Positions 1 to 64,000 of a stretch of DNA of 64,000 nt are shown here, piece after piece. The notes under the pieces were generated by a model. That model was not told the DNA's origin. It made no database searches and was given only the letters and a program-made list of their open reading frames with translations. How positions within the stretch are numbered: the first letter of the stretch is position 1; each line of letters opens with the position of its first letter. The stretch comes from Chlorobiota bacterium (lineage in GTDB: Bacteria; Bacteroidota; Ignavibacteria; Tepidaquicellales; OLB5), in the NCBI GenBank assembly GCA_022616535.1, contig JAKEEM010000047.1, forward strand, positions 1,563 through 65,562, given 5' to 3'. Both the position numbers and the translations under genes were made by a program.

Positions 1-478
1 CGTGAACAATGTTAGTCATCGGCAGCGCAGGATGGGTGACTTCGGTAAGATTTTCCCGTACGCCGAGATAAAACTTTATCTGTTTCTCATTAATTACAAC
101 AACGTAATATGGCTGGCTTCTGTTATATGCAAAGACAAGGTCTCTAGTCTCAAAAGTTTTATCAATTGTGACGCGCTCTTTAACGGGAAAGGGGAATATG
201 AATTTAGCGGAGAAATTTTCATTGACAAAAATTGCAAGCCCCTCAAGCAGGTGATTAAAATCTATTTCCTGCATTTTTTTGCCGATGGTTTCCATGATGC
301 TATCTACTCGTTTTTTTTCGAATTCCGCAAGCAATCTCTGGTTTGCCTGATGTACCAAATTGCGGAGTCTGATGGGGTCCTGCTGGTTATCAGGGAACGT
401 TCTGTGTGTCGGCATTAATATTGAAACCGACGGATAACTGCTGTGAGATTGAATTTTTTGAATATCACTTCTGTTCAT
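1..478 (-). CDS. baeRF-like (bacterial archaeo-eukaryotic release factor family) protein, first 159 codons; the gene continues past the left edge
   Basis: Absent from the supplied ORF track because it has no stop inside the window. The reverse-strand ATG is at 476-478 with GGAGA just upstream. Hand translation MNRSDIQKIQSHSSYPSVSILMPTHRTFPDNQQDPIRLRNLVHQANQRLLAEFEKKRVDSIMETIGKKMQEIDFNHLLEGLAIFVNENFSAKFIFPFPVKERV... stays open to base 1. The N-terminal pattern 'VSIxxPTHR...DPIRLxNL' matches my memory of baeRF-family proteins. Confidence 0.5.
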   Translation of the reverse strand, partial: MNRSDIQKIQSHSSYPSVSILMPTHRTFPDNQQDPIRLRNLVHQANQRLLAEFEKKRVDSIMETIGKKMQEIDFNHLLEGLAIFVNENFSAKFIFPFPVKERVTIDKTFETRDLVFAYNRSQPYYVVVINEKQIKFYLGVRENLTEVTHPALPMTNIVH

Positions 479-620
479 GGTTTCTCCATCTAAAAGATTT
501 GTGTTTAAAGGACGAATGATTATGCATTAATATAACAAAAAAATTGAAACTTGCTACTAAAAAAACACGACAAAATCATCATGGGTTCTTTAGTTTACAA
601 AAATTTGAAATTCAATAATT

Positions 621-2381
621 TTAGTCCGTATTTACAATTCTTGCTACAGGATAGCGCATAAACTCCGGCTCGCGGATTGTATTATCATAAATGAACTTAA
701 GCTGCATGCTCCCGTCATTGCGGAATTTTTCATCATCTTGTTTCTTTTTTTTTAATTCATCCTTTAAGCCCGGTTTTGAGTTTAACAGACTGTCAGCAAT
801 ATCCTCAAACAGATACGGGTCGAAATATTCTTTTTGCTGGAGTATACCATCGAAGAAATTCCAATTGAAATACGAATCCACACCCTGCGGCTCAAGCACG
901 CTTACAATAAAATTATTGCAATCTTGATTTGTGTAAATAATGTAATCACCCCTAAAGAATTTTCTTGCTTCGTTTACCTTTTTCAGCTTTACGTTCGAAT
1001 GCTGATAATGCCCCTCGTATGGCGGAGTGCGTGTATCGAACGTTTCTATATAATATGTTTCTACGTCAATAACTCTATTTTCATTAAGCGCTTCCATTTC
1101 AACCTTGTTCAACTTTAAAAGCTCAACAACCTTCCACCACGCTTGCGGAACAATGTAGGCAATTGGTCCGGTAACAGATTGTTTTGGGATGTAATTGTTG
1201 TAAAAATCAATTTCTTTTTCCCAGGGCGAGTTTTTATCATAATATACCCTGTTTAAACCTGAAATTTCACTCGGCTTGTATTTTGCTTCATATCCTTTAA
1301 ACCAAATTTTGTTTGCATTAGCTGAATCAAGATTCCATTCCAATACAAATTCATTTTTGTTTTTTGAGTTTTCATCTGCAAGCTTTTTGTTCTTTATGAT
1401 GGTTTGATAATCCGTATCGGCAATCGTTAGTGTTGAAATTAAAAACCCATAAGTTGCCCATACCCTTTGTTCATGGGTTTTCAGCATATGAGTTTCCGAT
1501 ACAAATCCGATTGTGTTAAATAATGATGCATAGCCGGTTGAATAGCGCGGTGTTTCGGGAAATTCCACTATTCCTGAATCAGGTGTTAATTTAAACGTAG
1601 TAACATAGGGACACATTTCCCAGTTTTTTTTCTTCATTTCTTCATCAAGAAAAGGCACAAGTCTGCCTGTTAAGTATTCGGCAAGAGGCTGTTGAAGCTT
1701 ATTGTGCTGGGTTGCGATGTAAGTCATTACATACGGGTAGTCAGCCCCATCTGTTGTGTGTGTATCAACAAACAATTCGGGCTTCCATTTCCTGAATATT
1801 TCTATAAACGAGCGGGCATTTTTGGTGTCGCACTTTATAAAATCGCGGTTTAAATCTCTGTTTTGATAGTTACCCCTGAAACCGTAATCAAGCGGGCCAA
1901 CCTGATTTACCCGCGTAAAATTATTTCTGTTTAACGCTCCGTCTATATTATAAATCGGAATTAAAATAATAACAACATTATCAAGCAGATTATCGTATTT
2001 ACCTTCTGTCAAATCTCTGACAAGCATCATCGAGGCATCGATTCCGTCAGGTTCTCCCGGATGGATTCCGTTGTTGACAAATAAAATAACCTTACCGTTT
2101 TTTCTTACTTCTTCAGGTTCGAATACTTTATCTTTTGATATTATAACAAGATGAAGCGGCCTGCCGATATCGGTTTCACCGGCTTCTATCATCTTTACCT
2201 GCTCATATTTTTTATCAAGCGATTTGTAAAACCCGATGCATTCATCATACGTTGTTGTGGTGAGCTTATTTTTTTCAAAAGGTGTCATTTGAGAGTTTAT
2301 ATAGTTTGTAAATAAAGTTAAAATTGATAAAACAATAATTATAGTTTTCATAATTGATTTTTTATATTTATAATTATTCAT
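621..2381 (-). CDS. secreted M14-family zinc carboxypeptidase
   Basis: 586 aa with an N-terminal signal-like hydrophobic segment. It carries the HxxE zinc motif (HPGEPDG), NRDLNRDF, and a downstream His (SETHMLK) typical of peptidase M14. Confidence 0.8.
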   Translation of the reverse strand: MNNYKYKKSIMKTIIIVLSILTLFTNYINSQMTPFEKNKLTTTTYDECIGFYKSLDKKYEQVKMIEAGETDIGRPLHLVIISKDKVFEPEEVRKNGKVILFVNNGIHPGEPDGIDASMMLVRDLTEGKYDNLLDNVVIILIPIYNIDGALNRNNFTRVNQVGPLDYGFRGNYQNRDLNRDFIKCDTKNARSFIEIFRKWKPELFVDTHTTDGADYPYVMTYIATQHNKLQQPLAEYLTGRLVPFLDEEMKKKNWEMCPYVTTFKLTPDSGIVEFPETPRYSTGYASLFNTIGFVSETHMLKTHEQRVWATYGFLISTLTIADTDYQTIIKNKKLADENSKNKNEFVLEWNLDSANANKIWFKGYEAKYKPSEISGLNRVYYDKNSPWEKEIDFYNNYIPKQSVTGPIAYIVPQAWWKVVELLKLNKVEMEALNENRVIDVETYYIETFDTRTPPYEGHYQHSNVKLKKVNEARKFFRGDYIIYTNQDCNNFIVSVLEPQGVDSYFNWNFFDGILQQKEYFDPYLFEDIADSLLNSKPGLKDELKKKKQDDEKFRNDGSMQLKFIYDNTIREPEFMRYPVARIVNTD

Positions 2382-2434
2382 TAACTTTAAAATTATGAAT
2401 TTTATTTTGAAATTAAAACTTTAAATTCTAATTC

Positions 2435-2704
2435 ATGATAGAAACCTGGTTATTGGTTTTAACACTCTTCATCCCTCGAATATCTCTTTTAATAGCATAT
2501 TTCAGCCACCAGATTCCCTATAATAACCTTCCGTTTGTAGGTGATTTACTGCTATATATCTTTTTGCCGCGAGTATTGATGGTCATCTATATATATGACA
2601 ATCTTGGCTGGCAGAGTCCCTGGTTTTGGATACATATCGTTATGGCTATTATAGTATGGTCCAAAGGCTCACATGAAACCTACAAACGTAAATTCAGAAA
2701 ATAA
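2435..2704 (+). CDS. small hydrophobic membrane protein (hypothetical)
   Basis: 89 aa with about three hydrophobic segments, divergent from the peptidase gene. I recognise no motif. Confidence 0.35.
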   Translation: MIETWLLVLTLFIPRISLLIAYFSHQIPYNNLPFVGDLLLYIFLPRVLMVIYIYDNLGWQSPWFWIHIVMAIIVWSKGSHETYKRKFRK

Positions 2705-2870
2705 GCAGATACATTCGGAAAAATTCATTACAATTTTTCGGGCTCCTAACCTGCTGTTTCTACCTAAGGTCTCTAACCAAAACTCCTAAGAAATTTCTTT
2801 AAAAAACCGCAAAGCCACAATTTTAGTGCTCAGTGCAAAATTTTATATGGAATTATTAAAATTAATTTTA

Positions 2871-2878
2871 TAATTTTG
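2871..2878 (+). promoter_or_regulatory. candidate Bacteroidetes-type -7 box (TAATTTTG) for the act/cox operon
   Basis: Matches TAnnTTTG 30 nt upstream of the actA ATG. No clear -33 TTG is present. Confidence 0.3.
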
Positions 2879-2908
2879 TTTTCTGTATTTCACGGTTTAA
2901 TAGCATAA

Positions 2909-3502
2909 ATGAAGAAATTTCTGCTCGATTATGGGATTAAGGTACGCCTGCCTATAATCCTGTTCGTTATAATTGTATCATTTGCAGTAACTTACTATGT
3001 TTCCTACGCTGAACGCAACGGAATAGGGTATCAGCCGGAGCAGCCTATTGCTTTTTCCCATAAGATGCATGCCGGAGATATGAATATTGACTGCCAGTAT
3101 TGCCATATTGGCGTTGAAAAATCAAGGGTTGCAAGCGTTCCGGCTGTAAATGTTTGTATGGGATGCCACGCCATTTCAAGAGCGGATAAGCCTGAAATTC
3201 AGAAACTTACGCAGTATTATAACGAAAATAAGCCGCTCCCCTGGAAACGGGTTCACAGGGTGCCGGATTTTGCATATTTCAATCACAGTGTCCACGTAAA
3301 TAAGGGTCTTGCCTGCGAGGATTGTCATGGCGAGGTTCAAAATATGGATACCCTGAGGGGAAATCCCTTTAAATCAATAGGGCAGGTTAGCTCATTTACA
3401 ATGGGTTCTTGCCTGGACTGCCACAGGAATGCTCATGAGAAATTTCCGAATTTGCCTAATTTGAATCGGGGTCCCGAGAATTGCAATGCTTGTCACAGGT
3501 AA
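2909..3502 (+). CDS. actA: alternative complex III subunit ActA, pentaheme cytochrome c
   Basis: N-terminal TM helix plus five CxxCH motifs (CQYCH, CMGCH, CEDCH, CLDCH, CNACH). It is the first gene of an actABCDEF-like cluster. Confidence 0.85.
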   Translation: MKKFLLDYGIKVRLPIILFVIIVSFAVTYYVSYAERNGIGYQPEQPIAFSHKMHAGDMNIDCQYCHIGVEKSRVASVPAVNVCMGCHAISRADKPEIQKLTQYYNENKPLPWKRVHRVPDFAYFNHSVHVNKGLACEDCHGEVQNMDTLRGNPFKSIGQVSSFTMGSCLDCHRNAHEKFPNLPNLNRGPENCNACHR

Positions 3503-3503
3503 A

Positions 3504-3719
3504 ATGAAGCCCAATAACATAATTAAACCTAAGACCAAAACTAAAATTAAACGAAGAAACTTTTTCTATTATTTAAGCGCAGGCGCTTTGGGTATCTATG
3601 CATTAACAAAGCACCCGTTTAAGATTTTTACTTCAAAGGTGAAAGCTTCATCAAGCATAAAGGTCAAAGAAAACCCATACGCCGTTAAAAGAGATTTGAA
3701 AGGTTCGACCAATGGATAA
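3504..3719 (+). CDS. small protein with a twin-arginine-like motif and one TM segment (unassigned; possible accessory ACIII subunit)
   Basis: The ATG at 3504 lies 1 nt after the actA stop, and the ORF end overlaps the actB start by 8 nt. Sequence MKPNNIIKPKTKTKIKRRNFFYYLSAGALGIYALTK... has RRNFF followed by a hydrophobic stretch. The tight packing argues for a real gene. Confidence 0.4.
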   Translation: MKPNNIIKPKTKTKIKRRNFFYYLSAGALGIYALTKHPFKIFTSKVKASSSIKVKENPYAVKRDLKGSTNG

Positions 3720-6700
3720 GGGCAAGCTCAACATTTCTAATATGATTATTGAAAATGGCCCTGAAGCCAAAAGGGAAGATTCCGAAGACCTTGTCGAGCA
3801 AGCCCTCAATAAGACTTACTGGAGAAGCTTTAAAGAATTATACAATGACCCTGACTTCAAAGACGCCGTAAAATATGAGTTCACAAAAGAATCCGAAGAA
3901 AAACCTGATTTAAGCAAGCTTTCGGGAATTTCTCGCAGAAGGTTTCTTGCTTTAATGAGCGCATCAGCCGCTTTAGCCGCAGCAGGATGTTCAAACTATA
4001 AAGATAAGGGCCTGGTGATTGCCTACAATCAGAAACCCGAAGAAGTTGTGCTGGGACTTCCGAACTATTACGCATCAGCCTGCACAGGATGCGGGAGCGC
4101 TTGCGGAATACTGGTAAAAACACGCGAAGGCCGCCCCATAAAAATTGACGGCAATCCAGACCACCCTGTAAGCAAGGGAAAAATCTGCACTAAAGGGCAG
4201 GCAAGCATTATGAACCTTTATAATCCCGAACGCCTGCGCGAACCGATGTTTAATAAACTGCAAACATCGTGGGATGAAGCAAATAAGAACATTGTTAATG
4301 AGTTAAAGTCCGCTTCATCATCGGGCAAAGAAATTGCTATTATTACCCACTCGGTTTTATCACCTTCGCTTAAAAAATTACTTGATGAGTTTAAAGTCAC
4401 CTACCCGACTGCTAAAATATATTCATACGAAGTATTTAACGATACTCCAAAGCAGAATGCCTGGTTTAAATCATACGGCAAAAGAACTATTCCTGCTTTA
4501 CAGCTTGATAAAGCTAAGGTAATCCTGGCTTTGGAATCTGATTTTCTCGGCAATGAATTGAACCAGATTGAAAACACAAGACTTTATTCCCAAACCCGCG
4601 ATGTGATGAGCAAAAATGAGTTCAGCCGTCTCTACGCTGTTGAGGGCGCTGTTACGCTTACAGGAACTAATGCCGACTACAGAATAAGGCTGAGAACAGA
4701 TGCAATCGAAGAGTTTGTAATATGTATTTTGAATGAGCTTGTGAACAGGAAGAAAGTCTCCGCATTTGCTGCTGATTCAAGAGTCACATCTGTTTTAGCA
4801 AGCTATAACCTAAATGACTTTGCTGCAAAGTATTATCTTGACCTAAAATCTTTAAATCAGCTCATCGAGGATCTGACAAAACATCAGGGCGAGGGAATTA
4901 TCCTTGCGGGCGACAAGCTTCCAGAATCGACTCACATTGCAGCCAACCTGCTGAATGAAGTTTTGGGAAATACTAAACTTTACTCAAGTGAATCCGAAAA
5001 TGTTGAGCTAATGCCGCTTAGCACAAATGATGAGCTTAGCGCTCTTGATGATAATATGCAAAAAGGCGGAGTTGGAGTTGTAATTCATTTTGATACAAAC
5101 CCCGTATTCCATTTTTCTCCTGATTATAATTATGCAGAAGCGCTGAAGAAAGTCCATACGGTTGTAACATTAACGGAGGAAATATCCGAAAGTGCTGAGC
5201 TTTCCGGCTATGTTCTGCCGATTAATGACCCGCTTGAGTCATGGGGCGACTTTAAAACAAGAACGGGTTTCTACAGCCTGCAGCAGCCCATAATTGCTCC
5301 TTTATATAATACAAGGCAGAAGGAAGCAATTCTGCTGAATTGGAAGGACTTGGAAAAACCGTATAATGAAAAAATTTACAACGATTATATCAGGGAAAAC
5401 TGGGAGAAGAATTTGTATCCTGTCTTTGGTTCGCTGGCTCCGTTTAATAAGTTCTGGTTAACAATTTTGCATGACGGTGTGGCATTAGTGAACGAGAAAT
5501 CTGAATCAGCAGGAACATTTTCAACTGGTGCATTTGCTGAGTCATCAAGAATGAAAGCAGGGAGCGATTTTATCGTTCTGCTTCAAAACAATAACAGCGT
5601 TGGCGACGGGCGTTTTGCCTCAAACGGCTGGCTGCAGGAGCTTCCCAACCCGATTACAAAAACCGTTTGGGATAATTATGCAGCACTATCGCCTCAGGCG
5701 GCATCGGAGATTGGAGTTAACTCAAATGACTTGGTTGAAATAACTCTCGGCAGCAAAAAACAAACACTGCCGGTATTTGTTCAGCCCGGACTTGCGGATA
5801 AAGTTATTGAAATCTCTCTCGGTTACGGCAGAACTGCAGCAGGTGCGGTCGGCACGGGCGTAGGAGTTAATGCAAACGTTTTAATTTCAAAAGCACCCGC
5901 AATAACTGAAAGATTTTACAATAATGCACAAATAACAAAAGTAAGCGGAACGTACGAAATCGCTTCAACTCAGGAACATTACCCGATTGACAGTGACCCG
6001 CTTTTGAAGGACATTCAATATAAGCGTGGTATAATAAGAGAAGGAACTTACGAAGAATATAAAACCAATCCGAAGTTTTTAAAAGAAAAAGAAGGGCGCT
6101 TAAATCTCCAGCCTATCAACAAGCCGCCTGTCTACGAAAGCAAAGACTATACCGGCTACAAATGGGGCATGGCTATTGATTTGAATAAATGCACTGGATG
6201 CGGAGCATGTATAACAGCATGCAACGTTGAAAATAACATTCCTATTGTGGGTAAAGACCAGGTTATAGTTAACCGTGAAATGATGTGGATACGGCTTGAC
6301 AGGTATTATTCAGGCACTCCCGATGCACCAAAGACAAGCTACCAGCCGATGTTATGCCAGCATTGCGATTATGCACCGTGTGAAAACGTTTGTCCCGTGG
6401 TTGCAACAACACACAGCAATGACGGCTTAAATGCAATGGCATACAACAGGTGCGTGGGGACAAGATACTGCTCAAATAACTGTCCCTACAAGGTGCGCAG
6501 GTTCAATTATTTCGATTTCAGAGACCATTTCAGGGATTCGATACAATATGCAGAGCCGCTTGATTTATTGGCTAATCCGGAGGTTACGGTACGCTCAAGA
6601 GGTATTATGGAAAAATGCACATTCTGCATTCAGCGGATTATGAAGGAACGCCAGGATGCAATCCAGGAAAACAGGAAAGTAATCGGCTCAAATGTAAAAA

Positions 6701-6882
6701 CCGCATGCCAGGAAGCTTGTCCTGCATATGCTATTGTTTTCGGCGATGTGAACGATAAGGAATCCGAAATCGCTAAATACAGGGAACATGAATTGGCCTA
6801 CAGCGTTCTTGAAGAGATTAAGGTTTTGCCTAACGTAACTTATATTGCTAAGCTTAGAAACGTTCTGGAAGAATCCAAGTAA
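3712..6882 (+). CDS. actB: ACIII subunit ActB (fused molybdopterin-oxidoreductase-like B1 and 4Fe-4S B2 domains)
   Basis: 1056 aa. 'YWRSFKELYNDPDF' precedes the Tat signal SRRRFLALMSASAALAAAGCS (lipobox Cys). The C-terminal region has ferredoxin-type Cys clusters (CTGCGACITAC, CQHCDYAPCENVCP, CVGTRYCSNNCP, CTFC, CQEACP). Confidence 0.9.
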   Translation: MDKGKLNISNMIIENGPEAKREDSEDLVEQALNKTYWRSFKELYNDPDFKDAVKYEFTKESEEKPDLSKLSGISRRRFLALMSASAALAAAGCSNYKDKGLVIAYNQKPEEVVLGLPNYYASACTGCGSACGILVKTREGRPIKIDGNPDHPVSKGKICTKGQASIMNLYNPERLREPMFNKLQTSWDEANKNIVNELKSASSSGKEIAIITHSVLSPSLKKLLDEFKVTYPTAKIYSYEVFNDTPKQNAWFKSYGKRTIPALQLDKAKVILALESDFLGNELNQIENTRLYSQTRDVMSKNEFSRLYAVEGAVTLTGTNADYRIRLRTDAIEEFVICILNELVNRKKVSAFAADSRVTSVLASYNLNDFAAKYYLDLKSLNQLIEDLTKHQGEGIILAGDKLPESTHIAANLLNEVLGNTKLYSSESENVELMPLSTNDELSALDDNMQKGGVGVVIHFDTNPVFHFSPDYNYAEALKKVHTVVTLTEEISESAELSGYVLPINDPLESWGDFKTRTGFYSLQQPIIAPLYNTRQKEAILLNWKDLEKPYNEKIYNDYIRENWEKNLYPVFGSLAPFNKFWLTILHDGVALVNEKSESAGTFSTGAFAESSRMKAGSDFIVLLQNNNSVGDGRFASNGWLQELPNPITKTVWDNYAALSPQAASEIGVNSNDLVEITLGSKKQTLPVFVQPGLADKVIEISLGYGRTAAGAVGTGVGVNANVLISKAPAITERFYNNAQITKVSGTYEIASTQEHYPIDSDPLLKDIQYKRGIIREGTYEEYKTNPKFLKEKEGRLNLQPINKPPVYESKDYTGYKWGMAIDLNKCTGCGACITACNVENNIPIVGKDQVIVNREMMWIRLDRYYSGTPDAPKTSYQPMLCQHCDYAPCENVCPVVATTHSNDGLNAMAYNRCVGTRYCSNNCPYKVRRFNYFDFRDHFRDSIQYAEPLDLLANPEVTVRSRGIMEKCTFCIQRIMKERQDAIQENRKVIGSNVKTACQEACPAYAIVFGDVNDKESEIAKYREHELAYSVLEEIKVLPNVTYIAKLRNVLEESK

Positions 6883-6935
6883 TAAAAATAAAATAACAAA
6901 AAATAAAGTAACAAACTGTACGGAGAAAATAAATT

Positions 6936-8315
6936 TTGAGTCTTGATGCCACCTTCACAAGGGAGATTCCCTTATTAGAGGGAAAGTCTTCCTTTAAGGA
7001 AATAGACGATGTAATTGCCAAACCGGTTGAATCGAAGCCTACAATTAAATGGTGGATTGCAATCGGCATTAGCTCTACTGCACTACTTATCGGAGCCGTT
7101 TGCCTCGGACTTACGTTCTGGTACGGAATCGGCTTGTGGGGAAACAATCAGCCGGTAGGGTGGGCATTCGATATCATCAACTTCGTGTTCTGGATAGGTA
7201 TCGGGCATGCAGGTACACTGATTTCAGCAATTTTATTTTTATTCCGCCAGAAGTGGAGAACAGGTATCGCGCGCTTTGCTGAGGCAATGACAATATTTGC
7301 AGTTATGACTGCGGGCTTGTTCCCTGCAATACACACGGGCCGCCCCTGGCTTGACGGCTATTTGCTTCCGTATCCTAACCAGCATAATTTGTGGGTAAAT
7401 TTCACCTCACCGCTTTTGTGGGACGTATTTGCAGTATCAACATACTTTACTGTTTCGTTTGTCTTTTGGTATGTAGGGCTTATACCTGATTTAGCTACAT
7501 TAAGAGACAGAACAACAAGCGGAATTAAAAAATTTGTTTACACAATATTCAGTCTTGGGTGGAGAGGTTCAAACAGGCACTGGCAGCATTACGAAAGAGT
7601 ATACTTAATACTGGCGGGTCTCTCCACACCGCTCGTTCTTTCGGTTCACACAATAGTAAGCTTTGATTTCGCCGTATCGGTAATACCCGGCTGGCATACA
7701 ACAATATTTCCTCCGTACTTTGTCGCGGGCGCTATTTTCTCTGGTTTCGGGATGGTGTCCACAGTGCTTATAATAGTTCGCAAAGTCTTTGATATGGAGC
7801 ACATAATTACTGTGAATACGCTTGAAAAGATGAACAAGATTCTGCTTGCCACGGGTACTATGGTCGGCTACGCCTATGGAATGGAATTTTTTATCGCGTG
7901 GTACAGCGGCAATCCCGTTGAACAGTTTGCTTTTATTAACAGGGCATTCGGTCCATACGCTTGGGCATACTGGATTATGATTAGCTGCAATGTGCTTTTC
8001 CCGCAGCTTTTCTGGTTTAAGAAAATAAGGCGCAATATTCCGATAACATTTGTGATTGTAATTCTTGTTAACGTCGGCATGTGGTTCGAAAGGTTTGTAA
8101 TTATTGTGACTTCGCTTCACAGGGATTACCTGCCCACAAGCTGGGCTATGTATTATCCAACGATGTATGATATCGGAATACTGCTCGGAAGCTTTGGGCT
8201 ATTCTTTACTTTGATTATTTTATTTGCAAGAACACTGCCCGTAGTTTCTATGGCTGAGCTGAAAGCTGTAACGGAAAATGCACAGCCGAAAATTCATCAT
8301 AACGGAAGTGAATAA
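6936..8315 (+). CDS. actC: ACIII subunit ActC (NrfD/PsrC-like quinol-interacting membrane subunit)
   Basis: 459-aa polytopic membrane protein in the canonical position after actB. TTG start with GGAGA about 9 nt upstream. Confidence 0.85.
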
Positions 8316-8327
8316 AAAGTAATCTGA

Positions 8328-9527
8328 ATGTTTGGCAGAATATTAAATAAAATTGATGAAGAGTTTTTAAAATCCGAACCGCGTAAAGGCGAATTATTTG
8401 CAGTCTCGGCTTTGTTCGATACACCGGACCAGATAATTACCTCTGCTGAAAAAGTCTCTGGCTCAGGCTACAGAAGGTTCGATGTGCTAACGCCATATCC
8501 GATGCACGGATTGGACAATGCTATGCGGCTGCGTGAAACTAAAATCGGCTGGGTGGGACTTCTTGCAGGTATGTCAGGAACAACGCTTGCTTTTTTAATG
8601 ATTTGGTGGATGGTGGGAATCGATTACAAAAATGTAATCGGAGGAAAACCTTTCTTTAATATTGCACCTTCAATTCCCATAATGTTTGAGCTGACGGTTC
8701 TGCTTTCAGCGTTAACACTTGTTGCTTTTTTGATTGCGGTATTCAATAAGCTTCCGTCAAACGCAAATCCCCTTATGGCTACGGAGTTTATGAAGCATGT
8801 TACAAGCGATAAGTTCGGCATATATATAGAAGCAAAAGACCCGAAATTTAATCAAAACGAAATTAAATCGCTTTTTTCCTCGCTCGGTGCAAGTGAAGTT
8901 TACGATATTAATGAAGTCTCTTATGATGAGGGCAAGACCAAAAATCCCATTCTGGATTTTAAGTTCGTTGGTAATTTAATAGGCGTTGGAATTGTAACTG
9001 CAATCCTGTCGTATTTTACTCTGAATTATCTGTTATTCCTTCCGCCGTTTAACTGGATGCACCATCAGGCAAAAGTGCTTCCGCAGAGCGAAAGCAAGTT
9101 TTTTAATGACGGCTTTTCGATGAGAAAACCGGTTGAAGGAACGGTGGCAAGAGGGTTTATTCCGTACGAGTTTAAGGGAATGCATGATTCATTGGTTGTT
9201 GAAACTCCGAATCCGCTGCCTGTGACAAAGGAAATATTGGAGAAGGGCAAGAAAAATTTTGATATTTACTGCTCACCCTGCCACGGGTATTACGGCAAAG
9301 GCGATAGCAGGCTCAGGGGGCAGTTCCCTGTTCCGCCAACTTTGCATTCGGAAAAAGTCCGCAGCTGGAAGGATGCAAACATATACCACGTGATTACAAA
9401 CGGGCAAAACGTAATGCCAAGCTATGAAAAGCAGATATCAAGAGACGACCGCTGGGCAATAATACATTATTTGAGAGTTCTGCAAAGGTCGCAGAACGCT
9501 CCTGATTCAGATTTTGAGGGGAAATAA
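8328..9527 (+). CDS. actDE: ActD-ActE fusion: DUF3341-like membrane domain plus C-terminal monoheme cytochrome c
   Basis: 399 aa. The N-terminal approximately 170 aa resembles ActD (two TM helices). A further TM follows, then a cytochrome c domain with a single CSPCH and a distal Met (NVMPSY). Confidence 0.75.
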   Translation: MFGRILNKIDEEFLKSEPRKGELFAVSALFDTPDQIITSAEKVSGSGYRRFDVLTPYPMHGLDNAMRLRETKIGWVGLLAGMSGTTLAFLMIWWMVGIDYKNVIGGKPFFNIAPSIPIMFELTVLLSALTLVAFLIAVFNKLPSNANPLMATEFMKHVTSDKFGIYIEAKDPKFNQNEIKSLFSSLGASEVYDINEVSYDEGKTKNPILDFKFVGNLIGVGIVTAILSYFTLNYLLFLPPFNWMHHQAKVLPQSESKFFNDGFSMRKPVEGTVARGFIPYEFKGMHDSLVVETPNPLPVTKEILEKGKKNFDIYCSPCHGYYGKGDSRLRGQFPVPPTLHSEKVRSWKDANIYHVITNGQNVMPSYEKQISRDDRWAIIHYLRVLQRSQNAPDSDFEGK

Positions 9528-9534
9528 ATTCTAA

Positions 9535-10701
9535 ATGGATAATATAAAAAAATTGCCGGATTCAGTAAATAAAAAGGGCGGGATAATGCTCATTTTGGGA
9601 GTAATTATTCTGCTTGTGGCATTTGTATTTGAACCACAAAGGGCGTTTTTCGATTATCTTTGGATTTATATGTTCCTCGTTAGCATTGGAGTTGGTTCGC
9701 TTGCGCTTGTGGGACTTGAATACTTAGTTGGCGCTACGTGGAGCACTCCCTTTAGAAGAATTACGGAAATCCTTGCTTCAATTACACCGGTTTTAATTAT
9801 TCTTGTAATCCCGCTGTTTTTCGGACTGCATGATTTATTCCACTGGACTCATCACGAAGTCGTAGAAAGCGATAAAATTCTTCAGTCAAAATCACCTTAC
9901 CTAAATGTTGAGTTCTTTTCAATCAGAACGGCTTTCTGCCTTTTGCTCTGGCTTGTTTTCTTCTTCTTTATGACAAGGAATTCCCAAAAGCAGGATTTGG
10001 ACGGCGATGTTACTTACACAAAAAGAAATATTACTCTATCAACTGTATTTACTCCTTTTTTTGTAATTACAATTACAGTTACTGCAGTTGACTGGATGAT
10101 GAGCCTTGAGCCGCACTGGTTTTCAACAATATACGGTGTATATTATTTTGCAGGAACCGTCGTTGCATCTTTTGCTGCTACAACAATTGCTGCGGTATTA
10201 TTGAAACAAGGAGGTTATTTAGACCCGAGAATTAAAAATGACAGCTTCTACAGTCTGGGCACTATGATGTTTGGCTTTAACGTGTTCTGGGCTTACATAG
10301 GTTTCTCGCAGTATCTGTTAATCTGGTATGCGGATTTGCCTGAGGAAACCTTCTGGCTTATTCACCGCTGGGAAGGAAGCTGGAAGTTTGTTTCAATAGC
10401 TTTGCTATTTGTTCACTTTATAATTCCGTTTTTAGTTCTTGTCGGAAGGAGGGCAAAAACAAACATCGGCTTGCTTAAGATAATGGCTCCCTGGATGCTT
10501 TTTGCCCACGCGCTTGATTTATACTGGCTGATTTTCCCGACATATTTTAAAGAGGGTGCTGGATTCAGCTGGCCTGAGCTTAGCTTTCCGTTAATTGTAA
10601 TCGGCTTGACTATGATTTTATTCAAGGTACTTTCAGACAAGAAAAATCTGATACCCGTCAAAGACCCGAAGCTTCAGGCGGGACTGGAGTTTCATTTATA
10701 G
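9535..10701 (+). CDS. actF: ACIII subunit ActF (second NrfD-like membrane subunit)
   Basis: 388-aa polytopic membrane protein directly after actDE, in the position expected for actF. Confidence 0.8.
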   Translation: MDNIKKLPDSVNKKGGIMLILGVIILLVAFVFEPQRAFFDYLWIYMFLVSIGVGSLALVGLEYLVGATWSTPFRRITEILASITPVLIILVIPLFFGLHDLFHWTHHEVVESDKILQSKSPYLNVEFFSIRTAFCLLLWLVFFFFMTRNSQKQDLDGDVTYTKRNITLSTVFTPFFVITITVTAVDWMMSLEPHWFSTIYGVYYFAGTVVASFAATTIAAVLLKQGGYLDPRIKNDSFYSLGTMMFGFNVFWAYIGFSQYLLIWYADLPEETFWLIHRWEGSWKFVSIALLFVHFIIPFLVLVGRRAKTNIGLLKIMAPWMLFAHALDLYWLIFPTYFKEGAGFSWPELSFPLIVIGLTMILFKVLSDKKNLIPVKDPKLQAGLEFHL

Positions 10702-10712
10702 TTATCTGATTA

Positions 10713-11624
10713 ATGAAGGATTATTTAAAATATTTCAGCGTCACCTATATAGTATTTATAATAATACTTATAATAATGGGTGATATTTTCGTAAGCGATT
10801 TGCCTGAGGGTGCTAAGGAGCGAATCGGCGGGCTGCCTGTTGCTGCCAAAGATACCACAGTGCCCCAGGGAGATTTGCCGATTGTCAAAGGGACGCTTTC
10901 TCCGCCTGTTGATGTGAAAAAGTACCTCGGTCCTACCCAGGATTTAATTGACAAGGGAAAAATATTATTTACAACCAACTGTGTAAGCTGCCACGGAAAT
11001 GAGGGCAAGGGCGACGGCGTTGCAGGTGTAAATCTAAACCCAAAGCCCAGAAATTTTCAAGATATGAACGGCTGGACTAACGGTCCTGCCATAACGATGA
11101 TGTATAAGACGCTTCATGAAGGCATTACAAACAGGGGAATGGCAAGCTATTCCAACCTGTCGCCCGAAGACAGGCTTGACTTAATAATGTTTATCAGAAC
11201 TTTAAATCCGAACTTTCCACCGGTTACACAGGTTCAGCTGGACTCAATTGATGTGCTGTATTCGCTTGCCAAGGGCGTTAAGCAGCCAAACCAGATTCCC
11301 GTTATTATGGCAATGGATAAAATTTTGAAAGAAAGCATGCCCGTTGACGAGAAAGTAAAAAAAATTGCTAAAACAGTTGAATTGAATAAGACTGATTCGG
11401 GAGCAGTTCTTTTTAAAAGCATTTCAAATAATTTAAGTAAAGCATTGACTGTTTTAGCTTTAGATTCTTCTTGGATTAATAATGAAAAATCACTTGTTAG
11501 TATTATTGATAACAATCCAGTTCAAAATGGTTTTAAGGCAAGAGCGTCATATATGCTGACACAAAAAGAGCTTTCGGCGATCCATGCGTTTTTAAAAAAT
11601 TTATTTGCATCAAAAGGAATTTAA
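10713..11624 (+). CDS. membrane-anchored monoheme class I cytochrome c with an approximately 130-aa C-terminal domain of unknown function
   Basis: N-terminal TM and a single CVSCHGNEGKGDG heme site with a downstream Met. It lies between actF and SCO1. Confidence 0.75.
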   Translation: MKDYLKYFSVTYIVFIIILIIMGDIFVSDLPEGAKERIGGLPVAAKDTTVPQGDLPIVKGTLSPPVDVKKYLGPTQDLIDKGKILFTTNCVSCHGNEGKGDGVAGVNLNPKPRNFQDMNGWTNGPAITMMYKTLHEGITNRGMASYSNLSPEDRLDLIMFIRTLNPNFPPVTQVQLDSIDVLYSLAKGVKQPNQIPVIMAMDKILKESMPVDEKVKKIAKTVELNKTDSGAVLFKSISNNLSKALTVLALDSSWINNEKSLVSIIDNNPVQNGFKARASYMLTQKELSAIHAFLKNLFASKGI

Positions 11625-11627
11625 ATT

Positions 11628-12443
11628 ATGCGTAATATAAAAAAAATATTGCCAGTCCTTCTTTTAACACTTTTCAGTGCTTCTGTTTATTCAGATGAGC
11701 CAAATCCACAGGTAGGTATTGATGAACAGCTCGGTGCTGAAATACCTTTAGAGCTTACATTTATAAATGAATACGGCAAGCCTGTTACTTTAAGAAGTCT
11801 TTTTACAAAGCCAACAGTTCTGACTTTAGTATATTACAAGTGCCCCGGAATTTGCAGTCCTTTGTTAACAGGCGTTGCTGATGTTATTGACAAAATGGAT
11901 TTAGAGCCGGGCAGAGATTTTAATGTTGTAACGATAAGCTTTAATCCGAGAGAAGATTATATCATGGCTTCGGACAAGAAAAAAAATTACACAGATAATA
12001 TGAAGAAGGAAATTCCCGCCGCAAGCTGGCAGTTTTTAACAGGGGACAGCCTAAACATTACAAAAATTACCGATGCAGTTGGATTCCGTTACCAGCCACA
12101 GGGAGAGGATTTTATGCACGGGGCGGTTATCACCGTTCTTTCACAGGATGGGAAGATAGCACGCTACCTATACGGCACGGATTTCCTTCCGCTGGATGTT
12201 AAGCTTGCATTGACAGAAGCAGCAGAAGGAAAATCCACACCCGCAATAAACAAGCTGCTTAAGCTGTGCTACAGCTATGACCCCGAGGGGAGAAAATATG
12301 TTTTAAATATAACTAGAATTATAGGCGGGGGCATGATTTTAATTATTGCAGGGTTTGTTTTAATTTTAACTTTGAAAAAGAAAAAATCTATTCACAATAA
12401 TTTACCCGCCCAAAACGGGAGAGGAACTATAAGCCATGACTGA
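11628..12443 (+). CDS. SCO1/SenC copper chaperone
   Basis: Signal or anchor segment, thioredoxin-like CxxxC motif (YYKCPGICSP), and a C-terminal TM. Overlaps coxI by 8 nt. Confidence 0.85.
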   Translation: MRNIKKILPVLLLTLFSASVYSDEPNPQVGIDEQLGAEIPLELTFINEYGKPVTLRSLFTKPTVLTLVYYKCPGICSPLLTGVADVIDKMDLEPGRDFNVVTISFNPREDYIMASDKKKNYTDNMKKEIPAASWQFLTGDSLNITKITDAVGFRYQPQGEDFMHGAVITVLSQDGKIARYLYGTDFLPLDVKLALTEAAEGKSTPAINKLLKLCYSYDPEGRKYVLNITRIIGGGMILIIAGFVLILTLKKKKSIHNNLPAQNGRGTISHD

Positions 12444-14127
12444 TACATTAGCAGCTCATGAGGGAAGCTATTTAGAATACGAGGGCAGGCATAAGGGAAT
12501 CCTCGGCTGGGTTCTTTCAACCGACCATAAAAGAATCGGGTTGCTTTACCTGTCTGCAATCATGGTCTTCTTCTTTGTGGCAATGACGCTTGGCGTTATG
12601 ATGAGACTCGAGATGCTGACGCCGGGTGAAACTATTATGAAGCCGCAGACATATAACTCCATTTTTACGCTGCACGGAGTTATTATGGTTTTCTTATTCA
12701 TAATTCCGGCAATTCCGGCTGTTTTTGGCAATTTTATAATGCCAATCCAAATCGGCGCAAAAGACGTTGCCTTCCCGCGCCTTAACCTGTTTTCATGGTA
12801 TCTTTATATGACTGGCGCAACTCTGGCGATAATCTCTTTATTTACAGGCGGCGGAGCTGCAGATACAGGATGGACTTTTTACGTCCCATACAGCATCCGC
12901 TCGGCTCAAAACGTCTCTTTCACAACACTTGCGGCATTCGTACTGGGATTTTCAACAATCGTTACAGGATTAAATTTCATTGTGACAATTCACCGTATGC
13001 GTGCGCCGGGAATGACCTGGTTTCGTATGCCGCTTTTTGCATGGGGTTTGTATGCAACAAGCTGGATACAGGTTCTTGCCACACCTGTGATTGGCATTAC
13101 GCTGTTTTTAATTATTCTTGAAAGGCTGCTCGGAGTCGGAGTGTTTGACCCTGCACTCGGGGGCGACCCGATTTTATACCAGCATATGTTCTGGATTTAT
13201 TCCCATCCAGCGGTATATATTATGATTTTGCCCGCGATGGGTGTTGTTTCCGAGATTTTGCCCACGTTCGCTCGCAAGGATATATTCGGCTATAAGCAGA
13301 TTGCAATCTCATCGCTCGGCATTGCACTGATTGGCTACCTCGTATGGGGGCATCATATGTTTGTAAGCGGGATGAGCGATACGGCAAGAATAGTTTTCTC
13401 GCTCTTAACATTTCTTGTGGCAATACCAACAGGAGTAAAGATTTTTAATTGGGTGGCAACGCTTTATAAGGGCTCGATTAAGTTCAGCGCTCCGCTTTAT
13501 TATGTTTTAGCGTTTATATTTATTTTCTCAATCGGCGGTTTAACGGGGCTTGTTTTAGGAGCGCTTGCCACCGATATCCACGTTACCGATACTTATTTTG
13601 TCGTTGCTCATTTTCATTATGTAATGTTCGGCGGCATGGGCATTATGTTCTTTGCAACCATGCATTTCTGGTTTCCGAAGATGTTCGGTAAAATGTATAA
13701 TGAAAAAATTGCCGTGATTGCATGCACTATTATTATCGTGGGCTTTAACATTCTTTATTTCCCGATGTTTATTATGGGATATATGGGAATGCCGAGAAGA
13801 TATTATGACTATCTGCCCCATTTGCAGGGCTGGCACATACTATCGACGGTCGGCTCGTGGATTTTAGTTGCCGGAATTGTATTTATGTTCGGAAATCTGC
13901 TCTACGCTCTGCTCAAAGGGCCGAAAGCTGCACGCAATCCCTGGGGCGGAACAACGCTTGAATGGAGAGTTTCATCGCCTCCGACGGTCGAAAACTTCGA
14001 TGAAATTCCCGTTGTTACCGGCGGGCCGTATGTGCATGATAAGCCGACTTATATTATGCAACCGAGCAAAGAGCTTGTTCATGAAAACGGAGATAAACTT
14101 AAAGGGGAGACACTAAAAGCACATTGA
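12436..14127 (+). CDS. ctaD: heme-copper (aa3-type) cytochrome c oxidase subunit I
   Basis: 563 aa with 12 or more TM helices and diagnostic motifs MFWIYSHPAVYIMILP and WGHHMFVSG. Confidence 0.95.
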   Translation: MTDTLAAHEGSYLEYEGRHKGILGWVLSTDHKRIGLLYLSAIMVFFFVAMTLGVMMRLEMLTPGETIMKPQTYNSIFTLHGVIMVFLFIIPAIPAVFGNFIMPIQIGAKDVAFPRLNLFSWYLYMTGATLAIISLFTGGGAADTGWTFYVPYSIRSAQNVSFTTLAAFVLGFSTIVTGLNFIVTIHRMRAPGMTWFRMPLFAWGLYATSWIQVLATPVIGITLFLIILERLLGVGVFDPALGGDPILYQHMFWIYSHPAVYIMILPAMGVVSEILPTFARKDIFGYKQIAISSLGIALIGYLVWGHHMFVSGMSDTARIVFSLLTFLVAIPTGVKIFNWVATLYKGSIKFSAPLYYVLAFIFIFSIGGLTGLVLGALATDIHVTDTYFVVAHFHYVMFGGMGIMFFATMHFWFPKMFGKMYNEKIAVIACTIIIVGFNILYFPMFIMGYMGMPRRYYDYLPHLQGWHILSTVGSWILVAGIVFMFGNLLYALLKGPKAARNPWGGTTLEWRVSSPPTVENFDEIPVVTGGPYVHDKPTYIMQPSKELVHENGDKLKGETLKAH

Positions 14128-14780
14128 TAGAACACACAGAAGCGTTAGAACATACCGCAACAGCTGAACATTCGCACGCAGCCGCTCACGTACATCGCGA
14201 CGATGAGGGCTCTAAGATGGGGATGTGGCTGTTTTTATTTACCGAGCTATTGCTATTCGGCGGAATGTTCCTCTTATACGGAGGATATAGATTTGCTTAC
14301 GCAGACGGCTTTAAGGTTGCTGCTGCCGATATGAATACTTTTATCGGGGCGATTAACACTATTTTGCTGTTAACCAGCAGTCTTTCCGTGGCACTTTCAA
14401 TAGCGGCGTTGCAGCAGAATCAGAAAAAGCTGTGTCTGTCACTTTTATGGTTTACACTGCTTTGCGGACTCGCGTTTCTCGTCAACAAGTATTTTGAATG
14501 GTCGCACGAAATACACAACGGCATTTATCCCGGCGGTCCCGCGCTTGAAAATATGTCCAACGGTGAAATACTTTACTTTGGCTTGTATTATGTTATGACA
14601 GGCTTGCACGGGCTGCATGTTGTTGTCGGTATGATTTTTATAGGCTTTGTTATGGTATTTATTGCAAGGGATAAGATAACAAGCATAAACTTCCAGAAGC
14701 TTGAAAACGCGGGCTTATACTGGCATCTTGTCGATGTTATCTGGATATTCTTATTCCCGCTGTTTTATTTATTGCATTAA
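14124..14780 (+). CDS. ctaE: cytochrome c oxidase subunit III
   Basis: 218-aa hydrophobic protein with a TTG start overlapping the coxI stop by 4 nt. Subunit III-like C-terminus (YWHLVDVIWIFLFPLFYL). Confidence 0.85.
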   Translation: MIEHTEALEHTATAEHSHAAAHVHRDDEGSKMGMWLFLFTELLLFGGMFLLYGGYRFAYADGFKVAAADMNTFIGAINTILLLTSSLSVALSIAALQQNQKKLCLSLLWFTLLCGLAFLVNKYFEWSHEIHNGIYPGGPALENMSNGEILYFGLYYVMTGLHGLHVVVGMIFIGFVMVFIARDKITSINFQKLENAGLYWHLVDVIWIFLFPLFYLLH

Positions 14781-14798
14781 TAATATTTGGATTAGTAT

Positions 14799-15113
14799 AT
14801 GGAACAAACACACGAATCCCGAGCATTCGGGACGGAAAATCACTCGCACACGGTCGGATACGGCACATACATTATGGTATGGCTGGGGCTGGTTGCCTTA
14901 ACAGCAATTACAGTTACTGTTGCCGGAATGCACCTTGGCAGCTTAACACTTTTAGCGGCGTTAACCATTGCATGCATTAAAACCTCGCTTGTTGCTTATT
15001 ACTTTATGCATGTTAAGTTCGATAATATGGTTATTAAGGTATTTATTGCAGTATGCCTTTTAATTTTTCTAACATTCTGGATTTTAACATTCAGTGATTT
15101 ATCATTTAGATAA
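14799..15113 (+). CDS. ctaF: prokaryotic cytochrome c oxidase subunit IV family protein
   Basis: 104 aa with three TM helices. The N-terminus HSHTVGYGTYIMVWLGLVALTAITV is typical of the COX4_pro family as I recall it. Confidence 0.65.
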   Translation: MEQTHESRAFGTENHSHTVGYGTYIMVWLGLVALTAITVTVAGMHLGSLTLLAALTIACIKTSLVAYYFMHVKFDNMVIKVFIAVCLLIFLTFWILTFSDLSFR

Positions 15114-15130
15114 TATTTGCAAGCTAATAT

Positions 15131-15883
15131 ATGAACCCGGTAGTTGAAGTAGTAGATAATTCTTTTATATTCATAGTTGCAATTTCGGTGCTCCTTTTGG
15201 TCGGAATCACCATTGCTATGATTTATTTTGTATTCCGCTACAGCGAAAAAAACAATCCCAAGCCGGACCAATCGATAACAGGCAATACTACGCTTGAAGT
15301 AGTTTGGACAGTAATTCCATTACTTCTGGTTATGGCAATGTTTTTCTACGGTTACATTGGATTTAGGGATATCAGAAATATTCCTCCCGATGCGATGGTG
15401 GTTAAAGTAACCGGCAGAATGTGGGTGTGGAGCTTTGAATATGAAAATAAAAAGAAAAGCGATACTCTGCTGTATCTTCCCGTTGGAAGAAATGTGAAGT
15501 TTGAGCTTTCATCAGCTGATGTTGTTCACAGCTTTTACGTCCCCGCTTTCAGGGTAAAAGAGGACTGCGTTCCAAACCGAACAAACTATATGTGGTTTCA
15601 TACATCACAGGAAGGAACTTACGATGTATTCTGCGCCGAATACTGCGGTATGAACCATTCATACATGCTTGGTAAGGTCATCGTGATTACCGAAAAGGAA
15701 TTTTTGGAGTGGGTTAGGGTGCCCGATACACTCAAAACCGATACGCTTAAAACCACTACAACAAGTGTGGTTGCTCCAATGACGGGCGAAGTTAAAGCAG
15801 ATACTTCAAAAACTGCAGGCGACAAGAAGGATACAATAAAAACAAATACTAAAGATACATTGCTAAGAAGAGAAAATAAATAA
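15131..15883 (+). CDS. ctaC: cytochrome c oxidase subunit II (CuA domain, no fused cytochrome c) with a Thr/Lys-rich low-complexity tail
   Basis: Two N-terminal TM helices. CuA ligands are VHSF and CAEYCGMNHSYM. The C-terminal approximately 55 aa contains DTLKTDTLKTTTT...KDTIKTNTKDTLL. Confidence 0.9.
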   Translation: MNPVVEVVDNSFIFIVAISVLLLVGITIAMIYFVFRYSEKNNPKPDQSITGNTTLEVVWTVIPLLLVMAMFFYGYIGFRDIRNIPPDAMVVKVTGRMWVWSFEYENKKKSDTLLYLPVGRNVKFELSSADVVHSFYVPAFRVKEDCVPNRTNYMWFHTSQEGTYDVFCAEYCGMNHSYMLGKVIVITEKEFLEWVRVPDTLKTDTLKTTTTSVVAPMTGEVKADTSKTAGDKKDTIKTNTKDTLLRRENK

Positions 15884-15907
15884 GAAGAGAGCAAAAATAA
15901 ATTTATA

Positions 15908-16837
15908 TTGAAGTCAGTTAATACAAACACAAATGTAATTGCAGGGGCGGGTGATGTCTCGCACGGCATTGGGGAGGGTATGAAAATTTTCTCCGAGCTT
16001 ATAAAATTCAGAATCACCGCGATGGTTTCATTTACAACGGGACTGGGTTATATTCTCGCCGCTGATGAAATTACTTTTGCGCCGTTTTATGTAATTGCAG
16101 GAATATTTCTCCTCGCCTGCGCATCATCTGCGCTTAACCACTGGCAGGAAAGAGATACCGACGCTTTAATGGACAGAACCAAATACAGACCTATTCCCTC
16201 CGGCAGGATTGAGGCAGGCTCGGCTTTATATGCTGCGTTCGGACTCCTTCTCAGCGGTTCAGCTCTTTTGCTTTTAACAACAAACTTTATGGCTTTTGCT
16301 ATCGGAATATTTACATTTTTCTGGTATAACGGAGTCTATACCCCCCTCAAACGCAAAACAGCATTTGCAATTATTCCCGGTGCACTCGTTGGCTCACTTC
16401 CGCCTCTTGCCGGCTGGGCTTCAGCAGGAGGAAATATTTCCGATATCAGAATTATAATAATAGCGTTTTACTTTTTCATTTGGCAGATTCCCCATTTCTG
16501 GCTTCTTTTAATGCTTTACGGAAGTGATTATGAAAAAGGAGGATTTCCCACTTTAAACGATGTTTTTGAAAAACAGCAGTTGAAAAGAATCACTTTTATG
16601 TGGCTTATTGGAAATGTTTTAGCAGCTATGATGATTCCGCTGTTTTTAAACATTAACTATACTTTGAGCTTATATCTTCTTATTTTGATTTCTGTGTGGA
16701 TGGCTTTTGTTTCGCTTAAGTTTTTCCGCTCCGATGACGAAAGGAATAAAATCAGAAATACATTTGTTGCAATTAATTTCTACACACTGTTATTAATTAC
16801 GCTGCTCTCATTCGATAAATTAATTAAGGTATTTTAA
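15908..16837 (+). CDS. ctaB: protoheme IX farnesyltransferase (heme O synthase)
   Basis: UbiA-family polytopic protein (ALNHWQERDTDALMDRT, YTPLKR). The track starts at TTG 15908; an alternative ATG start is at 15980. Confidence 0.9.
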   Translation: MKSVNTNTNVIAGAGDVSHGIGEGMKIFSELIKFRITAMVSFTTGLGYILAADEITFAPFYVIAGIFLLACASSALNHWQERDTDALMDRTKYRPIPSGRIEAGSALYAAFGLLLSGSALLLLTTNFMAFAIGIFTFFWYNGVYTPLKRKTAFAIIPGALVGSLPPLAGWASAGGNISDIRIIIIAFYFFIWQIPHFWLLLMLYGSDYEKGGFPTLNDVFEKQQLKRITFMWLIGNVLAAMMIPLFLNINYTLSLYLLILISVWMAFVSLKFFRSDDERNKIRNTFVAINFYTLLLITLLSFDKLIKVF

Positions 16838-18198
16838 TGGAATTTTTTGACAGCTTTGTAATACCGCCGTCCGAAAATCATGTAATGCTTCTTAAGTATA
16901 TACTTACCATTACGCTTATGCTTTTTATTCCCTACGTTGGAATGATGCTCGGCGCGTCATTTATTTCCACCTACTTCAATAAAAAAGGCAGACTTGAGGG
17001 AAATAAGATTTATTCAAGGTTTGCCAAAGATGTAATTGAAAAACTAACCATAACCAACAGCGCTGAGTTTGCACTCGGGACAATTCCCGTTCTTTCCGCC
17101 CTGTTTGCCTATGCCCAGCTTTTATACGGCGCTAAGACCATTGCAATCGGCATAATGGCTTTTTCGGCTGTAATATTTATAATGGCGTTTACATTTATTT
17201 ATAAATACAGAAATACATTTAAAATTGAAAGCGTCCTTAATGCGTACCGAAGGCTTGCAAGCCCTGAAATGCTGAAAACCGATGATAAAGGTGTAAAGGA
17301 AATCGAAACATTCGAGGAAAATGTTGTAAGCACAAACTCAATTTCAGGAACTGTCGGCAAATACCTTCTGCTTACGGCTGCATATTTATTTGGGGGTTCT
17401 GCTGCCCTTGCATCAAGTCCCGATAAATGGGAGCATGTTGGCAACATTTTGCAGGTTATATTTTCGTGGCAGTCGCTCTTCAGCTTTTTATCGATGCTGT
17501 CCATAGGCGGAATAATAACAGGCGCAGCTATTATATTTTACTTCTTCAACTGGCAGGGCGGCTTAAAGGATATGAATGATGGATATGCCGCTTTTGTCAA
17601 AAAATTTGCAGGAGGCTTAACCCTTATTTCCGGAGTATCTTTTCCGCTGATGCTTTTAATCAGCTACCTTTATCTTCCTGCAATTGCACAATCACCGGAG
17701 GTGTTTTATTATATGCTCATAACGCTGGTTATTACTTTGATTTTATGCAACTTTGTTTACGCCATGATAAAAAATTCCGAGGTCACCTCAGGGACAGTGG
17801 TTTTTATGCTCGTTTTTCTGCTGGTTTTGTTTAATATTATTAAAGACCAGGCTGCATTCGGCAATGCTATCCATGAGCAGACGATAGAGGCAACAAAGGT
17901 TGCCGAACAGCTTGAAATCGAAGCAAGAAATAAAACGGTTCAGACCAGCGGAATTAATCCGCAGCAGATTTACGATACAAAGTGCGTGGCCTGCCACAAG
18001 TTCGACGTGAAAGTCGTAGGTCCCCCGTATGACCAGACCGTGCCGAAATATAACGGTGACGTGCAAAAGCTGGCGGAGTATATCTTCAACCCGCAGAAAA
18101 TTGACCCTAACTTCCCCCCGATGCCAAACCAGGGCTTAAAGAAAAAAGAAGCCACTGCCGTAGCGCAATGGCTTATAAGCAAAATAGGGAAGAAGTAG
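16837..18198 (+). CDS. polytopic membrane protein (about 8-10 TM) with a C-terminal c551/c552-like monoheme cytochrome c domain
   Basis: 453 aa. The C-terminal approximately 85 aa has CVACHKFDVKVVGPPY...FPPMPNQ, resembling Pseudomonas-type cytochrome c551. The N-terminal domain is His-poor, so it is not CtaA-like. Last gene of the cluster, with a 1-nt overlap with ctaB. Confidence 0.6.
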   Translation: MEFFDSFVIPPSENHVMLLKYILTITLMLFIPYVGMMLGASFISTYFNKKGRLEGNKIYSRFAKDVIEKLTITNSAEFALGTIPVLSALFAYAQLLYGAKTIAIGIMAFSAVIFIMAFTFIYKYRNTFKIESVLNAYRRLASPEMLKTDDKGVKEIETFEENVVSTNSISGTVGKYLLLTAAYLFGGSAALASSPDKWEHVGNILQVIFSWQSLFSFLSMLSIGGIITGAAIIFYFFNWQGGLKDMNDGYAAFVKKFAGGLTLISGVSFPLMLLISYLYLPAIAQSPEVFYYMLITLVITLILCNFVYAMIKNSEVTSGTVVFMLVFLLVLFNIIKDQAAFGNAIHEQTIEATKVAEQLEIEARNKTVQTSGINPQQIYDTKCVACHKFDVKVVGPPYDQTVPKYNGDVQKLAEYIFNPQKIDPNFPPMPNQGLKKKEATAVAQWLISKIGKK

Positions 18199-18211
18199 CG
18201 AGCAGGTATTT

Positions 18212-18257
18212 CTATTTTCTAACTTCATGTCCTGCTATTTTCTAACTTCATGTCCTG
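18212..18257. repeat. perfect 23-bp tandem duplication (CTATTTTCTAACTTCATGTCCTG x2)
   Basis: Read directly: 18212-18234 equals 18235-18257. It lies between the operon stop (18198) and the bfr start (18374). Confidence 0.95.
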
Positions 18258-18373
18258 AATTCTATTTAAGTGTAAAACCTTTATTTTTCATTTTTAATTG
18301 ATTTATCTCATATTATTTTAGCTTCTAAATACATAATTTTGTATGAACGCTTCAAATAAATCTTTAATCCGTT

Positions 18374-18872
18374 ATGCACGAAAAAAGCATTGAGTTATTA
18401 AACAAGGCCGTAGCTGACGAGCTTTCGGCAGTACACCAGTATATGTATTTTCATTTCCACTCAGATGACCAGGGATTTGACCTGCTTGCGGGACTTTTCA
18501 GGCGCACAGCAATTGAAGAAATGCTGCATGTTGAAAAAGCTCGCCGAAAGAATCCTTTTTCTAAAGGGCGATGTTGATATGTCACCCTCAGGGAAAGTCC
18601 AGAAGCTGACTAATGTTAAGGATATGCTTAGCTTGGCTCGGAAAATGGAAGAGGAAAGCGCGAAGGAGTACAACATCTGGGCAAATGAATGCGCTGCAAA
18701 CGCAGATGCAATATCAAAACAGCTCTTTGAGGGGCTTGTAGCCGATGAAGAAAGGCATTTTGACCAGTATGACACAGAGCTTGAAAATATTACACAGTTC
18801 GGTCCCAGTTATCTTGCGCTGCAATCCATAGAAAGAAGCAAGAACATTTCCTCTCCGCCCCAAGAGGGTTAA
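18374..18872 (+). pseudogene. bfr: bacterioferritin interrupted by a +1 frameshift in an A5 run (18534-18538)
   Basis: ORF 18374..18577 gives ...AIEEMLHVEK and then garbage. ORF 18465..18872 in the +1 frame continues LAERILFLKGDVDM...ADEERHFDQYDTELE. Deleting one A from GTTGAAAAAGCTC restores HVEKLAERILFL, which parallels the E. coli Bfr segment around ...ERILFLEG. Confidence 0.8.
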
Positions 18873-19249
18873 GCTTTAAAGGCAATCATCGATATTTCTA
18901 TATCAGCGTCTTTGGGTAAACGGGAGACCTCAATAGTTTCTCTTGCAGGGGGCTCAGCTGAAAAATACGAGCCGTAAACTTCGTTTACATCGCTGAATTT
19001 ACCCATATCCTTAATAAACAATGTGCTTTTAACCACACTTGTGAAATCCATCTCCGAAGCATTCAAAATAGCTTTTAAGTTTTCCATAACCTGCCTGGTT
19101 TGTTCCTTAATGCCTTCTGCCGCAATGTTACCTGTTGCGGGATTAATCGGTATTTGTCCGGATATGAATAGAAACCCTACTGCACTAACTGCCTGGCTGT
19201 AGGGACCAACGGGCTTGGGGGCTTTTTCAGTTGTAATTATTTTTTTCAT
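18869..19249 (-). CDS. ridA: RidA/YjgF-family reactive-intermediate deaminase
   Basis: 126 aa with TEKAPKPVGPYSQAV... and ARETIEVSRLPKDADIEI. Confidence 0.9.
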   Translation of the reverse strand: MKKIITTEKAPKPVGPYSQAVSAVGFLFISGQIPINPATGNIAAEGIKEQTRQVMENLKAILNASEMDFTSVVKSTLFIKDMGKFSDVNEVYGSYFSAEPPARETIEVSRLPKDADIEISMIAFKA

Positions 19250-19287
19250 AAAGTTATTTCTGTTTAATTGGTTTTTAACTCATACTT

Positions 19288-19986
19288 TTAATCAGTTTCG
19301 CTAAGAGCAAACTCTGCGGCCGCTCTTGCATGAATTAAAGTTGTATCGAAAACTTTTATTGTGCAGTCCTCCGGTTTTATAAGCATCGGAATTTCGGTGC
19401 AGCCGAAAATTACACCCTCAGCTCCTTGTTTAACCAAGCCGTCTATGATTTTAAGATATTTTTCCTTCGTTTCAAGCTTAAAAATATTTTTCCCAAGCTC
19501 GCTGAATATTGTTGAATGTATAAATTCACGTTCATCCTCGTTTGGGACTAAGGTTTTGATGTCGTGCTTTAGCAGCCTGTCCTTAAAAAAATCCTGTTCC
19601 ATTGTGAATTTTGTTCCGAGCAAACCTGCGGTTTTGATTTTATTTTTAACTATTTCTTTTGCAGTAACTTCCGCAATGTGTATTAAGGGTATGTTAATTT
19701 TCTGTTCGATAATATCTGCAACCATGTGAGGTGTATTTGCGCATAATATAATACACTCTGCTCCGGCATTTTTCAGTCGGAGTGAAATATCTGTCAGCAT
19801 TACCGCTATTTTCTCCAAACTTCCTGAATCAGCCGTCGGTTTGAATTCCTCGAAATTAAGCGAATATAAATATATCTTTGCTGAGTTCAACCCCCCAAGC
19901 CGTTTATTAATTTCCTGGTTAATGATTCTGTAATAATCAATGGTTGAAAGCCAGCTTGTTCCGCCGATTAGTCCGAGTGTTTTCAT
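19288..19986 (-). CDS. aspartate/glutamate racemase family protein
   Basis: MKTLGLIGGTSWLSTIDYYRIIN plus the two catalytic-Cys contexts (ILCANTPH, FGCTEIP). Confidence 0.8.
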   Translation of the reverse strand: MKTLGLIGGTSWLSTIDYYRIINQEINKRLGGLNSAKIYLYSLNFEEFKPTADSGSLEKIAVMLTDISLRLKNAGAECIILCANTPHMVADIIEQKINIPLIHIAEVTAKEIVKNKIKTAGLLGTKFTMEQDFFKDRLLKHDIKTLVPNEDEREFIHSTIFSELGKNIFKLETKEKYLKIIDGLVKQGAEGVIFGCTEIPMLIKPEDCTIKVFDTTLIHARAAAEFALSETD

Positions 19987-20921
19987 TTTTGAGCTTTGTT
20001 ATTTAATTCAGTAAACATTCTTTTATAAGTTGGAACTTCCGCATTCAGCTTCTCAGCGAGAGACACAACATACCCGGTCAATGAATTTAATTCGGTCTTT
20101 TTCCCTTTTTTAAAATCATCATGCATCGAGGAAGTTGTTTCTTGAGGCAGCGCTTCAAATCTCGAAAGAGTTTTTTCTATAATGCTGTCTTCAAAGGTTA
20201 TTCCAATTGCATCTGCAACAATTTTTAACTCCTCCAATAAGTTCCTTAAAAGTTTTCTTTTTTCAATGTGGTTTATTATTCCGCCTACGGGAGTATCAAG
20301 AAAGGAGGTGATAGTTGCAAGGGGAGATATAAAGAAAAATTTTCTCCACACCTCAAAATCAATGTTTTGGGATAATTGCGCATTTATACCGGCATTCTTA
20401 AAAATATTTTCAATCATTTTCAGTTTTTCTTTTGAAGCTGAATCCGAGCCGAAATAAGCTTTGCTGAGACTGCCTGTGACTTTAACAGTTCCGGGTGAGA
20501 TTAATCTTGAAACGATATAAATACACCCGTTCCAGACATCAGCAATAGGCAGAATTTTTTTTATTCTATCACGAGCATCGACCCCGTTTAAAAAAGGAAT
20601 GATAACTGTATTTTCACTAAAAACCGTTTTCCATAATTCAATGCTTCGCTGCAAATCATAGCTTTTAACCGTGCAGATTACTAAATCAAATGAATCCTGG
20701 GGACTTGGCGTGCTTTTTACAGATGGAGGGTGAACAATTTGCTCACCCTCATCAGTAACCAGCTTTAAACCAAGTGACTTAATTTGTTGTTGGTTTTCAC
20801 CCCTTGCGATAAAAATAATTTCTTTATCCGTCGAATTAAAATAACACCCAGCTAATTTGCCTCCAATGTAGCCGCCGACGCCCCCGATTCCAAGAACCGC
20901 TATTTTAAATTTCCCATCCAC
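19983..20921 (-). CDS. panE: 2-dehydropantoate 2-reductase (ketopantoate reductase family)
   Basis: Rossmann motif IAVLGIGGVGGYIGGKLA, 312 aa, ApbA/PanE-like layout. Confidence 0.7.
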   Translation of the reverse strand: MDGKFKIAVLGIGGVGGYIGGKLAGCYFNSTDKEIIFIARGENQQQIKSLGLKLVTDEGEQIVHPPSVKSTPSPQDSFDLVICTVKSYDLQRSIELWKTVFSENTVIIPFLNGVDARDRIKKILPIADVWNGCIYIVSRLISPGTVKVTGSLSKAYFGSDSASKEKLKMIENIFKNAGINAQLSQNIDFEVWRKFFFISPLATITSFLDTPVGGIINHIEKRKLLRNLLEELKIVADAIGITFEDSIIEKTLSRFEALPQETTSSMHDDFKKGKKTELNSLTGYVVSLAEKLNAEVPTYKRMFTELNNKAQK

Positions 20922-20964
20922 AAAAACTCATAATACAAAATTTCATAATTTAGACTTCATAATA

Positions 20965-22392
20965 CTAGACTTCATAATACAGGTGGAATTCATATGGATG
21001 CGGTCTGAGTGCCATTGGTTTAACTTCGTTTTCCATTTTGTAGCTTATCCAGGTTTGGATTAAGTCATCGGTGAAGACTCCCCCGAGTTTTAAGTATTCG
21101 TTATCGTTTGTTAGACTTTCAAGAGAAAGCTCAAGATTATCCGGCGCCTGGGGAATGTTCTTCAGCTCCTTATCGCTAAGATGGTAAATATCCATTTCCA
21201 TCGGCTTGCCCGGGTCGATTTTATTCATAATGCCGTCTATACCTGCCATAAGCATTGCAGCGAATGCAAAGTATGGGTTTGCCGTTCCGTCGGGACATCG
21301 GAATTCAACCCTCTTTGTCTTAGGATTTTCCGAATACATCGGAATTCTTACTGCAGCGCTCCTGTTGCGCTTTGAATATGCAAGGTTGACAGGAGCTTCA
21401 TAACCCGGCACAAGACGCTTGTATGAATTAGTCGTTGGATTTGTAAATGCTAAAAGCGAGGGGGCGTGTTTTAAAAGCCCCCCGATGTAATATAAAGCAG
21501 TCTGGCTTAAGCCGGCATACTCTTTGCCTGCAAAGAGCGGTTTGCTGTTTTGCCATAGACTCTGGTGGGTATGCATACCGCTTCCGTTATCGCCGAAAAT
21601 CGGCTTGGGCATAAACGTTGCGGTTTTGCCGAAGAGTCTTGCAGTGTTCTTTACGATATATTTAAACATCATCAAATTATCTGCACATTGAAGCATAGGT
21701 GAATATTTAACGTCAATTTCGCCCTGCCCGCCTGTTGCGACTTCATGGTGCTGGGTTTCAACCTCTATTCCCGCATCAATCAGGTGTTCTACCATAGCAT
21801 TGCGGACATCATTTGTTGAGTCAGCCGGCGGAACAGGGAAGTATCCTTCTTTCTGGCGGATTTTATGTCCGAGGTTTGCCTCAAGCTCAGAGCCGGTGTT
21901 CCAGAAGCCCTCGCGTGAATCGATTTTATACCAACTGCTGTATTCATTTACATTGTAGGCAACATGGTCTAAAATAAAAAACTCTGCCTCGGGCCCGAAA
22001 TAAGCATTATCCGCAATTTTGCTTTTTTTAAGAAATTCCTCAGCTTTTTTTACAACATATCTCGGATCCCTGCTGTAAGGCGCTTTACTTATGGGGTCGA
22101 TGATGTCACATATTAATGATAAGCTTTTAGTTTTGATAAAAGGGTCAACCCTTGCCGTTGACGGGTCGGGAATTATAAGCATGTCGGATTCGTTTATCGA
22201 CTGCCAGCCGCGGATTGAAGAGCCGTCGAAGCCAATGCCTTCACCGAACATTTTTTCCTCGAACTGGCTGACAGGTATGCTGAAATGCTGCCACTGCCCC
22301 GGCAAATCAGTAAAGCGGAAGTCAATCATTTTAACATCATGTTTTTTGATTAAATTAAAGACGTTTTTAACTGCCTGTGAACTTGATGCCAT
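20965..22392 (-). CDS. glnA: glutamine synthetase, type I
   Basis: 475 aa with FRFTDLPGQWQHF, GSGMHTHQSLW and NSYKRLVPGYEAP. Confidence 0.95.
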   Translation of the reverse strand: MASSSQAVKNVFNLIKKHDVKMIDFRFTDLPGQWQHFSIPVSQFEEKMFGEGIGFDGSSIRGWQSINESDMLIIPDPSTARVDPFIKTKSLSLICDIIDPISKAPYSRDPRYVVKKAEEFLKKSKIADNAYFGPEAEFFILDHVAYNVNEYSSWYKIDSREGFWNTGSELEANLGHKIRQKEGYFPVPPADSTNDVRNAMVEHLIDAGIEVETQHHEVATGGQGEIDVKYSPMLQCADNLMMFKYIVKNTARLFGKTATFMPKPIFGDNGSGMHTHQSLWQNSKPLFAGKEYAGLSQTALYYIGGLLKHAPSLLAFTNPTTNSYKRLVPGYEAPVNLAYSKRNRSAAVRIPMYSENPKTKRVEFRCPDGTANPYFAFAAMLMAGIDGIMNKIDPGKPMEMDIYHLSDKELKNIPQAPDNLELSLESLTNDNEYLKLGGVFTDDLIQTWISYKMENEVKPMALRPHPYEFHLYYEV

Positions 22393-22871
22393 TAATTTTC
22401 TCCTTTTGATTTATGTTTTAAATTAATTCCAAATGTTTCTTTATGCGACGATAAAACGATGGAGGTTCTTGTCGAACGGACGCCTTTCCATGATTGGATT
22501 TTAGCGAGCAGCTTTTCAAGGGTCGATGTGCTTTCAGTCCGGATTTTCAGAACATGCGAGCCGTCGCCGGTTATTGAGTGGCATTCGAGAATTTCGTGAT
22601 TTTGAAGCGCGTGCTGGACGAAATCTTTGTAATGGGTGGAAGAGTCGCTTATAACAAATATAAATGCGGTAATATCTTTGCCGAGTGACTTGTGGCTGAG
22701 CTTTGTTATGTAAGATTCGATAATTCCGTTTTCCTCAAGCTTGTTCATCCTGTCGGTAACCGAAGGAAGGGAGAGCTCGATTTTCTCGGCAATTTCGTTT
22801 CGCTTGATTCTTGAATTATTTTGCAGCAACTCAAGAATTTTAAAATCGATATCGTCTAAAATAAATTCCAC
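22392..22871 (-). CDS. Lrp/AsnC-family transcriptional regulator
   Basis: N-terminal HTH (LDDIDFKILELLQNNSRIKRNEIAEKIELSLPSVTDRMNKLEENGII) plus a RAM-like C-terminus. Its stop overlaps the glnA ATG (TAATG). Confidence 0.85.
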   Translation of the reverse strand: MEFILDDIDFKILELLQNNSRIKRNEIAEKIELSLPSVTDRMNKLEENGIIESYITKLSHKSLGKDITAFIFVISDSSTHYKDFVQHALQNHEILECHSITGDGSHVLKIRTESTSTLEKLLAKIQSWKGVRSTRTSIVLSSHKETFGINLKHKSKGEN

Positions 22872-22996
22872 TGCCCTAAGTTATTAAGGAATTATCCTTG
22901 TTATTCTTTAATTATTAAGGGAAAATATAAATTATATTTACAAATATAAGGCAAAGTGTTGAACTTGTCAATAGTCTTTAATAAGATATCCGCTGG

Positions 22997-23024
22997 AATA
23001 AAAAACCCCGCCGTTTTTGCGGGG
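22997..23024 (-). terminator. rho-independent terminator downstream of ndk
   Basis: Reverse strand reads CCCCGC-AAAAACG-GCGGGG followed by TTTTTTATT. It lies about 27 nt after the ndk stop. Confidence 0.7.
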
Positions 23025-23050
23025 CAATAAAAATTAAACTGTTTCAAACT

Positions 23051-23464
23051 TTAAACTAAGTCGGAATCCTTGAAGAAGTGGGCAATCTCTTTTGCTGCGT
23101 TTTCGGGTGAATCAGATCCGTGGACAATGTTTCGTTCAACTGACTCTGCATAAAGCTTTCGTATCGTGCCTTCCTCAGCATTGGCGGGATTGGTTGCTCC
23201 GATTAATTTGCGGAACTCGGCGACTGCATTTGGCTTTTCAAGGCACATTGGTATTACGGGTCCTGAGGTCATATAAGCAACCAAATCATTAAAAAACGGC
23301 CTTTCTTTATGGACTTCGTAGAATTTCTTTGCGGAGTCTTCCGTCAGTCTCAGAAGCTGCATACCTTTGATTTCAAACCCGGCGTCGATGATATGCTGTA
23401 TAACTTTGCCGTGTATTTTCTTTTCAATTGAGTCAGGTTTTAAAATAGCAAGTGTTCTTTCCAT
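23051..23464 (-). CDS. ndk: nucleoside diphosphate kinase
   Basis: 137 aa with MERTLAILKPD and NIVHGSDS (catalytic His). Confidence 0.95.
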   Translation of the reverse strand: MERTLAILKPDSIEKKIHGKVIQHIIDAGFEIKGMQLLRLTEDSAKKFYEVHKERPFFNDLVAYMTSGPVIPMCLEKPNAVAEFRKLIGATNPANAEEGTIRKLYAESVERNIVHGSDSPENAAKEIAHFFKDSDLV

Positions 23465-23613
23465 TTAAATTTTATAAATTAATTTTAGGCACAAAATTAA
23501 AATTTCTTTTTGATTTTTTAAATTCATAAAATAATTCCTTTGCTTTTATGCATATTGAATATCCTTTTTAAAGTTCACAATCATTTCTAATTTTGTTTTA
23601 AAACAACAATAAA

Positions 23614-24618
23614 TTGAGTGATTTAAGCCGATATTCAGAGTACTTACAACAGGAGCCGTATACAGTCCCTCCTCAGCCGGGAGTGAAAAAATCCCCCCGA
23701 ATCTGGTTAAATATTCTGCTTTTTTTATTTACTTTTTTGACCACGATTCAGGCGGGAGTGGCATGGCTTAACCGCGACCCTAATGATTTCAGCAATTTTT
23801 CACTCGGCTTAACTTATTCGGTTTTAATTTTAGCTTTCCTAACATTTCACGAGTTCGGTCACTATTTTGCAGCAAGGGTTCATAAAGTAAAAGTTACGCT
23901 TCCTTACTACATACCATTTCCATTTTTATTTTTAAATCCCTTTGGAACAATGGGTGCGGTCATAAGGATTAAGGAGCGAATCACTTCGCGAAAAGCTTTG
24001 TTCGATATAGGCATAGCTGGCCCGGTTGCAGGATTTGTGGCAGCAACTGCCATGCTCATATACGGAATGACAACCCTTCCTCCATTTGAATACATTTACA
24101 ATATCCACCCCGAATACCAGGTCACGGGAGTTCCAACAAGCGGTTTTTCTTTCGGTCCGAATTTATTGTATTGGGGCTTGGGCAAGCTTCTGGCTGATTC
24201 GCCTAACGTTTTTCTCCCGCCTATGAATGAAATGTATCACTATCCGTTCTTATGTGTCGGCTGGTTCGGCTTACTGGTAACGGCGCTCAATTTACTGCCT
24301 GTCGGGCAGCTTGACGGTGGGCATATTATTTACGCACTGTTCGCAAACAAAAGCAAATACATTGCAAGGACTTTCTTTGGCGTGATACTCGGAATGGGAC
24401 TGCTTGGACTTCTGCCTTTTTTGGGGATAACAACATTAGCTGAATACGGACTTTTGAACTGGCTCATATGGGCGGCTGTAATATTTTTCCTCATTAGAAT
24501 TGACCACCCGCCTTTTTATGACCCGGAACCTATTGGAACGTCAAGGATGCTTTGGGGAGGGTTTGCACTATTTATGTTTATAAGCTCTTTTACGCCTGTG
24601 CCGGTTACAAATCTCTAA
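23614..24618 (+). CDS. site-2 protease (M50) family membrane metalloprotease
   Basis: HEFGHYFAA (HExxH) inside a TM helix plus NLLPVGQLDGGH. Polytopic. TTG start. Confidence 0.8.
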   Translation: MSDLSRYSEYLQQEPYTVPPQPGVKKSPRIWLNILLFLFTFLTTIQAGVAWLNRDPNDFSNFSLGLTYSVLILAFLTFHEFGHYFAARVHKVKVTLPYYIPFPFLFLNPFGTMGAVIRIKERITSRKALFDIGIAGPVAGFVAATAMLIYGMTTLPPFEYIYNIHPEYQVTGVPTSGFSFGPNLLYWGLGKLLADSPNVFLPPMNEMYHYPFLCVGWFGLLVTALNLLPVGQLDGGHIIYALFANKSKYIARTFFGVILGMGLLGLLPFLGITTLAEYGLLNWLIWAAVIFFLIRIDHPPFYDPEPIGTSRMLWGGFALFMFISSFTPVPVTNL

Positions 24619-24622
24619 GCTT

Positions 24623-25126
24623 TTAAGCTTCGGTCAGCTTCATGTTTTCCGAGTTCAAAAACCAGATAAACCTTCCAATATCTTTTTCAATATCGTATTC
24701 AATTTTGCATACGCTTACATTTTTAAAGTTTATTTTCAAGTCTTTTACATCTGTGCTTTTAATCAGATTCAGTGTAATAGTATTTACATCGGGTGCGTGG
24801 GCAAATATTCCAACTGAATTATGATGAGAGTTTCTCTTTATTAGCTGCAAGAAACGGTTAAACGAGTTGCCGCTTACGAGCTCAATAGCTGTTTTTATGT
24901 CGTGGTCATATTTCAAAACTGATGCGAATATCTCGGCAGTCTGCACAGCCCTTACAAGGGGACTTGAAAAAATCACATCGAAGCTAACCTTCATATCCTT
25001 AAGCCGTTGAGCGACTATTTTGCAGTGGTTTCTGCCGTGGATTGTAAGATACCTGTATCCTTCTTCTGCAATTTCACTGTCAAGCTCTGCTGCCGCACCG
25101 TGCCGTATAATATACAGTTCCATCAA
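24623..25126 (-). CDS. sixA: histidine phosphatase family protein (SixA-like phosphohistidine phosphatase)
   Basis: LYIIRHGAA (RHG motif), 167 aa, with a 4-nt overlap with mtaB. Confidence 0.65.
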   Translation of the reverse strand: MMELYIIRHGAAAELDSEIAEEGYRYLTIHGRNHCKIVAQRLKDMKVSFDVIFSSPLVRAVQTAEIFASVLKYDHDIKTAIELVSGNSFNRFLQLIKRNSHHNSVGIFAHAPDVNTITLNLIKSTDVKDLKINFKNVSVCKIEYDIEKDIGRFIWFLNSENMKLTEA

Positions 25127-26442
25127 CTTAAAACCATTTCATTGCATAAGGCTTCGCAAAAGTGGTATGAATCAGTTTTTGTTATACCAACGGGAAGGAT
25201 TTTATTCTCAAACCCTTCACTTGCTTGAACACGAACTTTAATATAATTTTCAGTGAAGCCGTAAATATAACCGTCCTCTTTTGCAGTTTCAAAAAGTACA
25301 TTGTGGGTTTTATTCACGTTTGTTTGATAAAAATTAAAGCGTTTTTTATTTGAAAGCTCCCTTAATATCCTGCTGCGCTCTTTTCTTGCAGAAATGTTAA
25401 CGCTTCCCGGCAGTGAAGCGGCGTGAGTTTTTCTTCTTTCCGAGTAACTAAATACATGCAGATAGCTTATGGGCAATGATTCCAGAAAACCAAAAGTGTT
25501 ATTGAACCTCTCATCTGACTCCTGCGGAAAGCCGACAATTACATCAACTCCAATGCCTATGTTGGGTATTTCCTCATTAAGCTTATATAACAGGTTTTCG
25601 TAATAATCTTTATTGTATCTTCTTCTCATCAGCTTAAGTGTCTCCGAATCACCGCTTTGAAGCGGAATGTGGAAATGCTTGCAGAATTTTTCCGAAGACT
25701 TTACCAGTTGGATAATTTCATCGCTAAGAAGGTTCGGCTCTATTGAGCTGATGCGGATTCTTGGAATGTTAAGCTTTTCCAGCTCATATAAAACATCTAT
25801 CAGCCGGTATTTTTTTTCGCCCGCATCAGATATATAATCACCCGTATTTACTCCCGTTAAAACTATTTCTTGGTAACCCAAATCCAAAAGCTTCCTCGCG
25901 TTTTGGGTCACTTCATAAACCGGCTGGCTTCTTGATTTTCCTCTTGCAAGCGGAATAGTGCAAAATGAACAGTTGTAATCGCAGCCGTCCTGTATTTTTA
26001 AAAATGCGCGGGTTCGTGAATCGACGTCTGACGAATAAGCGTATTCGAAATCTGTTGCCTCTTTTATCGGGGAAGTAAATACGCATGAAAGAGATTTCTT
26101 TTGGAAATTATCGGCGTAGTCGAACAGCTTAAATTTCTCGTTTGTCCCTAAAACCAAATCAACTCCGCCGATTCCGGATATTTCATCCGGCTGAAGCTGG
26201 GCATAACAGCCCGTTACAATAACATAAGTATCGGGATTGTTATTTAAAACGCTCCTTATAATTTGCCTGCATTCTTTGTCTGCATTATCCGTAACCGAAC
26301 AAGTGTTTAAAACAAAAATATCGGAACTCTCACCGAAAGGTTTTAACTTAAATCCCTTTTGGTTGAAATTGCTTGCAATTGTAGAGGTCTCAGAGTAATT
26401 TAGCTTGCATCCAAGTGTATGTAATGATACCGTTTTTTCCAT
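25123..26442 (-). CDS. mtaB: radical-SAM tRNA methylthiotransferase, MtaB-like
   Basis: N-terminal UPF0004 domain (VSLHTLGCKLNYSETS), radical SAM CDYNCSFCTIP, and a C-terminal TRAM-like region. I prefer the ATG at 26442 (MEKTVSL...) because the track start at 26487 would run through a GC-rich repeat motif. Confidence 0.8.
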   Translation of the reverse strand: MEKTVSLHTLGCKLNYSETSTIASNFNQKGFKLKPFGESSDIFVLNTCSVTDNADKECRQIIRSVLNNNPDTYVIVTGCYAQLQPDEISGIGGVDLVLGTNEKFKLFDYADNFQKKSLSCVFTSPIKEATDFEYAYSSDVDSRTRAFLKIQDGCDYNCSFCTIPLARGKSRSQPVYEVTQNARKLLDLGYQEIVLTGVNTGDYISDAGEKKYRLIDVLYELEKLNIPRIRISSIEPNLLSDEIIQLVKSSEKFCKHFHIPLQSGDSETLKLMRRRYNKDYYENLLYKLNEEIPNIGIGVDVIVGFPQESDERFNNTFGFLESLPISYLHVFSYSERRKTHAASLPGSVNISARKERSRILRELSNKKRFNFYQTNVNKTHNVLFETAKEDGYIYGFTENYIKVRVQASEGFENKILPVGITKTDSYHFCEALCNEMVLS

Positions 26443-26789
26443 CTTTAAGCTGATAAAACCGCCTGATTGCATGTTACAGGCAGGCAAATTTAAAGAAATT
26501 TTGTGGGTTTTACTAATGATTTTGGAGCGTAGTTTAAAATATTAAAGTGGAATTATTAGTATCATTTTTGGGTTAAATTTAAAAAAAACAGTATAATAAT
26601 CTACAATTGTCACAATATCTGATACGTATTGTCTAAATGTCATACTAAAATCTGATTTAGAGTTCGATTTAATTAAACCATTGGCTGCAAAAAGGCATCT
26701 TAATAGCAAATATTGCAAAGCAAATATTTAACTCCGACTGGGAACCTGCCTGTGGCAGAGTCGTAAAATTCTCCTTTTTGAAAAGAAAA

Positions 26790-26936
26790 AGAGCAGTGCG
26801 ATTGGGCGACGCTTGTTTTTGAGGGCTCAAGCGTGTAGGCGGCTTAGATAAAAGTAGGCTGCCGCCTGCCTCTAAAATAATTACCTGTATTTGACCCATA
26901 GGACTTGCTTTTAGAGGCAGGCATCGCACAGGCTCT
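26790..26936. other. 147-nt GC-rich structured element (four-way junction), strand unresolved
   Basis: Closing stem AGAGC/GTGCGAT (26790-26802) pairs with ATCGCAC/GCTCT (26923-26936). Three internal hairpins include a perfect 14-bp inverted repeat, GCCTGCCTCTAAAA (26864-26877) with TTTTAGAGGCAGGC (26909-26922). On the minus strand a U-rich run follows. Confidence 0.4.
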
Positions 26937-27002
26937 GAAAAAAATTTTGAAAAAAGCAATTATCGAAAAGTAAACATTTATTTATTAGCATAAATTGCAG
27001 AT

Positions 27003-29027
27003 ATGAGAATTTTAATTTTATTGATTTTAGTTCTTTTTTTACACCAAATCCGGGGACAATCAAGTGTTGAGACAACATCCGCACCGGAAGTCAATGGCAA
27101 GATTGATGATTCCGAATGGAAAGGGGCCAAAGTATTTACAGATTTTTATATGACAATTCCGAAGACTGATGAAAAATATCACGACAGTACAATTGTGCTC
27201 GTAAAACAGACTAAAGACGCAATATTTTTCGGATTCAGATACTGGCCCAAAGGCAAGGTGCTTAGGCAGTCCTTAACAAGAGACGTGAGCACCGAAGAGG
27301 AAAATGAGTTTTTCATAGTGCTTGACCTTGAAAATAAAAACAAAAACGGTTACCTGTTTGCAATCAGTTTTCAGGATAACCAGCGAGATATGCTTATTTA
27401 TAACGAGAGAAACCTTTCTTCGGAGTGGGACTGGATTTGGGAAAACAGAGCTAAAATTTATAAGGAGCCGAAGGACGGCAGCCCCGGATATATCGAAGTG
27501 GAAGTAAAAATTCCGGTTGATAGAATCCAAAACAAGAACAAAAAACAGTTTGGATTTGATATTCAAATGTTTTCTTATAAACCCGATGGGAATTATTATT
27601 ACTATTCCGTAATACCCGATAGTGAGCTTTTGACGGTTAAGCATACCTATAAAATGGATTTGGCGACGCCTTTTGATGAGAGACTTAATCTTAGATTTAA
27701 CGCCACCCCGTTTGTAGTTGCAAATAAGTTCAATGACTTTAAGGGGGATTTTGAATTCGGGGGCGAGTTCAACGTAAGCTTGGATAAGCATAAGCTGAAA
27801 GGGACTTATAATACCGATGAATCAACGTTAGAAGCGGACCCTTTCAGGTTTTCATTTTACGGCAGGCCGATTTTCCTGCAGGAGAAAAGACCTTTCTTCA
27901 GTAAGGATTTGGATATTTTCAGAACTCAGAACCTGAGTCTTTTTTACACTAGAGCTATACAGAACATTAATTACGGAGCTAATTACACTTACAGAAGCGA
28001 TAATCTTAAGCTGGGTGCTGTTTATGTTCAGGAAGAGTCCGATACTATACGCGGCTCAAGAAAAAGGCTTGCCGCTTTAAGGCCAAATTTTAATTTTAAA
28101 GATTTTAATATCGGAGGGTTGTACGTTTATACCCACGATACTTTGGGCAATACCGATGAAAGCGTGGTCAGCCTGGACGGCAAGGTTAATCTTCCATCTC
28201 GGTTCAGACTCGCTTCTCAATACGCAAGAAGCTTTAACACCGACGGCAAAACGGGGAATGTATATTCGGTTTCCTCATGGTATGAATTCAATAATTCCGG
28301 AGGTCCTTACGGCGATTTAAACTACACAAGATATGACAGCAATTTCCGCGCGACCACTTTGTTTAATGATTACGGAAATGACTATGACGCGCTGTTTGCC
28401 GGCTTTGGATGGAAGTTTGTCCGCAACGCAAAGACTTTTACGGATATAAATTTATATACAAGATACTACAGGGCAAGAAGGTTATCCGATAATTTTGATT
28501 ACCAGAACGGCTTTTTCTGGGAGGTTTTTTACAAGCTTAACGGCTGGCTGAGCTTTTATCATAACCTTGAATACGACCGCCCCAACGATTATGACGAAAA
28601 CCTGCTCGTTTTAAAAAGAGATAATGTCTTAACCGAGCACAATTTTAAGATTGTGTTCGGCAACCACTCGTTTCAGGCGGGATTTTACGGAGGTAAATAT
28701 TTCGGTACGGTGCTTAAAAATCCCTATGCAAATATGAGCCTGACGTTTTTCGGAAGGCTGAGAACAACGCTTAATTATAATTACAGGGAACTGTTCGATA
28801 TAAAGCAGTCCATTTATAGCGCAAAAATAGATTATAAAGTTATCGACAAGCTTTACTTAAGAACTTTCTTCCAGAAGGATACATACAACAGGCGCGCTTT
28901 GTGGAACACGCTGGTTCAATATGAGTTCTTTGGGGGAAGCAGCGTGTATCTTGTTCTTAATTTGGAAGGCAACAGGCTTGAATATACAAGAAGGTATTTT
29001 AAAGTCGGCTACGAGTTTAACTTTTAA
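27003..29027 (+). CDS. outer-membrane protein, DUF5916-like (N-terminal CBM9-like domain plus predicted beta-barrel)
   Basis: Signal peptide. N-terminus APEVNGKIDDSEWKGAKVFTDFYMTIPK... and the alternating aromatic-rich C-terminus ending YFKVGYEFNF (beta-barrel-like terminal Phe). Family call is from memory. Confidence 0.45.
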   Translation: MRILILLILVLFLHQIRGQSSVETTSAPEVNGKIDDSEWKGAKVFTDFYMTIPKTDEKYHDSTIVLVKQTKDAIFFGFRYWPKGKVLRQSLTRDVSTEEENEFFIVLDLENKNKNGYLFAISFQDNQRDMLIYNERNLSSEWDWIWENRAKIYKEPKDGSPGYIEVEVKIPVDRIQNKNKKQFGFDIQMFSYKPDGNYYYYSVIPDSELLTVKHTYKMDLATPFDERLNLRFNATPFVVANKFNDFKGDFEFGGEFNVSLDKHKLKGTYNTDESTLEADPFRFSFYGRPIFLQEKRPFFSKDLDIFRTQNLSLFYTRAIQNINYGANYTYRSDNLKLGAVYVQEESDTIRGSRKRLAALRPNFNFKDFNIGGLYVYTHDTLGNTDESVVSLDGKVNLPSRFRLASQYARSFNTDGKTGNVYSVSSWYEFNNSGGPYGDLNYTRYDSNFRATTLFNDYGNDYDALFAGFGWKFVRNAKTFTDINLYTRYYRARRLSDNFDYQNGFFWEVFYKLNGWLSFYHNLEYDRPNDYDENLLVLKRDNVLTEHNFKIVFGNHSFQAGFYGGKYFGTVLKNPYANMSLTFFGRLRTTLNYNYRELFDIKQSIYSAKIDYKVIDKLYLRTFFQKDTYNRRALWNTLVQYEFFGGSSVYLVLNLEGNRLEYTRRYFKVGYEFNF

Positions 29028-29054
29028 AGATTACTTAAATAATTAATAACAGCT

Positions 29055-29411
29055 ATGAAACAAACGCTCTCATTTTTTTTGCTTTTAGCCCTCCATAGCT
29101 TTGTATTTGAAATAAACACATATTCAGAACAGAAACAAATTGAACCGAGAAAGCTTAAATATGAATACACGGTTGAAACCGATTTATCGGTTAAAGATTT
29201 CTCCGATGTTTTTTGCGAACGCTTAAGCTCAAAACATAAATGGAGCAAAGTATCAGCAATCATAGAACTGGATGATACTTATACGAGTGTTTTCAGGTTT
29301 AACGATGAAGCAAACAGTTCCTGGAAGTGCGAGCTGAAAATAAAGAAAATTGTTAGCGAAATAAATAAAATGTCAGTTGAAATGGTTATTGCCCCTTTTT
29401 TTGGGAGTTAA
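29055..29411 (+). CDS. small secreted hypothetical protein
   Basis: 118 aa with a signal peptide (MKQTLSFFLLLALHSFVF). No recognisable domain. Confidence 0.4.
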   Translation: MKQTLSFFLLLALHSFVFEINTYSEQKQIEPRKLKYEYTVETDLSVKDFSDVFCERLSSKHKWSKVSAIIELDDTYTSVFRFNDEANSSWKCELKIKKIVSEINKMSVEMVIAPFFGS

Positions 29412-29451
29412 TTAACTGATTGGAATTACAAATAGAAATTCTGTCAAGTCA

Positions 29452-29482
29452 ATTTACCTCATTAGGCACTAATGAGGTAAAT
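29452..29482. repeat. perfect 14-bp inverted repeat ATTTACCTCATTAG-gca-CTAATGAGGTAAAT
   Basis: Read directly. The half-site CTAATGAGGT recurs at 29696-29710 and 48145-48159. It is flanked by the 8-bp direct repeat ACTGATTG (29415-29422 and 29502-29509). Confidence 0.9.
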
Positions 29483-29716
29483 GTTTATAAGGTTCATAAT
29501 CACTGATTGTTACGAAAGTTTTAAAAGATTTATCCCTCAAAAACACTCTTAACAAACTATCTTTAAAAACGATGAGCAATCAAAACATTTTTCCTTTTTT
29601 TTGTTATTTTCTTTTTGTTTTCCCCCTTCTTTTTTTTTCAATTCCTAATTATTAATTGCTAATTATTAATCGTTTACTGACTTTCACCTCATATATGCCT
29701 AATGAGGTGAATACAC

Positions 29717-29747
29717 TTGCACTCGCAATTTTTATATAGTAATTTTG
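29717..29747 (+). promoter_or_regulatory. candidate Bacteroidetes-type promoter (TTG-N20-TAATTTTG)
   Basis: TTG at 29717-29719 and TAATTTTG at 29740-29747 (TAnnTTTG consensus). The same 20-nt spacing occurs at the 48177/48200 locus. Confidence 0.4.
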
Positions 29748-29751
29748 CCAC

Positions 29752-30118
29752 GCTTGGTTCAACAGCGGCTGGAGGGCTGCTGCAGGTTACCAGTCCGGTA
29801 CTGTGTAAAAGCGGTTTCGGACGGGCGATGAGCCGTTCCGCCGCCTCTAAAAGGCGGGATTTGTACAACTGGCCAAGCTTTGGTTCCGGGAGTATATGAA
29901 AGTATAACCGGAGTGACGACCGGTAAAGTACAAGATTGAGGCTTCACCCTCTGTAATGCGTAGCAGGGGGAGTTGGAAGTGCGGGCTTTTGACTCACTGC
30001 CGCGGATTGTGCTTTATTGTCAAACAATCGAGTACGAGTCTGTTTACCAAAAAAGTAAGCGGCATGGTCAATTAAACCGACTTTCAGCCAATTTAAACCC
30101 ACCTGGGTGGTATTTTTT
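29752..30118 (+). ncRNA. candidate approximately 365-nt structured non-coding RNA of unknown family
   Basis: GC-rich, hairpin-dense stretch in a 970-bp gene-free gap. It starts just after the promoter-like box and ends with a short GC hairpin (30097-30110) plus T6. It contains only junk ORFs of 69 aa or fewer. No hallmark motifs of RNase P, tmRNA or SRP RNA. Confidence 0.3.
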
Positions 30119-30241
30119 AAAATGTCAAATTTCAAAGCTCAAATGTCAAATTAAAAATCAAATATCAAATAGTAAAGCGTAAAAAGGCAGAAAGCAAAAA
30201 AACAAAAAAAAGTAACGGCGAGGACACCTCTCCAGAAAAAT

Positions 30242-30262
30242 GACCCGCCAGCTGGCAGGGTC
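30242..30262. repeat. GC-rich palindrome GACCCGCCAGCTGGCAGGGTC (member of the CCGCCAGC...CAGGC family)
   Basis: Read directly. Nearby are AACCCCGTAGGGGTT (30298-30312), GCCAAGGCTTTGGC (30345-30358) and GGCAGGCAGGC (30356-30366). Confidence 0.8.
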
Positions 30263-30391
30263 AAATATTTATAGAAAAAAAACGGAGATAGAAACACAAC
30301 CCCGTAGGGGTTGAATAAATCCTAAATCGGCAATCCCTGACTGCGCCAAGGCTTTGGCAGGCAGGCAAAATACAAAATTGAATTGAAGGGT

Positions 30392-31084
30392 TTACAAAAG
30401 CTTTTTCAAAAGGGCTAAATCCTGTGGAGAGGTTATTTTAATGTTGTCCGTTGGACCCTCGATAATCTTAACTCGGTAACCAACATATTCAACAAGGGAA
30501 GACTCGTCGGTAAAGTCATTTATCCGCCTGCATTTTTTATAGGCTCTTTCAAGCACTTTGTGCCTGAAAACCTGCGGGGTCTGAACTGTCCACAGATTTT
30601 CTCTGTCAACGGTCTGGTTCACATAACCTTTTTTATCGCGCTTTACGGTCTCGCTGACTTTCGTTCCTACGATTACTTCCCCGTATTTATAAGCTTGTAT
30701 TAGAACTGAATCAACAAGCTTTGAGTTAATATTGGGTCTTGCAGCATCGTGGATTATTACCAAATCATTGCTGCCTGAGACTTCTATCTGCATAAATGCA
30801 TTTTTAACTGATTCAAAGCGTGTTTTGCCGCCTTCAGCAAGTCTGGTAAGTTTTGTAATTTTATTTTTAGCTGCAAGCTTGTGTATTAATTCGAAATATT
30901 CCCTTTTTGCTGAAATAATTATTTCATCAACATTTCTGCATTTCTGAAATGCAATCAGTGAATATAATATGACAGGTTTTCCGGATAAATTTAAAAACTG
31001 TTTGGGTAGCTTGGTGCCTGAGAACTTGTTAAATCTGCTTCCGGAACCTGCAGCAGTTATTATCGCAAAAATTTTTCTGTTCAT
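30392..31084 (-). CDS. ispD: 2-C-methyl-D-erythritol 4-phosphate cytidylyltransferase
   Basis: IFAIITAAGSGSRF and VIIHDAARP. I prefer the internal ATG at 31084 (MNRKIF...) to the track start at 31132. Confidence 0.9.
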   Translation of the reverse strand: MNRKIFAIITAAGSGSRFNKFSGTKLPKQFLNLSGKPVILYSLIAFQKCRNVDEIIISAKREYFELIHKLAAKNKITKLTRLAEGGKTRFESVKNAFMQIEVSGSNDLVIIHDAARPNINSKLVDSVLIQAYKYGEVIVGTKVSETVKRDKKGYVNQTVDRENLWTVQTPQVFRHKVLERAYKKCRRINDFTDESSLVEYVGYRVKIIEGPTDNIKITSPQDLALLKKLL

Positions 31085-31171
31085 AAATAAAAACTTAAAA
31101 AAAACCCAGCGATAAGCCGGGGCATAAATCATATTAATGAGAAAAGCAGGAGCATAAAATAAATTTTAAAA

Positions 31172-32206
31172 TTATATGATAAACATTGCATCGCCGTAGC
31201 TGTAAAACCTGTATTTTTCCTTGGCGGCTTTTTTATATGCTTTCATAACCAGGTCTTTATCTGCAAATGCGCAGACAAGCATTATCATTGTTGATTGCGG
31301 CTGGTGGAAATTGGTTATAAACTTATCGACCACTTTTAATGTTTGCGGAGGATAAATAAACTTATCGGTCCAACCCTTGCCCGAGCGTATAAACCTGCCC
31401 GCGGTTGTATTTGCCTCAAGAACCCGCGCAACAGAAGTTCCGCATGCGATGATTTTCTTTTTATTTTCAACTGCCCTGTTAACTTCTTCGGCGGTATAGT
31501 CGGGAATTTCAAAATACTCGGAGTCCATTCTGTGCTTCGTTAAATCTTCAACTTCAACCTGGCGAAAAGTGCCGAGGCCGATATGAAGCGTAACAGGCAG
31601 AATATTGACACCTTTCTTTTCGACCTTTCTTAAAAGCTCTTTGGAAAAATGCAGACCTGCAGTAGGCGCGGCAACCGAGCCGATATTTTCAGCAAATACG
31701 GTTTGGTAATTATCCCTGTCGGAGTCGGTTACATCTCTTTTAATGTAGGGAGGAAGCGGGGTTTTACCGAGCTTTTCAATATATTTCTGGAAATCACCGC
31801 GGTAGTTGAAGCGCACTATCCTTCCTCTGGATGTAGTATTATCTATTACCTCGCAGTAAAGGTTCTTTGTCAAAAAAATCCTGTTCCCGATTCTGACTTT
31901 CCTCGCAGGGTCAACAAGCACATCCCATATGTTTTCTTCCTGGCTCAGCTGCCTTAATAAAAAGACTTCAATCTTAGCATTGGTTTTTTCCTTTGTGCCG
32001 AAGAGTCTTGCTGCAAATACTTTCGAATCGTTTAAAACAAGGCAATCGCCTTCGTTCATGTAATCGATTATATCTTTGAACTTCTTTGATTCAATTTCCT
32101 TGGTTTTGCGGTTTACCACCAGCATCTTGCACTCGTCCCTTGGTATCTTCGGGTGCTGGGCAATCAATGTCTTGGGAATCGAAAATTTAAAATCGGTTGA
32201 CTTCAT
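31172..32206 (-). CDS. queA: S-adenosylmethionine:tRNA ribosyltransferase-isomerase
   Basis: 344 aa with FKFSIPKTLIAQHP, GSVAAPTAGLHF and YRFYSYGDAMFI. Confidence 0.95.
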   Translation of the reverse strand: MKSTDFKFSIPKTLIAQHPKIPRDECKMLVVNRKTKEIESKKFKDIIDYMNEGDCLVLNDSKVFAARLFGTKEKTNAKIEVFLLRQLSQEENIWDVLVDPARKVRIGNRIFLTKNLYCEVIDNTTSRGRIVRFNYRGDFQKYIEKLGKTPLPPYIKRDVTDSDRDNYQTVFAENIGSVAAPTAGLHFSKELLRKVEKKGVNILPVTLHIGLGTFRQVEVEDLTKHRMDSEYFEIPDYTAEEVNRAVENKKKIIACGTSVARVLEANTTAGRFIRSGKGWTDKFIYPPQTLKVVDKFITNFHQPQSTMIMLVCAFADKDLVMKAYKKAAKEKYRFYSYGDAMFII

Positions 32207-32247
32207 TTATAGCTTAACTTCATTTATTGCTTAATGCTTTCTGTAAA

Positions 32248-33546
<1,299 letters not shown>

Positions 33547-33640
33547 TTAAACTCAAATATAACAATAAATTGCCCCCTGAACAATTCAGAATTTATTGCA
33601 TAGCATTAGGTAAGTATAGTGAATAACAGCGTCTTAAATC

Positions 33641-34282
33641 TCATTTAACCCAGCAAACTGTAAGCCCGTCTGAAATCGGAACAAGAAGTGATTCAACCCT
33701 CTGGTCATTTGCAACTTTTTTATTAAATACCTGAACAGCTTTTGTCCCTTCATCAGCATTTTCCTTTACTACATCGCCGTCTCGTAAAGTATTATCAGCC
33801 GTTATTAATCCTCCCTTATTCATCACTCCGATTACCTTATCGAAATAAGCAGGGTAACCGGTTTTATCCGCATCGATGAAAACAAAATCGAATTTTTCAC
33901 TCAAAAGCTTATTAAGCGATTCCATTGCACTGCCCAAAATTAATTCAATTTTGTTATCAAGCCCCGCATTTTTAAAATTCTTCCTTGCTTCTTCGGCGTG
34001 GTCGGGATTTATTTCAAGCGTCGTCAGCTTTCCGCCTTCAGGCAGTGCTCTTGCCATCCAAATAGAGCTGTAGCCGGTAAGTGTGCCGATTTCAAGCACT
34101 CGTTTTGCATTAATAATTTTAATTAACATATACAAAAATTTTCCGTTTTCAGGCGATATCTGAATAAGCGGAAATTTTTTTGATGCGGCCTGGTCAACCA
34201 CTTGTTTTAATATATCATCTTCTTTTGCAAAAGTTGAGACAATATAATTATAAAGCTCCTCGTTTAACGGAACGCCTTTCAT
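33641..34282 (-). CDS. class I SAM-dependent O-methyltransferase (family 3, caffeoyl-CoA OMT-like)
   Basis: VLEIGTLTGYSSIWMA (motif I) and FDFVFIDADK. 213 aa. Confidence 0.8.
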   Translation of the reverse strand: MKGVPLNEELYNYIVSTFAKEDDILKQVVDQAASKKFPLIQISPENGKFLYMLIKIINAKRVLEIGTLTGYSSIWMARALPEGGKLTTLEINPDHAEEARKNFKNAGLDNKIELILGSAMESLNKLLSEKFDFVFIDADKTGYPAYFDKVIGVMNKGGLITADNTLRDGDVVKENADEGTKAVQVFNKKVANDQRVESLLVPISDGLTVCWVK

Positions 34283-34313
34283 AAATAAATTGAAATTTAA
34301 TTTTAAAAAAGAA

Positions 34314-35231
34314 TTAGAATCCTGTTGAGCCGAATATCAGCGGCATATTCTTGCCGTTCATTATAACCATTTTTGAATTACTGCTTCTTGCAAGCTCAAG
34401 TGTTGCTTCAATTCCCTTAAGCTGCAGCACCTGGTCTGTTATGCTTTGCGATACAATCCTGTTATAATCAGAAATACCCTGTGCCTCCACTCTTTTGCGC
34501 TCCGCCTCCTGCTTTTCTTTTTGCAGAACATATACCATCTGCTGGGCTTTTTGTTCAGCTGCGATTTTCTCATCAATTGCAGCACGGATTTTCTCCGGAA
34601 GCTCAACGTTTCTCAACAGCACTTTTTCAAGAATTATACCCCTCCCCTGAAAGGATTCTTCAAGAGCTTTTGTTACGTCACTGACAAAATCCTCTCTCTT
34701 TAGAGAATATATGTCCGTGGCAGAATATCCAACGGATACATCCCTTAAAGCGGTTCTTATGGCGGGACGCACAATCTTTTCTACATAATCCCTTCCGATT
34801 GTCCTGTAAACCTGAGGAGCATCGCCTTCGTTCAGCCTGTACCATATCGTTACATCAAGCCGGAGAGTAAGACCATCGCTGGAAAGTGTTGATATTGCGT
34901 CGTCATTGCTTTGCTGCCCTTCATCGCTGACTGAACTCATCGTATAAGCCTGCGTCTTAATATCCATAGATTCAACGCTTACAAGGGGATTTACCAAGTT
35001 TAACCCGCTTGGCAGGGTTCTTTCCTGCACGCTTCCGAATAACACCTGCACACCAACCTCACCCGGCCCAACCTGAACAATACATGAAAATATTACCGCT
35101 ACCCCGATGCCGATGTAGGCAACATTTCTTACAACAGTTAACAGTTTTACCGTTGCTGCATTGGTAAAGTTCTTTCTAAGCTGTGTAACTATTAAAGCAA
35201 CAATCAATAAAAAAATAATTAAGGCAATCAT
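34314..35231 (-). CDS. SPFH/band-7 (prohibitin-like) membrane protein
   Basis: N-terminal TM, an SPFH core (VTIWYRL...PAIRTALRDV), and a coiled-coil EQKAQQMVYVLQKEKQEAERKRVEAQG. Confidence 0.85.
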   Translation of the reverse strand: MIALIIFLLIVALIVTQLRKNFTNAATVKLLTVVRNVAYIGIGVAVIFSCIVQVGPGEVGVQVLFGSVQERTLPSGLNLVNPLVSVESMDIKTQAYTMSSVSDEGQQSNDDAISTLSSDGLTLRLDVTIWYRLNEGDAPQVYRTIGRDYVEKIVRPAIRTALRDVSVGYSATDIYSLKREDFVSDVTKALEESFQGRGIILEKVLLRNVELPEKIRAAIDEKIAAEQKAQQMVYVLQKEKQEAERKRVEAQGISDYNRIVSQSITDQVLQLKGIEATLELARSSNSKMVIMNGKNMPLIFGSTGF

Positions 35232-35380
35232 TGTGATTTTCCTCCTTTACCCCGTGAGATAATAACCTCAAAATTTGAAATTTATAAAACTATTATCTCA
35301 CGGGGTGAATATTTTGTTTTGGAACTTTTCTATATTAACCCATTTTTTTGTAAAAATCGCTGAAAAAATTTATAAGAGGA

Positions 35381-36193
35381 TTAATTGTATGCTCTTTGCA
35401 GAACCTCAATCATTTCTTTGTGAACAGTTCTGCCATTGGAGGCAAGTATCTGCTTGCCGTAAATGGAATATTTGTTGCCTTTAAAATCCGTCACCCTACC
35501 GCCTGCTTCAAGAAGAATCAAATACCCTGCAGCAACGTCCCATGCATTTAAGTTGATTTCCCAAAAGCCGTCGAACCTGCCGCATGCTAGATAGCATATA
35601 TCCATAGCGGCTGAGCCGAGCCGGCGAATCGGTAAACCCTGCTTCACAAAGTTTATGAAATGGTCTATGCAATGGTCATCATTCGCTTTTGCTCCGTACG
35701 GGAAACCTGTAACTAAAAGGCTGTCCTTTAGGTATTCCGTATCCGAAACTTTTATTTTCTTATCGTTCAAATATGCCCCGTTGCCTTTTTCTGCCCAGAA
35801 TTTTTCTTTAGTCAGGGGACTTAAAACAATCCCCAGCACGACTTCTTTTTTTACCTCAAGCGCAATTGATACGCAAAATATCGGAACCGAATATGTATAA
35901 TTTATTGTCCCGTCGATAGGGTCAACAATCCACACGTAATCGGATTTCTTTTTTAGATCGCCCCCTTCTTCTCCAAGCACATTGTGCTCGGGGAAGTATT
36001 TATGAACAATCTCTATTATCTTCGCTTCGGACTTTTTGTCAATTTCGGTAACAAGGTCGTTGTAATCTCTTTTCCTGCCTATTTCAAAATCCTTATCAAA
36101 ATTTTCAACAAGAATTTTTGCAGCCTCATCGGCTGCTTCGAACATGGCTTTTTTATATTTATCGAGATTTTCCGTAATCAAAGACATATACAA
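35381..36193 (-). CDS. suhB: inositol monophosphatase family protein (SuhB-like)
   Basis: LGEEGG and WIVDPIDGTINY (metal-binding motifs), plus WDVAAG. Confidence 0.85.
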   Translation of the reverse strand: MYMSLITENLDKYKKAMFEAADEAAKILVENFDKDFEIGRKRDYNDLVTEIDKKSEAKIIEIVHKYFPEHNVLGEEGGDLKKKSDYVWIVDPIDGTINYTYSVPIFCVSIALEVKKEVVLGIVLSPLTKEKFWAEKGNGAYLNDKKIKVSDTEYLKDSLLVTGFPYGAKANDDHCIDHFINFVKQGLPIRRLGSAAMDICYLACGRFDGFWEINLNAWDVAAGYLILLEAGGRVTDFKGNKYSIYGKQILASNGRTVHKEMIEVLQRAYN

Positions 36194-36251
36194 ACTAAAA
36201 AAGCATCCTGTTTTGCAGAATGCTTTTTTTAATTTTTGCTAAGCCGGTAAA

Positions 36252-38108
36252 TTACTGCTTTGGCTGTTCTTTCTTTTCATCTTCCTTAATTACATCGTCA
36301 ATTTTAAAATCAACTTCTTCCTTGCTCTCATGCGAGCTTCTTGTCCTGTCTATAACATCACCAAGATTAAATTTCTTGAGCTTAAATTTCGAAACGTATT
36401 CTTTCACTTCCTCTTCATCTTTATCCTTCAGATATTCGAGAGCCGAAAGAACTATTTTTTTGGAATCCTTATCGAATTCAATTACCTCGGTATTCAGCTC
36501 ATCACCCGGCTTAAACAATTCTGCGAAGTTTTTTACCTGGGATACCGAGAGCTGCGATGCCGGTATAAAGCCGTCAACCGAATCAGGAAGCTCAACAATT
36601 ATTCCTTTTTCAATCGGTTTTACTACCTTTGCTTTTGTTTCGGTGCTGACTTTGTAGCCTTCTGCGAGCTTATCCCAGGGATTATCTGTAAGCTGCTTAT
36701 GTCCGAGGGCGATTCTTTGATTTTCAACATCAATGCCTAAAATTACAACTTCAATTTCCTGTCCCATTTTTACAAAATCCTCAATGTTGAAGATTTTCTT
36801 TGTCCACGATAAGTCTGAAATATGTATCAGTCCGTCAACGCCGTCTTCAAGCTCTACAAAAACACCGAAGTTTGTAATATTGCAAACTTTTCCCTTATGC
36901 TTTGAACCGATTGGGAATTTTTCCAAAAGAGACTGCCATGGGTTCGGTGTAAGCTGCTTGATTCCAAGCGAGAGCTTTTTCTCGTTTTTGTCCAGACTCA
37001 AAACAACGGCTTCGACAACCTGACCCATCGAAACTACTTGTGTCGGATTGGTAATGTGCTGCGTCCATGACATTTCGGAAATGTGAATCAGCCCCTCGAT
37101 ACCTTTTTCAATCTCAATGAATGCCCCGTAATCGGTTATAGAAACAACCTTGCCGGAAACCTTATCGCCGACTTTAAGCTTTGCCTCGATATTTTCCCAC
37201 GGGTGCGGCTGAAGCTGTTTTAAGCCGAGCGTTACTCTTTTCTTTTCCTTATCATACTCAAGTACCTTCACATCAATTTCTTCATCAAGCTGAACAATGT
37301 CGGACGGATGGTTAATTCTTCCCCATGATAAATCAGTAATGTGTATTAATCCGTCTACTCCGCCCAAATCGACAAAAACTCCGAAATCCGTTATCGCCTT
37401 TACAGTTGACTTAATAACCTGTCCGGCTTCGAGAGTTGAAAGAAGCTTTTCCCTCTGCTCAGACATCGATTCCTCAATTAAAATCTTGTGGGAAACTATT
37501 ATATTTTCATTCGGGTGGTTGATTTTTAAAATCTTGAAATCCATATCCTTATTTACGTACACATCGTAATCTCTTACAGGCTTGGTATCTATTTGCGAGC
37601 CGGGGAGAAATGCGCTAATCCCGCCCAAGTCAACAACAAAGCCGCCTTTAATTCTTCTTAGTATCTTTCCTTTTATTATGGTATCGTTTTCTTTTGCCTG
37701 TGTTATTTTTTCCCAGTTTCTGATAATGTCCGCTCTTTTGCGCGAAAGAACCAGCTGCCCTTCCTTATCCTCAATCTTTTCAACAAATATTTCAACCTCA
37801 TCGCCTATTTTTATTGCCGAAGGGTCGGGAAACTCGTCAATAGATACTCTGCCGTCTGATTTAAAGCCAATATCTATTAAAACGTCATTGCCGGATATTG
37901 CAACAACTTTTCCTTTGGCAATTTCATTTTCCTTAATTACATTAAATGTTTTTTCATAAAGCTCTATATATTTTTTGAATTCGTCTTCGGTGTAATCCTT
38001 AGCAACAAAGTCCTTGGTTTTTATAACAGGTGGTTTTATCTCTTCTGTCGCAGCATTAACATTAGTTGTCTGATTTTGATTTGTCATCCGTTTGTTAAAA
38101 TTCTCCAA
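36252..38108 (-). CDS. rpsA: 30S ribosomal protein S1
   Basis: 618 aa with six S1 repeats (repeated G.V..I..FG.FV.L.GG.DGL.HISD/E.SW pattern). GGAGA upstream of the ATG. Confidence 0.95.
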   Translation of the reverse strand: MENFNKRMTNQNQTTNVNAATEEIKPPVIKTKDFVAKDYTEDEFKKYIELYEKTFNVIKENEIAKGKVVAISGNDVLIDIGFKSDGRVSIDEFPDPSAIKIGDEVEIFVEKIEDKEGQLVLSRKRADIIRNWEKITQAKENDTIIKGKILRRIKGGFVVDLGGISAFLPGSQIDTKPVRDYDVYVNKDMDFKILKINHPNENIIVSHKILIEESMSEQREKLLSTLEAGQVIKSTVKAITDFGVFVDLGGVDGLIHITDLSWGRINHPSDIVQLDEEIDVKVLEYDKEKKRVTLGLKQLQPHPWENIEAKLKVGDKVSGKVVSITDYGAFIEIEKGIEGLIHISEMSWTQHITNPTQVVSMGQVVEAVVLSLDKNEKKLSLGIKQLTPNPWQSLLEKFPIGSKHKGKVCNITNFGVFVELEDGVDGLIHISDLSWTKKIFNIEDFVKMGQEIEVVILGIDVENQRIALGHKQLTDNPWDKLAEGYKVSTETKAKVVKPIEKGIIVELPDSVDGFIPASQLSVSQVKNFAELFKPGDELNTEVIEFDKDSKKIVLSALEYLKDKDEEEVKEYVSKFKLKKFNLGDVIDRTRSSHESKEEVDFKIDDVIKEDEKKEQPKQ

Positions 38109-38157
38109 AAATTAGTTATTAAATACCCTCAAACCCGGGCTTTGATGAGGGGTTAGT

Positions 38158-38224
38158 TTAAAAAAATAACCGCCAGCCTGTTGCTCCACAAGTCAACGAC
38201 TCTCGGAGTCGTGGACAGGCAGGC
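38158..38224 (-). terminator. long GC-rich hairpin (repeat-family member) plus U-run; probable terminator of the M1 peptidase gene
   Basis: Reverse strand: GCCTGCCTGT...CGACTC-cga-GAGTCG...ACAGGCTGGCGG followed by TTATTTTTTT, 88 nt after the stop at 38312. Confidence 0.55.
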
Positions 38225-38311
38225 TTATGCCCGTAAAAATAGCGGAAAAGAATACAAATATCGTGGTTTTCAGTATGAGTTTCAAGGCAAAAAAATTCTT
38301 ATAAAGCTATA

Positions 38312-40795
38312 TTAATCAAGCTTTTGCAGAACTTCATCCACTTTTTCCTTAAATGCCCTGTCATTGGAACTGTTTAACAGCTGCTGCAAAAAATCCCTTG
38401 ATGAAATGTCCCTTGCCCTGCTGAGAAGCGCGAGTATAGCATTTTGAGTATGACGGTTTTTATCAAGAACTTTTCTGTTTAAAAATTCAATTACTTTGTG
38501 GTTGTCAAGAAAGCTTCCGAGTCCGTTTATGGCAGCATTGCGGAGCCGCCAGTTGCTGCCCTTTTCGACATACTCAATCAGTATGTCAATTGCTCTTTGG
38601 TCATCGGCTGAATCAAGCGCATATATAACGTTGCGCCTTATTATATCGACGTGCGAGTCACGGTTTAAATACGGCAGAACTAAATCATAAATCTGAGCTT
38701 TCGGAACAATTCTAGCCAAAGTGATTATACCCTCCGCTGCCGCATAGTAGCTTTTTTCATTATCAATCAGCTTAACAACGAATGACTGAATAACAGCATC
38801 GCCTTCTTTCATTTCGGGATTATTCGCATACAAATTTCCGATTCCCGTAATGTATGACTTTCTTACTCTTGAATCCTTCTCCTCGGTTAATGATTTCAGA
38901 TAAATATCCTGCACTTTTTTGTTCTTTGAATAGCTTAAAACTTTAGCTGCCTCTAAGCGGACTCCCCAGAACTTGTCGGATTTCATTACATCAATAACTG
39001 CACTGACAACCGCATCGTCATCAATAAACTCTCTAAGCCCGAGCAATGCTGTGATTCTATCGATAGCATCGTTTGAAAACTTTACCTGATACAGCCAGTC
39101 ATCTTTTGACTTTGAAAAGCGCAAGTTGCAAAGAACTTTATTTCCGCTGTTGAAAATAACAGTGGCAGGCTTTGAGTCAATCTGAACTTTCTTTTCGACT
39201 TTTGGATTTTTTTCCTGAGAAGCAATAAACACATCGAATTTTTTCCCGGACTGCGTTATTATATGAACGGGCACCGGGGTCAGAAAAACCGAGCTCGAGT
39301 CGAGCCGCTGAACCTGCTGTACGGATATAGTCAGCTCCTTCATTCCGCCGTCGTATTTATAGCTGACATCATAGGTCGGCTGCCCCGCACTGAAAATCCA
39401 CTCTTCAAAAAACCACCTGTAATCAGGGGGCATCATATCTTTCAGCGGGTCATACAACGTCTGGTTTAAAGCCCCCAGCAAATCAACAGTCGTTACGTTT
39501 TGATGCTTATTTTTAGTAATATAAAGGTTAATCATTTTCCAGAAGTTTTCCTCGCCGATTAAATTCCTCATCATGTTTAAAACTACAGAGCCTTTATCAT
39601 ATGTGTTCTCGGTAAGTCCGTGGCGGATGTAAATCGGTTTTCGTGATTTTGTTGAATCCGCCTTAATGGCATCGTTTCCGTTTCGGAAAACATTATAGTC
39701 AAATTCATCCTTTCCGAATTTATACTCGGTATACAGCATCTGAAAATATGTTGCAAAGCTTTCGTTAAGCCAAATTTCATTCCAGTTTTTGCATGTTACA
39801 ACATCGCCAAACCACTGGTGTGCAATTTCATGTGCAACGAGGTTAGTTGCACTGTAATCGGGTTCAGTTTTATCATCATAAACCGAGCCGTCAAAATATA
39901 CTACCGCCCCAGTGTTTTCCATTCCGCCGTAAATGTAATCCTCAACAGCAACCTGTAAATACTTCGGCCATGGATAGCGGAATCCTATTTTGTCGGAAAA
40001 AAACTGAATATTATCTTTAGTATACCTGAATGACCGTTCGCCCCACTCCTTTTTGCCGGGGGGAACATACGAAGAAATCGGAATCCCGTCCCATGCGTCT
40101 TCGATTACATCCCACTTGCCTATTGCAAGCATCACAAGATACGAAACAAAAGGCTTATCGCTTACCCACTGCCATGTAACGGTTCCGTCCGGATTGACGC
40201 GTCTCGCTTCAAGCACACCGTTAGATAAAGTCTGATAACTGCTATCGACAGTAACAATTAATTCAACGGTTGCCATATCATTTGGATAATCATAACAGGG
40301 AAACCAATACCTGTTATCTTCACCCTCGCCCTGCGACCATACCTGATACGGCTTGTTGGGGAAATTCGCAGTTGGCTGGATGAAATACAAACCTTTCTCG
40401 GGGTCAACCGTAGTGTATTCGACTTTGTAAGTGAAGGTTGTACCTTTATTATAGAAATTATCTAAATAAATAGTGATTTTTTCTTTATCATAGTCAAATT
40501 TTAGTGGTATTGTTTTGGACGACTCGCCTTGAACAAATGAAACGCCTCTTATATCCATTCCGACTGCATCTACATCAAATGATTTAAACGTATCAATCAG
40601 AGTTGTAACCGTAGTTTCTGTATAACCGCCTACTGTCTTGCTTTTTAAGTCAACATTAATATCGATTGAAATATGCTGAACGTCGTAAGTGCGCTGCCTT
40701 TCCTCCGGCTCCTGCCCGAACATTTGTGAAAATAAGCAGGGGTGCAATAATAGAATTAATACAAATGAAAAAAAAGCTTTACTGTTTTTTCCCAT
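38312..40795 (-). CDS. M1-family aminopeptidase with C-terminal HEAT/ARM-like repeats
   Basis: Signal peptide, GGMENTG exopeptidase motif, HEIAHQWFGD-x18-E zinc site. The C-terminal approximately 250 aa is helical-repeat-like. Confidence 0.85.
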   Translation of the reverse strand: MGKNSKAFFSFVLILLLHPCLFSQMFGQEPEERQRTYDVQHISIDINVDLKSKTVGGYTETTVTTLIDTFKSFDVDAVGMDIRGVSFVQGESSKTIPLKFDYDKEKITIYLDNFYNKGTTFTYKVEYTTVDPEKGLYFIQPTANFPNKPYQVWSQGEGEDNRYWFPCYDYPNDMATVELIVTVDSSYQTLSNGVLEARRVNPDGTVTWQWVSDKPFVSYLVMLAIGKWDVIEDAWDGIPISSYVPPGKKEWGERSFRYTKDNIQFFSDKIGFRYPWPKYLQVAVEDYIYGGMENTGAVVYFDGSVYDDKTEPDYSATNLVAHEIAHQWFGDVVTCKNWNEIWLNESFATYFQMLYTEYKFGKDEFDYNVFRNGNDAIKADSTKSRKPIYIRHGLTENTYDKGSVVLNMMRNLIGEENFWKMINLYITKNKHQNVTTVDLLGALNQTLYDPLKDMMPPDYRWFFEEWIFSAGQPTYDVSYKYDGGMKELTISVQQVQRLDSSSVFLTPVPVHIITQSGKKFDVFIASQEKNPKVEKKVQIDSKPATVIFNSGNKVLCNLRFSKSKDDWLYQVKFSNDAIDRITALLGLREFIDDDAVVSAVIDVMKSDKFWGVRLEAAKVLSYSKNKKVQDIYLKSLTEEKDSRVRKSYITGIGNLYANNPEMKEGDAVIQSFVVKLIDNEKSYYAAAEGIITLARIVPKAQIYDLVLPYLNRDSHVDIIRRNVIYALDSADDQRAIDILIEYVEKGSNWRLRNAAINGLGSFLDNHKVIEFLNRKVLDKNRHTQNAILALLSRARDISSRDFLQQLLNSSNDRAFKEKVDEVLQKLD

Positions 40796-40802
40796 ATTAA
40801 TG

Positions 40803-40820
40803 ACCCCGAGTGCTCGGGGT
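40803..40820 (+). other. GC hairpin ACCCCGAG-tg-CTCGGGGT followed by a T-run on the plus strand, 8 nt from the peptidase ATG
   Basis: Read directly. It is oriented as a terminator for plus-strand (antisense) transcription, although both flanking genes are on the minus strand. Confidence 0.4.
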
Positions 40821-40922
40821 TATTTATTTTTTAAATTCAATTTAGCGAAATTACTCTCTCTGCATAAATTAAAAAAGGGGTTTTTATAACCCCTGTAAAA
40901 TTCTGATATTTGAAACCTACTT

Positions 40923-42863
40923 TTATGACGGCTCAACCCAAATACCGTCTTCCTTCATAATTCCGATAAGCCTTTCAAGCGCCTCCGGGTAAGGTATTCC
41001 GCGTTCAATCACGTCTTTGCCCCTGTAAAGACTAACCCAGTTCGGTCCGCTTCCGACAAACCCGTAGTCGGCATCTGCCATTTCACCGGGTCCGTTTACA
41101 ATGCAGCCCATTATGGCTATCTTAACCCCTTTAAGATGGTCTGTTCGCTTTTTTATCATTGCCGTTGTTTCCTGCAAATCAAATTGTGTTCTGCCGCATG
41201 AGGGGCAGGAAATATATTCCGTTTTGGATATCCTTGTTCTTGCTGCCTGGAGTATTCCAAAACTCACGCGGTTTATCACTTCAATCGGGTTATCAGCGTC
41301 TATCCATATACCGTCCCCCAACCCGTCAAGAAGCAGACCGCCAATATCGGTAGCACTGTAGAGAGTTAAATCTTCGTCATCAAGTCCATTATAACTTCTA
41401 TTTATAATAACAGGGACATCGATTTCCTTATTCATAAGTTCGATGAAAACTCTGCGCAACTCAGCAATAGCGTGTTTATTGTTTGTGTTTAGTACTATCA
41501 CACAGAATTTATCATTTCTTATTGCTTCTAAAAGGTCTTCGGTTATATCATCAATTGTTAATGACAAGAAGTTAATTCGGAATGACTTCCTCCCAGCGTT
41601 TAAATATTCCCTAGGGGTAAACAGGGGCAATGCTTCTGATTTATTTTCAATCGTTTTCCAATAGCCGTAATCGAATATCTTTTTCAACGTGCCGGGAAGA
41701 GCGTATTGCAAATCCTTTGAGCCAAGATAAATAAAATCAGGCGCGGTATCGCCTATGTTCCATTTGTCAAGTTCTTGAGAATAATCATAAGAAATTTTCT
41801 TAAGCGATTCGGGATTGTGAATAACATCTACTTTAGGTGAAAGAATTACAACAGGCACATGATGATTGCCAATTTTATCGGTTTCGTTTGTTTTCCTTCT
41901 TGTATAGGTAAACGGGTCAATTGGATTTTCTATTACATATGGAATTTCTTTGTGTCCACTTCTATTGCTGTATCTGTTTACAAGCCGTTTGCAAACGGGG
42001 ATTTCGTACTCCGGCTCCTCGGTCAAAGAAACCCTTATGGTATCGCCAAGCCCGTCTTCCAGCAAAGCGCCGATTCCGACAGAAGATTTAATTCTGCCGT
42101 CTTCCCCGTCACCTGCCTCTGTTACGCCAAGATGAAGCGGGTAATTCATCCCCTCTTCCTCCATTTTATTTACAAGCAGTCTATATGCCTGCACTTTAAC
42201 TTGCGGATTTGATGCTTTCATAGATAGAATTATATCATGGTAACCCAAATCCTCGCAGATTCTGACAAACTCAAGAGCGGATTCAACCATGCCAAGCGGT
42301 GTATCGCCGTAGCGGTTCATAATTCTGTCGGAAAGCGAGCCGTGGTTAGTGCCAATTCGCATTGCCGTGCCGTATTCTTTGCAGAGCTTAACCAGCGGAG
42401 AAAACTGTTCATAAATCCTGTCAAGTTCCTCTTGATACATTTCATCGGTAAAGCTGAAAACCTTAAACTTTTTCTTGTCGGCATAATTGCCAGGGTTTAC
42501 ACGGACTTTTTCGACAATCCTTGCCGCTATTTCTGCCGCATCCGGCCTGAAATGGATATCCGCAACAATCGGTGTATCATACCCTCTGGTCCTCAATTCT
42601 TTTTTTATATTTTCAAGGTTTTTTGCTTCTTTTACGGCAGGTGCGGTTATTCTTACGAGCTCGCTGCCGGCTTCAATCATTCTAATTGACTGCTCAACGG
42701 TAGCTTTTGTATCCATTGTATCAGTTGTCGTCATGCTCTGAACTCGTATAGGGTTGTCGCCGCCGATTTCAATATTCCCAACTTTTACAACCCTTGTTTT
42801 ATATTTTGAATACTTAGTGAGGGAATTACAATATTTTTTCGATAGAGTTTGAACTTCATTCAT
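40923..42863 (-). CDS. ispG: 4-hydroxy-3-methylbut-2-en-1-yl diphosphate synthase (long form with insert domain)
   Basis: 646 aa with IRVQSMTTTDT, an FeS Cys triad (ISCPSCGRT ... GCIVNGPGE), and a large central insertion as in the Bacteroidetes/Chlorobi/plant type. Confidence 0.95.
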   Translation of the reverse strand: MNEVQTLSKKYCNSLTKYSKYKTRVVKVGNIEIGGDNPIRVQSMTTTDTMDTKATVEQSIRMIEAGSELVRITAPAVKEAKNLENIKKELRTRGYDTPIVADIHFRPDAAEIAARIVEKVRVNPGNYADKKKFKVFSFTDEMYQEELDRIYEQFSPLVKLCKEYGTAMRIGTNHGSLSDRIMNRYGDTPLGMVESALEFVRICEDLGYHDIILSMKASNPQVKVQAYRLLVNKMEEEGMNYPLHLGVTEAGDGEDGRIKSSVGIGALLEDGLGDTIRVSLTEEPEYEIPVCKRLVNRYSNRSGHKEIPYVIENPIDPFTYTRRKTNETDKIGNHHVPVVILSPKVDVIHNPESLKKISYDYSQELDKWNIGDTAPDFIYLGSKDLQYALPGTLKKIFDYGYWKTIENKSEALPLFTPREYLNAGRKSFRINFLSLTIDDITEDLLEAIRNDKFCVIVLNTNNKHAIAELRRVFIELMNKEIDVPVIINRSYNGLDDEDLTLYSATDIGGLLLDGLGDGIWIDADNPIEVINRVSFGILQAARTRISKTEYISCPSCGRTQFDLQETTAMIKKRTDHLKGVKIAIMGCIVNGPGEMADADYGFVGSGPNWVSLYRGKDVIERGIPYPEALERLIGIMKEDGIWVEPS

Positions 42864-42878
42864 ACATCAATTCTTATC

Positions 42879-43157
42879 TTACTTTTTCCTTGTGTCCGCA
42901 ATATCAATTATAATTAATTTATTTCTAAAAATTCTGTAAATAATATAATTGTGCTTGGTTATTAAAAATTTTCTCAAATTTTCCCTTCGTTTTGTTAAAA
43001 TTCCTATCTCGGGAAATTCACATATTAAATCAATGATTAACATCGTTCTATTATGAAACTCAACAGCGGTATCATAGGTCCACTCCGATTTTAAATATTT
43101 TATTATGTCACTAAAACTCTTCCTTGCCCTTTGCAACCAAATTACTTCTTCAACCAT
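42879..43157 (-). CDS. type II toxin, RelE/ParE family
   Basis: 92 aa. Size and pattern (WLQRARKSFSDIIKYL...HNYIIYRIFRNKLIIIDIADTRK) are typical of ParE/RelE toxins. Overlaps the upstream small gene by 16 nt. Confidence 0.7.
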   Translation of the reverse strand: MVEEVIWLQRARKSFSDIIKYLKSEWTYDTAVEFHNRTMLIIDLICEFPEIGILTKRRENLRKFLITKHNYIIYRIFRNKLIIIDIADTRKK

Positions 43158-43393
43158 TCTTTCGATTCCCTCGTAACCTGTTCATGGCTAATCCAGTTTC
43201 TTTCATCTTCACTTTCCTTAAGCGCTAAATCCAATTCAGCTTTCTGTTTATCTGTGAGTAAATCCCACCAGTCAGCATCTGTCTCCTTTTCCTTGATAAG
43301 GGTCATAAAGTCAAAAATTTGCTCTAGAATTTTTTCATTCTTGAATTCATCAATAAGCGTATGAAAGCTGCTTTTAATTTCCGATAACGGCAT
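43142..43393 (-). CDS. putative cognate antitoxin
   Basis: 83-aa acidic protein immediately upstream of and overlapping the toxin. Assigned by position only. Confidence 0.5.
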   Translation of the reverse strand: MPLSEIKSSFHTLIDEFKNEKILEQIFDFMTLIKEKETDADWWDLLTDKQKAELDLALKESEDERNWISHEQVTRESKEWLKK

Positions 43394-43410
43394 AATATTG
43401 CTTTTTAAGA

Positions 43411-44358
43411 TTAATGTATCTTCCTGCTTGCTTCGAAAAGGATTTTCTTTTCCTCTTTGGTTAAGCTGTCATAGCCGTCTTTTCCGATTTTATCGAGTAT
43501 CTCGTCTATTTTTTCCTGTGTTACTTCATCTTCGGATTTGCCCTCATAATAATCCGCATCGCTTATATCATCAGACGGCTTGTTATACTTTTCGTAGTAT
43601 GTGTTGCGGTAAATGTTTGTCGGCCTTTTTGTAGTCACCTTCGGTTTTTTATCGAAGCGGAATAAGTCATTCAAATTGCTCCTTGACATTAAAATGTAAA
43701 TAAAGCCCGCAATTCCTCCTCCAAGATGTGCAAGGTGTGCAACTCCCGTGTTGCTGCCGACCGAAAGGAGCTCAATCCCCATATATATAATCACAAAATA
43801 CTTTGCTTTGATTGGGAATAAGAAATAAAGGAAAATCTCCCTGTTTGGGAACAGCATTCCGAATGCTACAAGTATTCCGTAAACCGAACCCGATGCACCG
43901 ATTGTGGGAAGCATTAAAGCGTTAAATAAGGGGGCGATTAATATGTTAGCAAGTCCCGCCGCAACTCCGCACAACAGGTAATACATTAAAAACTTCTTTG
44001 AGCCCCAGATATTTTCAAGTTCCATACCAAACATCCACAAGGCAAACATATTCAGAAACAGGTGCCAGAAATTTCCGTGCATGAATAAGTATGTAAACAA
44101 CTGCCACGGGTAAAAGGGAAAGACCTCACTTGCTATTGGGTTTAAGGCGAAAAATTTTAAGAATAATGCCGATAAGGGAACACCGCCTGCTTTAAAACTG
44201 GCAAATATAAAATGCTGAAATATAAAAATGGCAATATTTGAAATGAGCAGGTATTTAATTACAGGCGGGAAAAACGAAAACCCGCCGAACATCGAAGGAC
44301 GACTGAATTTAAATTCGTAATTTTTATACCTGTCTTTTTGTGTGTTAAATATTCCCAT
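43411..44358 (-). CDS. rhomboid-family intramembrane serine protease
   Basis: Polytopic, with WHLFLNM (His/Asn), GASGSVYG (catalytic Ser) and AHLAHLGG (catalytic His). Charged C-terminal tail. Confidence 0.85.
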   Translation of the reverse strand: MGIFNTQKDRYKNYEFKFSRPSMFGGFSFFPPVIKYLLISNIAIFIFQHFIFASFKAGGVPLSALFLKFFALNPIASEVFPFYPWQLFTYLFMHGNFWHLFLNMFALWMFGMELENIWGSKKFLMYYLLCGVAAGLANILIAPLFNALMLPTIGASGSVYGILVAFGMLFPNREIFLYFLFPIKAKYFVIIYMGIELLSVGSNTGVAHLAHLGGGIAGFIYILMSRSNLNDLFRFDKKPKVTTKRPTNIYRNTYYEKYNKPSDDISDADYYEGKSEDEVTQEKIDEILDKIGKDGYDSLTKEEKKILFEASRKIH

Positions 44359-44360
44359 TT

Positions 44361-45092
44361 TTAAAACTGTATTTCTCTTATTTCTTCCTCTGCCATGATT
44401 AAATCTTCGGGGAAGTCGATTTCCAAGCTTTTATACTCTGAAACGTCAACAGCATACATAGCGTTCCCCTTGTCATACAGCTCCTGAAATAAAGCTTCGT
44501 AAAACTCATTAACATTATTTTCCTTAACTATCTTACGCTCCAGCACCTCACCCAACTCTTTAAAGAACACTGGCGAAAACTTCTCAATTCCTATTGATTC
44601 CCCGAAACTCTCACTCGGACTTAAATCCTTACCAATATGCTTAATTTTGTTTCTACTATCAATTATAACTTTAATCTCCTCCTCACCGAGTGAATGATTA
44701 GTGTTTACAGCCAAACAATCCGCATGCTTTGACTCCAAAAGCTTTGAAATTATGCGATAATCGAATAAAATATCGCTATCGAGCAAAATGCACGCTCCGG
44801 TAATATAATCCTTCGTCATCCAAAGTGAATAGCTGTTATTGTTATTTTCGTAATCCCGGTTTGTAATGTATTTAATGCTTAGCTCTGGATAATTTTTGCT
44901 CACAAAACCCTTAATCATATCTTCCCTGTAGCCGGTGACCACAACAAATTCATTGAGCCCGTTTTTGAGAATGTTATTAATGGTCATCTCAAGCAGCGTT
45001 TTGCCGCCGACCTTAAGGAGACACTTAGGTGCATAGTCCGTTATCGGTCTAAGCCGTTTCGATAACCCCGCCGCCAGTATTATTGCCTGCAT
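44361..45092 (-). CDS. nucleotidyltransferase (sugar-phosphate or phosphocholine cytidylyl/nucleotidyl transferase family)
   Basis: N-terminal MQAIILAAGLSKRLRPITDYAPKCLLKVGG (GxGxRL signature). Confidence 0.7.
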   Translation of the reverse strand: MQAIILAAGLSKRLRPITDYAPKCLLKVGGKTLLEMTINNILKNGLNEFVVVTGYREDMIKGFVSKNYPELSIKYITNRDYENNNNSYSLWMTKDYITGACILLDSDILFDYRIISKLLESKHADCLAVNTNHSLGEEEIKVIIDSRNKIKHIGKDLSPSESFGESIGIEKFSPVFFKELGEVLERKIVKENNVNEFYEALFQELYDKGNAMYAVDVSEYKSLEIDFPEDLIMAEEEIREIQF

Positions 45093-45104
45093 TTGCTTTT
45101 TGTC

Positions 45105-45143
45105 ATTCCCGCCAGCCTGCAGCAGGCAGGCGAAGGCGGGAAT
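45105..45143. repeat. GC-rich palindromic repeat ATTCCCGCC-AGCCTGCAGCAGGCAGGCGAA-GGCGGGAAT
   Basis: Read directly. It shares CCGCCAGCCTG...CAGGCAGGC with 38170-38224 and GCCTGCCTGCTGCAGGC with 48230-48250. Confidence 0.85.
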
Positions 45144-45202
45144 CCATATTGATTAAAAACTCAAAAATAACAAAATGGGAATTTAGAAGCAGGGGGAAAA
45201 AA

Positions 45203-46066
45203 TTAGTTACCTAATAAAATTACGAAACAATCAGTTTCGTATCTCTTTTTACCTATATTTTTATGATTGAAATCAAATGATATGTGGAATGGTTCTTGCA
45301 AATTTGCTCTATTGATAGCTTCCTGAATTTCTTCTTCTGAAACTTCATCTTTTAAATATACAACCAATAACCTAGGATCAGAACCAAACCTACCTTCATC
45401 TTGATAAGTATATAAAAATATTGCGACTTTATCTGGTGATTCTAATGCAACTTTTTTCCAACCACTTCCATAGTGTTTGATAAATTCTTTAGTGGGGCTT
45501 TTAGCGACTTTTTGATCATATGATATGCCATTTACAAAAAAATCTACACTCCCTGTGTGTTTCAAAGTTGGTATGATATTTTCATTTTTCTCAAATATCA
45601 ATGTTTCTAAATAATCATTTCTAATGGTGTTTAATTCTTTCATTCGTCTGTATTTTACAGCGGCCTTTTTTACTCTAGTATCCTTGATCATACCACTATC
45701 GGACAAACTATTTATCCTTTGGACTAACTCATCAAATTTTCCTTGACTACATGGCCACTCGATATCACCCAAGCCTAAATCCTTCCATTCTTTTTTTAAA
45801 ACCTTAACCACATTTATACATTCTTTCCCTTTTTTATACTTATCCGAGCTTTTGAAAAGTTCTCTTATGATTTCCCTAGCTTTCTCATAATCCCAATATT
45901 TAGAAACTAAATCATAATAATAGTCGGCTTTTGCTTTTTTTAAATGTGCGATTTCTGGAATACTAATATTTTTATTTAAACGAATAAGGTATTTTGAAAT
46001 CGTTTTCTTGTTTCCTAATATCCTTTTAACAACCTGTGCCTCAATACTATTAGTTATATTAATCAT
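45203..46066 (-). CDS. putative type II restriction endonuclease (partner of the adjacent methyltransferase)
   Basis: 287 aa with a 4-nt overlap with the MTase gene. Candidate PD-(D/E)xK site in GSVDFFVNGISYDQKV. No other recognisable domain. The region is visibly AT-richer than its neighbours. Confidence 0.45.
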   Translation of the reverse strand: MINITNSIEAQVVKRILGNKKTISKYLIRLNKNISIPEIAHLKKAKADYYYDLVSKYWDYEKAREIIRELFKSSDKYKKGKECINVVKVLKKEWKDLGLGDIEWPCSQGKFDELVQRINSLSDSGMIKDTRVKKAAVKYRRMKELNTIRNDYLETLIFEKNENIIPTLKHTGSVDFFVNGISYDQKVAKSPTKEFIKHYGSGWKKVALESPDKVAIFLYTYQDEGRFGSDPRLLVVYLKDEVSEEEIQEAINRANLQEPFHISFDFNHKNIGKKRYETDCFVILLGN

Positions 46067-47154
46067 GTATGTTTTTTAAACAGAAAGATATACTCGTGTT
46101 TAAAAATATAAAATCCACCAACAAGTGCTCTGTATCTCCACAATTCTTTTTGGTTCATTTTTCCCTTAGTTTCTTCAAAGTTCTTTACGACTATACTCTT
46201 TAATTTATAACCTTTACTCATTACTAAGTCCATTGTTTTAAAACCCAATGGAATCCAGTCACCCTTTGAATATTTATCACCAATTACAACAACTAAATAT
46301 CTTCCTTTTTCTAAGATATTATAAGTATTCTCAATGACTTTAGCAAACAAACTTAAAAAATCATCAACACTTGATGCATTTGATAAATCTCTTACATCAT
46401 CACTAAATTTTATTATATCCCAATAAGGTGGATGCATAATAATTAATTGTACTTTATCAATTCCTAATTTTTTTAATTCGTCATCTAAACTAATACTTGT
46501 ACTGTCATTAATTAAAATTTCCTGAATGGTGCTGTGTGTAAAAAGTTCTCTTTCTTTATCAATGTTATCCTGTGCTATTTGAGCTATTTCTTTTTGTAAT
46601 TCAACACCAATTCCATTCCTTCCCAATCTTTGGCATTCAATTAGGGTGGTACCACTTCCCAAAAATGTATCCAACACCCATTCATTTCTCTTAGTATATC
46701 TTTTTATAAATTGTTGCGGTATCTGTGGTATGAAGTTCCCCCAATATGATGCAGTATGAACCCCAGAATTATCTCTTTTATCCATAATCCACAAACTATC
46801 CGTAATTATATCATTATACTCTTTCCATTGATTTAGATTAAGATCATTTATTTTACTAGTTTTTATTTCTGATAACCCTTTTTTAAGTCTATTAACATAA
46901 TATTTTGTCCGTTCAATTGTTTTCGTTTCTAATATTTGGTGTAATTCTTGCTCAATATATTTACTACTCACGGAAATTGTTCCTCCATTGGTTCCAATAT
47001 TTAAAAAACCTAGTTTATCTTGTTTAATACCTTTTAGGTTTTCCTGTATAATCTTAATATTACTCTTAATTTCATTAAGATCATCTTTTTGAGCAATTTT
47101 TTCTAATGCTTGAAGTATTTTATTCTGATTTATTATCATTGAAGTGTGCTGCAA
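46063..47154 (-). CDS. DNA methyltransferase (N6-adenine or N4-cytosine), with motif I preceding motif IV
   Basis: VLDTFLGSGTT (SAM motif I), then about 65 aa later IIMHPPYWDI ((D/N/S/H)PPY motif IV). There is an approximately 160-aa N-terminal extension. Confidence 0.8.
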   Translation of the reverse strand: MQHTSMIINQNKILQALEKIAQKDDLNEIKSNIKIIQENLKGIKQDKLGFLNIGTNGGTISVSSKYIEQELHQILETKTIERTKYYVNRLKKGLSEIKTSKINDLNLNQWKEYNDIITDSLWIMDKRDNSGVHTASYWGNFIPQIPQQFIKRYTKRNEWVLDTFLGSGTTLIECQRLGRNGIGVELQKEIAQIAQDNIDKERELFTHSTIQEILINDSTSISLDDELKKLGIDKVQLIIMHPPYWDIIKFSDDVRDLSNASSVDDFLSLFAKVIENTYNILEKGRYLVVVIGDKYSKGDWIPLGFKTMDLVMSKGYKLKSIVVKNFEETKGKMNQKELWRYRALVGGFYIFKHEYIFLFKKHT

Positions 47155-47237
47155 ATTTAATAAATTAAGTGTTTAAAAAAACCTATAAAGCACTTACAAT
47201 TTTAATACTCTAAAAACTTCATTATATTTGAAAATAT

Positions 47238-48017
47238 ATGCGCCTTCATTTGTTTGAGTTTGAGGATTTGTCGTGGTTTCCCGATGTGATAAGGCGATGC
47301 CAGACCGATTATCTCCATTTCGTAATCAGCAAGTTTGAAATTTACAAACCTGCCGTTCCACTTGTAAAAGAAGTGATTGATAAAACGGGAACGAATGAAA
47401 TTATTGACTTATGCTCAGGCGGAGGCGGCGGAACGGATGTGTTTCATAAAAATCCCGAAGAGATTACCGGAAAACAAATCAAAATGACACTAAGCGATAA
47501 ATATCCTAACCTGACTGCTTTCGAACAAATTAAAACAAGCACAGGCGGGAAAGTGGACTATATAAAAGAATCTGTTGATGCTTTGAATGTTCCGCAGAAC
47601 ATAAAAGCTATGAGAACATTATTTTCATCGTTTCATCACTTTAAGCCTGAAGATGCTAAGTCAATTTTGAAAAGTGCTGTTACAAATGAAATCCCGATTG
47701 CTGTATTTGAAGGCGCGGAAAAAAGTATTTTAAATTTCCTTGGAATTCTTTTGCTGACTCCCCTGACTTTCATAATCATTACACCATTTATCAAGCCGTT
47801 TCGGCTCAGCAGGATTTTCTTTACTTATCTGATTCCGTTAATACCCCTCACAACTGTGTGGGACGGGCTTGTGTCAGTTCTTAGAATGTATAGTCCTAAT
47901 GAAATGCTTAAAATGGCAATGGAAGTTGACTCCATTAACTACAAATGGAGCTCAGGCAAGGTCCGGGGAAAAATAGGAAATGCGGTTTTGTATTTGGTGG
48001 GTTATCCTGTAAATTAA
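47238..48017 (+). CDS. SAM-methyltransferase-like protein with C-terminal TM segments (hypothetical)
   Basis: EIIDLCSGGGGG resembles SAM motif I. Two hydrophobic helices lie near residues 165-205. TATATTTG box at 47223-47230. Confidence 0.45.
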   Translation: MRLHLFEFEDLSWFPDVIRRCQTDYLHFVISKFEIYKPAVPLVKEVIDKTGTNEIIDLCSGGGGGTDVFHKNPEEITGKQIKMTLSDKYPNLTAFEQIKTSTGGKVDYIKESVDALNVPQNIKAMRTLFSSFHHFKPEDAKSILKSAVTNEIPIAVFEGAEKSILNFLGILLLTPLTFIIITPFIKPFRLSRIFFTYLIPLIPLTTVWDGLVSVLRMYSPNEMLKMAMEVDSINYKWSSGKVRGKIGNAVLYLVGYPVN

Positions 48018-48069
48018 TTAAACAATAAATGGAATTTCTGAAAATACTTTCTCTTATCGTGCAGTTCGG
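47955..48069 (+). repeat. direct repeat copy 1 (last 20 codons of the 47238 gene, the spacer, and a 14-codon 5' fragment of the 48593 gene)
   Basis: CGGTTTTGTATTTGGTGGGTTATCCTGTAAATTAATT matches 48540-48576 at 34/37 positions. ATGGAATTTCTGAAAATAC...TTCGG matches 48593-48633 at 34/41. The truncated ORF MEFLKILSLIVQFG(YTIIN*) spans 48029-48088. Confidence 0.85.
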
Positions 48070-48511
48070 ATATACAATTATTAATTAATAATTACTAATT
48101 AGTAATTGATTTTGTTAACCGAAAATCGGATTTTACTCTATATGTGCCTAATGAGGTGAGAGTTGTTAAACAGACCTTGACAAATAAATTATAAAGTGTT
48201 AAATTTACCTTGTTACTGTAGGGCAACCCGCCTGCCTGCTGCAGGCAGGCCGGGTCGCACCCTGCATTACAGTGTCCTTCGGCTGCGCTCTCCGAAGGAA
48301 TCCTACGGACTGGATTAAAAAATGGAAAAAATGTCAAAATTTCATCACGGTGAAAAACATGCTAAAAACTTACAAAAAAAGAGACCCTTCGTTTCACTTA
48401 GAGGTTGCCAACTTTACATAATGTCGGATTTGAGACACGGTTTTTTTTTGCCGTGTTATTTTTGCTCAATACGCCGGATTTTCGCACTGCCAATTTGTCC
48501 GTGATAATTTT
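48070..48511 (+). other. 442-bp gene-free insert between the direct repeats: AT-rich palindromes, TGCCTAATGAGGTGA box, promoter-like TTG-N20-TAAATTTA, three GC hairpins, and an intrinsic terminator
   Basis: Box at 48145-48159. TTG at 48177-48179 and TAAATTTA at 48200-48207. Hairpins at 48227-48254, 48275-48299 and 48299-48316. Terminator ACACGG-T9G-CCGTGT plus TATTTTTG at 48435-48463. Confidence 0.5.
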
Positions 48512-48633
48512 GGCGAAAACGGAGGAAAAACGAGGAATTCGGTTTTGTATTTAGTAGGTTATCCTGTAAGTTAATTTTGCTATTTTGCAATTATGGAACT
48601 TCTGAAAATACTCTATTTAATCGTTCAATTCGG
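48512..48633 (+). repeat. direct repeat copy 2 (orphan 3' fragment GENGGKTRNSVLYLVGYPVS*, the spacer, and the true start of the 48593 gene)
   Basis: See copy 1. The orphan fragment parallels GKVRGKIGNAVLYLVGYPVN* of the intact gene and ends with a stop at 48572-48574. Confidence 0.85.
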
Positions 48634-49453
48634 CTTGCCGCCGACATTCCCCGAAGGCGATGAAAATCTTCAGCAGGGGCTTGAAAGCAAAATCGAAGTC
48701 CTTTGCAAGGATAACTTTTCCGGGCAGACAACAACTTTGCACGTTTTAAAGAACAATCCCAAATTTAAAAAAACAACCCCCTCTCTTTTTACGGAAGACA
48801 ATACAAAAAACCTGTATATTTTCCTGACGCATATCGATTCAACTTACCTGTATATTGAAGATTGCGATTACAGCATGCTGAAGTTCATGCGTTATAAAAC
48901 CAATCACCAAAACTTACGCTACGAGGTTGTTGATTCATCGGATTACAATATTAAAGAAGAAAAAATGCGGGTTATCCGGTGGACTAAAGGAATTGATTTT
49001 AAAATTTTCGAAAACTCCACGGTTTTTGAAACAAAATTCGATACATATATTGAATACTGGCAGTGTATTGATAAACTTGCATTTTCCCCAAAATACCCGT
49101 TTGCGAAGCCAAAACCAACTGCGCTGCGTAAAAATTACACCGAGGAACAAAGCGAGGATTTGAAATACATACTCTCGCACCCGATTATGGTTTTATCAGT
49201 AATTCCCCTTGATGATTTAAGCTATGATTTGCCTTTTAATCTAACAGGGAAATCTTTCGAGACATCGCTTGAATCGACTAATCAAGGCGACATCGAAGGA
49301 ACGGGCATCGATTTGGACGGCGATAAAACGCTCGATGCTTTCTGGTATATGGATATAATTGACACCAAACCCGCAGAGGTCTACACACGGTTGTACATAA
49401 ATGTCGAAGGCAAATGGAAGCCCGTTTGGTACACTTACTTTAAGGAAATGTAA
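48593..49453 (+). CDS. hypothetical protein
   Basis: 286 aa with no signal peptide or domain I recognise, apart from a DxDxDG-like stretch (GIDLDGDKTLD). Confidence 0.5.
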   Translation: MELLKILYLIVQFGLPPTFPEGDENLQQGLESKIEVLCKDNFSGQTTTLHVLKNNPKFKKTTPSLFTEDNTKNLYIFLTHIDSTYLYIEDCDYSMLKFMRYKTNHQNLRYEVVDSSDYNIKEEKMRVIRWTKGIDFKIFENSTVFETKFDTYIEYWQCIDKLAFSPKYPFAKPKPTALRKNYTEEQSEDLKYILSHPIMVLSVIPLDDLSYDLPFNLTGKSFETSLESTNQGDIEGTGIDLDGDKTLDAFWYMDIIDTKPAEVYTRLYINVEGKWKPVWYTYFKEM

Positions 49454-49526
49454 TTTTTATGTCCTATTTCACGCCTTTCAATCGTTATAATTACAAAGGC
49501 AAATTGTAAACTAATCCAATACTAAA

Positions 49527-49868
49527 ATGAAAGACTTTATATTTCTTTTCAGAAGCCATGAAAGAGAGCTTCAAAAGCTTTCCCCCGATGAAATGCAGAG
49601 CTTACTGGGAAAATGGAGCACATGGATTAAAAAGCTTAATGATGCAGGAAAATATAAATTCGGAGACCGCTTAAGCCGAGAAGATGCGAAAGTTGTATCT
49701 GATTTCGGGCGCGTTGTAACCGATGGTCCTTTCATCGAATCCAAGGAAATTGTGGGCGGTTATATTATCATTCAGGCGGAATCTATGGATGAAGCGGTGG
49801 AAATCTCAAAACAGTGCCCCGTTTATAATATTAAAGGAATGGTCGAAGTAAGAACCGGCGCTAATTGA
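49527..49868 (+). CDS. YCII-related / DGPF-domain protein
   Basis: 113 aa with VTDGPFIESKEIVGGY. Confidence 0.8.
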   Translation: MKDFIFLFRSHERELQKLSPDEMQSLLGKWSTWIKKLNDAGKYKFGDRLSREDAKVVSDFGRVVTDGPFIESKEIVGGYIIIQAESMDEAVEISKQCPVYNIKGMVEVRTGAN

Positions 49869-49978
49869 ACAAGGTCTGAAAGCCCTTTTCGTTCGGAAAC
49901 GGATAAGTGTCCTGTATTTCTGCCTTTATTCGTTTAAAGAATATAAACATTTTTTTATTAACTAAAACTAATCTAACC

Positions 49979-50320
49979 ATGAAAGACTATCTTTTATTAT
50001 TCAGAGGCGGCGAAATGCAGGGCCTCAGCGAGGAAGAAAGAAACAAACATTTAGCCAAGTGGGGGCAGTGGATTGGCTCGCTTTCCAAGGAAGGCAAATT
50101 TGCCGGGGGCGACCCGCTCGGAGTAGAAGCGCGGGTAATTTCAGGCAAGAAAATGGCGGTTACAGACGGACCCTATGCCGAATCGAAGGAAATGGTGGGT
50201 GGCTACCTGATTATTAAGGCGGCTGACCTTAACTCCGCAACCGAAATTACCAAAGAATGCCCGATTTATGAAGTTGACGACGTCACAGAAATAAGGGAAA
50301 TCCATCACATGGATTTTTGA
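49979..50320 (+). CDS. YCII-related / DGPF-domain protein (paralog)
   Basis: VTDGPYAESKEMVGGY. I prefer the ATG at 49979 (MKDYLLLFRGG, parallel to MKDFIFLFRS of the first copy) over the track start at 49907. Confidence 0.8.
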   Translation: MKDYLLLFRGGEMQGLSEEERNKHLAKWGQWIGSLSKEGKFAGGDPLGVEARVISGKKMAVTDGPYAESKEMVGGYLIIKAADLNSATEITKECPIYEVDDVTEIREIHHMDF

Positions 50321-51606
50321 TTTTGAATGTAACCAAGAAAGATAGTTATGAAAATCTTGCAAGCCATCTTTTCCGCAATGAGGCGGGAAAGATGGTTTCT
50401 GTTTTAACCAGAATATTCGGGCTGCCTCGCATCGAAATCGCCGAGGACATCGTGCAGGATACATTCCTTAAAGCACTTGATGAATGGGGATTTAACAACA
50501 TTCCCCAAAATCCGCAGGCGTGGCTTTACAAAGTTGCCAAAAACAAAACCATCGATTATCTCCGCCACTGGAAACATGTGCAGGATTACGAATCCGACAT
50601 TAGTCACCTGCTTAAATCAGAATGGACGCTCTCGGCATCTGTAAACAATATGTTTTTGGACAATGAGATTCAGGACAGCCAGCTTAGAATGATATTTACA
50701 TCCTGCCACCCCTTGCTGCCGCAGGAATCGCAAATTGCACTCACTTTGAAAACTCTCTGCGGATTCAGCATAAAAGAAATCTCACGCGCCCTTTTGACAA
50801 CTGGGGCAAATGTAAACAAAAGACTGTTCCGCGCGAAACAAAAATTGAGGGACGAGCATTTAAAATTTGAAATACCTATGGGCGACGAGCTGGCAAAACG
50901 GCTTGATTCAGTTTACAGGGTTATTTATTTAATTTTCAATGAGGGTTACTCGTCAACTGAATCGGAAAAAATTATAAGAAAGGATTTATGCGCTGAAGCT
51001 CTGCGCCTGTGCCAGCTTCTTTCAGAACACAAAATCGGAGATAATCCCAAAACTTACGCGCTTTTTTCGCTTATGTGCTTTCACTCCTCGCGATTCAATG
51101 CAAGAATTGACGATAAGGGATATGTAATTCTGTTAAAGGAGCAGGATAGGAAGCTTTGGAACAAGGCGTTAATTGCTAAAGGATTTGAATATTTATCGAA
51201 ATCATCGTACGGTAATGAGCTTTCAGAGTATCACCTTGAGGCGGGAATTGCATCTTACCACTTATCAGCGAAAAGCTTGGATAAGACAAACTGGAATAGC
51301 ATACTGAAGCTGTATGAGATTCTCGAAAAAATCAATCCTTCTCCCGTTACAATTCTGAACAAAGCAATCGTTGTATCTCAAATTAGCGGTCCCCAAGCCG
51401 CATTGGAAGAAGTTCTGAAAATCAAAACTCTTGAAAAATATTATTTATACCATACAACACTGGCGGAGCTTTATAAAGATCTGGATCAAATACAAAAAGC
51501 TAAAACACACTTAGAAGAGGCGTTAAAGCTAACAAACTCTGCCGCAGAAATATCGTTGATTAAAAAAAGAATTGAGGAGTTAAAATTTAACCGACGCTTT
51601 CTGTGA
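50317..51606 (+). CDS. ECF sigma factor with a long C-terminal TPR-like extension (ECF42-type)
   Basis: Sigma region 2 (DIVQDTFLKALDEW...WLYKVAKNKTIDYLR), region 4 (ALTLKTLCGFSIKEISRALLTTGANVNKRLFRAKQKL), and an approximately 220-aa helical C-terminus. TTG start overlapping the upstream stop. Confidence 0.8.
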   Translation: MILNVTKKDSYENLASHLFRNEAGKMVSVLTRIFGLPRIEIAEDIVQDTFLKALDEWGFNNIPQNPQAWLYKVAKNKTIDYLRHWKHVQDYESDISHLLKSEWTLSASVNNMFLDNEIQDSQLRMIFTSCHPLLPQESQIALTLKTLCGFSIKEISRALLTTGANVNKRLFRAKQKLRDEHLKFEIPMGDELAKRLDSVYRVIYLIFNEGYSSTESEKIIRKDLCAEALRLCQLLSEHKIGDNPKTYALFSLMCFHSSRFNARIDDKGYVILLKEQDRKLWNKALIAKGFEYLSKSSYGNELSEYHLEAGIASYHLSAKSLDKTNWNSILKLYEILEKINPSPVTILNKAIVVSQISGPQAALEEVLKIKTLEKYYLYHTTLAELYKDLDQIQKAKTHLEEALKLTNSAAEISLIKKRIEELKFNRRFL

Positions 51607-52828
51607 TAAAGAGCTCGAGCGCCTGTTCGACGTTTTTAGATTCAGGGAAAAATGAAAGAATTTTCTGCAGAACCTCATCCAGAATTGCATCTGGACAGGA
51701 AGCACCGCTTGTCAGGATTATTTCAGTTGGTTTGCTTCCGTTTTTAACCAGCCAATTTCTTGTTGTTTTCTCACTGTGAGAATGAATATCAAAATGGCTT
51801 ATTCCCTCAGCCGATATGATTTTTTCGGCACCAGAGATAAAATATACAGGCAGCTTTTCTTCGCAGAGCTCTACTATATGCGAGGTGTTTGAGCTGTTAT
51901 ATCCGCCTACAACAATCGCAAAGTCAGCGCCTGAATTCAAAAGTCCGAGCGTTGCCTGCTGGTTATCGTAAGTTGCATAGCATAATGTATCGCTTGTATC
52001 TGCATAATGCTCCTTGATATTTTCCCGTCCATATTTTTCCTCCATCGTCCGTTCAATCAGCTCCGCTATTGCCTGTGTTTCTGTCGCAAGCATTGTGGTT
52101 TGGTTAACTACGCCGACTCTCTGCAAATTCTTAGTTACATCAAATCCAGTGGAATACTTTTTATCGAACAACTCGTAAAACCTCTCCTCTTGAATTTTGC
52201 CAAGAATTATATCACAAAGCGTCCGGGTTTCTTCAATGTTCCTTACAATCAGCGTGGGGGAATTTTGTTTTGAATGAGAAAATGTGGCGATGGTTTCTTC
52301 ATGGTTATATTTGCCGTGAACAATTATAGTGTAATTTTTCATGCCCAAAACCTCTGCCCTGTTCCACACTTTTTCCACAAACGGGCATGTTGTATCATAC
52401 TGGTAAGGGTCTATCCCACGCTTTTTTAATATTTTCTGAATCTCAACGGTAGTGCCGAAAGCAGGAACAATTACAACGTCGTCTTTCCTGAGCTCGTCCC
52501 ATTCAATTAACGGTCTTCCGTTATGTTCTCTTATGAATTTCACTCCGCGGTTTTTCAAATCTTCGTTGACTTTGGGATTGTGTATCATCTCGCTGAGCAA
52601 AAAAACTCTTCTTCCTGAGTTTTCTTCAAGCGTTTTGTATGCAATCTCGATTGCATTTTCAACTCCGTAACAAAAACCAAAATGCCGTGCTATTAAAAAT
52701 CTCACCGACCCGAAATCCAGAACCGATGGTGCGTAATCTTTTTTCCGCGGGTCGGTGATTTTTCTTGAATTCTTTACAATTGAAATTACGGGACTGCGGT
52801 AATATATGGGTATGTCAAACTTTTTCAT
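51587..52828 (-). CDS. ispH: 4-hydroxy-3-methylbut-2-enyl diphosphate reductase (long form)
   Basis: 413 aa with GFCYGVENAI, TCPFVEKVW and NSSNTSHIVE (the three FeS Cys contexts and the SxN motif). Confidence 0.9.
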   Translation of the reverse strand: MKKFDIPIYYRSPVISIVKNSRKITDPRKKDYAPSVLDFGSVRFLIARHFGFCYGVENAIEIAYKTLEENSGRRVFLLSEMIHNPKVNEDLKNRGVKFIREHNGRPLIEWDELRKDDVVIVPAFGTTVEIQKILKKRGIDPYQYDTTCPFVEKVWNRAEVLGMKNYTIIVHGKYNHEETIATFSHSKQNSPTLIVRNIEETRTLCDIILGKIQEERFYELFDKKYSTGFDVTKNLQRVGVVNQTTMLATETQAIAELIERTMEEKYGRENIKEHYADTSDTLCYATYDNQQATLGLLNSGADFAIVVGGYNSSNTSHIVELCEEKLPVYFISGAEKIISAEGISHFDIHSHSEKTTRNWLVKNGSKPTEIILTSGASCPDAILDEVLQKILSFFPESKNVEQALELFITESVG

Positions 52829-52831
52829 TAG

Positions 52832-54484
52832 CTATTCAATCATCGGCATTTTAATTCCGAATTTCTTTTGATTGCTTATTGCCTGTTCATACCCCGCATC
52901 TGCGTGGCGAATAATTCCCGTCGCCGGGTCGTAGTTCAGCACCCTCTCAAGTTTTTCCTCCGCTTCCTTGGTTCCATCCGCAACAATTACCATTCCGGCG
53001 TGGATAGAAAGCCCTATGCCGACTCCGCCTCCGTGATGAAAAGATACCCAGCTTGCCCCGCCGATTGCATTCATTGCAAAATTCAGAACCGGCCAGTCGG
53101 CGATTGCATCGCTTCCATCTTTCATTTTCTCCGTTTCACGGTTGGGAGAGGCAACGCTTCCGCAGTCAAGGTGGTCGCGCCCGATAACAATTGGTGCCTT
53201 TACTTTGCCGTCTCTTACAATGTCATTGAATATTTTCCCCATTTTGGCGCGCTCGCCGTATCCAAGCCAGCAAATTCTCGCAGGCAGCCCCTGAAAATGA
53301 ACTTTTTTCTGCGCATGCTCAATCCACCTTGCCAGTGTTTTATTTTCAGGGAAAGTTTTCAATACATATTCATCGGTAACAAAAATGTCCTGCGAGTCGC
53401 CAGAAAGCGCCACCCAGCGGAACGGTCCTTTGCCGTCACAAAACAAGGGACGGATGTATTCAGGAACAAAGCCGGGAATTTCAAAAGCGGATTTAAAGCA
53501 ATTATTATACGCCTCTCCGCGGATGTTATTGCCGTAATCAAATACAACAGCCCCGCGGCGCATAAACTCAAACATTGCCTTGCAATGAACAACAACCGTC
53601 TTACGTGCGAGCTCAATGTATTTATCGGGATTTGTTTTCCGCAGCTCAAAAGCTTTCTCAATTGGTATTCCCATCGGCACATAGCCGTTAAGCATATCAT
53701 GAGCTGAGGTTTGGTCGGTTACAATATCGGGAATTATATCGCGCTTCAAAAGCTCAGGCAGGACTTCACCAGCATTGCCGACAAGGCCGACTGATTTTGC
53801 GACCCTCTTTTGCTTAGCTTCTAGAACAATCCTTATTGCCTCGTCCAAATCCTCACATAAAACATCGCAGTAGCCGGTGTCGATGCGTTTTTGAATCCGA
53901 GATTTATCCACCTCAATTCCCAAGAATGCGGCGCCGTTCATAGTTGCAGCAAGCGGCTGAGCACCGCCCATACCGCCGAGTCCAGATGTTAATACAAATT
54001 TACCCGAAAGATTACCTTCAAAATGCTTTTCTGCGCAGGAGGCGAATGTTTCGTAAGTCCCCTGCAATATCCCCTGCGAGCCGATGTAAATCCATGAGCC
54101 AGCAGTCATTTGCCCGTACATTGTAAGCCCCATCGCGTCGAGCCTGCGGAATTCATCCCACGTTGCCCACTGGGGAACAATCTGAGCATTTGAAATAATT
54201 ACCCTAGGAGCATTAGTGTGGGTTTTAAAAACCGCAACCGGCTTGCCTGACTGCACGAGAAGCGTTTCATCACCTTCCAGGTTTTTTAATGACTCAATAA
54301 TCTTATCATAGCACTCCCAATTTCTTGCAGCTTTTCCGCCTCCGCCGTAAACAATAAGTTCATCGGGACGCTCTGCAACATCAGGGTCCAAGTTATTCAT
54401 TAACATCCGCATAGCCGCTTCTGAAACCCAGTTCTTGCAGGATAATTTGCTGCCGGTTGGCGCTTTTATATTCCTTTTTGGCAT
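52832..54484 (-). CDS. hutU: urocanate hydratase
   Basis: 550 aa with typical length and motifs ([29 protein letters not shown]). Confidence 0.95.
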
Positions 54485-54556
54485 AATTCTTAGGGATTAA
54501 AATACAAAGATAAGAGTTTTAAAAGTTGTTTAACAGTAATAAAAGAAAGTCCGAAT

Positions 54557-55321
54557 TTACTTCACTTTAGGCAATTCAAGTGATGTATCGATTTTCTCCT
54601 GTTCCCGCCAGATTGCCTGGCAGGGGAATTTATTTTCATAAAGCGCACGGCTCATCATAACTGAATCGACTCCATAGGGTTCGAGCTCCTGCATTTTCTT
54701 CAGGTCACTATAACTTGATATACCACCTGCAGCGGTTACTTTAAGTCCAGTTTCAGCTGCAATTTGTTTAGTGCCTTCAAAATCAGGACCCTGCAATGAA
54801 CCTACCCGCGCAACATCCTGGTATATTATTCTTTCAATTCCGAGTGACTTCATCCCGAGCGCAAAATCAATTCCTTTAATATTGGTCTGATTGCTCCATC
54901 CGTCCTTGACAGCATATCCGTTTCTTACGTCCACTCCGATAACCACCTTGCTTGATCCGAAATCCGCAACTAGCCGCTGAACGAGCTCAACGTTATCGAT
55001 TGCAGATGTTCCGATTACAATTCTGTAAACTCCAAGCTCTTTAATAAGCTGCCTGGCGATTTCATACGTTCTTATGCCGCCGCCGAGCTGAATCGGAACA
55101 TCAACCGACTCAGTAATTTCTTTAATCAGTTCATAATTTTTGCGTTTACCCGATACCGCACCGTCCAAATCGGTTATATGGATAACCTTCGCATTTTCCT
55201 TTCTGAATAAACGAGCCATTGTTAAAGGACTTTCCGAATAGTACACTGTTTTATCCTCAAGCCCTTCAACCATTCTGACCGAGTGTCCGTTTTTTATATC
55301 TATTACAGGTATAACAAGCAT
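54557..55321 (-). CDS. hisA: HisA-family (beta/alpha)8 isomerase (ProFAR isomerase-like)
   Basis: MLVIPVIDIKNGHSVRMVEG, LGGGIR and GTSA. 254 aa. Confidence 0.75.
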   Translation of the reverse strand: MLVIPVIDIKNGHSVRMVEGLEDKTVYYSESPLTMARLFRKENAKVIHITDLDGAVSGKRKNYELIKEITESVDVPIQLGGGIRTYEIARQLIKELGVYRIVIGTSAIDNVELVQRLVADFGSSKVVIGVDVRNGYAVKDGWSNQTNIKGIDFALGMKSLGIERIIYQDVARVGSLQGPDFEGTKQIAAETGLKVTAAGGISSYSDLKKMQELEPYGVDSVMMSRALYENKFPCQAIWREQEKIDTSLELPKVK

Positions 55322-55322
55322 A

Positions 55323-56825
55323 TTATTGCAGATTAATCACTTTATATAAAATGTCCTGATAATAATCGTAAACATATACATTGCTTTCATTTGTTCTAAA
55401 GTCAGCAGGCCTTTCCGAAATATAATAAAAAAATAAATTCTTTCGGTTTAAAAACAGTTCCGGGATTTCATGAATTCCGTACCTGAGCACCCATGCGCTT
55501 TTATACTCACCCGGGATGTTTTTAAAATAAACTTTCGAATCCGCGGGGAGGTCCCGAGTTAAATCTAAAATTCTGCTTACAGCACTTTGGGAAATTTCAG
55601 AAGCCCTTATCCATTGAGATTCCTTCATTTCAAGATTATACATATTGTAAGTAAAATACAGCGCTAAGATAACCATTATAATTTTTTCCTTAAACACATT
55701 TTCTTTACTGATTTTAAACAAATAGTGAATCAGAAGAATGCAAAATCCGGCCGAGGGAAGATATAAATACCTCTCGTATCCGGCAAGCCATACAAATGAT
55801 GCAATGGTTATCAAAATATAAATTAATGAAATATATGTTATTTTATCTCTCTTTTTTAAAATCAATACGTATATGATTACTGAAACAGATATCCCCAAAA
55901 GAGCGAGGGGATATTGTTTGGCCACATCAAGGAATGTTTGCACATAATTGGCATTGTTTAATTTATATATATCCTTAATAAGCATAAAATCCAAAGATAC
56001 TATAAATGCCGTAAATGTAAAAATAATATTCTTAAATGTTTCGGCTAAAATTACTATCAAATCAAACGAAACCTGCAAAAGGTCCAGTCTCGGAAATAAA
56101 AAATACCTTGACGCCAAAAAAAGAAAAGTTATTATAAATAAAATATAATATTTTTTAAGAAACTGATAAAATGTGCTTTTAAAAAGAAAAACTTCCCCCC
56201 AAAAAATACACCCGATAAACGATACCGCTGTTTCCTTTGATAATAAGCTTGCTGAATACAGTGCAAAAACATAAATTAAATAAGCAGGTTTGTTGCTTTT
56301 TCTGTAGCATATATATGCATATAAACCTGTAATATAAAATAAAGAGTAAAACATCTCATGAAGCTCGGAAAAATAAACAATTGTCTCAACATGAATGTAA
56401 TGAACGCAAAACAGAAAGCTGCACAAAAAGGATTTCAGAAGTTTGGTCTTATCGTCAGCATCTTTATCAGCGTAAGTATCTTTATCGAAATGCTCAAATA
56501 ATCTATATGAGAGCTTAAAAACAAAAAAGCAGACAACGGAATTTATTATAATATGCAGGATTCTGACAGGAACAGGGTTTAAACCGAATATTAAATAGAA
56601 TATTCTGTAAACTAAAAGTGGAACAGGGAAAAAATGAAAATTTTCCGAAAGGGAACCTTCCGAAGCTGCTTTGAGGCGGACAAAATCATCAAGTACAAAG
56701 TAATTGCTTAAGCTTGATGCATAAAGGAGGAAAGTGATTATTAAATAAAAGCTAAATAATAAAAAATCAGATAATAAGAAATCAGATAACCTGTTTTCTT
56801 TTAATAAAAACTTATCAGAAATCAT
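55323..56825 (-). CDS. polytopic membrane protein, possible GT-C (ArnT/PMT-like) glycosyltransferase
   Basis: About 12 or more TM helices with an early DDF-containing loop (YFVLDDFVRL). I prefer the ATG at 56825, which abuts the upstream stop, over the track start at 56855. Function is tentative. Confidence 0.4.
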   Translation of the reverse strand: MISDKFLLKENRLSDFLLSDFLLFSFYLIITFLLYASSLSNYFVLDDFVRLKAASEGSLSENFHFFPVPLLVYRIFYLIFGLNPVPVRILHIIINSVVCFFVFKLSYRLFEHFDKDTYADKDADDKTKLLKSFLCSFLFCVHYIHVETIVYFSELHEMFYSLFYITGLYAYICYRKSNKPAYLIYVFALYSASLLSKETAVSFIGCIFWGEVFLFKSTFYQFLKKYYILFIITFLFLASRYFLFPRLDLLQVSFDLIVILAETFKNIIFTFTAFIVSLDFMLIKDIYKLNNANYVQTFLDVAKQYPLALLGISVSVIIYVLILKKRDKITYISLIYILITIASFVWLAGYERYLYLPSAGFCILLIHYLFKISKENVFKEKIIMVILALYFTYNMYNLEMKESQWIRASEISQSAVSRILDLTRDLPADSKVYFKNIPGEYKSAWVLRYGIHEIPELFLNRKNLFFYYISERPADFRTNESNVYVYDYYQDILYKVINLQ

Positions 56826-59155
56826 TTTCTGACAATGGCAACTTTTCCAGTACATACCTTGTTGCCATCTTTATTGTAACCCGCAATTATATAAATCCCC
56901 GATGAAACATAATTGCCGTATATATCCTTCCCGTCCCAATTAGCTATCCTTCCGCCGGGGGTAACAAACTCGGCGACAAGCGTTCCGCTGATGCTCAAAA
57001 TCTTTACGGTTGACTCCTCGACAAGCCCGTCTATTTTCAAGGGGGCACTGCTCGGCACTATAAACGGATTGGGTCCGGCATGGATTTTATCGCACTCGCT
57101 CAGAGGGTTTACTGCAATTGTCTGATAGGAAACGATGCCCTTTTCCGAGCCAAAGTAAACAATACCTGAATTTCTGTCGGATTTAATCGTAGTTATCCTA
57201 TTATCAATTAAAGGTGAATTTAATATGGTAAACCGGTTTAAAAGTGTAGAGCCGTCCTGTGATACATAAATAACTCCGTTGCTTATGGTTCCAAGCCATT
57301 TATTGTTTAAGGCATCTACGTCAATCGAAAGCACATTCTCGGTAAGCGGTGTGCTGATTCCGTTTTCAATTATTCTCATCTTAAATAAAGTAGGTGTTGA
57401 ACCCGGGTTATTTATAATCTGCTCGGGATTCGGGATAATAACAACACCGTTATTTGTTGCAATCCACACCTCGCCGTTTTTATCTACAGTCACCTCGTTA
57501 ACCTGGCCGATATCGGCACCAAGAGTGCTGTAATTTAAAAGGGCACCCTGGGGGTTTGTATTTTCATTAAAATATAAAACCCCCCTTACGCCGCCACCAG
57601 GAGGTTCAGTTGGATGTAAAGTTACCCACTTTGTGTTATAATTATCTATCACAAGAAAGGTACCGTGTACATGAAATGAATTTACTCCAGGACTGGGATA
57701 CGCAACTTGTTGAGTAAAATTAACAAAGTTATTTTGCACTGTATTGTTAAGCACCCATAAATTACCGGAATTGTCTTCATCAATTCCTTGAATTAAAACA
57801 AAACCCTGTCCTCCGCTTTGCTGTAAGATTGAATTCGATTCATCGAATCTGACCATTTCATTTCCGCTAATCTTAAGCAATCCATTTCCAAAACCGGCAA
57901 CCCAAATATTGCCTTGTCTATCGGGGTAAGTGAACACCCATCCGCAGCAGCCACTGCCCATAACCGGAAACTGGGAATAAGTATAATTGAACCAGCTTGT
58001 CCCGTCATATCTGTAAACGCCCGAGCGGGAAGCCCAGTCACCCAGCGAACCCGAAAGAGCCCATACGCGGCTGGACTGGTCAACAGTCACATGAAAATTT
58101 AAATTAGAAAATGGGCCGTTAGGCGAAACGTAATTATGAGAATTATTCCTGTAAACATCAACCCCATTGTTCACCGTACCAATCAGCAATTCCACGTTAG
58201 AGTTTATTTCTAAAGCATTAACCTCGAAGCCATTTGTTACAAGTTCCGCGTTATTTGAATTATTCTGGTTTACTTTATAAATTTTATAATTATCCCGGTA
58301 GGTTAATGTTCCGGAGAAATAATTATTATACGTAGAAAAATACATGGTTCCGCCGGAAACTGTCATCCGGTAAACTGGGTCTGCTACAGGATTTCCGTTA
58401 TAAAGGGGGGCATAAGAATTTAATGCTCCATTTTGATAATAAACCATTCCGCTATCGGTGCCTATGAATATTTTAGAATCAAAATATACCACACTGTTTG
58501 AAAGATTTTTTTTCATTACAGAATTACCGGTTGTAAAATTTAACCAGCTTGACTGAATCGGCAGGTTCCTGTTAATGTTTGCAAACGCTATCCCATTCTT
58601 TGTAGCTGCCCATATTGTATCGTTTATTACAATTAAGTCATTGACAGCTGATTTTATAGGCAGCAATGGTCCTAAGAAAATATACGGCTGGTCTACAAAT
58701 TGAAACTGCGGGATGCTGAATTTAACTATGCAGAACTCTGTTGCAAAAAACATAAGGTTGTTATACTGGTAAAAAGAGTTTATTCTCTTCGAAGGTTCAT
58801 TAGAGGCTTGAATATCGGTTATCTGCCTCCACACCTTATCAAGCGGGTTAAAAACGCTGATTGAACCGTCAAATGCCCCCGCCCACACTCGCCCGTCGTT
58901 GCCGACAATAACTGAGCTCAGTTCATTTGATAATAAACCGTCTAACGAAGTATATTTAGAAATATTTGTAGAGTTGTTGGGATCAAAAGAGAATAAACCG
59001 CCGGTTGATGCTGCCCAAGTTAAGTTTTGTCCGGAAGATATAGCTTTAACATCTCTGAACGAAGTGTAGATGTTCCAGCCGTTTGTTGGATTCTGAGCAA
59101 ATAAAACGGCTGAAATATAAATGAAGCTTAATAAACAAATGATTTTTTTCAGCAT
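56822..59155 (-). CDS. secreted beta-propeller repeat protein with a T9SS C-terminal sorting domain
   Basis: Signal peptide, and many W/G-rich propeller-like repeats (two-component-regulator-propeller type). The C-terminus ...SGIYIIAGYNKDGNKVCTGKVAIVRK is typical of Por_Secre_tail. Confidence 0.7.
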   Translation of the reverse strand: MLKKIICLLSFIYISAVLFAQNPTNGWNIYTSFRDVKAISSGQNLTWAASTGGLFSFDPNNSTNISKYTSLDGLLSNELSSVIVGNDGRVWAGAFDGSISVFNPLDKVWRQITDIQASNEPSKRINSFYQYNNLMFFATEFCIVKFSIPQFQFVDQPYIFLGPLLPIKSAVNDLIVINDTIWAATKNGIAFANINRNLPIQSSWLNFTTGNSVMKKNLSNSVVYFDSKIFIGTDSGMVYYQNGALNSYAPLYNGNPVADPVYRMTVSGGTMYFSTYNNYFSGTLTYRDNYKIYKVNQNNSNNAELVTNGFEVNALEINSNVELLIGTVNNGVDVYRNNSHNYVSPNGPFSNLNFHVTVDQSSRVWALSGSLGDWASRSGVYRYDGTSWFNYTYSQFPVMGSGCCGWVFTYPDRQGNIWVAGFGNGLLKISGNEMVRFDESNSILQQSGGQGFVLIQGIDEDNSGNLWVLNNTVQNNFVNFTQQVAYPSPGVNSFHVHGTFLVIDNYNTKWVTLHPTEPPGGGVRGVLYFNENTNPQGALLNYSTLGADIGQVNEVTVDKNGEVWIATNNGVVIIPNPEQIINNPGSTPTLFKMRIIENGISTPLTENVLSIDVDALNNKWLGTISNGVIYVSQDGSTLLNRFTILNSPLIDNRITTIKSDRNSGIVYFGSEKGIVSYQTIAVNPLSECDKIHAGPNPFIVPSSAPLKIDGLVEESTVKILSISGTLVAEFVTPGGRIANWDGKDIYGNYVSSGIYIIAGYNKDGNKVCTGKVAIVRK

Positions 59156-59251
59156 CTTACCTATAAATAAAATTTAAAAATACTGTAGAGGTTTTCGATA
59201 TGATTATCTACCAGATTGATTTATTTGAATTACCAGATGAAAACATGTATT

Positions 59252-59566
59252 TTAAAGAAGTTCATTTAAAGCTTGTTCAAGCTCTGATTTTGTGTGAAAA
59301 TCGTTTTGCGATGCCGATACATATATTCCTTTTTCGTAAATTTTTTTTGCAGACTGCTCATCACCAAGCATTTCGTAGGTCTTGCCAAGCTGATAGTAAG
59401 TCGCCCGGTAATTCGGGTCCATCGTTCTTAACTCCTCAAAAGTATCCTTTGCCTGCTCCAGCAAATTCTGAGACATATACTCAAGCCCCAAAGCGTATCT
59501 TGCAAATGAATCCTGTGGGTCGGCTTCAAGCATTTTCCTTAAGCTGTCGATTCTGGAGTTCTCCAC
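59252..59566 (-). CDS. small TPR-repeat protein
   Basis: 104 aa with three TPR-like units (FARYALGLEYMSQNLLEQA, ATYYQLGKTYEMLGDEQSA). Confidence 0.7.
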   Translation of the reverse strand: MENSRIDSLRKMLEADPQDSFARYALGLEYMSQNLLEQAKDTFEELRTMDPNYRATYYQLGKTYEMLGDEQSAKKIYEKGIYVSASQNDFHTKSELEQALNELL

Positions 59567-59639
59567 CAGAGCAATTTAGGCAACTTATATTAAAAATAAA
59601 AATAAAAAAGTGACAAAAAATCGACCCATTTTTAACTTT

Positions 59640-59924
59640 TTAAATTGGGATTTTCTCTAAATCCCCGGCAATTTCAATATCATTTTGTGTAATTCCCCCA
59701 GCGCTGTGAGTTGAAAAAGAAACCTCGACTTCTTTATACTTCATAATCACATAATCAGGATGGTGGTTCCTCTTTTGGCAAAACCCGCCGATAGCAGCCA
59801 CAAAGCCCATCGTTGCGGGATAGTTTTGCGTCTTAAACGTCTTTTTAATTGAGCCTTCCTCATAGCTCCAACCGGGCAGTTCTTTTAGCGCAGCCTGTAT
59901 CTGTTCGTCTGTTAGCTTTTCCAC
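59640..59924 (-). CDS. phhB: 4a-hydroxytetrahydrobiopterin dehydratase (PCD/DCoH)
   Basis: 94 aa with LPGWSYE and NHHPD. Confidence 0.9.
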   Translation of the reverse strand: MEKLTDEQIQAALKELPGWSYEEGSIKKTFKTQNYPATMGFVAAIGGFCQKRNHHPDYVIMKYKEVEVSFSTHSAGGITQNDIEIAGDLEKIPI

Positions 59925-59943
59925 ATCTAAATTTAATCAATTT

Positions 59944-59967
59944 AAAAGCGGGTTTCAACCCGCTTTT
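59944..59967 (-). terminator. rho-independent terminator (symmetric A/T-flanked hairpin) after the hydrolase gene
   Basis: AAAAGCGGGTT-tc-AACCCGCTTTT, 38 nt beyond the stop at 60005. Confidence 0.6.
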
Positions 59968-60004
59968 AAAAACAGGATAATTCCTAATACTGAAAGTAAA
60001 TCTT

Positions 60005-61978
60005 CTATTTCACAATTACCAACTTCTTCGTAACCGAATAGTTACCCGCCGTTAACCTGTAGAAATAAGCTCCGCTAGGATATTTCGACGCATTCCACTT
60101 AACTTCATAAGCTCCCGATTTTAACCGTTCGTCCACAATTACTTCAATCTCCCTGCCCAGAACATCAAATACCGCAAGTTTCACACTTAATGAACTTGGA
60201 ACATGAAACTTGAAACTTGTAACCGGGTTAAACGGGTTCGGATAATTCTGGCTGAGTGAAAACTTATTCGGAGTTTCACTTTCTTCAAATGAATCTGTCA
60301 AAGGCGGTATTGAGGCGCCTACGACCGGCAAATCTATATATGACTTGTTTAAATAAACGTAATGATAGCCGTTATTTAGAACCGGCAGGACAAATGGATT
60401 TGTACCCAAAAACCACTGGTCATCAGGTGATGTATCGAGATTTGTAATGATAATTCTTATTCTGTTTCCAACTTTAAATATATGCCCGTGTGCCTGTCCT
60501 TCGAAATTTCTTGTCCTTCTTGAATTTGCCACGTAGTTCCTATCGGTATAATTTACTCTGTTAATTAGCTTCTGTGTTCCGTCGGAGCCGACTTCATAAA
60601 TCTGAAAATTGAACTGAACAAAAGGCTTCGCTGTAGATAAATAATCAAGATTTATTTTCGGTGTCCCAAGCCACTTTATATCAGTAGTTAGAATGCTGGA
60701 TGTAAATGTAAGGCTTCTTTTTCTGAACTTCGAGTTGAATGTCTGTCCTGTGAATTCCTCATTAACTGCTTCCTGCATCGTTAAGCCGCCTGTTACTTGG
60801 TTTCTCAATTGCACTCTAGTATTATTTGAGCCGTTGGGATTTGCAGTAAGTCTTCCGTTCGTATTAAAATACAGCCTGTTGCCAGAAGTCATCTGGCTGA
60901 ACGGAACGTTCGAGCTGTCGTGGGTGAAACTCCAGTATAAGCCGTTTGCCGGATAATGAGAGTAGGCAAAATCATATTTAGTTCTGTTCAGAATTCCATT
61001 TTGCTCGCCGAAAAGCCAGTATAAAAACCAGTCATTAAAAAACTGCATATGCCACTGGTCTTCGGTGGGTGAGTGGTCGCCTCCGTGCCCCTGAACCGCA
61101 CCAACATAAAGCTTAAATGGGGAGCTGGTATTGTTAGAAGCTGCCTGAATTATTCCCGAAGCGTTGAAAAACTTGTCCTGCCAGGAACCTTCAATTATTA
61201 ACGGAACTTTATTATTTACCACCGAATTCTGAAAATCCCTGCCCTGAGGAAGCCAGAAAGCGAGACTATCCCAATATTTCTTGTTATTTGCATAAATCCA
61301 GTTGCTCATCCTGTCAACTTGTGAGTTATATCTTACCGTATCGGGTGTGTATTCAATAGACCAGAGAAGAGTCATCTTAATGGACCCGTTTTCAATCCAG
61401 CTTGAAGCAAAGTTAGGAGGTGCCAGTGCTGAAATGATTGTCTTAACCTCCATTCCCATCGAACATGCCATATAAGGAATTAATCCCCCTTGCGAGCCGC
61501 CCATGATTAAAATATTATTCGGGTTTGAGCCGTTGGGTGCGTCGTTCTTAATAGCATTAACAAACTCAATCATATCTTTTGCTTCAAGATTGCTGATGAG
61601 ATTCGATTGCCCTGTTGAGTTCCCCTGTCCCCTTATGCTGAAAGACGCTGTATAATAGCCGAATTCCGCCTGTGCCCTGGCAAAGCTGGCGAGTGTTTCC
61701 TTGTTATCACCGTAGCCGTGAACGAAAATTACCGTTGGCCATCCGGCCGGAGGAGCTTCTCTTTTTGGAATGAATTTCAGGGCATCAAGAATTGTGCCGT
61801 CCTTCATTACTACTTTAAAATCAAAACGCTGAACGGTATCTATCGGAGAATCATCGTATTTGGGAAGAAGGTGTAAATATTGATAGTTATCTCTTGCACG
61901 TTTGTGCTGAGATTCGGTAATTTGAGTACAATATAATAGCGCAAAAACTGCTATAAACAGTGACTTAGCGATTTTCAT
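60005..61978 (-). CDS. secreted alpha/beta hydrolase (CocE/NonD or X-Pro dipeptidyl-peptidase S15-like) with a T9SS C-terminal sorting domain
   Basis: Signal peptide, VHGYGDNK, and nucleophile elbow GGSQGG. The C-terminus NYPNPFNPVTSFKF...YFYRLTAGNYSVTKKLVIVK is a T9SS tail. Confidence 0.7.
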   Translation of the reverse strand: MKIAKSLFIAVFALLYCTQITESQHKRARDNYQYLHLLPKYDDSPIDTVQRFDFKVVMKDGTILDALKFIPKREAPPAGWPTVIFVHGYGDNKETLASFARAQAEFGYYTASFSIRGQGNSTGQSNLISNLEAKDMIEFVNAIKNDAPNGSNPNNILIMGGSQGGLIPYMACSMGMEVKTIISALAPPNFASSWIENGSIKMTLLWSIEYTPDTVRYNSQVDRMSNWIYANNKKYWDSLAFWLPQGRDFQNSVVNNKVPLIIEGSWQDKFFNASGIIQAASNNTSSPFKLYVGAVQGHGGDHSPTEDQWHMQFFNDWFLYWLFGEQNGILNRTKYDFAYSHYPANGLYWSFTHDSSNVPFSQMTSGNRLYFNTNGRLTANPNGSNNTRVQLRNQVTGGLTMQEAVNEEFTGQTFNSKFRKRSLTFTSSILTTDIKWLGTPKINLDYLSTAKPFVQFNFQIYEVGSDGTQKLINRVNYTDRNYVANSRRTRNFEGQAHGHIFKVGNRIRIIITNLDTSPDDQWFLGTNPFVLPVLNNGYHYVYLNKSYIDLPVVGASIPPLTDSFEESETPNKFSLSQNYPNPFNPVTSFKFHVPSSLSVKLAVFDVLGREIEVIVDERLKSGAYEVKWNASKYPSGAYFYRLTAGNYSVTKKLVIVK

Positions 61979-62355
61979 TGAGTATTCCCTGCTTTTTTAG
62001 CTGTGATTTAGTTATATGCCCCCTGCAACATCCAATTTACAAATATTTCAATTCCATTACAAGACATTACTTTACTAGGTAGTGGGGTATTTTGAATATA
62101 TATTTATTTGTCGTTAAAAACTCACATTATTTGTCGTTTCAAAATTTGCTTTTAAGTTTCTAAATTTGTATCACGCTATGATACCATTAAAACAGATACT
62201 TATAATATATTTGTTGTAGTTCTTTAATAAATAAAAACGGGCTTTCAAGGTGCTTCTAACACCTATCAGCCCTAAACTCAAATGCCTGCCGTAAACAGAC
62301 AAATGAATCTTCTCAAAGATAATTCATTGCAGGCAAAAACGAAAGGTAGCTTGCA

Positions 62356-63207
62356 GTGAACAAATTATCAATAGAGAAACAGACCAGAATTCTATCCTTA
62401 CTTGTAGAGGGAAATTCAATCAGAAGTATTGCTCGCATTATGAACGGCGATAAAAAAACCGTTATAAGAATGCTTGAAATGGCAGGCAAAAAAGCCCTTG
62501 AGATACACGATACTTTAGTAAATAATGTTAAATCTAACCTTGTGCAGTGTGATGAAGTTTGGGCTTATGTAGGCAAAAAGCAGAAACAACTTGATTTAGA
62601 ACAAAGATACTATTCAGATAAGAACGAACTCGGAGACCAATATACATTTGTTGCTATGGACGCTGAAACAAAACTTGTTATCAATTTTTTAATTGGTAAG
62701 AGGACTTACGAAAATACAATCTCTTTCATAAGAGATATGAACGCCAGAATAATGACAAGATTTCAATTAACAACGGATAGCTTTCAACCTTATTACAACG
62801 CTGTAAAGAGAACATTCGGAAACGAAATAGATTATGCACAGATACACAAGGTTTTTAATGAACCAGAGAACGCTGAAAAAAGATACTCGCCCGCTCAAAT
62901 AAAGAAAATTCAGATTATTCCCTTAATCGGTGAACCTAAACTACATCACGTTTCTACAAGCTATATTGAAAGACAAAATCTTACAATGAGAATGCAGATG
63001 AGACGTTTTACCAGATTAACAAACGCATTCAGCAAAAAACTTGAAAACTTAAAGTATGCAGTAGCTTTGCATTTCTTTTATTATAATTTTATAAGAGTTC
63101 ACAAAACATTAAGAGCTACACCTGCAATGAAAGCAGGGATAGCAAATAGTTTCTGGACTTGGGAAATGTTTTTAGGTTTTGAAAATGAATATAAAAAGGT
63201 TGCTTAA
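62356..63207 (+). mobile_element. IS1-family transposase gene (single ORF, N-terminal HTH); element ends not defined
   Basis: HTH (RILSLLVEGNSIRSIARIM). DDE contexts are QCDEVWAYVG, LTTDSFQPY and YIERQNLTMRMQMRRFTRLTNAFSKK, which parallels IS1 InsB ...[25 protein letters not shown] as I recall it. GTG start. Confidence 0.7.
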
Positions 63208-63420
63208 AGATTATGTCTTTAGTATTCCCTTTACCCATTTGTAATTATTAATAATCAATGGGATATTTATGTAATGAAAATTAACCCTTACGGATAATCA
63301 GGAATGTGGGATAGTTTGGATACCCTGTTATGCGAGCAAACAATTAAATATTGTTACTGGAATTTCGCTCGTTACCATAACCTGCCATAACTACATAATT
63401 AATACTAATAAATGAAAGAA

Positions 63421-63999
63421 TTACTCTATTTCAGTATTGTATATGAACGGTGGGGACTTAATCTCCATGTACAGTTTACACAAATCTCCTATTTCGAGAA
63501 TTTTAATGTTATTTTTTTCAGCAAATTTAAGAGCTACTTTACTAATACCATTTAATGTTACTAGAATAGCATAATTTGCATTATGATTAATTTTGGTGCC
63601 AAGCAAATCTCTTAATGCATGTTCACCTATTTTTGTCTTCCATTTTTTACATTGAACAACATATATATTTTTATCTTTTTCTAAAAAAATATCTACACCT
63701 TGATCTCCACTAATTTTAGTAGTTACCGCCTTGTAGCCTTTTAATTTATACAATTCTGCAACTTCATTTTCAAACTCAGTAGGGTTTAAGTTATGCCAAA
63801 ATGTTTGAATTTTTCTCTTTTCTATTTTAATATAATTATTCTTAAATGTTTTGAACCTTGATAATTCAGCGCAGTATTTTTGATGATATTCATTATATTT
63901 TTTGTAATTTATATACTCATCTGAATTTTCTAATTCTCTCAGTTTATTTATCCATTTCCTATTTAAAATAGGTGAAAGAAATTTAAATGTTATGGTCAA
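63421..63999 (-). CDS. Mrr-like restriction endonuclease domain protein (possibly truncated by the window edge)
   Basis: C-terminal Mrr_cat pattern FENEVAELYKLKGYKAVTTKISGDQGVDIFLEKDKNIYVVQCKKW. The ORF reaches the last base of the window (TTG at 63999). Confidence 0.7.
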   Translation of the reverse strand: MTITFKFLSPILNRKWINKLRELENSDEYINYKKYNEYHQKYCAELSRFKTFKNNYIKIEKRKIQTFWHNLNPTEFENEVAELYKLKGYKAVTTKISGDQGVDIFLEKDKNIYVVQCKKWKTKIGEHALRDLLGTKINHNANYAILVTLNGISKVALKFAEKNNIKILEIGDLCKLYMEIKSPPFIYNTEIE

Positions 64000-64000
64000 T

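Follow-up and report, generated by a model that had tools for sequence, protein, structure and literature searches.

Two gene-free loci of a Chlorobi/Ignavibacteria genome as probable non-coding RNA transcription units sharing a promoter module

Structure of the two gene-free loci

The window (the whole stretch of 64,000 nt of DNA that was analysed) carries two gene-free loci, each with an AT-rich upstream part, called the shell here, which is followed by a GC-rich payload. Locus 1 has a 118-aa ORF on one side and the convergent ispD-queA-eno genes on the other. Locus 2 lies between two genes, A and B; gene A is called a class I SAM-dependent methyltransferase in the sources and gave no Pfam match. 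Related loci found on metagenome contigs are designated by L numbers. The features of locus 1 are the following:

29440–29512, minus strand: inverted relic of the shell (shell profile, nhmmer E = 4e-8), without a -7 box and without a payload
29452–29482: perfect 14-bp palindrome in the relic, which includes a one-mismatch version of the box; TTG follows after 6 nt
29541–29747, plus strand: class I 5' shell, 69-81% identical over 184-244 nt to L018, L023 and L024, and 79% over 118 nt to L020
29546–29554, plus strand: block CTCTTAACA
29577–29592, plus strand: CAATCAAAACATTTTT, next to which a T-rich tract follows
29645–29670, plus strand: AT-rich repeats, CTAATTATTAAT at 29645-29656 and 29659-29670
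29683–29711, plus strand: hairpin TTCACCTCAT-N9-ATGAGGTGAA, with the box inside
29691–29710, plus strand: 20-mer box
29717–29719, plus strand: predicted promoter, -33 TTG
29740–29747, plus strand: predicted promoter, -7 TAATTTTG
29748–30118, plus strand: R1, predicted structured ncRNA of ~370 nt ending in an intrinsic terminator (stem 30098-30110 plus T run, as seen in the sequence itself)
30119–30212, plus strand: A-rich 3' tract
30120–30180, plus strand: three ~20-nt repeats of AAATGTCAAAT
30191–30212, plus strand: AAAGCAAAAAAACAAAAAAAAG
30242–30313, minus strand: class I 3' shell, two predicted minus-strand terminators (terminator scan)
30242–30262, minus strand: terminator T2
30264–30278: conserved spacer AATATTTATAGAAAA between the terminators
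30297–30313, minus strand: terminator T1

The features of locus 2, all on the plus strand, are listed below:

47983–48069: copy 1 of the target duplication; gene A has its native end here (stop codon 48015-48017), and after the spacer comes a pseudo-start of gene B (48029-48069)
48070–48207: class II shell, 82% identical to L019 over 108 nt
48075–48108: AT-rich palindromic block CAATTATTAATTAATAATTACTAATTAGTAATTG
48117–48129: hairpin AACCGAAAATCGG
48140–48159: 20-mer box
48177–48179: predicted promoter, -33 TTG
48200–48207: predicted promoter, -7 TAAATTTA
48208–48465: predicted R4 transcript, based on fold z, terminator, the 3' module (nhmmer E = 1e-32) and alignment with L019, L017 and L026
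48227–48254: REP-like palindrome
48275–48299: hairpin
48328–48344: AAAATGTCAAAATTTCA
48408–48439: conserved block CCAACTTTACATAATGTCGGATTTGAGACACG
48434–48463: terminator
48466–48540: right end of the R4 unit
48511–48537: last part of the right end, GGCGAAAACGGAGGAAAAACGAGGA
48541–48633: copy 2 of the target duplication; a pseudo 3' end of gene A and the spacer come first, and gene B then starts natively (ATG at 48593)

The shared upstream shell

In the preliminary description the two loci were regarded as paralogous shells around swapped cores. For the upstream half the paralogy was confirmed, the best local alignment of the gene-free regions scoring 51 as against 23.6±2.8 (maximum 38) in 300 dinucleotide shuffles. 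The downstream half of the proposed similarity proved weak, and the downstream regions of the two loci fail to align. The two shells are 73% identical over 71 nt, or 84% over 32 nt. The AT-rich repeats were found in both loci where they had been reported, and the two blocks align ungapped at 28 of 34 positions. The 15-mer TGCCTAATGAGGTGA, noted before as following an ATAT-containing partial palindrome, is exact at 29696-29710 and 48145-48159 and really belongs to a shared box of 20 nt, ATATRTGCCTAATGAGGTGA, i.e. ATAT[A/G]TGCCTAATGAGGTGA. The box of locus 1 is an imperfect palindrome with arms arranged 10-9-10; the left arm is degenerate and unconserved in the class II units described below. 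The relic next to locus 1 contains the 15-mer with one mismatch on the minus strand (29454-29468).

The promoter-like motif that had been seen at equal spacing in both loci was likewise verified, as TTG-N20-TAATTTTG at 29717-29747 and TTG-N20-TAAATTTA at 48177-48207. Its general form, TTG-N20-TAnnTTT(G/A), is of the Bacteroidota type, and the N20 spacer is kept in nine of nine loci when the metagenomic copies are included. The distance from the end of the box to the -33 TTG is 6 nt in seven of these loci and 16 nt in two, a difference of one helical turn. Across the window the strict motif TTG-N18-21-TAnnTTTG is not enriched (7 matches vs 7.5 expected).

The modules that had been proposed further downstream did not fare equally well. 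AAAATGTCAAA(A)TTTCA is present in both loci (30119-30135 and 48328-48344), but two matches are also obtained in 4 of 100 shuffles; it is conserved in the class II relatives, and in locus 1 it forms part of the local threefold ~20-nt repeat. The A-rich tract had to be dropped as a shared module, being low-complexity sequence in regions that cannot be aligned, and so had the 12-bp inverted repeat thought to bracket locus 1, which reflects low-complexity T-rich and A-rich flanks. Loci 1 and 2 have ~100 nt in common, namely the AT-rich block, the box and the promoter, and their 3' parts are unrelated.

Further copies of the shell and the two unit classes

The box was searched as an exact 20-mer in metagenomes and in 185,579 species genomes. 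Nine matches were obtained in the metagenomes, seven of them intergenic, all from the JGI sample Ga0326597, and two in GC-rich coding sequence; both matches in the species genomes were in coding sequence and were judged to be due to chance. Each of the seven intergenic copies consists of the box, a TTG 6 or 16 nt further on, N20, TAnnTTT(G/A) and a GC-rich payload without ORF. In the four matches within coding sequence, which serve as an internal control, no promoter was found. The identity of the box among the relatives is partly there by construction, since the scan demanded an exact 20-mer match. The shell profile (nhmmer) recovered nine of nine loci at E<=6e-17, with E-values of 1e-17 to 1e-24, and the relic too. 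The similarity noted in the window is therefore clearly not confined to it: besides the two loci and the relic in the window, there is a third copy of the R4 family on the same contig and there are the seven copies in the related metagenome. In IMG/VR neither the box nor the R4 or R1 block had a match.

Since the flank of L020 is 81-83% identical to positions 18295-23640 of the window, the sample Ga0326597 holds a close relative. A unit stands upstream of bfr in L020, and the window has no unit at that place. Proteins that are near-identical to those of the window are named "Chlorobi bacterium", and the relatives Ignavibacteria.

The preliminary description had assumed one type of element with exchangeable cores. 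This has to be abandoned, as there are two classes of unit which share ~100 nt and differ in their 3' parts. Class I comprises locus 1, L018, L020, L023 and L024, and class II comprises locus 2, L019, L017 and L021. The contigs L024 and L017 overlap by 173 nt, 172 of which are identical, therefore the two classes coexist in one genome. The units measure ~470-775 nt and have no conserved ORF.

In class I the 5' shell of ~210 nt runs from CTCTTAACAC through CAATCAAAACATTTTT, the T-rich tract, the AT-rich repeats, the box and the promoter to GCAGCGCTTGGTT, and is followed by a predicted RNA of 215-420 nt. The 3' shell consists of an A-rich periodic tract and then two minus-strand terminators with AATATTTATAGA(A)AA between them; the terminator stems vary among the copies and the arrangement is kept. 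The layout seen in locus 1 is repeated in L018 and L017 with different stem sequences, and the AAAGCAAAAAAACAA block of the A-rich tract of locus 1 is common to L017. The upstream part of class II is made of GGATTTTACTCT followed by the box. Its 5' region is variable, with REP-like GC hairpins invading it. In the 3' half, which has the form AAAAATGTYAAAATTTCA ... AACTTTACATAATRYCGGATTTGRRACACG ... GAAAACGGAGGAA, sequence is conserved and structure is not: conserved RNA structure in the 3' module of R4 is essentially absent (-3 kcal/mol).

The payload RNAs

The GC-rich cores fold better than their shuffles, with z = -3.8 in locus 1 and -3.9 in locus 2, as the preliminary description would lead one to expect. 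Their GC content is 0.51 and 0.57, respectively, against 0.26-0.27 in the shells; over all loci the payloads have 0.43-0.57 and the shells 0.26-0.37. The folding z of the payloads lies between -3.3 and -4.5, with the exception of L023 at -1.55. Tabulation of the payloads gave GC-rich, distinct sequences that nhmmer does not relate to each other; those of L018 (z = -4.5) and L020 (z = -3.3) are unrelated to R1 and to one another. The idea of swapped cores is apt in part: the shell stands on at least four unrelated structured payloads, but much of the core of locus 2 (48227-48254) turned out to be a REP-like palindrome. This palindrome, CGCCTGCCTGCTGCAGGCAGGC, occurs at 45110 and 48229 of the window, in the shell of L023, and at 13700 and 13987 of L026, next to the third R4 copy.

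Two full homologues of R1 were found, one in L023 (6950-7367) and one across L024 and L017, in different gene contexts. In the alignment of these three sequences, from which the structure itself was taken, pairing covers 89% of the cells, and compensatory change is seen in 26 of the 100 pairs, compared with 4-9 in slid controls; none of 500 shuffles reached 26. Rfam 15 at the gathering threshold gave no match in the window or in the seven related loci. At permissive E-values there was nothing for the two window loci at E<=10 and nothing relevant at E<=1, and ARAGORN found no tRNA or tmRNA in the window or the seven related loci. The payloads are thus predicted to be separate RNA families, R1 in locus 1, R4 in locus 2 and two more in the relative.

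In the six loci where it could be resolved, window locus 1 included, the next gene is convergent or has a promoter of its own. Therefore the units would be stand-alone RNA genes and not leaders.

Locus 2 as an insertion into the A|B junction

Locus 2 is clearly a recent insertion, because the A|B site is empty in relatives and each flank of the unit carries a copy of the target. The gap between A and B measures 13-15 nt at four loci from relatives (L006-L009; gene A 75-80% identical), and at a fifth (the P0002 contig, for which the gene table was used; gene A 84% identical) it is 17 nt. One of the four, L007, comes from the same metagenome as the additional shell copies. The direct repeat flanking the unit is imperfect, ~87-105 nt long with ~85% identity, and represents the A|B junction itself. 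The third R4-family copy (L026), which is on the window's contig 1.4 kb outside the window, has a promoter of its own and no box. The right end of locus 2 recurs in this copy and in L019. Since the third copy ends likewise, GGCGAAAACGGAGGAAAAAYGAGGA can be taken as the right end of the element, and thus the truly duplicated target is ~47983-48069 and 48541-48633, ~87 nt. At its end, the GGCGAAAACGGAGGAAAAACGAGGA part of the unit resembles gene A, where the insertion took place, in 15 of 18 positions.

L019 is a second case of insertion, with a 48-nt duplication that covers the 3' end of a carboxyltransferase gene. Long flanking target duplications are found at window locus 2 and L019 only; flanking direct repeats were also searched for around the class I loci and none was found. 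Two other origins of the repeated junction were considered. Genes A and B are not tandem paralogues (BLASTP E = 1.3), and a TR/VR pair of a diversity-generating retroelement was rejected, the mismatches being of all types and the repeat spanning the intergenic spacer. No reverse transcriptase is present among the genes neighbouring the loci.

The dispersed shell family with its four or more payloads, together with the insertion at locus 2, bears out the earlier opinion that these regions are not ordinary intergenic DNA.

The neighbourhood of locus 1

Relatives of the ispD side (IspD 66-78% identical) have a convergent gene 50-85 nt after ispD, and where a relative has retained the left-hand genes (676 aa, 116 aa), a Na/Ca exchanger gene comes next. 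Since ispD and the left-hand genes have other neighbours in the relatives, locus 1 is at a synteny breakpoint, and it too is lineage-specific. The cumulative GC skew reaches its maximum at this breakpoint. Short-read contigs stop at 30250 and 30287, inside the 3' shell of locus 1, and a short-read contig also breaks 30 nt before the third R4 copy.

Discussion

Both loci are probably autonomous, insulated ncRNA transcription units, each with a copy of a single propagated promoter module. This module would comprise AT-rich repeats of 13-14 nt, the 20-nt box and TTG-N20-TAnnTTT(G/A), ~100-200 bases altogether. The invariant promoter geometry, the variable sequence of the spacer and the helix-phased distance of 6 or 16 nt argue for the box as a cis-regulatory site. 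Together with the AT-rich repeats it might act as an activator or UP-type site, by which the RNAs would be co-expressed. Promoter use and the ends of the RNAs are predicted from the sequence: transcription would start just past the -7 box and stop at the intrinsic terminator, and in class I the two terminators of the opposite strand would shield the RNA gene from its convergent neighbour. The third R4 copy has its own promoter and no box; therefore shell and payload are separable, and the box would not be needed for the R4 RNA.

The units would multiply as DNA, being duplicated and inserted with no signature of a classical transposase. At locus 2 a piece of ~470 nt would have entered the tight A|B junction, with ~87 nt of target sequence being duplicated. 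The mechanism would be template switching or homology-assisted illegitimate recombination, which suits the long duplications and the homeology between the end of the element and the target better than transposition does. The conservation of ~210 nt, seemingly non-functional spacers included, at differing sites suggests active mobility rather than a static regulon.

A more far-reaching interpretation, which we put forward tentatively and hold to be less than likely, is that the units represent an undescribed, ORF-free mobile "ncRNA expression cassette", in which an exchangeable structured RNA is combined with terminators of its own and with a portable promoter module that carries an activator box. 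Such a cassette would be inserted within and between Ignavibacteria genomes by a homology-assisted, templated process that duplicates tens of target nucleotides and leaves both neighbour genes intact, and the at least four new RNA families (R1-R4) would have a common biology.

Alternatively, the units could be non-autonomous mobile elements resembling MITEs, IMEX or pdif modules, in which the box would be the binding or crossover site of a trans-acting recombinase and the promoter would be cargo. We consider this possible but rather improbable. The imperfect palindrome of the box would also suit a recombinase core site, its arms being inverted around a spacer of ~9 nt. An inverted relic copy lies 230 nt away, and locus 1 marks a synteny breakpoint as well as the peak of the cumulative GC skew. 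Moreover, the presence of the units varies between close relatives and short-read contigs break at their edges (30250, 30287 and near the third R4 copy). The position of the box speaks against a crossover site, however, since it is at least 70 nt inside the locus-2 insertion, away from the edge, and at a fixed distance of 6 or 16 nt from the promoter. Class II does not preserve the left arm of the palindrome, and the left ends differ between the two insertions that have target duplications. Real terminal inverted repeats are absent, and the imperfect duplications of 48 and ~87 nt are unlike known transposase signatures; the search for a canonical dif-like site came out empty, as did that for viral copies in IMG/VR.

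A role of the GC-rich regions as cis-regulatory leaders, or as small protein genes, belonging to the neighbouring genes is very unlikely. The locus-2 unit is directed at gene B and contains a 60-aa ORF (48322-48504), with a start of the MSKF / MLKF / MFKF type in three copies. The MSKF ORF was nevertheless rejected as coding, because the conserved 3' block is in different frames from copy to copy and the lengths of the indels are not divisible by three. A terminator lies ahead of gene B, relatives have B directly behind A without any inserted sequence, and in the six resolvable loci the next gene is convergent or self-promoted. Finally, a chance resemblance of AT-rich or promoter-context sequence, or an artefact of MAG assembly, is of negligible probability and for the upstream shell is already refuted: an exact 15-mer is not rare alone within 64 kb, and AAAATGTCAAA(A)TTTCA, the A-rich tract and the 12-bp inverted repeat are of low complexity, but the alignment score is ~10 sd above the shuffles, seven independent JGI contigs have the same box and promoter, and the E-values of the shell profile are 1e-17 to 1e-24.

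If the reading as propagated ncRNA transcription units holds, the Ignavibacteria/Chlorobi group, which is poorly studied and uncultured, has at least four unannotated families of structured RNA of 215-420 nt, and one recognisable promoter module drives all the R1-R4 families. The 20-mer with TTG-N20-TAnnTTTG would offer a search handle for RNA genes missed by Rfam, and the box itself a concrete handle for seeking the regulator of the candidate regulon. The units would also be a clean natural case of a promoter module copied onto RNA genes instead of protein genes. The insertion at locus 2, which spares both flanking genes by means of a long target duplication, bears on the wiring of new transcription units in compact bacterial genomes.

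Comparison with known systems

Like REP/REPIN sequences, the palindrome of locus 2 is short, GC-rich and dispersed in intergenic DNA, but the likeness applies to 48227-48254 only, ~28 nt of the locus-2 core, and leaves the shell and the RNA families unexplained.

IMEX elements and the pdif modules of Acinetobacter are Xer-dependent, and consist of modules with variable content bounded by palindromic sites of ~28 nt arranged 11-6-11 with XerC and XerD arms. The present units resemble them in having a palindromic site with variable content, and locus 1 is at a GC-skew switch. Unlike in those systems, there is one box per unit, which is internal, and its left arm is unconserved. A search with the dif-type consensus, the GC-skew maximum included, yielded matches at chance level only.

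The Correia elements of Neisseria, which are promoter-bearing MITEs, and the pneumococcal BOX elements are small, dispersed, modular repeats without ORF that may carry promoters. The units described here are likewise small, ORF-free, dispersed in multiple copies, modular and promoter-carrying, and the term cassette-like used in the preliminary description is appropriate in part. The term MITE-like is not, as the hallmarks are absent: the T-rich and A-rich arms, 72-84% complementary over 25-32 nt, lie inside the unit and are not terminal inverted repeats, and neither a short target duplication of fixed length nor constant ends are present. The payloads, of 215-420 nt, structured and mutually distinct, also set the units apart from Correia and BOX elements.

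In sRNA regulons, such as the GacA box of RsmX/Y/Z and the LuxO sites of Qrr1-5, several ncRNA genes have one site of ~18 nt at a fixed distance from the promoter. Here too, different predicted ncRNA genes have one site at a fixed, helix-phased promoter distance. The conservation, however, extends over ~100-210 nt, beyond a site of ~18 nt, and the loci change position between close relatives, with one demonstrable insertion; a motif common to the RNAs was not found.

Putative mobile promoters are homologous promoter stretches of 50-150 nt with non-homologous downstream units and unrelated flanks; their families were defined upstream of protein-coding genes, with a criterion of at least 50 nt at >=80% identity in promoter regions (PMC3488235). 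With their homology over 100-210 nt, spacers included, on unrelated payloads and at non-syntenic sites, the shells resemble this "promoter propagation" (PMC3488235). L020 and L023 are 90% identical over 118 nt, L018 and L023 81% over 136 nt, and L020 and L024 86% over 145 nt, all with different payloads; the pair of the window, with 73% over 71 nt, is under the 80%-over-50-nt criterion (PMC3488235). Two properties distinguish the present family from putative mobile promoters (PMC3488235): every downstream unit is a predicted structured ncRNA, and a conserved 3' shell with terminators is part of the module. The themes of promoter propagation and of ncRNA families in multiple copies are known, and the present loci are a variant of them that adds several putative RNA families absent from Rfam.

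Repeats and the third R4 copy

A third copy of R4, the RNA family of locus 2, was found outside the window on the same contig (L026), about 1.4-1.7 kb to the left of window position 1.

L026 13784-14035, minus strand: third R4 copy

This copy has its own promoter, TTG-N21-TATATTTG, without the 20-mer box that lies upstream of the promoter in both loci, and it is bracketed in L026 by two REP-like palindromes. The palindrome family concerned, CGCCTGCCTGCTGCAGGCAGGC, has dispersed copies in the window at 45110-45132 and 48227-48254, and further copies were observed in the promoter-bearing shell of the related metagenome contig L023 and in L026 at 13700-13726 and 13987-14013. The intergenic DNA of related metagenome contigs is filled with other GC-rich hairpin repeats, such as AAGCTCCCCTCACGTTCTTGGGAGGGG and GGGGTGGTGC...CAGACCACCCC.

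Independent short-read (Logan) contigs, derived from the same strain or from a 98%-identical strain, were also compared. All four stop at the edges of the RNA units, two of them (L002 and L003) at window position 30250, another (L025) at 30287, and L027 about 30 nt short of the third R4 copy, as would be expected if these sequences were repeated or polymorphic in the population.

Genomic surroundings of the two loci

In the whole-window profile the cumulative GC skew reaches its maximum at about 30.0-30.4 kb (region 29900-30500) and falls steadily afterwards. At the maximum the genes converge in orientation and the synteny with the relatives is lost. This point, which coincides with locus 1, may be a terminus of replication or else the junction of a rearrangement; a search for the dif-type consensus gave matches at chance level only.

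Right beside locus 2, window positions 45100-47200 form a low-GC island (GC 0.24-0.32), in which two genes are located.

45203-46066: 287-aa gene without known function
46063-47154: N6/N4 DNA methylase

The island sits as an insert between an NTP-transferase gene and gene A, one of the neighbours flanking locus 2. These two genes directly adjoin each other in the relatives' loci L006 and L007, and in L008 and L009 the same spot is occupied by a SIR2_2-containing insert. The site has the appearance of a hotspot at which defence or restriction-modification genes are inserted. A sigma factor gene follows two YCII-domain genes at a distance of 2 kb from locus 2.

50317-51606: ECF-type sigma factor with DUF6596/TPR extension

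Resemblances of the shell motifs

Upstream of the bacterioferritin-like gene the window carries a tandem repeat of about 20 nt, CTATTTTCTAACTTCATGTC x2 (18200-18300). The bfr promoter region, …TAATTGATTTATCTCATATTATTT.AGCTTC.AAAT.CATAATTTTGTAT, is conserved between the window and L020, a unit-bearing related metagenome contig, where it is preceded by a shell-like AT-rich AATTATTAATTACTAATTAC block.

The box, situated upstream of the inferred transcription start, has a conserved half, TAATGAGGTGA (29696-29710 and 48145-48159), that differs by a single base from the perfect extended Shine-Dalgarno sequence, TAAGGAGGTGA. The left hairpin arm, TCACCTCAT, is anti-Shine-Dalgarno-like, and a similar sequence, AAATGAGGAGTGA, occurs where the R4 unit ends on its right side.

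Follow-up and report, generated by a model that had tools for sequence, protein, structure and literature searches.

The window analysed here is a stretch of DNA of 64 kb, and the locus under study is an intergenic gap of 980 nt (29412-30391) within it. On one side of the gap the plus strand encodes a 674-aa protein and ORF118, two secreted proteins that form a conserved pair and have no Pfam domain; on the other side lies the 3' end of ispD on the minus strand, which has two terminators of its own (30313-30297 and 30259-30244). Between 29700 and 30050 the GC content is 0.47-0.61 per 100-nt window compared to 0.24-0.35 in the flanks and 0.40 in coding sequence, in agreement with the initial annotation, which had described the segment as GC-richer than its surroundings; this element, here referred to as el1, is the highest intergenic GC island of the 64 kb. 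Its RNA is present in a single copy in the window, and el1 has no flanking repeats beyond low-complexity T/A tracts. The features of the locus are the following, with L106 to L114 denoting related loci in the metagenome Ga0326597:

29585-29640, plus strand: T-rich tract upstream of the promoter module; a similar tract lies ahead of the module in L107 and L112
29641-29675, plus strand: AT-rich UP-like element with AATTNNTAATT repeats, which aligns with repeats upstream of eight other units
29683-29711, plus strand: 27-bp inverted-repeat box TTCACCTCAT-N9-ATGAGGTGAA with an invariant core, a candidate regulator binding site
29716-29747, plus strand: predicted promoter with -33 CTTG (29716-19) and -7 TAATTTTG (29740-47), a rare pattern in the window; CTTG and the -7 box are kept in 9/9 units
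29750-30118, plus strand: predicted type A RNA of ~365 nt with an approximate 5' end, marked by the GC island and by a fold z-score on the plus strand only; homologous to L112:6948-7367(-) and to L114:4275-4600 plus L106:1-316
30119-30175, plus strand: AAATGTCAAAT-like repeats directly 3' of the RNA; a similar box lies 3' of the sibling unit el2 and of the type D units in L106, L108 and L110

Several lines of evidence argue against a coding function. The initial annotation had reported a gap of 970 bp with ORFs of 60-69 aa and no credible coding potential; the sizes need correction, with ORFs inside the gap reaching just 48-69 aa, and the lack of coding potential stands. For the six-frame translations of el1 there was no Pfam match and no similar entry in a set of 5.8 billion protein clusters, and one frame searched exhaustively against 1.84 billion representatives returned a single meaningless match. 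Similarly, the genes found next to the orthologs in relatives were used as tblastn queries, and no remnant of them was detected at el1. On the minus strand of el1 a frame is open for 149 codons with one stop; it is not conserved in the homologs and can be a chance product of the GC-rich segment. Among the type A homologs no ORF is conserved and the indels are not multiples of three.

As an RNA, the plus strand of 29748-30118 is predicted to fold with -140.7 kcal/mol and z = -4.3, which is below all 140 equal-length controls from the window (mean -0.43, sd 1.1, minimum -3.6), whereas the minus strand reaches merely z = -1.8 to -2.2. Among the intergenic segments in the contig window, 29750-30118 has the most stable fold. 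The finding of no recognisable RNA family was confirmed: Rfam 15 (4227 models) gave no match at the gathering score and none at E<=0.1 in the whole window, nothing at E<=10 inside 29700-30130 or for L112, and nothing at E<=5 for the RNAs of L107, L109, L110 and L114, where chance matches fell outside the RNAs only. ARAGORN detected no tRNA or tmRNA in the window and no tmRNA in the seven related loci.

The predicted promoter of el1 is of the Bacteroidota-type -33/-7 class and lies behind the AT-rich tract and the box. The arrangement pointed out initially (TTG at 29717-19, N20 and TAATTTTG at 29740-47) is present and is conserved in the homologs. The pattern TTG-N18-21-TAnnTTTG has seven matches in the 64 kb when both strands are counted. 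Three are intergenic and lie at el1, 20 nt upstream of eno and upstream of the gene at 22392-22871; the matches upstream of eno and of another gene suggest that the motif is in use by this genome. Because a comparable AT-rich tract also precedes the promoter of the bfr gene in L109, the AATTNNTAATT tract is probably a generic upstream promoter element. The core of the box, ATAT.TGCCTAATGAGGTGA with A or G at the variable position, is invariant in nine units that comprise four RNA types; the box is separated from the -33 CTTG by 5 nt, and by 16 nt in el2 and L108.

The upstream module is not confined to el1. The control z-scores revealed a second structured GC island near 48200, and the sequence upstream of this island has the same elements as that of el1, i.e. 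the AT-rich AATTNNTAATT tract, the box ATAT(A/G)TGCCTAATGAGGTGA and the -33/-7 promoter. A metagenome scan with the box sequence returned 11 loci, seven of which are true copies of the module, all in Ga0326597. In total, the module is found in nine units (two in the window and seven in Ga0326597) with four RNA types:

type A: el1, L112, and L114 plus L106
type B: L107
type C: L109
type D: L106, L108, L110 and el2 (48075-48523, plus strand), a sibling unit with the AT-rich element, the box at 48140-48159 and a promoter as in el1, followed by a different GC-rich hairpin RNA; the units in L106, L108 and L110 are homologous to it

Each module is followed on its 3' side by a GC-rich RNA-like segment that neither Rfam nor ARAGORN recognises. 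The type D units are composed of REP-like palindromes and el2 is bordered by 105-nt direct repeats. By sequence, the promoter module of el1 thus appears to be common to this RNA and at least three other candidate RNA types that Rfam does not recognise.

The type A family has three members: el1 (372 nt counted from 29747), L112:6948-7367(-) with 420 nt, and a merged L114/L106 sequence of 469 nt, the contigs L114 and L106 representing one split locus with a 173-nt overlap at 99.4% identity. With at least three type A members, the element is not the orphan that it was taken to be. The members are 52-73% identical and share some ten conserved blocks between variable inserts. All three have in common the box, the promoter, the 5' start GCUUGGUU and a short hairpin with a U-run; they begin with GC..CGCUUGGUU a few nt past the -7 box and finish with CCACCNUGGUGG and the U-run. 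The features that mark type A are all present in el1, i.e. the inverted-repeat box, the -33/-7 promoter, P1 formed by GCUUGGUU and GGCYRAGC, the hairpin hp1, and the CCACCNUGGUGG hairpin with its U-run, and its blocks follow in the same order as in L112 and L114/L106: CAACUGGC, GGGAGUA..GAAAG, GACGAC, a UAAAGUAC-like block, GUAAGC and CUUUCA. An nhmmer profile built from the three type A sequences finds its own members again with E-values of 1e-80 to 1e-121, which is circular by construction, and its sole independent match is the L106 fragment (E 2e-41). The proposed family is based on the common blocks, the 52-73% identity with indels, and the matching start and end.

The genomic neighbours of the three type A loci are mutually unrelated, comprising ispD in the first, MatE and TetR in the second, and UvrA, S6 and a CN-hydrolase in the third. 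The gene downstream of the RNA is convergent in 3/3 loci and is different each time, which argues that the type A RNA is trans-acting as opposed to a leader or a riboswitch.

The alignment of the three members suggests the following conserved fold:

29752-29878, plus strand: 5' domain, in which helix P1 (29752-59/29871-78) closes hairpins at 29763-82, 29793-822 and 29835-60
29883-29914, plus strand: helix Pi (29883-89/29908-14) around a variable insert with conserved GGGAGUA ... GAAAG; 20/21 cells paired, 2 compensatory changes, found by RNAalifold on the two relatives too
29918-30069, plus strand: long-range helix PX, GACCG (29918-22) with UGGUC (30065-69); 15/15 cells paired, 2 compensatory changes vs GACUC/GAGUC
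29925-30035, plus strand: central region with two conserved pairings that exclude each other, conformers I and II
29947-29970, plus strand: hairpin hp1, CCCUCUGU-AAUGCGUA-GCAGGGGG, with the stem 29948-54/29963-69 and a pairing probability of 0.99
30099-30118, plus strand: 3' hairpin CCAC-CUGG-GUGG followed by UA and U6, invariant in 3/3 members

On the three type A sequences, RNAalifold proposes 100 pairs, 26 of which have changes on both sides; these sequences come from two closely related organisms, and the covariation counts are small and partly from hand alignment. Applied to the two relatives alone, the program independently arrives at P1 with its three internal hairpins, at Pi, PX and hp1, and at the hairpin T at the 3' end. 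In the unedited MAFFT alignment, 92.9% of the cells in P1, the central helix, hp1 and T are paired compared to 32-54% for slid partners, and there are six double-change pairs, a number reached in 1 of 500 shuffles and to be compared with 0-2 for slid partners.

P1 pairs the 5' end GCUUGGUU with an internal GGCYRAGC, not with the 3' end, and closes roughly the first 130 nt only. All of its 24 cells are paired, with two one-sided changes and with conserved G-U pairs that fit the plus strand alone. A covariance model of the 5' domain of the relatives aligns el1 end to end in the same layout, albeit weakly (10.6 bits); under default filters the model misses the 5' domain of el1, in which the inner hairpins have diverged in sequence. 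PX is predicted independently for L112 and L114 and overrides the pairing UUGAC/GUCAA of the minimum free energy structure of el1. The stem of hp1 differs in sequence across the three members and is paired in 21/21 cells, with three compensatory changes. In the central region, conformer I (the central long helix, 29925-34/30006-15) has 28 of 30 cells paired and two compensatory changes. Conformer II consists of GUAC 29928-31/30032-35 together with GAUUG 29934-38/CAAUC 30025-29; it is the choice of RNAalifold for the two relatives, with three compensatory changes, and one more (C-G to U-A) is found in el1. The UGCCGC/GCGGCA helix of el1 differs in position from its counterpart in the relatives. 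The helices 29861-66/29928-33, 29868-72/29920-24 and UUGAC/GUCAA from the single-sequence minimum free energy structure of el1 are not conserved in the homologs and were rejected. A candidate pseudoknot between CUUUC 30081-85 and the GAAAG of the Pi insert was also noted, as was a possible pairing of UUGGUU with AACCRA; the segments involved are invariant or not conserved.

Combining these data, we suggest that P1, Pi, PX, hp1 and the central long-range helix are kept in the family, several of them with compensatory changes. The initial annotation had held that helices without compensatory changes in homologs would point to a cluster of REP-like repeats; such changes were found in Pi, PX, hp1 and the central helix. 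The helices that it had paired by hand have fared less well: the complementary segments are present, but most of the helices are neither favoured nor conserved. Specifically, the long-range pairing GGTAAA/TTTACC has an ensemble pairing probability of ~0 and is absent as a conserved helix in the homologs, GAGG/CCTC and GATTGT/ACAATC likewise have probabilities of ~0, and CCGCC/GGCGG reaches 0.13. The terminator that it had placed at the end of the unit is a 4-bp hairpin CCAC/GUGG (30099-30102/30107-30110) with U6, which a consensus scan does not call but which is conserved in all three members; it is probably a weak intrinsic terminator.

The RNA is absent from 25 Ignavibacteria ispD loci in GTDB genomes, and it is absent from the closer relatives identified by means of ispD (78% and 66% identical) or the 674-aa protein (92%, 74% and 66%). 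In those relatives the genes that flank el1, ispD and the gene for the 674-aa protein, abut other genes, which places el1 at a synteny break. A 23-mer from the RNA core had no match in metagenomes, scans of viral contigs with four patterns gave chance matches or none, blastn against phage and plasmid collections gave no match, and the covariance model of the relatives' 5' domain picked up no additional member when run on 365 kb of sequence from 39 sources. The type A family may be very narrow. L109 is syntenic with the window at 18.4-23.5 kb with 84-95% protein identity, which indicates that the uncultured Ga0326597 organism is a close relative; the window has no counterpart of the type C RNA of L109, and the contexts of the type A copies differ between these close relatives.

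In other assemblies of this species, short-read contigs break off at 29709 and 30249, and the sequence of a conspecific MAG departs from that of the window at 29649. Units of the module have exact 31-mers in common, e.g. el1 and L107, and the assembly breaks can be explained by these shared 31-mers of a multi-copy module without the need to invoke mobility. A mobile insertion or strain-variable island was rejected as the main reading once the box and the AT-rich tract had turned out to be a multi-copy promoter module; a search for a transposase, terminal inverted repeats and an empty site was negative.

Based on the predicted fold, the promoter module and the comparison of the homologs, we suggest that 29750-30118 on the plus strand is probably a stand-alone gene for a structured ncRNA of ~365 nt, which would belong to an uncatalogued family, type A, act in trans and be part of a co-regulated set of ncRNAs. 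The proposal in the initial annotation of a separate transcription unit for a large structured RNA is supported by the plus-strand z-score, the conserved promoter and the compensatory changes. Its likening of the RNA to a housekeeping or large regulatory RNA holds in part: the data resemble less a single-copy housekeeping RNA and more a paralogous family with fast turnover that shares a regulatory module. In this model, a dimeric regulator would bind to the common box and in that way co-regulate at least four ncRNA types, and the type A RNA would exert its effect through its fold, by binding protein or by regulation, and not by simple antisense pairing. A model for the logic of such a box regulon could be the GacA box, which precedes rsmX/Y/Z and ties these small-RNA genes into one regulon. 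Our best guess for the function would be a trans-acting regulatory or protein-binding RNA within the co-regulated set. A more far-reaching version, which we put forward tentatively and consider doubtful, is that at least four unrelated, large and intricately folded RNAs (A-D) form a regulon of an uncultured Ignavibacteria lineage under one invariant palindromic operator fused to the promoter, and that type A represents a functional RNA class of its own, acting as an RNP scaffold or as a ribozyme; given the two conserved and mutually exclusive central pairings, the RNA could in addition be a trans-acting conformational switch.

Alternatively, el1 could be a promoter-bearing repeated element, REP/MITE-like or selfish, in which the hairpins are functionless and the apparent family consists of drifting repeat copies. 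The upstream module is multi-copy, with two copies in the window and seven in one metagenome, the contig breaks and the divergence of the conspecific MAG fall at el1, the units lie at synteny breaks and are variably present among close relatives, and the direct repeats of el2 and the palindromes of type D are of the kind expected from repeats. We nevertheless regard this reading as unlikely, since neutral decay would not be expected to leave copies of 52-73% identity in which blocks and ends are conserved and several helices have compensatory changes, the RNA itself is present once in 64 kb, el1 has neither terminal inverted repeats nor a target duplication, no transposase or nuclease recurs near any of the units, and the contig breaks are accounted for by the exact 31-mer of the box. 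Less probable still is an orphan guide or scaffold RNA, i.e. an omega-RNA/HEARO-like partner of IscB, IsrB or TnpB or the RNA of another RNP or defence system. HEARO RNAs without an adjacent ORF are reportedly known, the size and multi-helix architecture fit, the copies are diverged and occupy variable sites without a conserved neighbour, and the box could be read as the subterminal hairpin at the left end. On the other hand, neither HEARO nor any other Rfam model matches at E<=10, no IscB/TnpB/TnpA-like gene adjoins any unit examined and the neighbours are housekeeping genes, both ends of the RNA are conserved with the 5' end GCUUGGUU paired in P1, unlike a variable guide, and the box and promoter also precede unrelated RNAs.

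A housekeeping RNA (RNase P, tmRNA, 6S or SRP RNA) that has diverged beyond the Rfam models would be compatible with the size, which suits RNase P or tmRNA, with the strong predicted promoter and its UP-like element and with the long-range helices; in addition, there are superficial resemblances such as GAAAG..GGGCUCC in L114 and a UCCACCA that both L112 and L114 have close to the 3' end. This reading is very improbable. The tmRNA identity was rejected because ARAGORN has no match and the 5' end pairs internally in P1 and not with the 3' end, RNase P RNA because there is no covariance-model match at E<=10, P1 is not terminal and P4 and CR-I to CR-V are absent, and 6S RNA, SRP RNA and the cobalamin riboswitch because of the lack of a covariance-model match (for 6S and SRP at E<=10), the multi-domain fold and the convergent downstream genes in 3/3 loci. 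Moreover, there are two diverged copies in one metagenome, the length varies from 372 to 469 nt, and the copies are non-syntenic in a relative with 84-95% identical proteins. That the copies are paralogous, non-syntenic and fast-diverging in close relatives suggests that their role is accessory or regulatory and not one of universal housekeeping, and the presence or absence of units between organisms with ~90% identical proteins likewise argues against universal housekeeping. The least probable reading is a degraded or unusual coding region or a cis-regulatory leader: the minus-strand frame of 149 codons with one stop would be in its favour, but no frame has similarity to a protein or protein family, a remnant of the relatives' flanking genes is lacking, frames are unconserved among the homologs with their indels outside multiples of three, and a same-strand downstream gene is lacking in 3/3 loci. 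A protein-coding gene or pseudogene was accordingly dropped as a candidate, and we consider coding and cis-regulation as excluded.

The analysis of the stand-alone type A RNA gene thus yields a predicted structured family, an operator-promoter module that marks further RNAs, and a hypothesis of co-regulation. Large structured bacterial RNAs without known function are rare, and OLE, GOLLD, ROOL, raiA and HEARO later gave new biology. The motif ATAT.TGCCTAATGAGGTGA provides a DNA handle by which the whole RNA set can be listed in genomes and metagenomes. Should these large ncRNAs prove to form a true regulon, the set would make for an experimentally tractable question in a phylum with almost no described RNA biology; if it is a narrow lineage-specific curiosity, type A would still be a clean new candidate for Rfam.

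Comparison with known systems places type A among RNAs of several kinds. The Gac/Rsm and Csr systems (rsmX/Y/Z with the GacA box; csrB/C) offer an analogy in that they too consist of stand-alone ncRNA genes with a common upstream palindrome, intrinsic terminators and diverged paralogs at unlinked sites. In contrast to those RNAs, type A has no enrichment of GGA loops (8 GGA in 372 nt vs ~7 expected from composition), is larger, has long-range helices and multi-helix junctions, and has a box that abuts the -33 element; also, the RNAs that share the box here are mutually unrelated. To bacterial RNase P RNA of the type A class, el1 is similar in size, in being a stand-alone gene and in its long-range helices, and it differs in lacking a covariance-model match, a terminal P1, P4 and CR-I to CR-V, and in belonging to a family with paralogs. 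With REP, BIME and MITE elements it has in common the multi-copy, hairpin-rich and intergenic character as well as the association with assembly breaks and synteny breakpoints; however, the repeated part is the promoter module, terminal inverted repeats are absent, and the RNA copies have diverged with compensatory changes. OLE, ROOL, GOLLD, raiA and HEARO differ from type A in that type A has no covariance-model match, is found so far in one narrow Ignavibacteria lineage and has a dedicated promoter module. What type A shares with these large RNAs is a GC-rich island of several hundred nt with many helices in an AT-rich genome, no consistent gene association and no known function, and the long GC-rich intergenic signal that exposed el1 is the one used by GC-IGR pipelines (PMC8723152, PMC11109978).

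Assemblies of the same species end or diverge at window positions 29649, 29709 and 30249, around the type A gene for a structured RNA (el1; 29750-30118, plus strand). GCA_022615155.1 matches the window through 29648 and differs in its last 72 nt, and two sequencing runs yield Logan contigs that stop at 29709 and 30249. The left breaks at 29649 and 29709 are explained by the promoter module (AT-rich tract, inverted-repeat box and -33/-7 promoter) being multi-copy, and the break at 30249 lies near a palindrome (30244-30259). In the close relative from metagenome Ga0326597, a type A gene is divided over two contigs, i.e. the end of L114 and the start of L106, which overlap by 173 nt with one mismatch, and this split suggests strain heterogeneity or repeat-induced breaks within the RNA.

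The module and the GC-rich units behind it recur as follows.

Module-related elements and RNA-like units
Window 29452-29482, within 29417-29482, minus strand: perfect 14-bp palindrome, a variant of the box
L107:3407-3844, minus strand: type B RNA-like unit, GC-rich, behind the box and promoter common to type A
L109:7230-7678, plus strand: type C RNA-like unit, GC-rich, behind the same box and promoter

Because the minus strand at the palindrome reads TGCCTAATGAGGTAA and then CTTGACA, the segment 29417-29482 is, by its sequence, a degenerate copy of the module directed leftwards into the 3' end of the gene for the 118-aa protein; this copy may be a relic or serve as an antisense promoter. Neither the type B nor the type C unit has a match in Rfam. 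The first 10 nt of the type C unit are those of the type A gene in L112, and the promoters of the two are identical. The bfr gene lies downstream of the type C unit in L109, and its ortholog in the window (18465-18872) is without such a unit.

On the left of el1, the genes for a 674-aa and the 118-aa protein (27003-29411) form an adjacent pair that is kept across Ignavibacteria; both proteins have signal-peptide-like N-termini and neither has a Pfam domain, and the 674-aa protein ends in an outer-membrane-barrel-like ...YEFNF. On the right, the mechanical call of the ispD ORF (30392-31132, minus strand; 246 aa) probably includes 16 residues too many, given that its homologs have 226-235 aa and that the alignment begins at MNRKIFAII.

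Two further intergenic segments of the window stand out by GC content and fold stability.

Intergenic segments
59614-60004, minus strand: GC-richer, stably folding segment (fold-stability z = -3.1)
26488-27002: 515-nt region upstream of the 674-aa gene (GC peak 0.50, fold z about -2.5 on both strands)

On reading, the former holds an apparent small ORF of ~95 aa, shorter than the ORF-length cut-off used and pterin-4a-carbinolamine dehydratase-like, and it is probably a gene rather than an RNA. The latter could be a leader or regulatory RNA, and a gap of similar length is present in L088, a locus related through the 674-aa protein (92%).

Several units carry boxes 3' of the RNA, and the type D unit el2 (48075-48523, plus strand) has direct repeats of ~105 nt on both sides.

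Boxes and repeats
30119-30175 and 48326-48343, also in L106, L108 and L110: AAAATGTCAAA(A)TTTCA-like boxes
47967-48069 and 48524-48633: direct repeats flanking el2, 85% identical

Read on the opposite strand, these boxes are TTGACA. The repeats duplicate sequence from the end of gene 47238-48017, from the spacer and from the beginning of gene 48593-49453, and these genes are not paralogs of each other. This arrangement around el2 resembles the outcome of a Campbell-type integration, or of an insertion that duplicated a long target.

Follow-up and report, generated by a model that had tools for sequence, protein, structure and literature searches.

A diverged gene-junction duplication enclosing 442 bp of noncoding DNA in an Ignavibacteria genome: a possible scar of site-specific integration

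Gene-end integration and the duplicated junction

The prophage e14 is flanked on one side by icd, which runs into the prophage, and on the other by a 163-bp pseudogene of the icd C terminus, with differences that are mainly synonymous (PMC13626634, PMC6379469). Here, we looked into a junction between two genes, A and B, of an Ignavibacteria genome, where 442 bp of noncoding DNA (the cargo) are enclosed by two imperfect copies of the junction; the locus lies in a 64-kb window, by which we mean the whole stretch of DNA that was analyzed. It resembles e14 and phage 21 in Escherichia coli icd in that an insert occupies the 3′ end of a protein-coding gene that is intact and would have received its replacement end from the element. 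As with e14, the displaced end appears to be kept as an orphan at the other border (163 bp of icd; copies of 115 to 122 bp here), and there is a synonymous bias in both. The two differ in that e14 is ~15 kb long, has its own integrase, and is excised upon SOS induction, whereas here the insert is 442 noncoding bp and no recombinase was found. Furthermore, the duplication here does not end with the stop codon but also takes in the first 14 codons of the gene that follows. Among the features that identify an e14/icd-type integration, we found an empty site, gene-end repeats (one continuous, one orphan), and a diverged, synonymous-biased copy (14 codons); we found no recombinase in or beside the insert.

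Cis-mobilizable elements (CIMEs) have kept attL and attR and lost their integration genes; those described are usually kilobase-sized and are recognized through a related autonomous element at the same att site. The locus fits the CIME definition descriptively, with att-like repeats present and genes absent, but differs in that no autonomous partner was found and the cargo has no gene remnants. Campbell-like insertion-duplication likewise yields target copy, insert, and target copy, each copy being a hybrid of donor and recipient, but normally involves homology that is longer and more identical than the 13-nt runs and ~82% identity seen here. Transposons, IS elements, and MITEs also have direct repeats around inserts that are missing from relatives. 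Target-site duplications are 2 to 15 bp long and identical when made. We rejected an origin of this kind given the ~115-bp, 82% identical repeats, the lack of terminal inverted repeats, and the single copy in the window.

The genes and junction copies are arranged as follows.

47238 to 48017, + strand: gene A, an intact ORF of 259 aa, named class I SAM-dependent methyltransferase by NCBI
47955 to 48069, + strand: junction copy 1, composed of the A end, an 11-nt spacer, and the orphan B start
47955 to ~47978, then 47979 to 48017: the A end in copy 1, a weakly similar arm followed by the last 12 codons and stop
48029 to 48088, + strand: orphan B start, an ORF reading MEFLKILSLIVQFGYTIIN and then a stop, with 14 homologous codons
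48512 to 48633, + strand: junction copy 2, composed of a degenerate arm, the orphan A end, a spacer, and the real B start
48512 to 48535: the degenerate arm in copy 2
48536 to 48574, + strand: orphan A end, 12 gene-like codons ending in NSVLYLVGYPVS and a stop at 48572 to 48574
Between the orphan A end and B: the 18-nt copy 2 spacer, with ATTTTGC twice in tandem and a TAATTTTG box at 48572 to 48579
48593 onward: the real B start in copy 2
48593 to 49453, + strand: gene B, an intact ORF of 286 aa

The segment at 47955 to 48069 is thus present again at 48512 to 48633. A gapped local alignment of the two copies gave 84/103 identical positions (~82%), with spacers that differ in length by 7 nt, and its score was 54, compared with 11.9 ± 1.5 (maximum, 19) in 300 shuffles. 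Two blocks make up most of the repeat: 47967 to 48019 with 48524 to 48576 (53 nt, 85%) and 48029 to 48069 with 48593 to 48633 (41 nt, 83%). To their left, a weaker extension reaches 47955 and 48512 (17/28 identical, 61%; permutation P value = 0.002), and equally good matches occur at just 15/127,946 window positions. Identical runs between the copies are at most 13 nt long, and there are three such blocks. On realignment, the coordinates of the repeat and its blocks of 34/37 and 34/41 in the earlier note proved correct, and the 5′ and 3′ orphan fragments that it had reported (48029 to 48088 and the stop at 48572 to 48574) were both confirmed. Its view that the repeat is not a transposase target-site duplication was likewise borne out by the length (~115 bp), the identity (82%), and the gene-like divergence described below.

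Two further systems with characteristic repeats were rejected. A diversity-generating retroelement was set aside because A is found at 10/21 mismatches in copy 2 and at 4/21 in copy 1, no reverse transcriptase is found nearby, and the repeat crosses stop and start codons. An integron cassette with attC was set aside because neither repeat copy has a GTTRRRY/RYYYAAC core and no integrase was found.

Empty sites in relatives and divergence of the orphan fragments

Gene A homologues (n = 2,758) are named class I SAM-dependent methyltransferase by their sources, and a profile search of gene A matched no Pfam or NCBIfam model. Gene B lies directly 3′ of gene A in the related Ignavibacteria lineages sampled. 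Nine related lineages, with gene A 57 to 84% identical, have a single junction copy and no insert, the A stop being 13 to 81 nt from the B start, so the empty sites that the earlier note had suggested looking for do exist. Among the sampled lineages, only this species has an occupied site, with about 560 bp of noncoding DNA separating A from B. Joining the left part of copy 1 to the right part of copy 2 rebuilds the uninterrupted junction of the relatives. We also considered the transfer of a larger block including A and rejected it, since the identity matrices of A and B for three lineages showed no clear incongruence.

Next, we evaluated how the two orphan fragments diverged from their genes; this statistical case rests on 14 + 21 codons in total. 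Over 14 codons, 8 nucleotides but only 2 amino acids distinguish the orphan B start from the real one, which suggests that its divergence took place within a working gene. The synonymous bias has a P value of 0.007 under random mutation; for an in situ duplication with a neutral orphan, the P value is 0.02 to 0.05, versus 0.3 to 0.86 for two constrained genes. Both amino acid differences fall at family-variable positions, where the orphan’s S8 is family typical and the host’s Y8 is unique. At six synonymous positions (five codons), the host agrees with the related lineage L004 and the orphan differs, so that the changes lie on the orphan’s branch. The repeat identities of 34/42 and 35/39 compare with 35/42 and 33/39 between the host and L004 over the same stretches, and the gene-wide nucleotide identity of host and L004 (80 to 81%) equals the level of divergence between the repeats.

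Along the orphan A end, 4 differences fall in the right 39 nt (35/39 identical) versus 12 in the adjoining left 27 nt (15/27 identical; Fisher test, P value = 0.003). This end is gene-like for 12 codons and degenerate beyond, the conserved SGK motif having gone from the left part, and the drop in similarity falls left of ~47979/48536. A degenerate left part without SGK would be expected if it were an element’s arm rather than a captured gene end. Judged by their sequences, the orphan fragments have the appearance of a junction homologue of foreign origin rather than of a local copy that has decayed. The synonymous-biased orphans and the sharp edge of similarity favor the proposal of the earlier note that an element brought its own copy of the target; no donor lineage was found.

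The cargo and searches for copies, recombinases, and a donor

The cargo (48070 to 48511, 442 bp) contains just short, unsupported ORFs, and its features are the following.

48070 to 48112: left end, with two overlapping 18-bp perfect AT palindromes and stops in all frames; resembles 29640 to 29684
48132 to 48159, + strand: half-degenerate copy of the dyad motif ACCTCATnnnnGCCTAATGAGGT
48177 to 48205, + strand: promoter-like box, TTGACA-17 nt-TAAATT with a TG extension (10/12 matches, a consensus match only)
48212 to 48465, + strand: putative RNA of ~250 nt, with a 5′ GC hairpin cluster, an A-rich linker, and an intrinsic terminator
48217 to 48266 (inner stem, 48226 to 48255), 48276 to 48298, and 48299 to 48316: three GC hairpins
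48434 to 48457 and the T run that follows, + strand: intrinsic terminator
48466 to 48511: right tail, with no recognizable feature

The promoter-like box, GC hairpins, and intrinsic terminator that had been described in this geneless insert were all confirmed. The predicted RNA folds with a minimum free energy of −75.9 kcal/mol (z = −2.5). Together, the promoter, the structured RNA of ~250 nt, and the intrinsic terminator make the cargo look like an independent transcription unit. Covariance models of Rfam 15 gave 0 matches at the gathering score over the whole window, and a local Rfam search of 47900 to 48700 at an E value of ≤10 gave a best E value of 0.42, to unrelated miRNA models. Coding remnants were sought in the cargo without any PHROG match, and four concatenated translations of its ORFs (80, 40, 49, and 60 aa) had no match among 5.8 billion proteins. 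No terminal inverted repeats pair the ends of the cargo. The dyad motif ACCTCATnnnnGCCTAATGAGGT has intact copies at 29456 (− strand) and 29697 (+ strand), making 3 copies versus 0.16 expected. Clade-typical motifs in the cargo recur in this genome at 29640 to 29720 and 45109 to 45133 and in a relative (L026, 41 to 61), which fits a donor within the Ignavibacteria.

The suggestion of the earlier note that the 442 bp are a cis-mobilizable element was not substantiated, as neither a second copy nor a recombinase was found in the 64-kb window. No second copy of the cargo was present in the window, in >100 related or retrieved loci, in IMG/VR (three exact patterns), or in phage or plasmid records. 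In the JGI metagenomes, one exact 23-mer, which detects near-identical copies only, had as its sole match the extreme end of an unrelated GC-rich contig. A 15-mer, TGCCTAATGAGGTGA, had 30 matches in IMG/VR, which were unrelated and at about chance level by our estimate. Of two junction-like patterns searched in IMG/VR, one had no match, and the other had three matches, which lay inside unrelated AT-rich coding regions; neither these patterns nor the relatives’ loci yielded an autonomous relative with matching att specificity. No B homologue with the N terminus MEFLKILSLIVQFG and no A homologue with the end NSVLYLVGYPVS was found as a donor, nor was the orphan’s exact sequence found in any lineage examined.

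Neither a tyrosine nor a serine recombinase was found in the cargo, the adjoining genes, or the checked ORFs of the 64-kb window, where we found only an IS1-like transposase. This IS1-like element (62356 to 63207) lies ~14 kb from the insert and is unrelated to it; a link between them was rejected because the similarity is confined to AT-rich, low-complexity sequence. The genes around the A/B locus include a restriction-modification cassette, YCII genes, and a sigma factor. No direct repeats were found around the neighboring restriction-modification insertion or the locus at 29.4 to 30.4 kb, neither of which is therefore a second architecture of this kind.

How the insert may have arisen

The insert is best read as what is left of a site-specifically integrated element or as a miniature one. 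We give a probability of roughly 0.4 to its being the scar of a Campbell-type integration at the 3′ end of gene A, judging from the layout and divergence of the sequences. The donor DNA would have come from a related, unsampled Ignavibacteria lineage and would have borne its own junction of A end, spacer, and B start. Its recombination with the chromosomal junction would most probably have been carried out in trans by a site-specific recombinase, and strand exchange would most likely have taken place within or close to the 13-nt identical block CGGTTTTGTATTT (47983 to 47995/48540 to 48552). Identity over 13 nt is short for efficient homologous exchange by RecA and ample for the overlap of a tyrosine recombinase. 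In copy 1, host A would then run as far as the crossover, and the A end, the spacer, and the opening 14 codons of B beyond it would derive from the element; copy 2 would consist of the element’s noncoding arm, followed by the host’s displaced A end, spacer, and B. Such an exchange would leave A and B both intact, like e14 in E. coli icd. The 442 bp that are left may be the whole of a miniature nonautonomous element or a CIME-like residue after internal deletion.

In this species, the tight A-B pair is now split. Transcripts of A would be expected to stop at the cargo terminator, and B would probably be expressed via read-through or from a new start in copy 2, where the TAATTTTG box lies 13 nt upstream of the ATG. 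Against the integration reading stand the negative searches for a recombinase, for a second copy of the cargo or of the junction repeat, for the orphan’s exact sequence, and for an occupied site in another lineage, together with the small number of codons (14 + 21) behind the statistics. In addition, the left arm is 61% similar, which is more than a purely element-derived arm needs, and the 14 B codons serve the element no purpose, so that it must have gained flanking donor DNA shortly before arrival.

A stronger form of the same idea is that the cargo and one junction copy together, 557 to 564 bp, form a complete miniature nonautonomous integrative cassette, which carries a small-RNA gene alone, depends on a chromosomal or phage recombinase to move it in trans, targets the conserved A/B junction of Ignavibacteria, and brings replacement gene ends. 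We consider this quite improbable; if true, it would mean that an insertion can be harmless, split an operon, and add a new transcript at once.

The integration reading would make the locus a tidy example of a known process, and nothing indicates a new kind of element or mechanism. It is a clean natural case, from a barely studied phylum, of promoter- and terminator-bearing noncoding DNA between two tightly coupled genes with neither damaged, both reading frames being preserved because the junction is duplicated. The gene-like divergence of the orphans would mean that the incoming DNA bore a foreign copy of the target, a signature that could be used for decayed integration scars without an integrase in metagenome-assembled genomes. 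Should the cargo RNA be expressed, one event could bring both a new small-RNA gene and the rewiring of operon transcription.

Among the alternatives, a homology-driven insertion-duplication without a dedicated recombinase is unlikely yet accounts for much of the evidence. A related strain or species would have supplied DNA, by transformation or similar means, in which a homologue of the junction stood beside the cargo; either circularized or anchored at one end, this DNA would have been inserted by RecA-type or homology-facilitated illegitimate recombination, which would leave the same hybrid repeats. The gene-like divergence of the orphans and the empty sites are predicted equally by this route, which requires no integrase, and none was seen; moreover, the cargo resembles ordinary Ignavibacteria intergenic DNA. 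However, RecA generally works poorly on identical runs of ≤13 nt at ~82% identity, this route does not account for the abrupt passage from gene-like to degenerate sequence in the orphan A end, and a donor in which the cargo already stood beside a junction copy is needed, which pushes the origin back by one step.

An in situ event, close to the alternative of an old segmental duplication in the earlier note, seems about as doubtful. Template switching or a filled-in staggered break would have copied the 442 bp from the same genome and duplicated ~115 bp of target, after which the orphan halves decayed. Both junction copies differ from L004 alike (CCTGTAA versus CCGATAA; TTCTGAAAATAC versus GTATTAAAAATAC), and such shared states indicate that the second copy originated in this lineage or in one close to it; there are also resemblances between parts of the cargo and other loci of the genome, and the S8 of the orphan could be the ancestral host state. 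Under this explanation, however, a neutral orphan should gain mostly amino acid changes, and 2 among 8 nucleotide differences have a P value of 0.02 to 0.05, or ~0.007 if all changes are on the orphan’s branch, as the polarization with L004 indicates. Uniform decay would also be expected along the orphan A end, which is not what we observed (P value = 0.003). An old segmental duplication with a later insertion, as in the earlier note, is likewise disfavored. A simple tandem copy of the 5′ part of B was excluded, since the cargo has no similarity to 48634 to 49075.

Two diverged tandem paralogues of the A-B operon, reduced by deletions that removed most of the first B and the second A and left the cargo in between, would also account for the gene-like divergence of both orphans, but this course of events is very improbable. 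It requires several independent events, no second copy of the A-B operon was found in any relative’s sampled locus, the cargo is dissimilar to the regions upstream of A and downstream of B, and its order of promoter and then terminator is opposite to that of a joint between operons. An assembly artefact, with two strains collapsed or misjoined at the repeat, has next to no credibility: the Logan assembly is interrupted within the AT palindromes (one contig stops at 48098 and the next begins at 48130), but two independent NCBI assemblies (L001 and L002) span the whole structure with a cargo 100% identical between them, and the two Logan contigs, one for each side of the insert, agree with both.

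The duplicated junction and its single counterpart in relatives

The stretch spanning the end of gene A, the spacer and the start of gene B is present twice in the window, on either side of 442 bp of non-coding cargo (48070-48511).

Genes and repeat elements at the A-B junction
47238-48017, +: gene A, 259 aa, class I SAM-dependent methyltransferase by NCBI name
48593-49453, +: gene B, 286 aa, without known domain
47967-48019 and 48524-48576: repeat block 1, 53 nt, 85% identical
48029-48069 and 48593-48633: repeat block 2, 41 nt, 83% identical
48029-48088: orphan B start, MEFLKILSLIVQFG...
stop at 48572-48574: orphan A end, ...NSVLYLVGYPVS and stop codon

Gapped local alignment of copy 1 (47955-48069) with copy 2 (48512-48633) gave 84/103 identical positions and a score of 54 (11.9±1.5, maximum 19, for shuffled sequence), confirming, coordinates included, the duplicated junction with orphan gene fragments first described from the sequence. 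The longest identical run is 13 nt and overall identity about 82%. A weaker 28-nt leftward extension (from 47955 and 48512; 17/28 identical, P = 0.002) is non-random, an equal match occurring at 15 of 127,946 window positions. The feature is real, because two independent NCBI assemblies share the structure, with the cargo 100% identical, and two Logan contigs cover the two flanks, breaking inside AT-rich palindromes. The window matches a contig of GCA_975096675.1, a Chlorobi/Ignavibacteria MAG, at 99.98% identity. The Logan contigs, assembled from SRR16971109, stop at 48098 and resume at 48130, exactly where the cargo has its AT palindromes; this break could stem from low coverage, a tangle in the graph or population heterogeneity.

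Homologues of gene A number in the thousands, in Ignavibacteria and Bacteroidota, and those of gene B form a narrower set (n = 70), in which those with names are Ignavibacteria MAGs. We obtained relatives' A loci (L-numbers) by exact-protein look-up and by scanning one genome per species. Wherever B was present among the fetched loci, it lay directly 3' of A.

A-B junctions in relatives (identity to gene A; A-B spacer)
P0002 lineage, closest relative: 84%; 17 nt
L004/L005/L121/L122 lineage: 80%; 15 nt
L006/L007: 75%; 13 nt
L008, L009, L010: 64-66%; about 13 nt
L011, L026: 63-64%; about 80 nt
L073: 57%; B directly after A

The A-B gap in the window is 575 bp. Neither the insert nor cargo-like sequence was found in these relatives' A loci, and the sequence left of copy 1 plus that right of copy 2 aligned colinearly with their single junction. 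The empty site that the earlier note had proposed to look for thus exists in all sampled lineages having B, and a static duplication common to all relatives was not what we found. The feature is a lineage-specific insertion of 557-564 bp, made up of the cargo and one extra junction copy.

Origin of the extra copy and mode of insertion

A codon-by-codon comparison of the orphan B start with the real B shows 8 nt differences over 14 codons. Just two residues change, at position 3 (F/L) and position 8 (S/Y), where the family itself is variable; at position 8, S or T is the family norm and the Y of the source genome (host) is unique. The other six differences are synonymous, and the host agrees with L004 at 6/6 of them, so that the changes fall on the branch of the orphan. 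So few amino-acid changes are improbable under random mutation (P = 0.007). Identity to the host is 34/42 (orphan) and 35/42 (L004) over the B start, and 35/39 and 33/39, respectively, over the A end; gene-wide host-L004 nucleotide identity (80-81%) matches the orphan-host divergence. Over its last 12 codons the orphan A end is gene-like, with differences that are synonymous in 2 cases and non-synonymous in 2, whereas the adjoining 27 nt on the left contain 12 differences and no longer encode the conserved SGK motif (Fisher P = 0.003 for the contrast). Taken together, the synonymous bias, the L004-like divergence and this contrast give moderate evidence, from a small sample, that the extra copy had belonged to working genes of another, related genome until shortly before its arrival, and that homology by descent probably ends at about 47979/48536. 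No donor lineage was found among the A and B homologues searched.

The best explanation, at a probability of about 0.4, is the remnant of a site-specific-type integration. Incoming DNA carrying a homologue of the target would have integrated in Campbell fashion, giving the order host gene to the crossover, imported replacement gene end, cargo, poorly similar arm and displaced host gene end. If the strands crossed within or close to the 13-nt block of identity CGGTTTTGTATTT (47983-47995), the left arm would be degenerate and both the A end and the B start gene-like, as seen. At about 82% overall identity, runs of 13 identical nt are poorly suited to RecA; as the runs here are no longer, we infer that a site-specific recombinase is more likely. 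The 14 imported B codons would be functionless, which suggests that the element gained flanking donor DNA through imprecise excision. Prophage e14 in Escherichia coli icd has the same documented arrangement: the prophage contributes the final icd codons, its far end carries a 163-bp icd C-terminal pseudogene, and the two icd end copies differ mainly by synonymous changes (PMC13626634, PMC6379469).

Two alternatives are unlikely, to the same degree. One is an insertion-duplication driven by homology, which would share the foreign target copy and face the same short identical runs. The other is a templated insertion in situ followed by decay; modelling the duplication as an in-situ event, in which the orphan evolves neutrally and the functional copy under constraint, gave P = 0.02-0.05 for so few amino-acid changes, and modelling two constrained genes gave P = 0.3-0.86. 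Of the earlier proposal of attachment-site-like repeats around an integrated element, the integration scar with a foreign target copy is supported, by the gene-like orphans and the empty sites; the mobilisable element is unproven, and we think it improbable that the 560-bp unit is a complete, trans-mobilised cassette with a small-RNA gene. Collapsed paralogous operons are very improbable, given that none of the sampled relatives has two copies, and an artefact shared by independent assemblies even more so.

Other kinds of repeat were rejected. The earlier statement that this is not a transposase target-site duplication was borne out by the length and divergence of the repeat, the cargo's lack of terminal inverted repeats and the absence of a second copy in the window and the relatives' loci. 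A DGR template/variable pair does not fit, as mismatches are not adenine-specific (10/21 and 4/21), there is no reverse transcriptase among the neighbouring genes and the repeat spans a stop and a start codon. The repeat copies are not attC sites, and a plain tandem duplication of the junction and the 5' part of B is contradicted by the cargo's lack of residual similarity to 48634-49075.

Content and predicted function of the cargo

The cargo has no supported ORF, PHROG match or protein homologue, and searches for it in phage, plasmid and viral collections were negative.

Cargo features
48076-48105: two overlapping 18-bp AT palindromes, with stops in all frames
48132-48159: half-degenerate copy of dyad ACCTCATnnnnGCCTAATGAGGT
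48177-48205: promoter-like box TTGACA-17-TAAATT
48217-48316: three clustered GC hairpins
between GC hairpins and terminator: A-rich stretch
48434-48457: intrinsic terminator, plus T run

For the predicted RNA (about 250 nt), the gain in folding over shuffled sequence is only moderate (z = -2.5), and no Rfam family matches it. Judged by these signals, the cargo would form a small transcription unit of its own, with a terminator that separates the expression of B from that of A. It is less likely to act as a leader or attenuator of B, since about 120 nt lie between the structured domain and the terminator. Just upstream of B's ATG, copy 2 contains a TAATTTTG box (48572-48579) together with two tandem ATTTTGC units; B may use these as start signals of its own. 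A promoter-like box, TATATTTG, lies within the A-B spacers of about 80 nt in L011 (4340-4416) and L026 (4781-4855); in these lineages, independently, B has apparently acquired its own signals for starting transcription or translation.

Surroundings of the insert and recurrence of cargo motifs

The remaining window genes are mostly housekeeping (cytochrome, alternative complex III, glutamine synthetase, enolase, ispD, ispG, ispH, urocanase). Among the ORFs checked across the window, no integrase or recombinase was found, with the sole exception of an IS1-like transposase (62356-63207, +). It adjoins an Mrr-type restriction endonuclease gene (63421-63999, -) at the window end; no convincing terminal repeats were found for the pair (62356-63999), which is unconnected to the A-B insert. 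Immediately 5' of gene A lies another insertion specific to this lineage, a restriction-modification cassette (45203-47154, -) with an N6/N4 DNA methylase and a 287-aa ORF (GC 0.26-0.30) and no flanking direct repeats. It is missing from L004, L121 and L122, and SIR2-like genes occupy the same spot in L006 and L007, which looks like a defence-gene hot spot.

The AT-rich/dyad module of the cargo also occurs at 29640-29720, upstream of another unannotated structured region, and its GC palindrome (48226-48255) recurs at 45109-45133 and in L026 (41-61). Because of this recurrence, the cargo looks like native Ignavibacteria intergenic DNA, not phage DNA. The dyad ACCTCATnnnnGCCTAATGAGGT is found three times in the window (0.16 expected): 29456-29467 (-), 29697-29708 (+) and 48146-48157 (+). 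Every copy comes after AT-rich TAATTATTAAT repeats and is followed, 8-17 nt downstream, by a TTGACA or TTGCAC box, a placement that makes it look like an operator. Two of the copies (29445-29484 and 29680-29719) make up a 40-nt inverted pair with 195 nt between them. A GC-rich non-coding stretch of about 390 nt (29745-30130, +), flanked by a 118-aa ORF and ispD, has a much more stable fold than its shuffles (MFE -143.7 kcal/mol, z = -4.37), with a promoter-like TTGCAC...TAATTTTG upstream and a hairpin and T run at its end; it matches no Rfam family and is a candidate undescribed structured RNA.

At 45099-45149, the GC palindrome GCCTGC(W)GCAGGC sits within the loop of a hairpin TGTCATTCCCGCC...GGCGGGAATCC; the L004 orthologue of this hairpin has a simple loop (TGTCATTCCCGC-ACAA-ACGGGAATC). 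The palindrome looks like a small insertion recurring in this clade, cargo included. An exact 23-mer of cargo hairpin 2 (CCTTCGGCTGCGCTCTCCGAAGG) lies at the extreme end of an unrelated GC-rich JGI contig (L120:1-23), by our estimate unlikely by chance. GC-rich Hymenobacter genomes carry AT-only TAATTAGTAATTGATAATTAG-type repeats directly 3' of their A homologue (L053:4781-4813; L069:4778-4810; L065:4778-4817 and 4928-4961). They are similar to the cargo's left end (29/33 identical) and, within the FCB group (Fibrobacteres-Chlorobi-Bacteroidetes), may be a generic element of terminator-like or stop-in-all-frames type.
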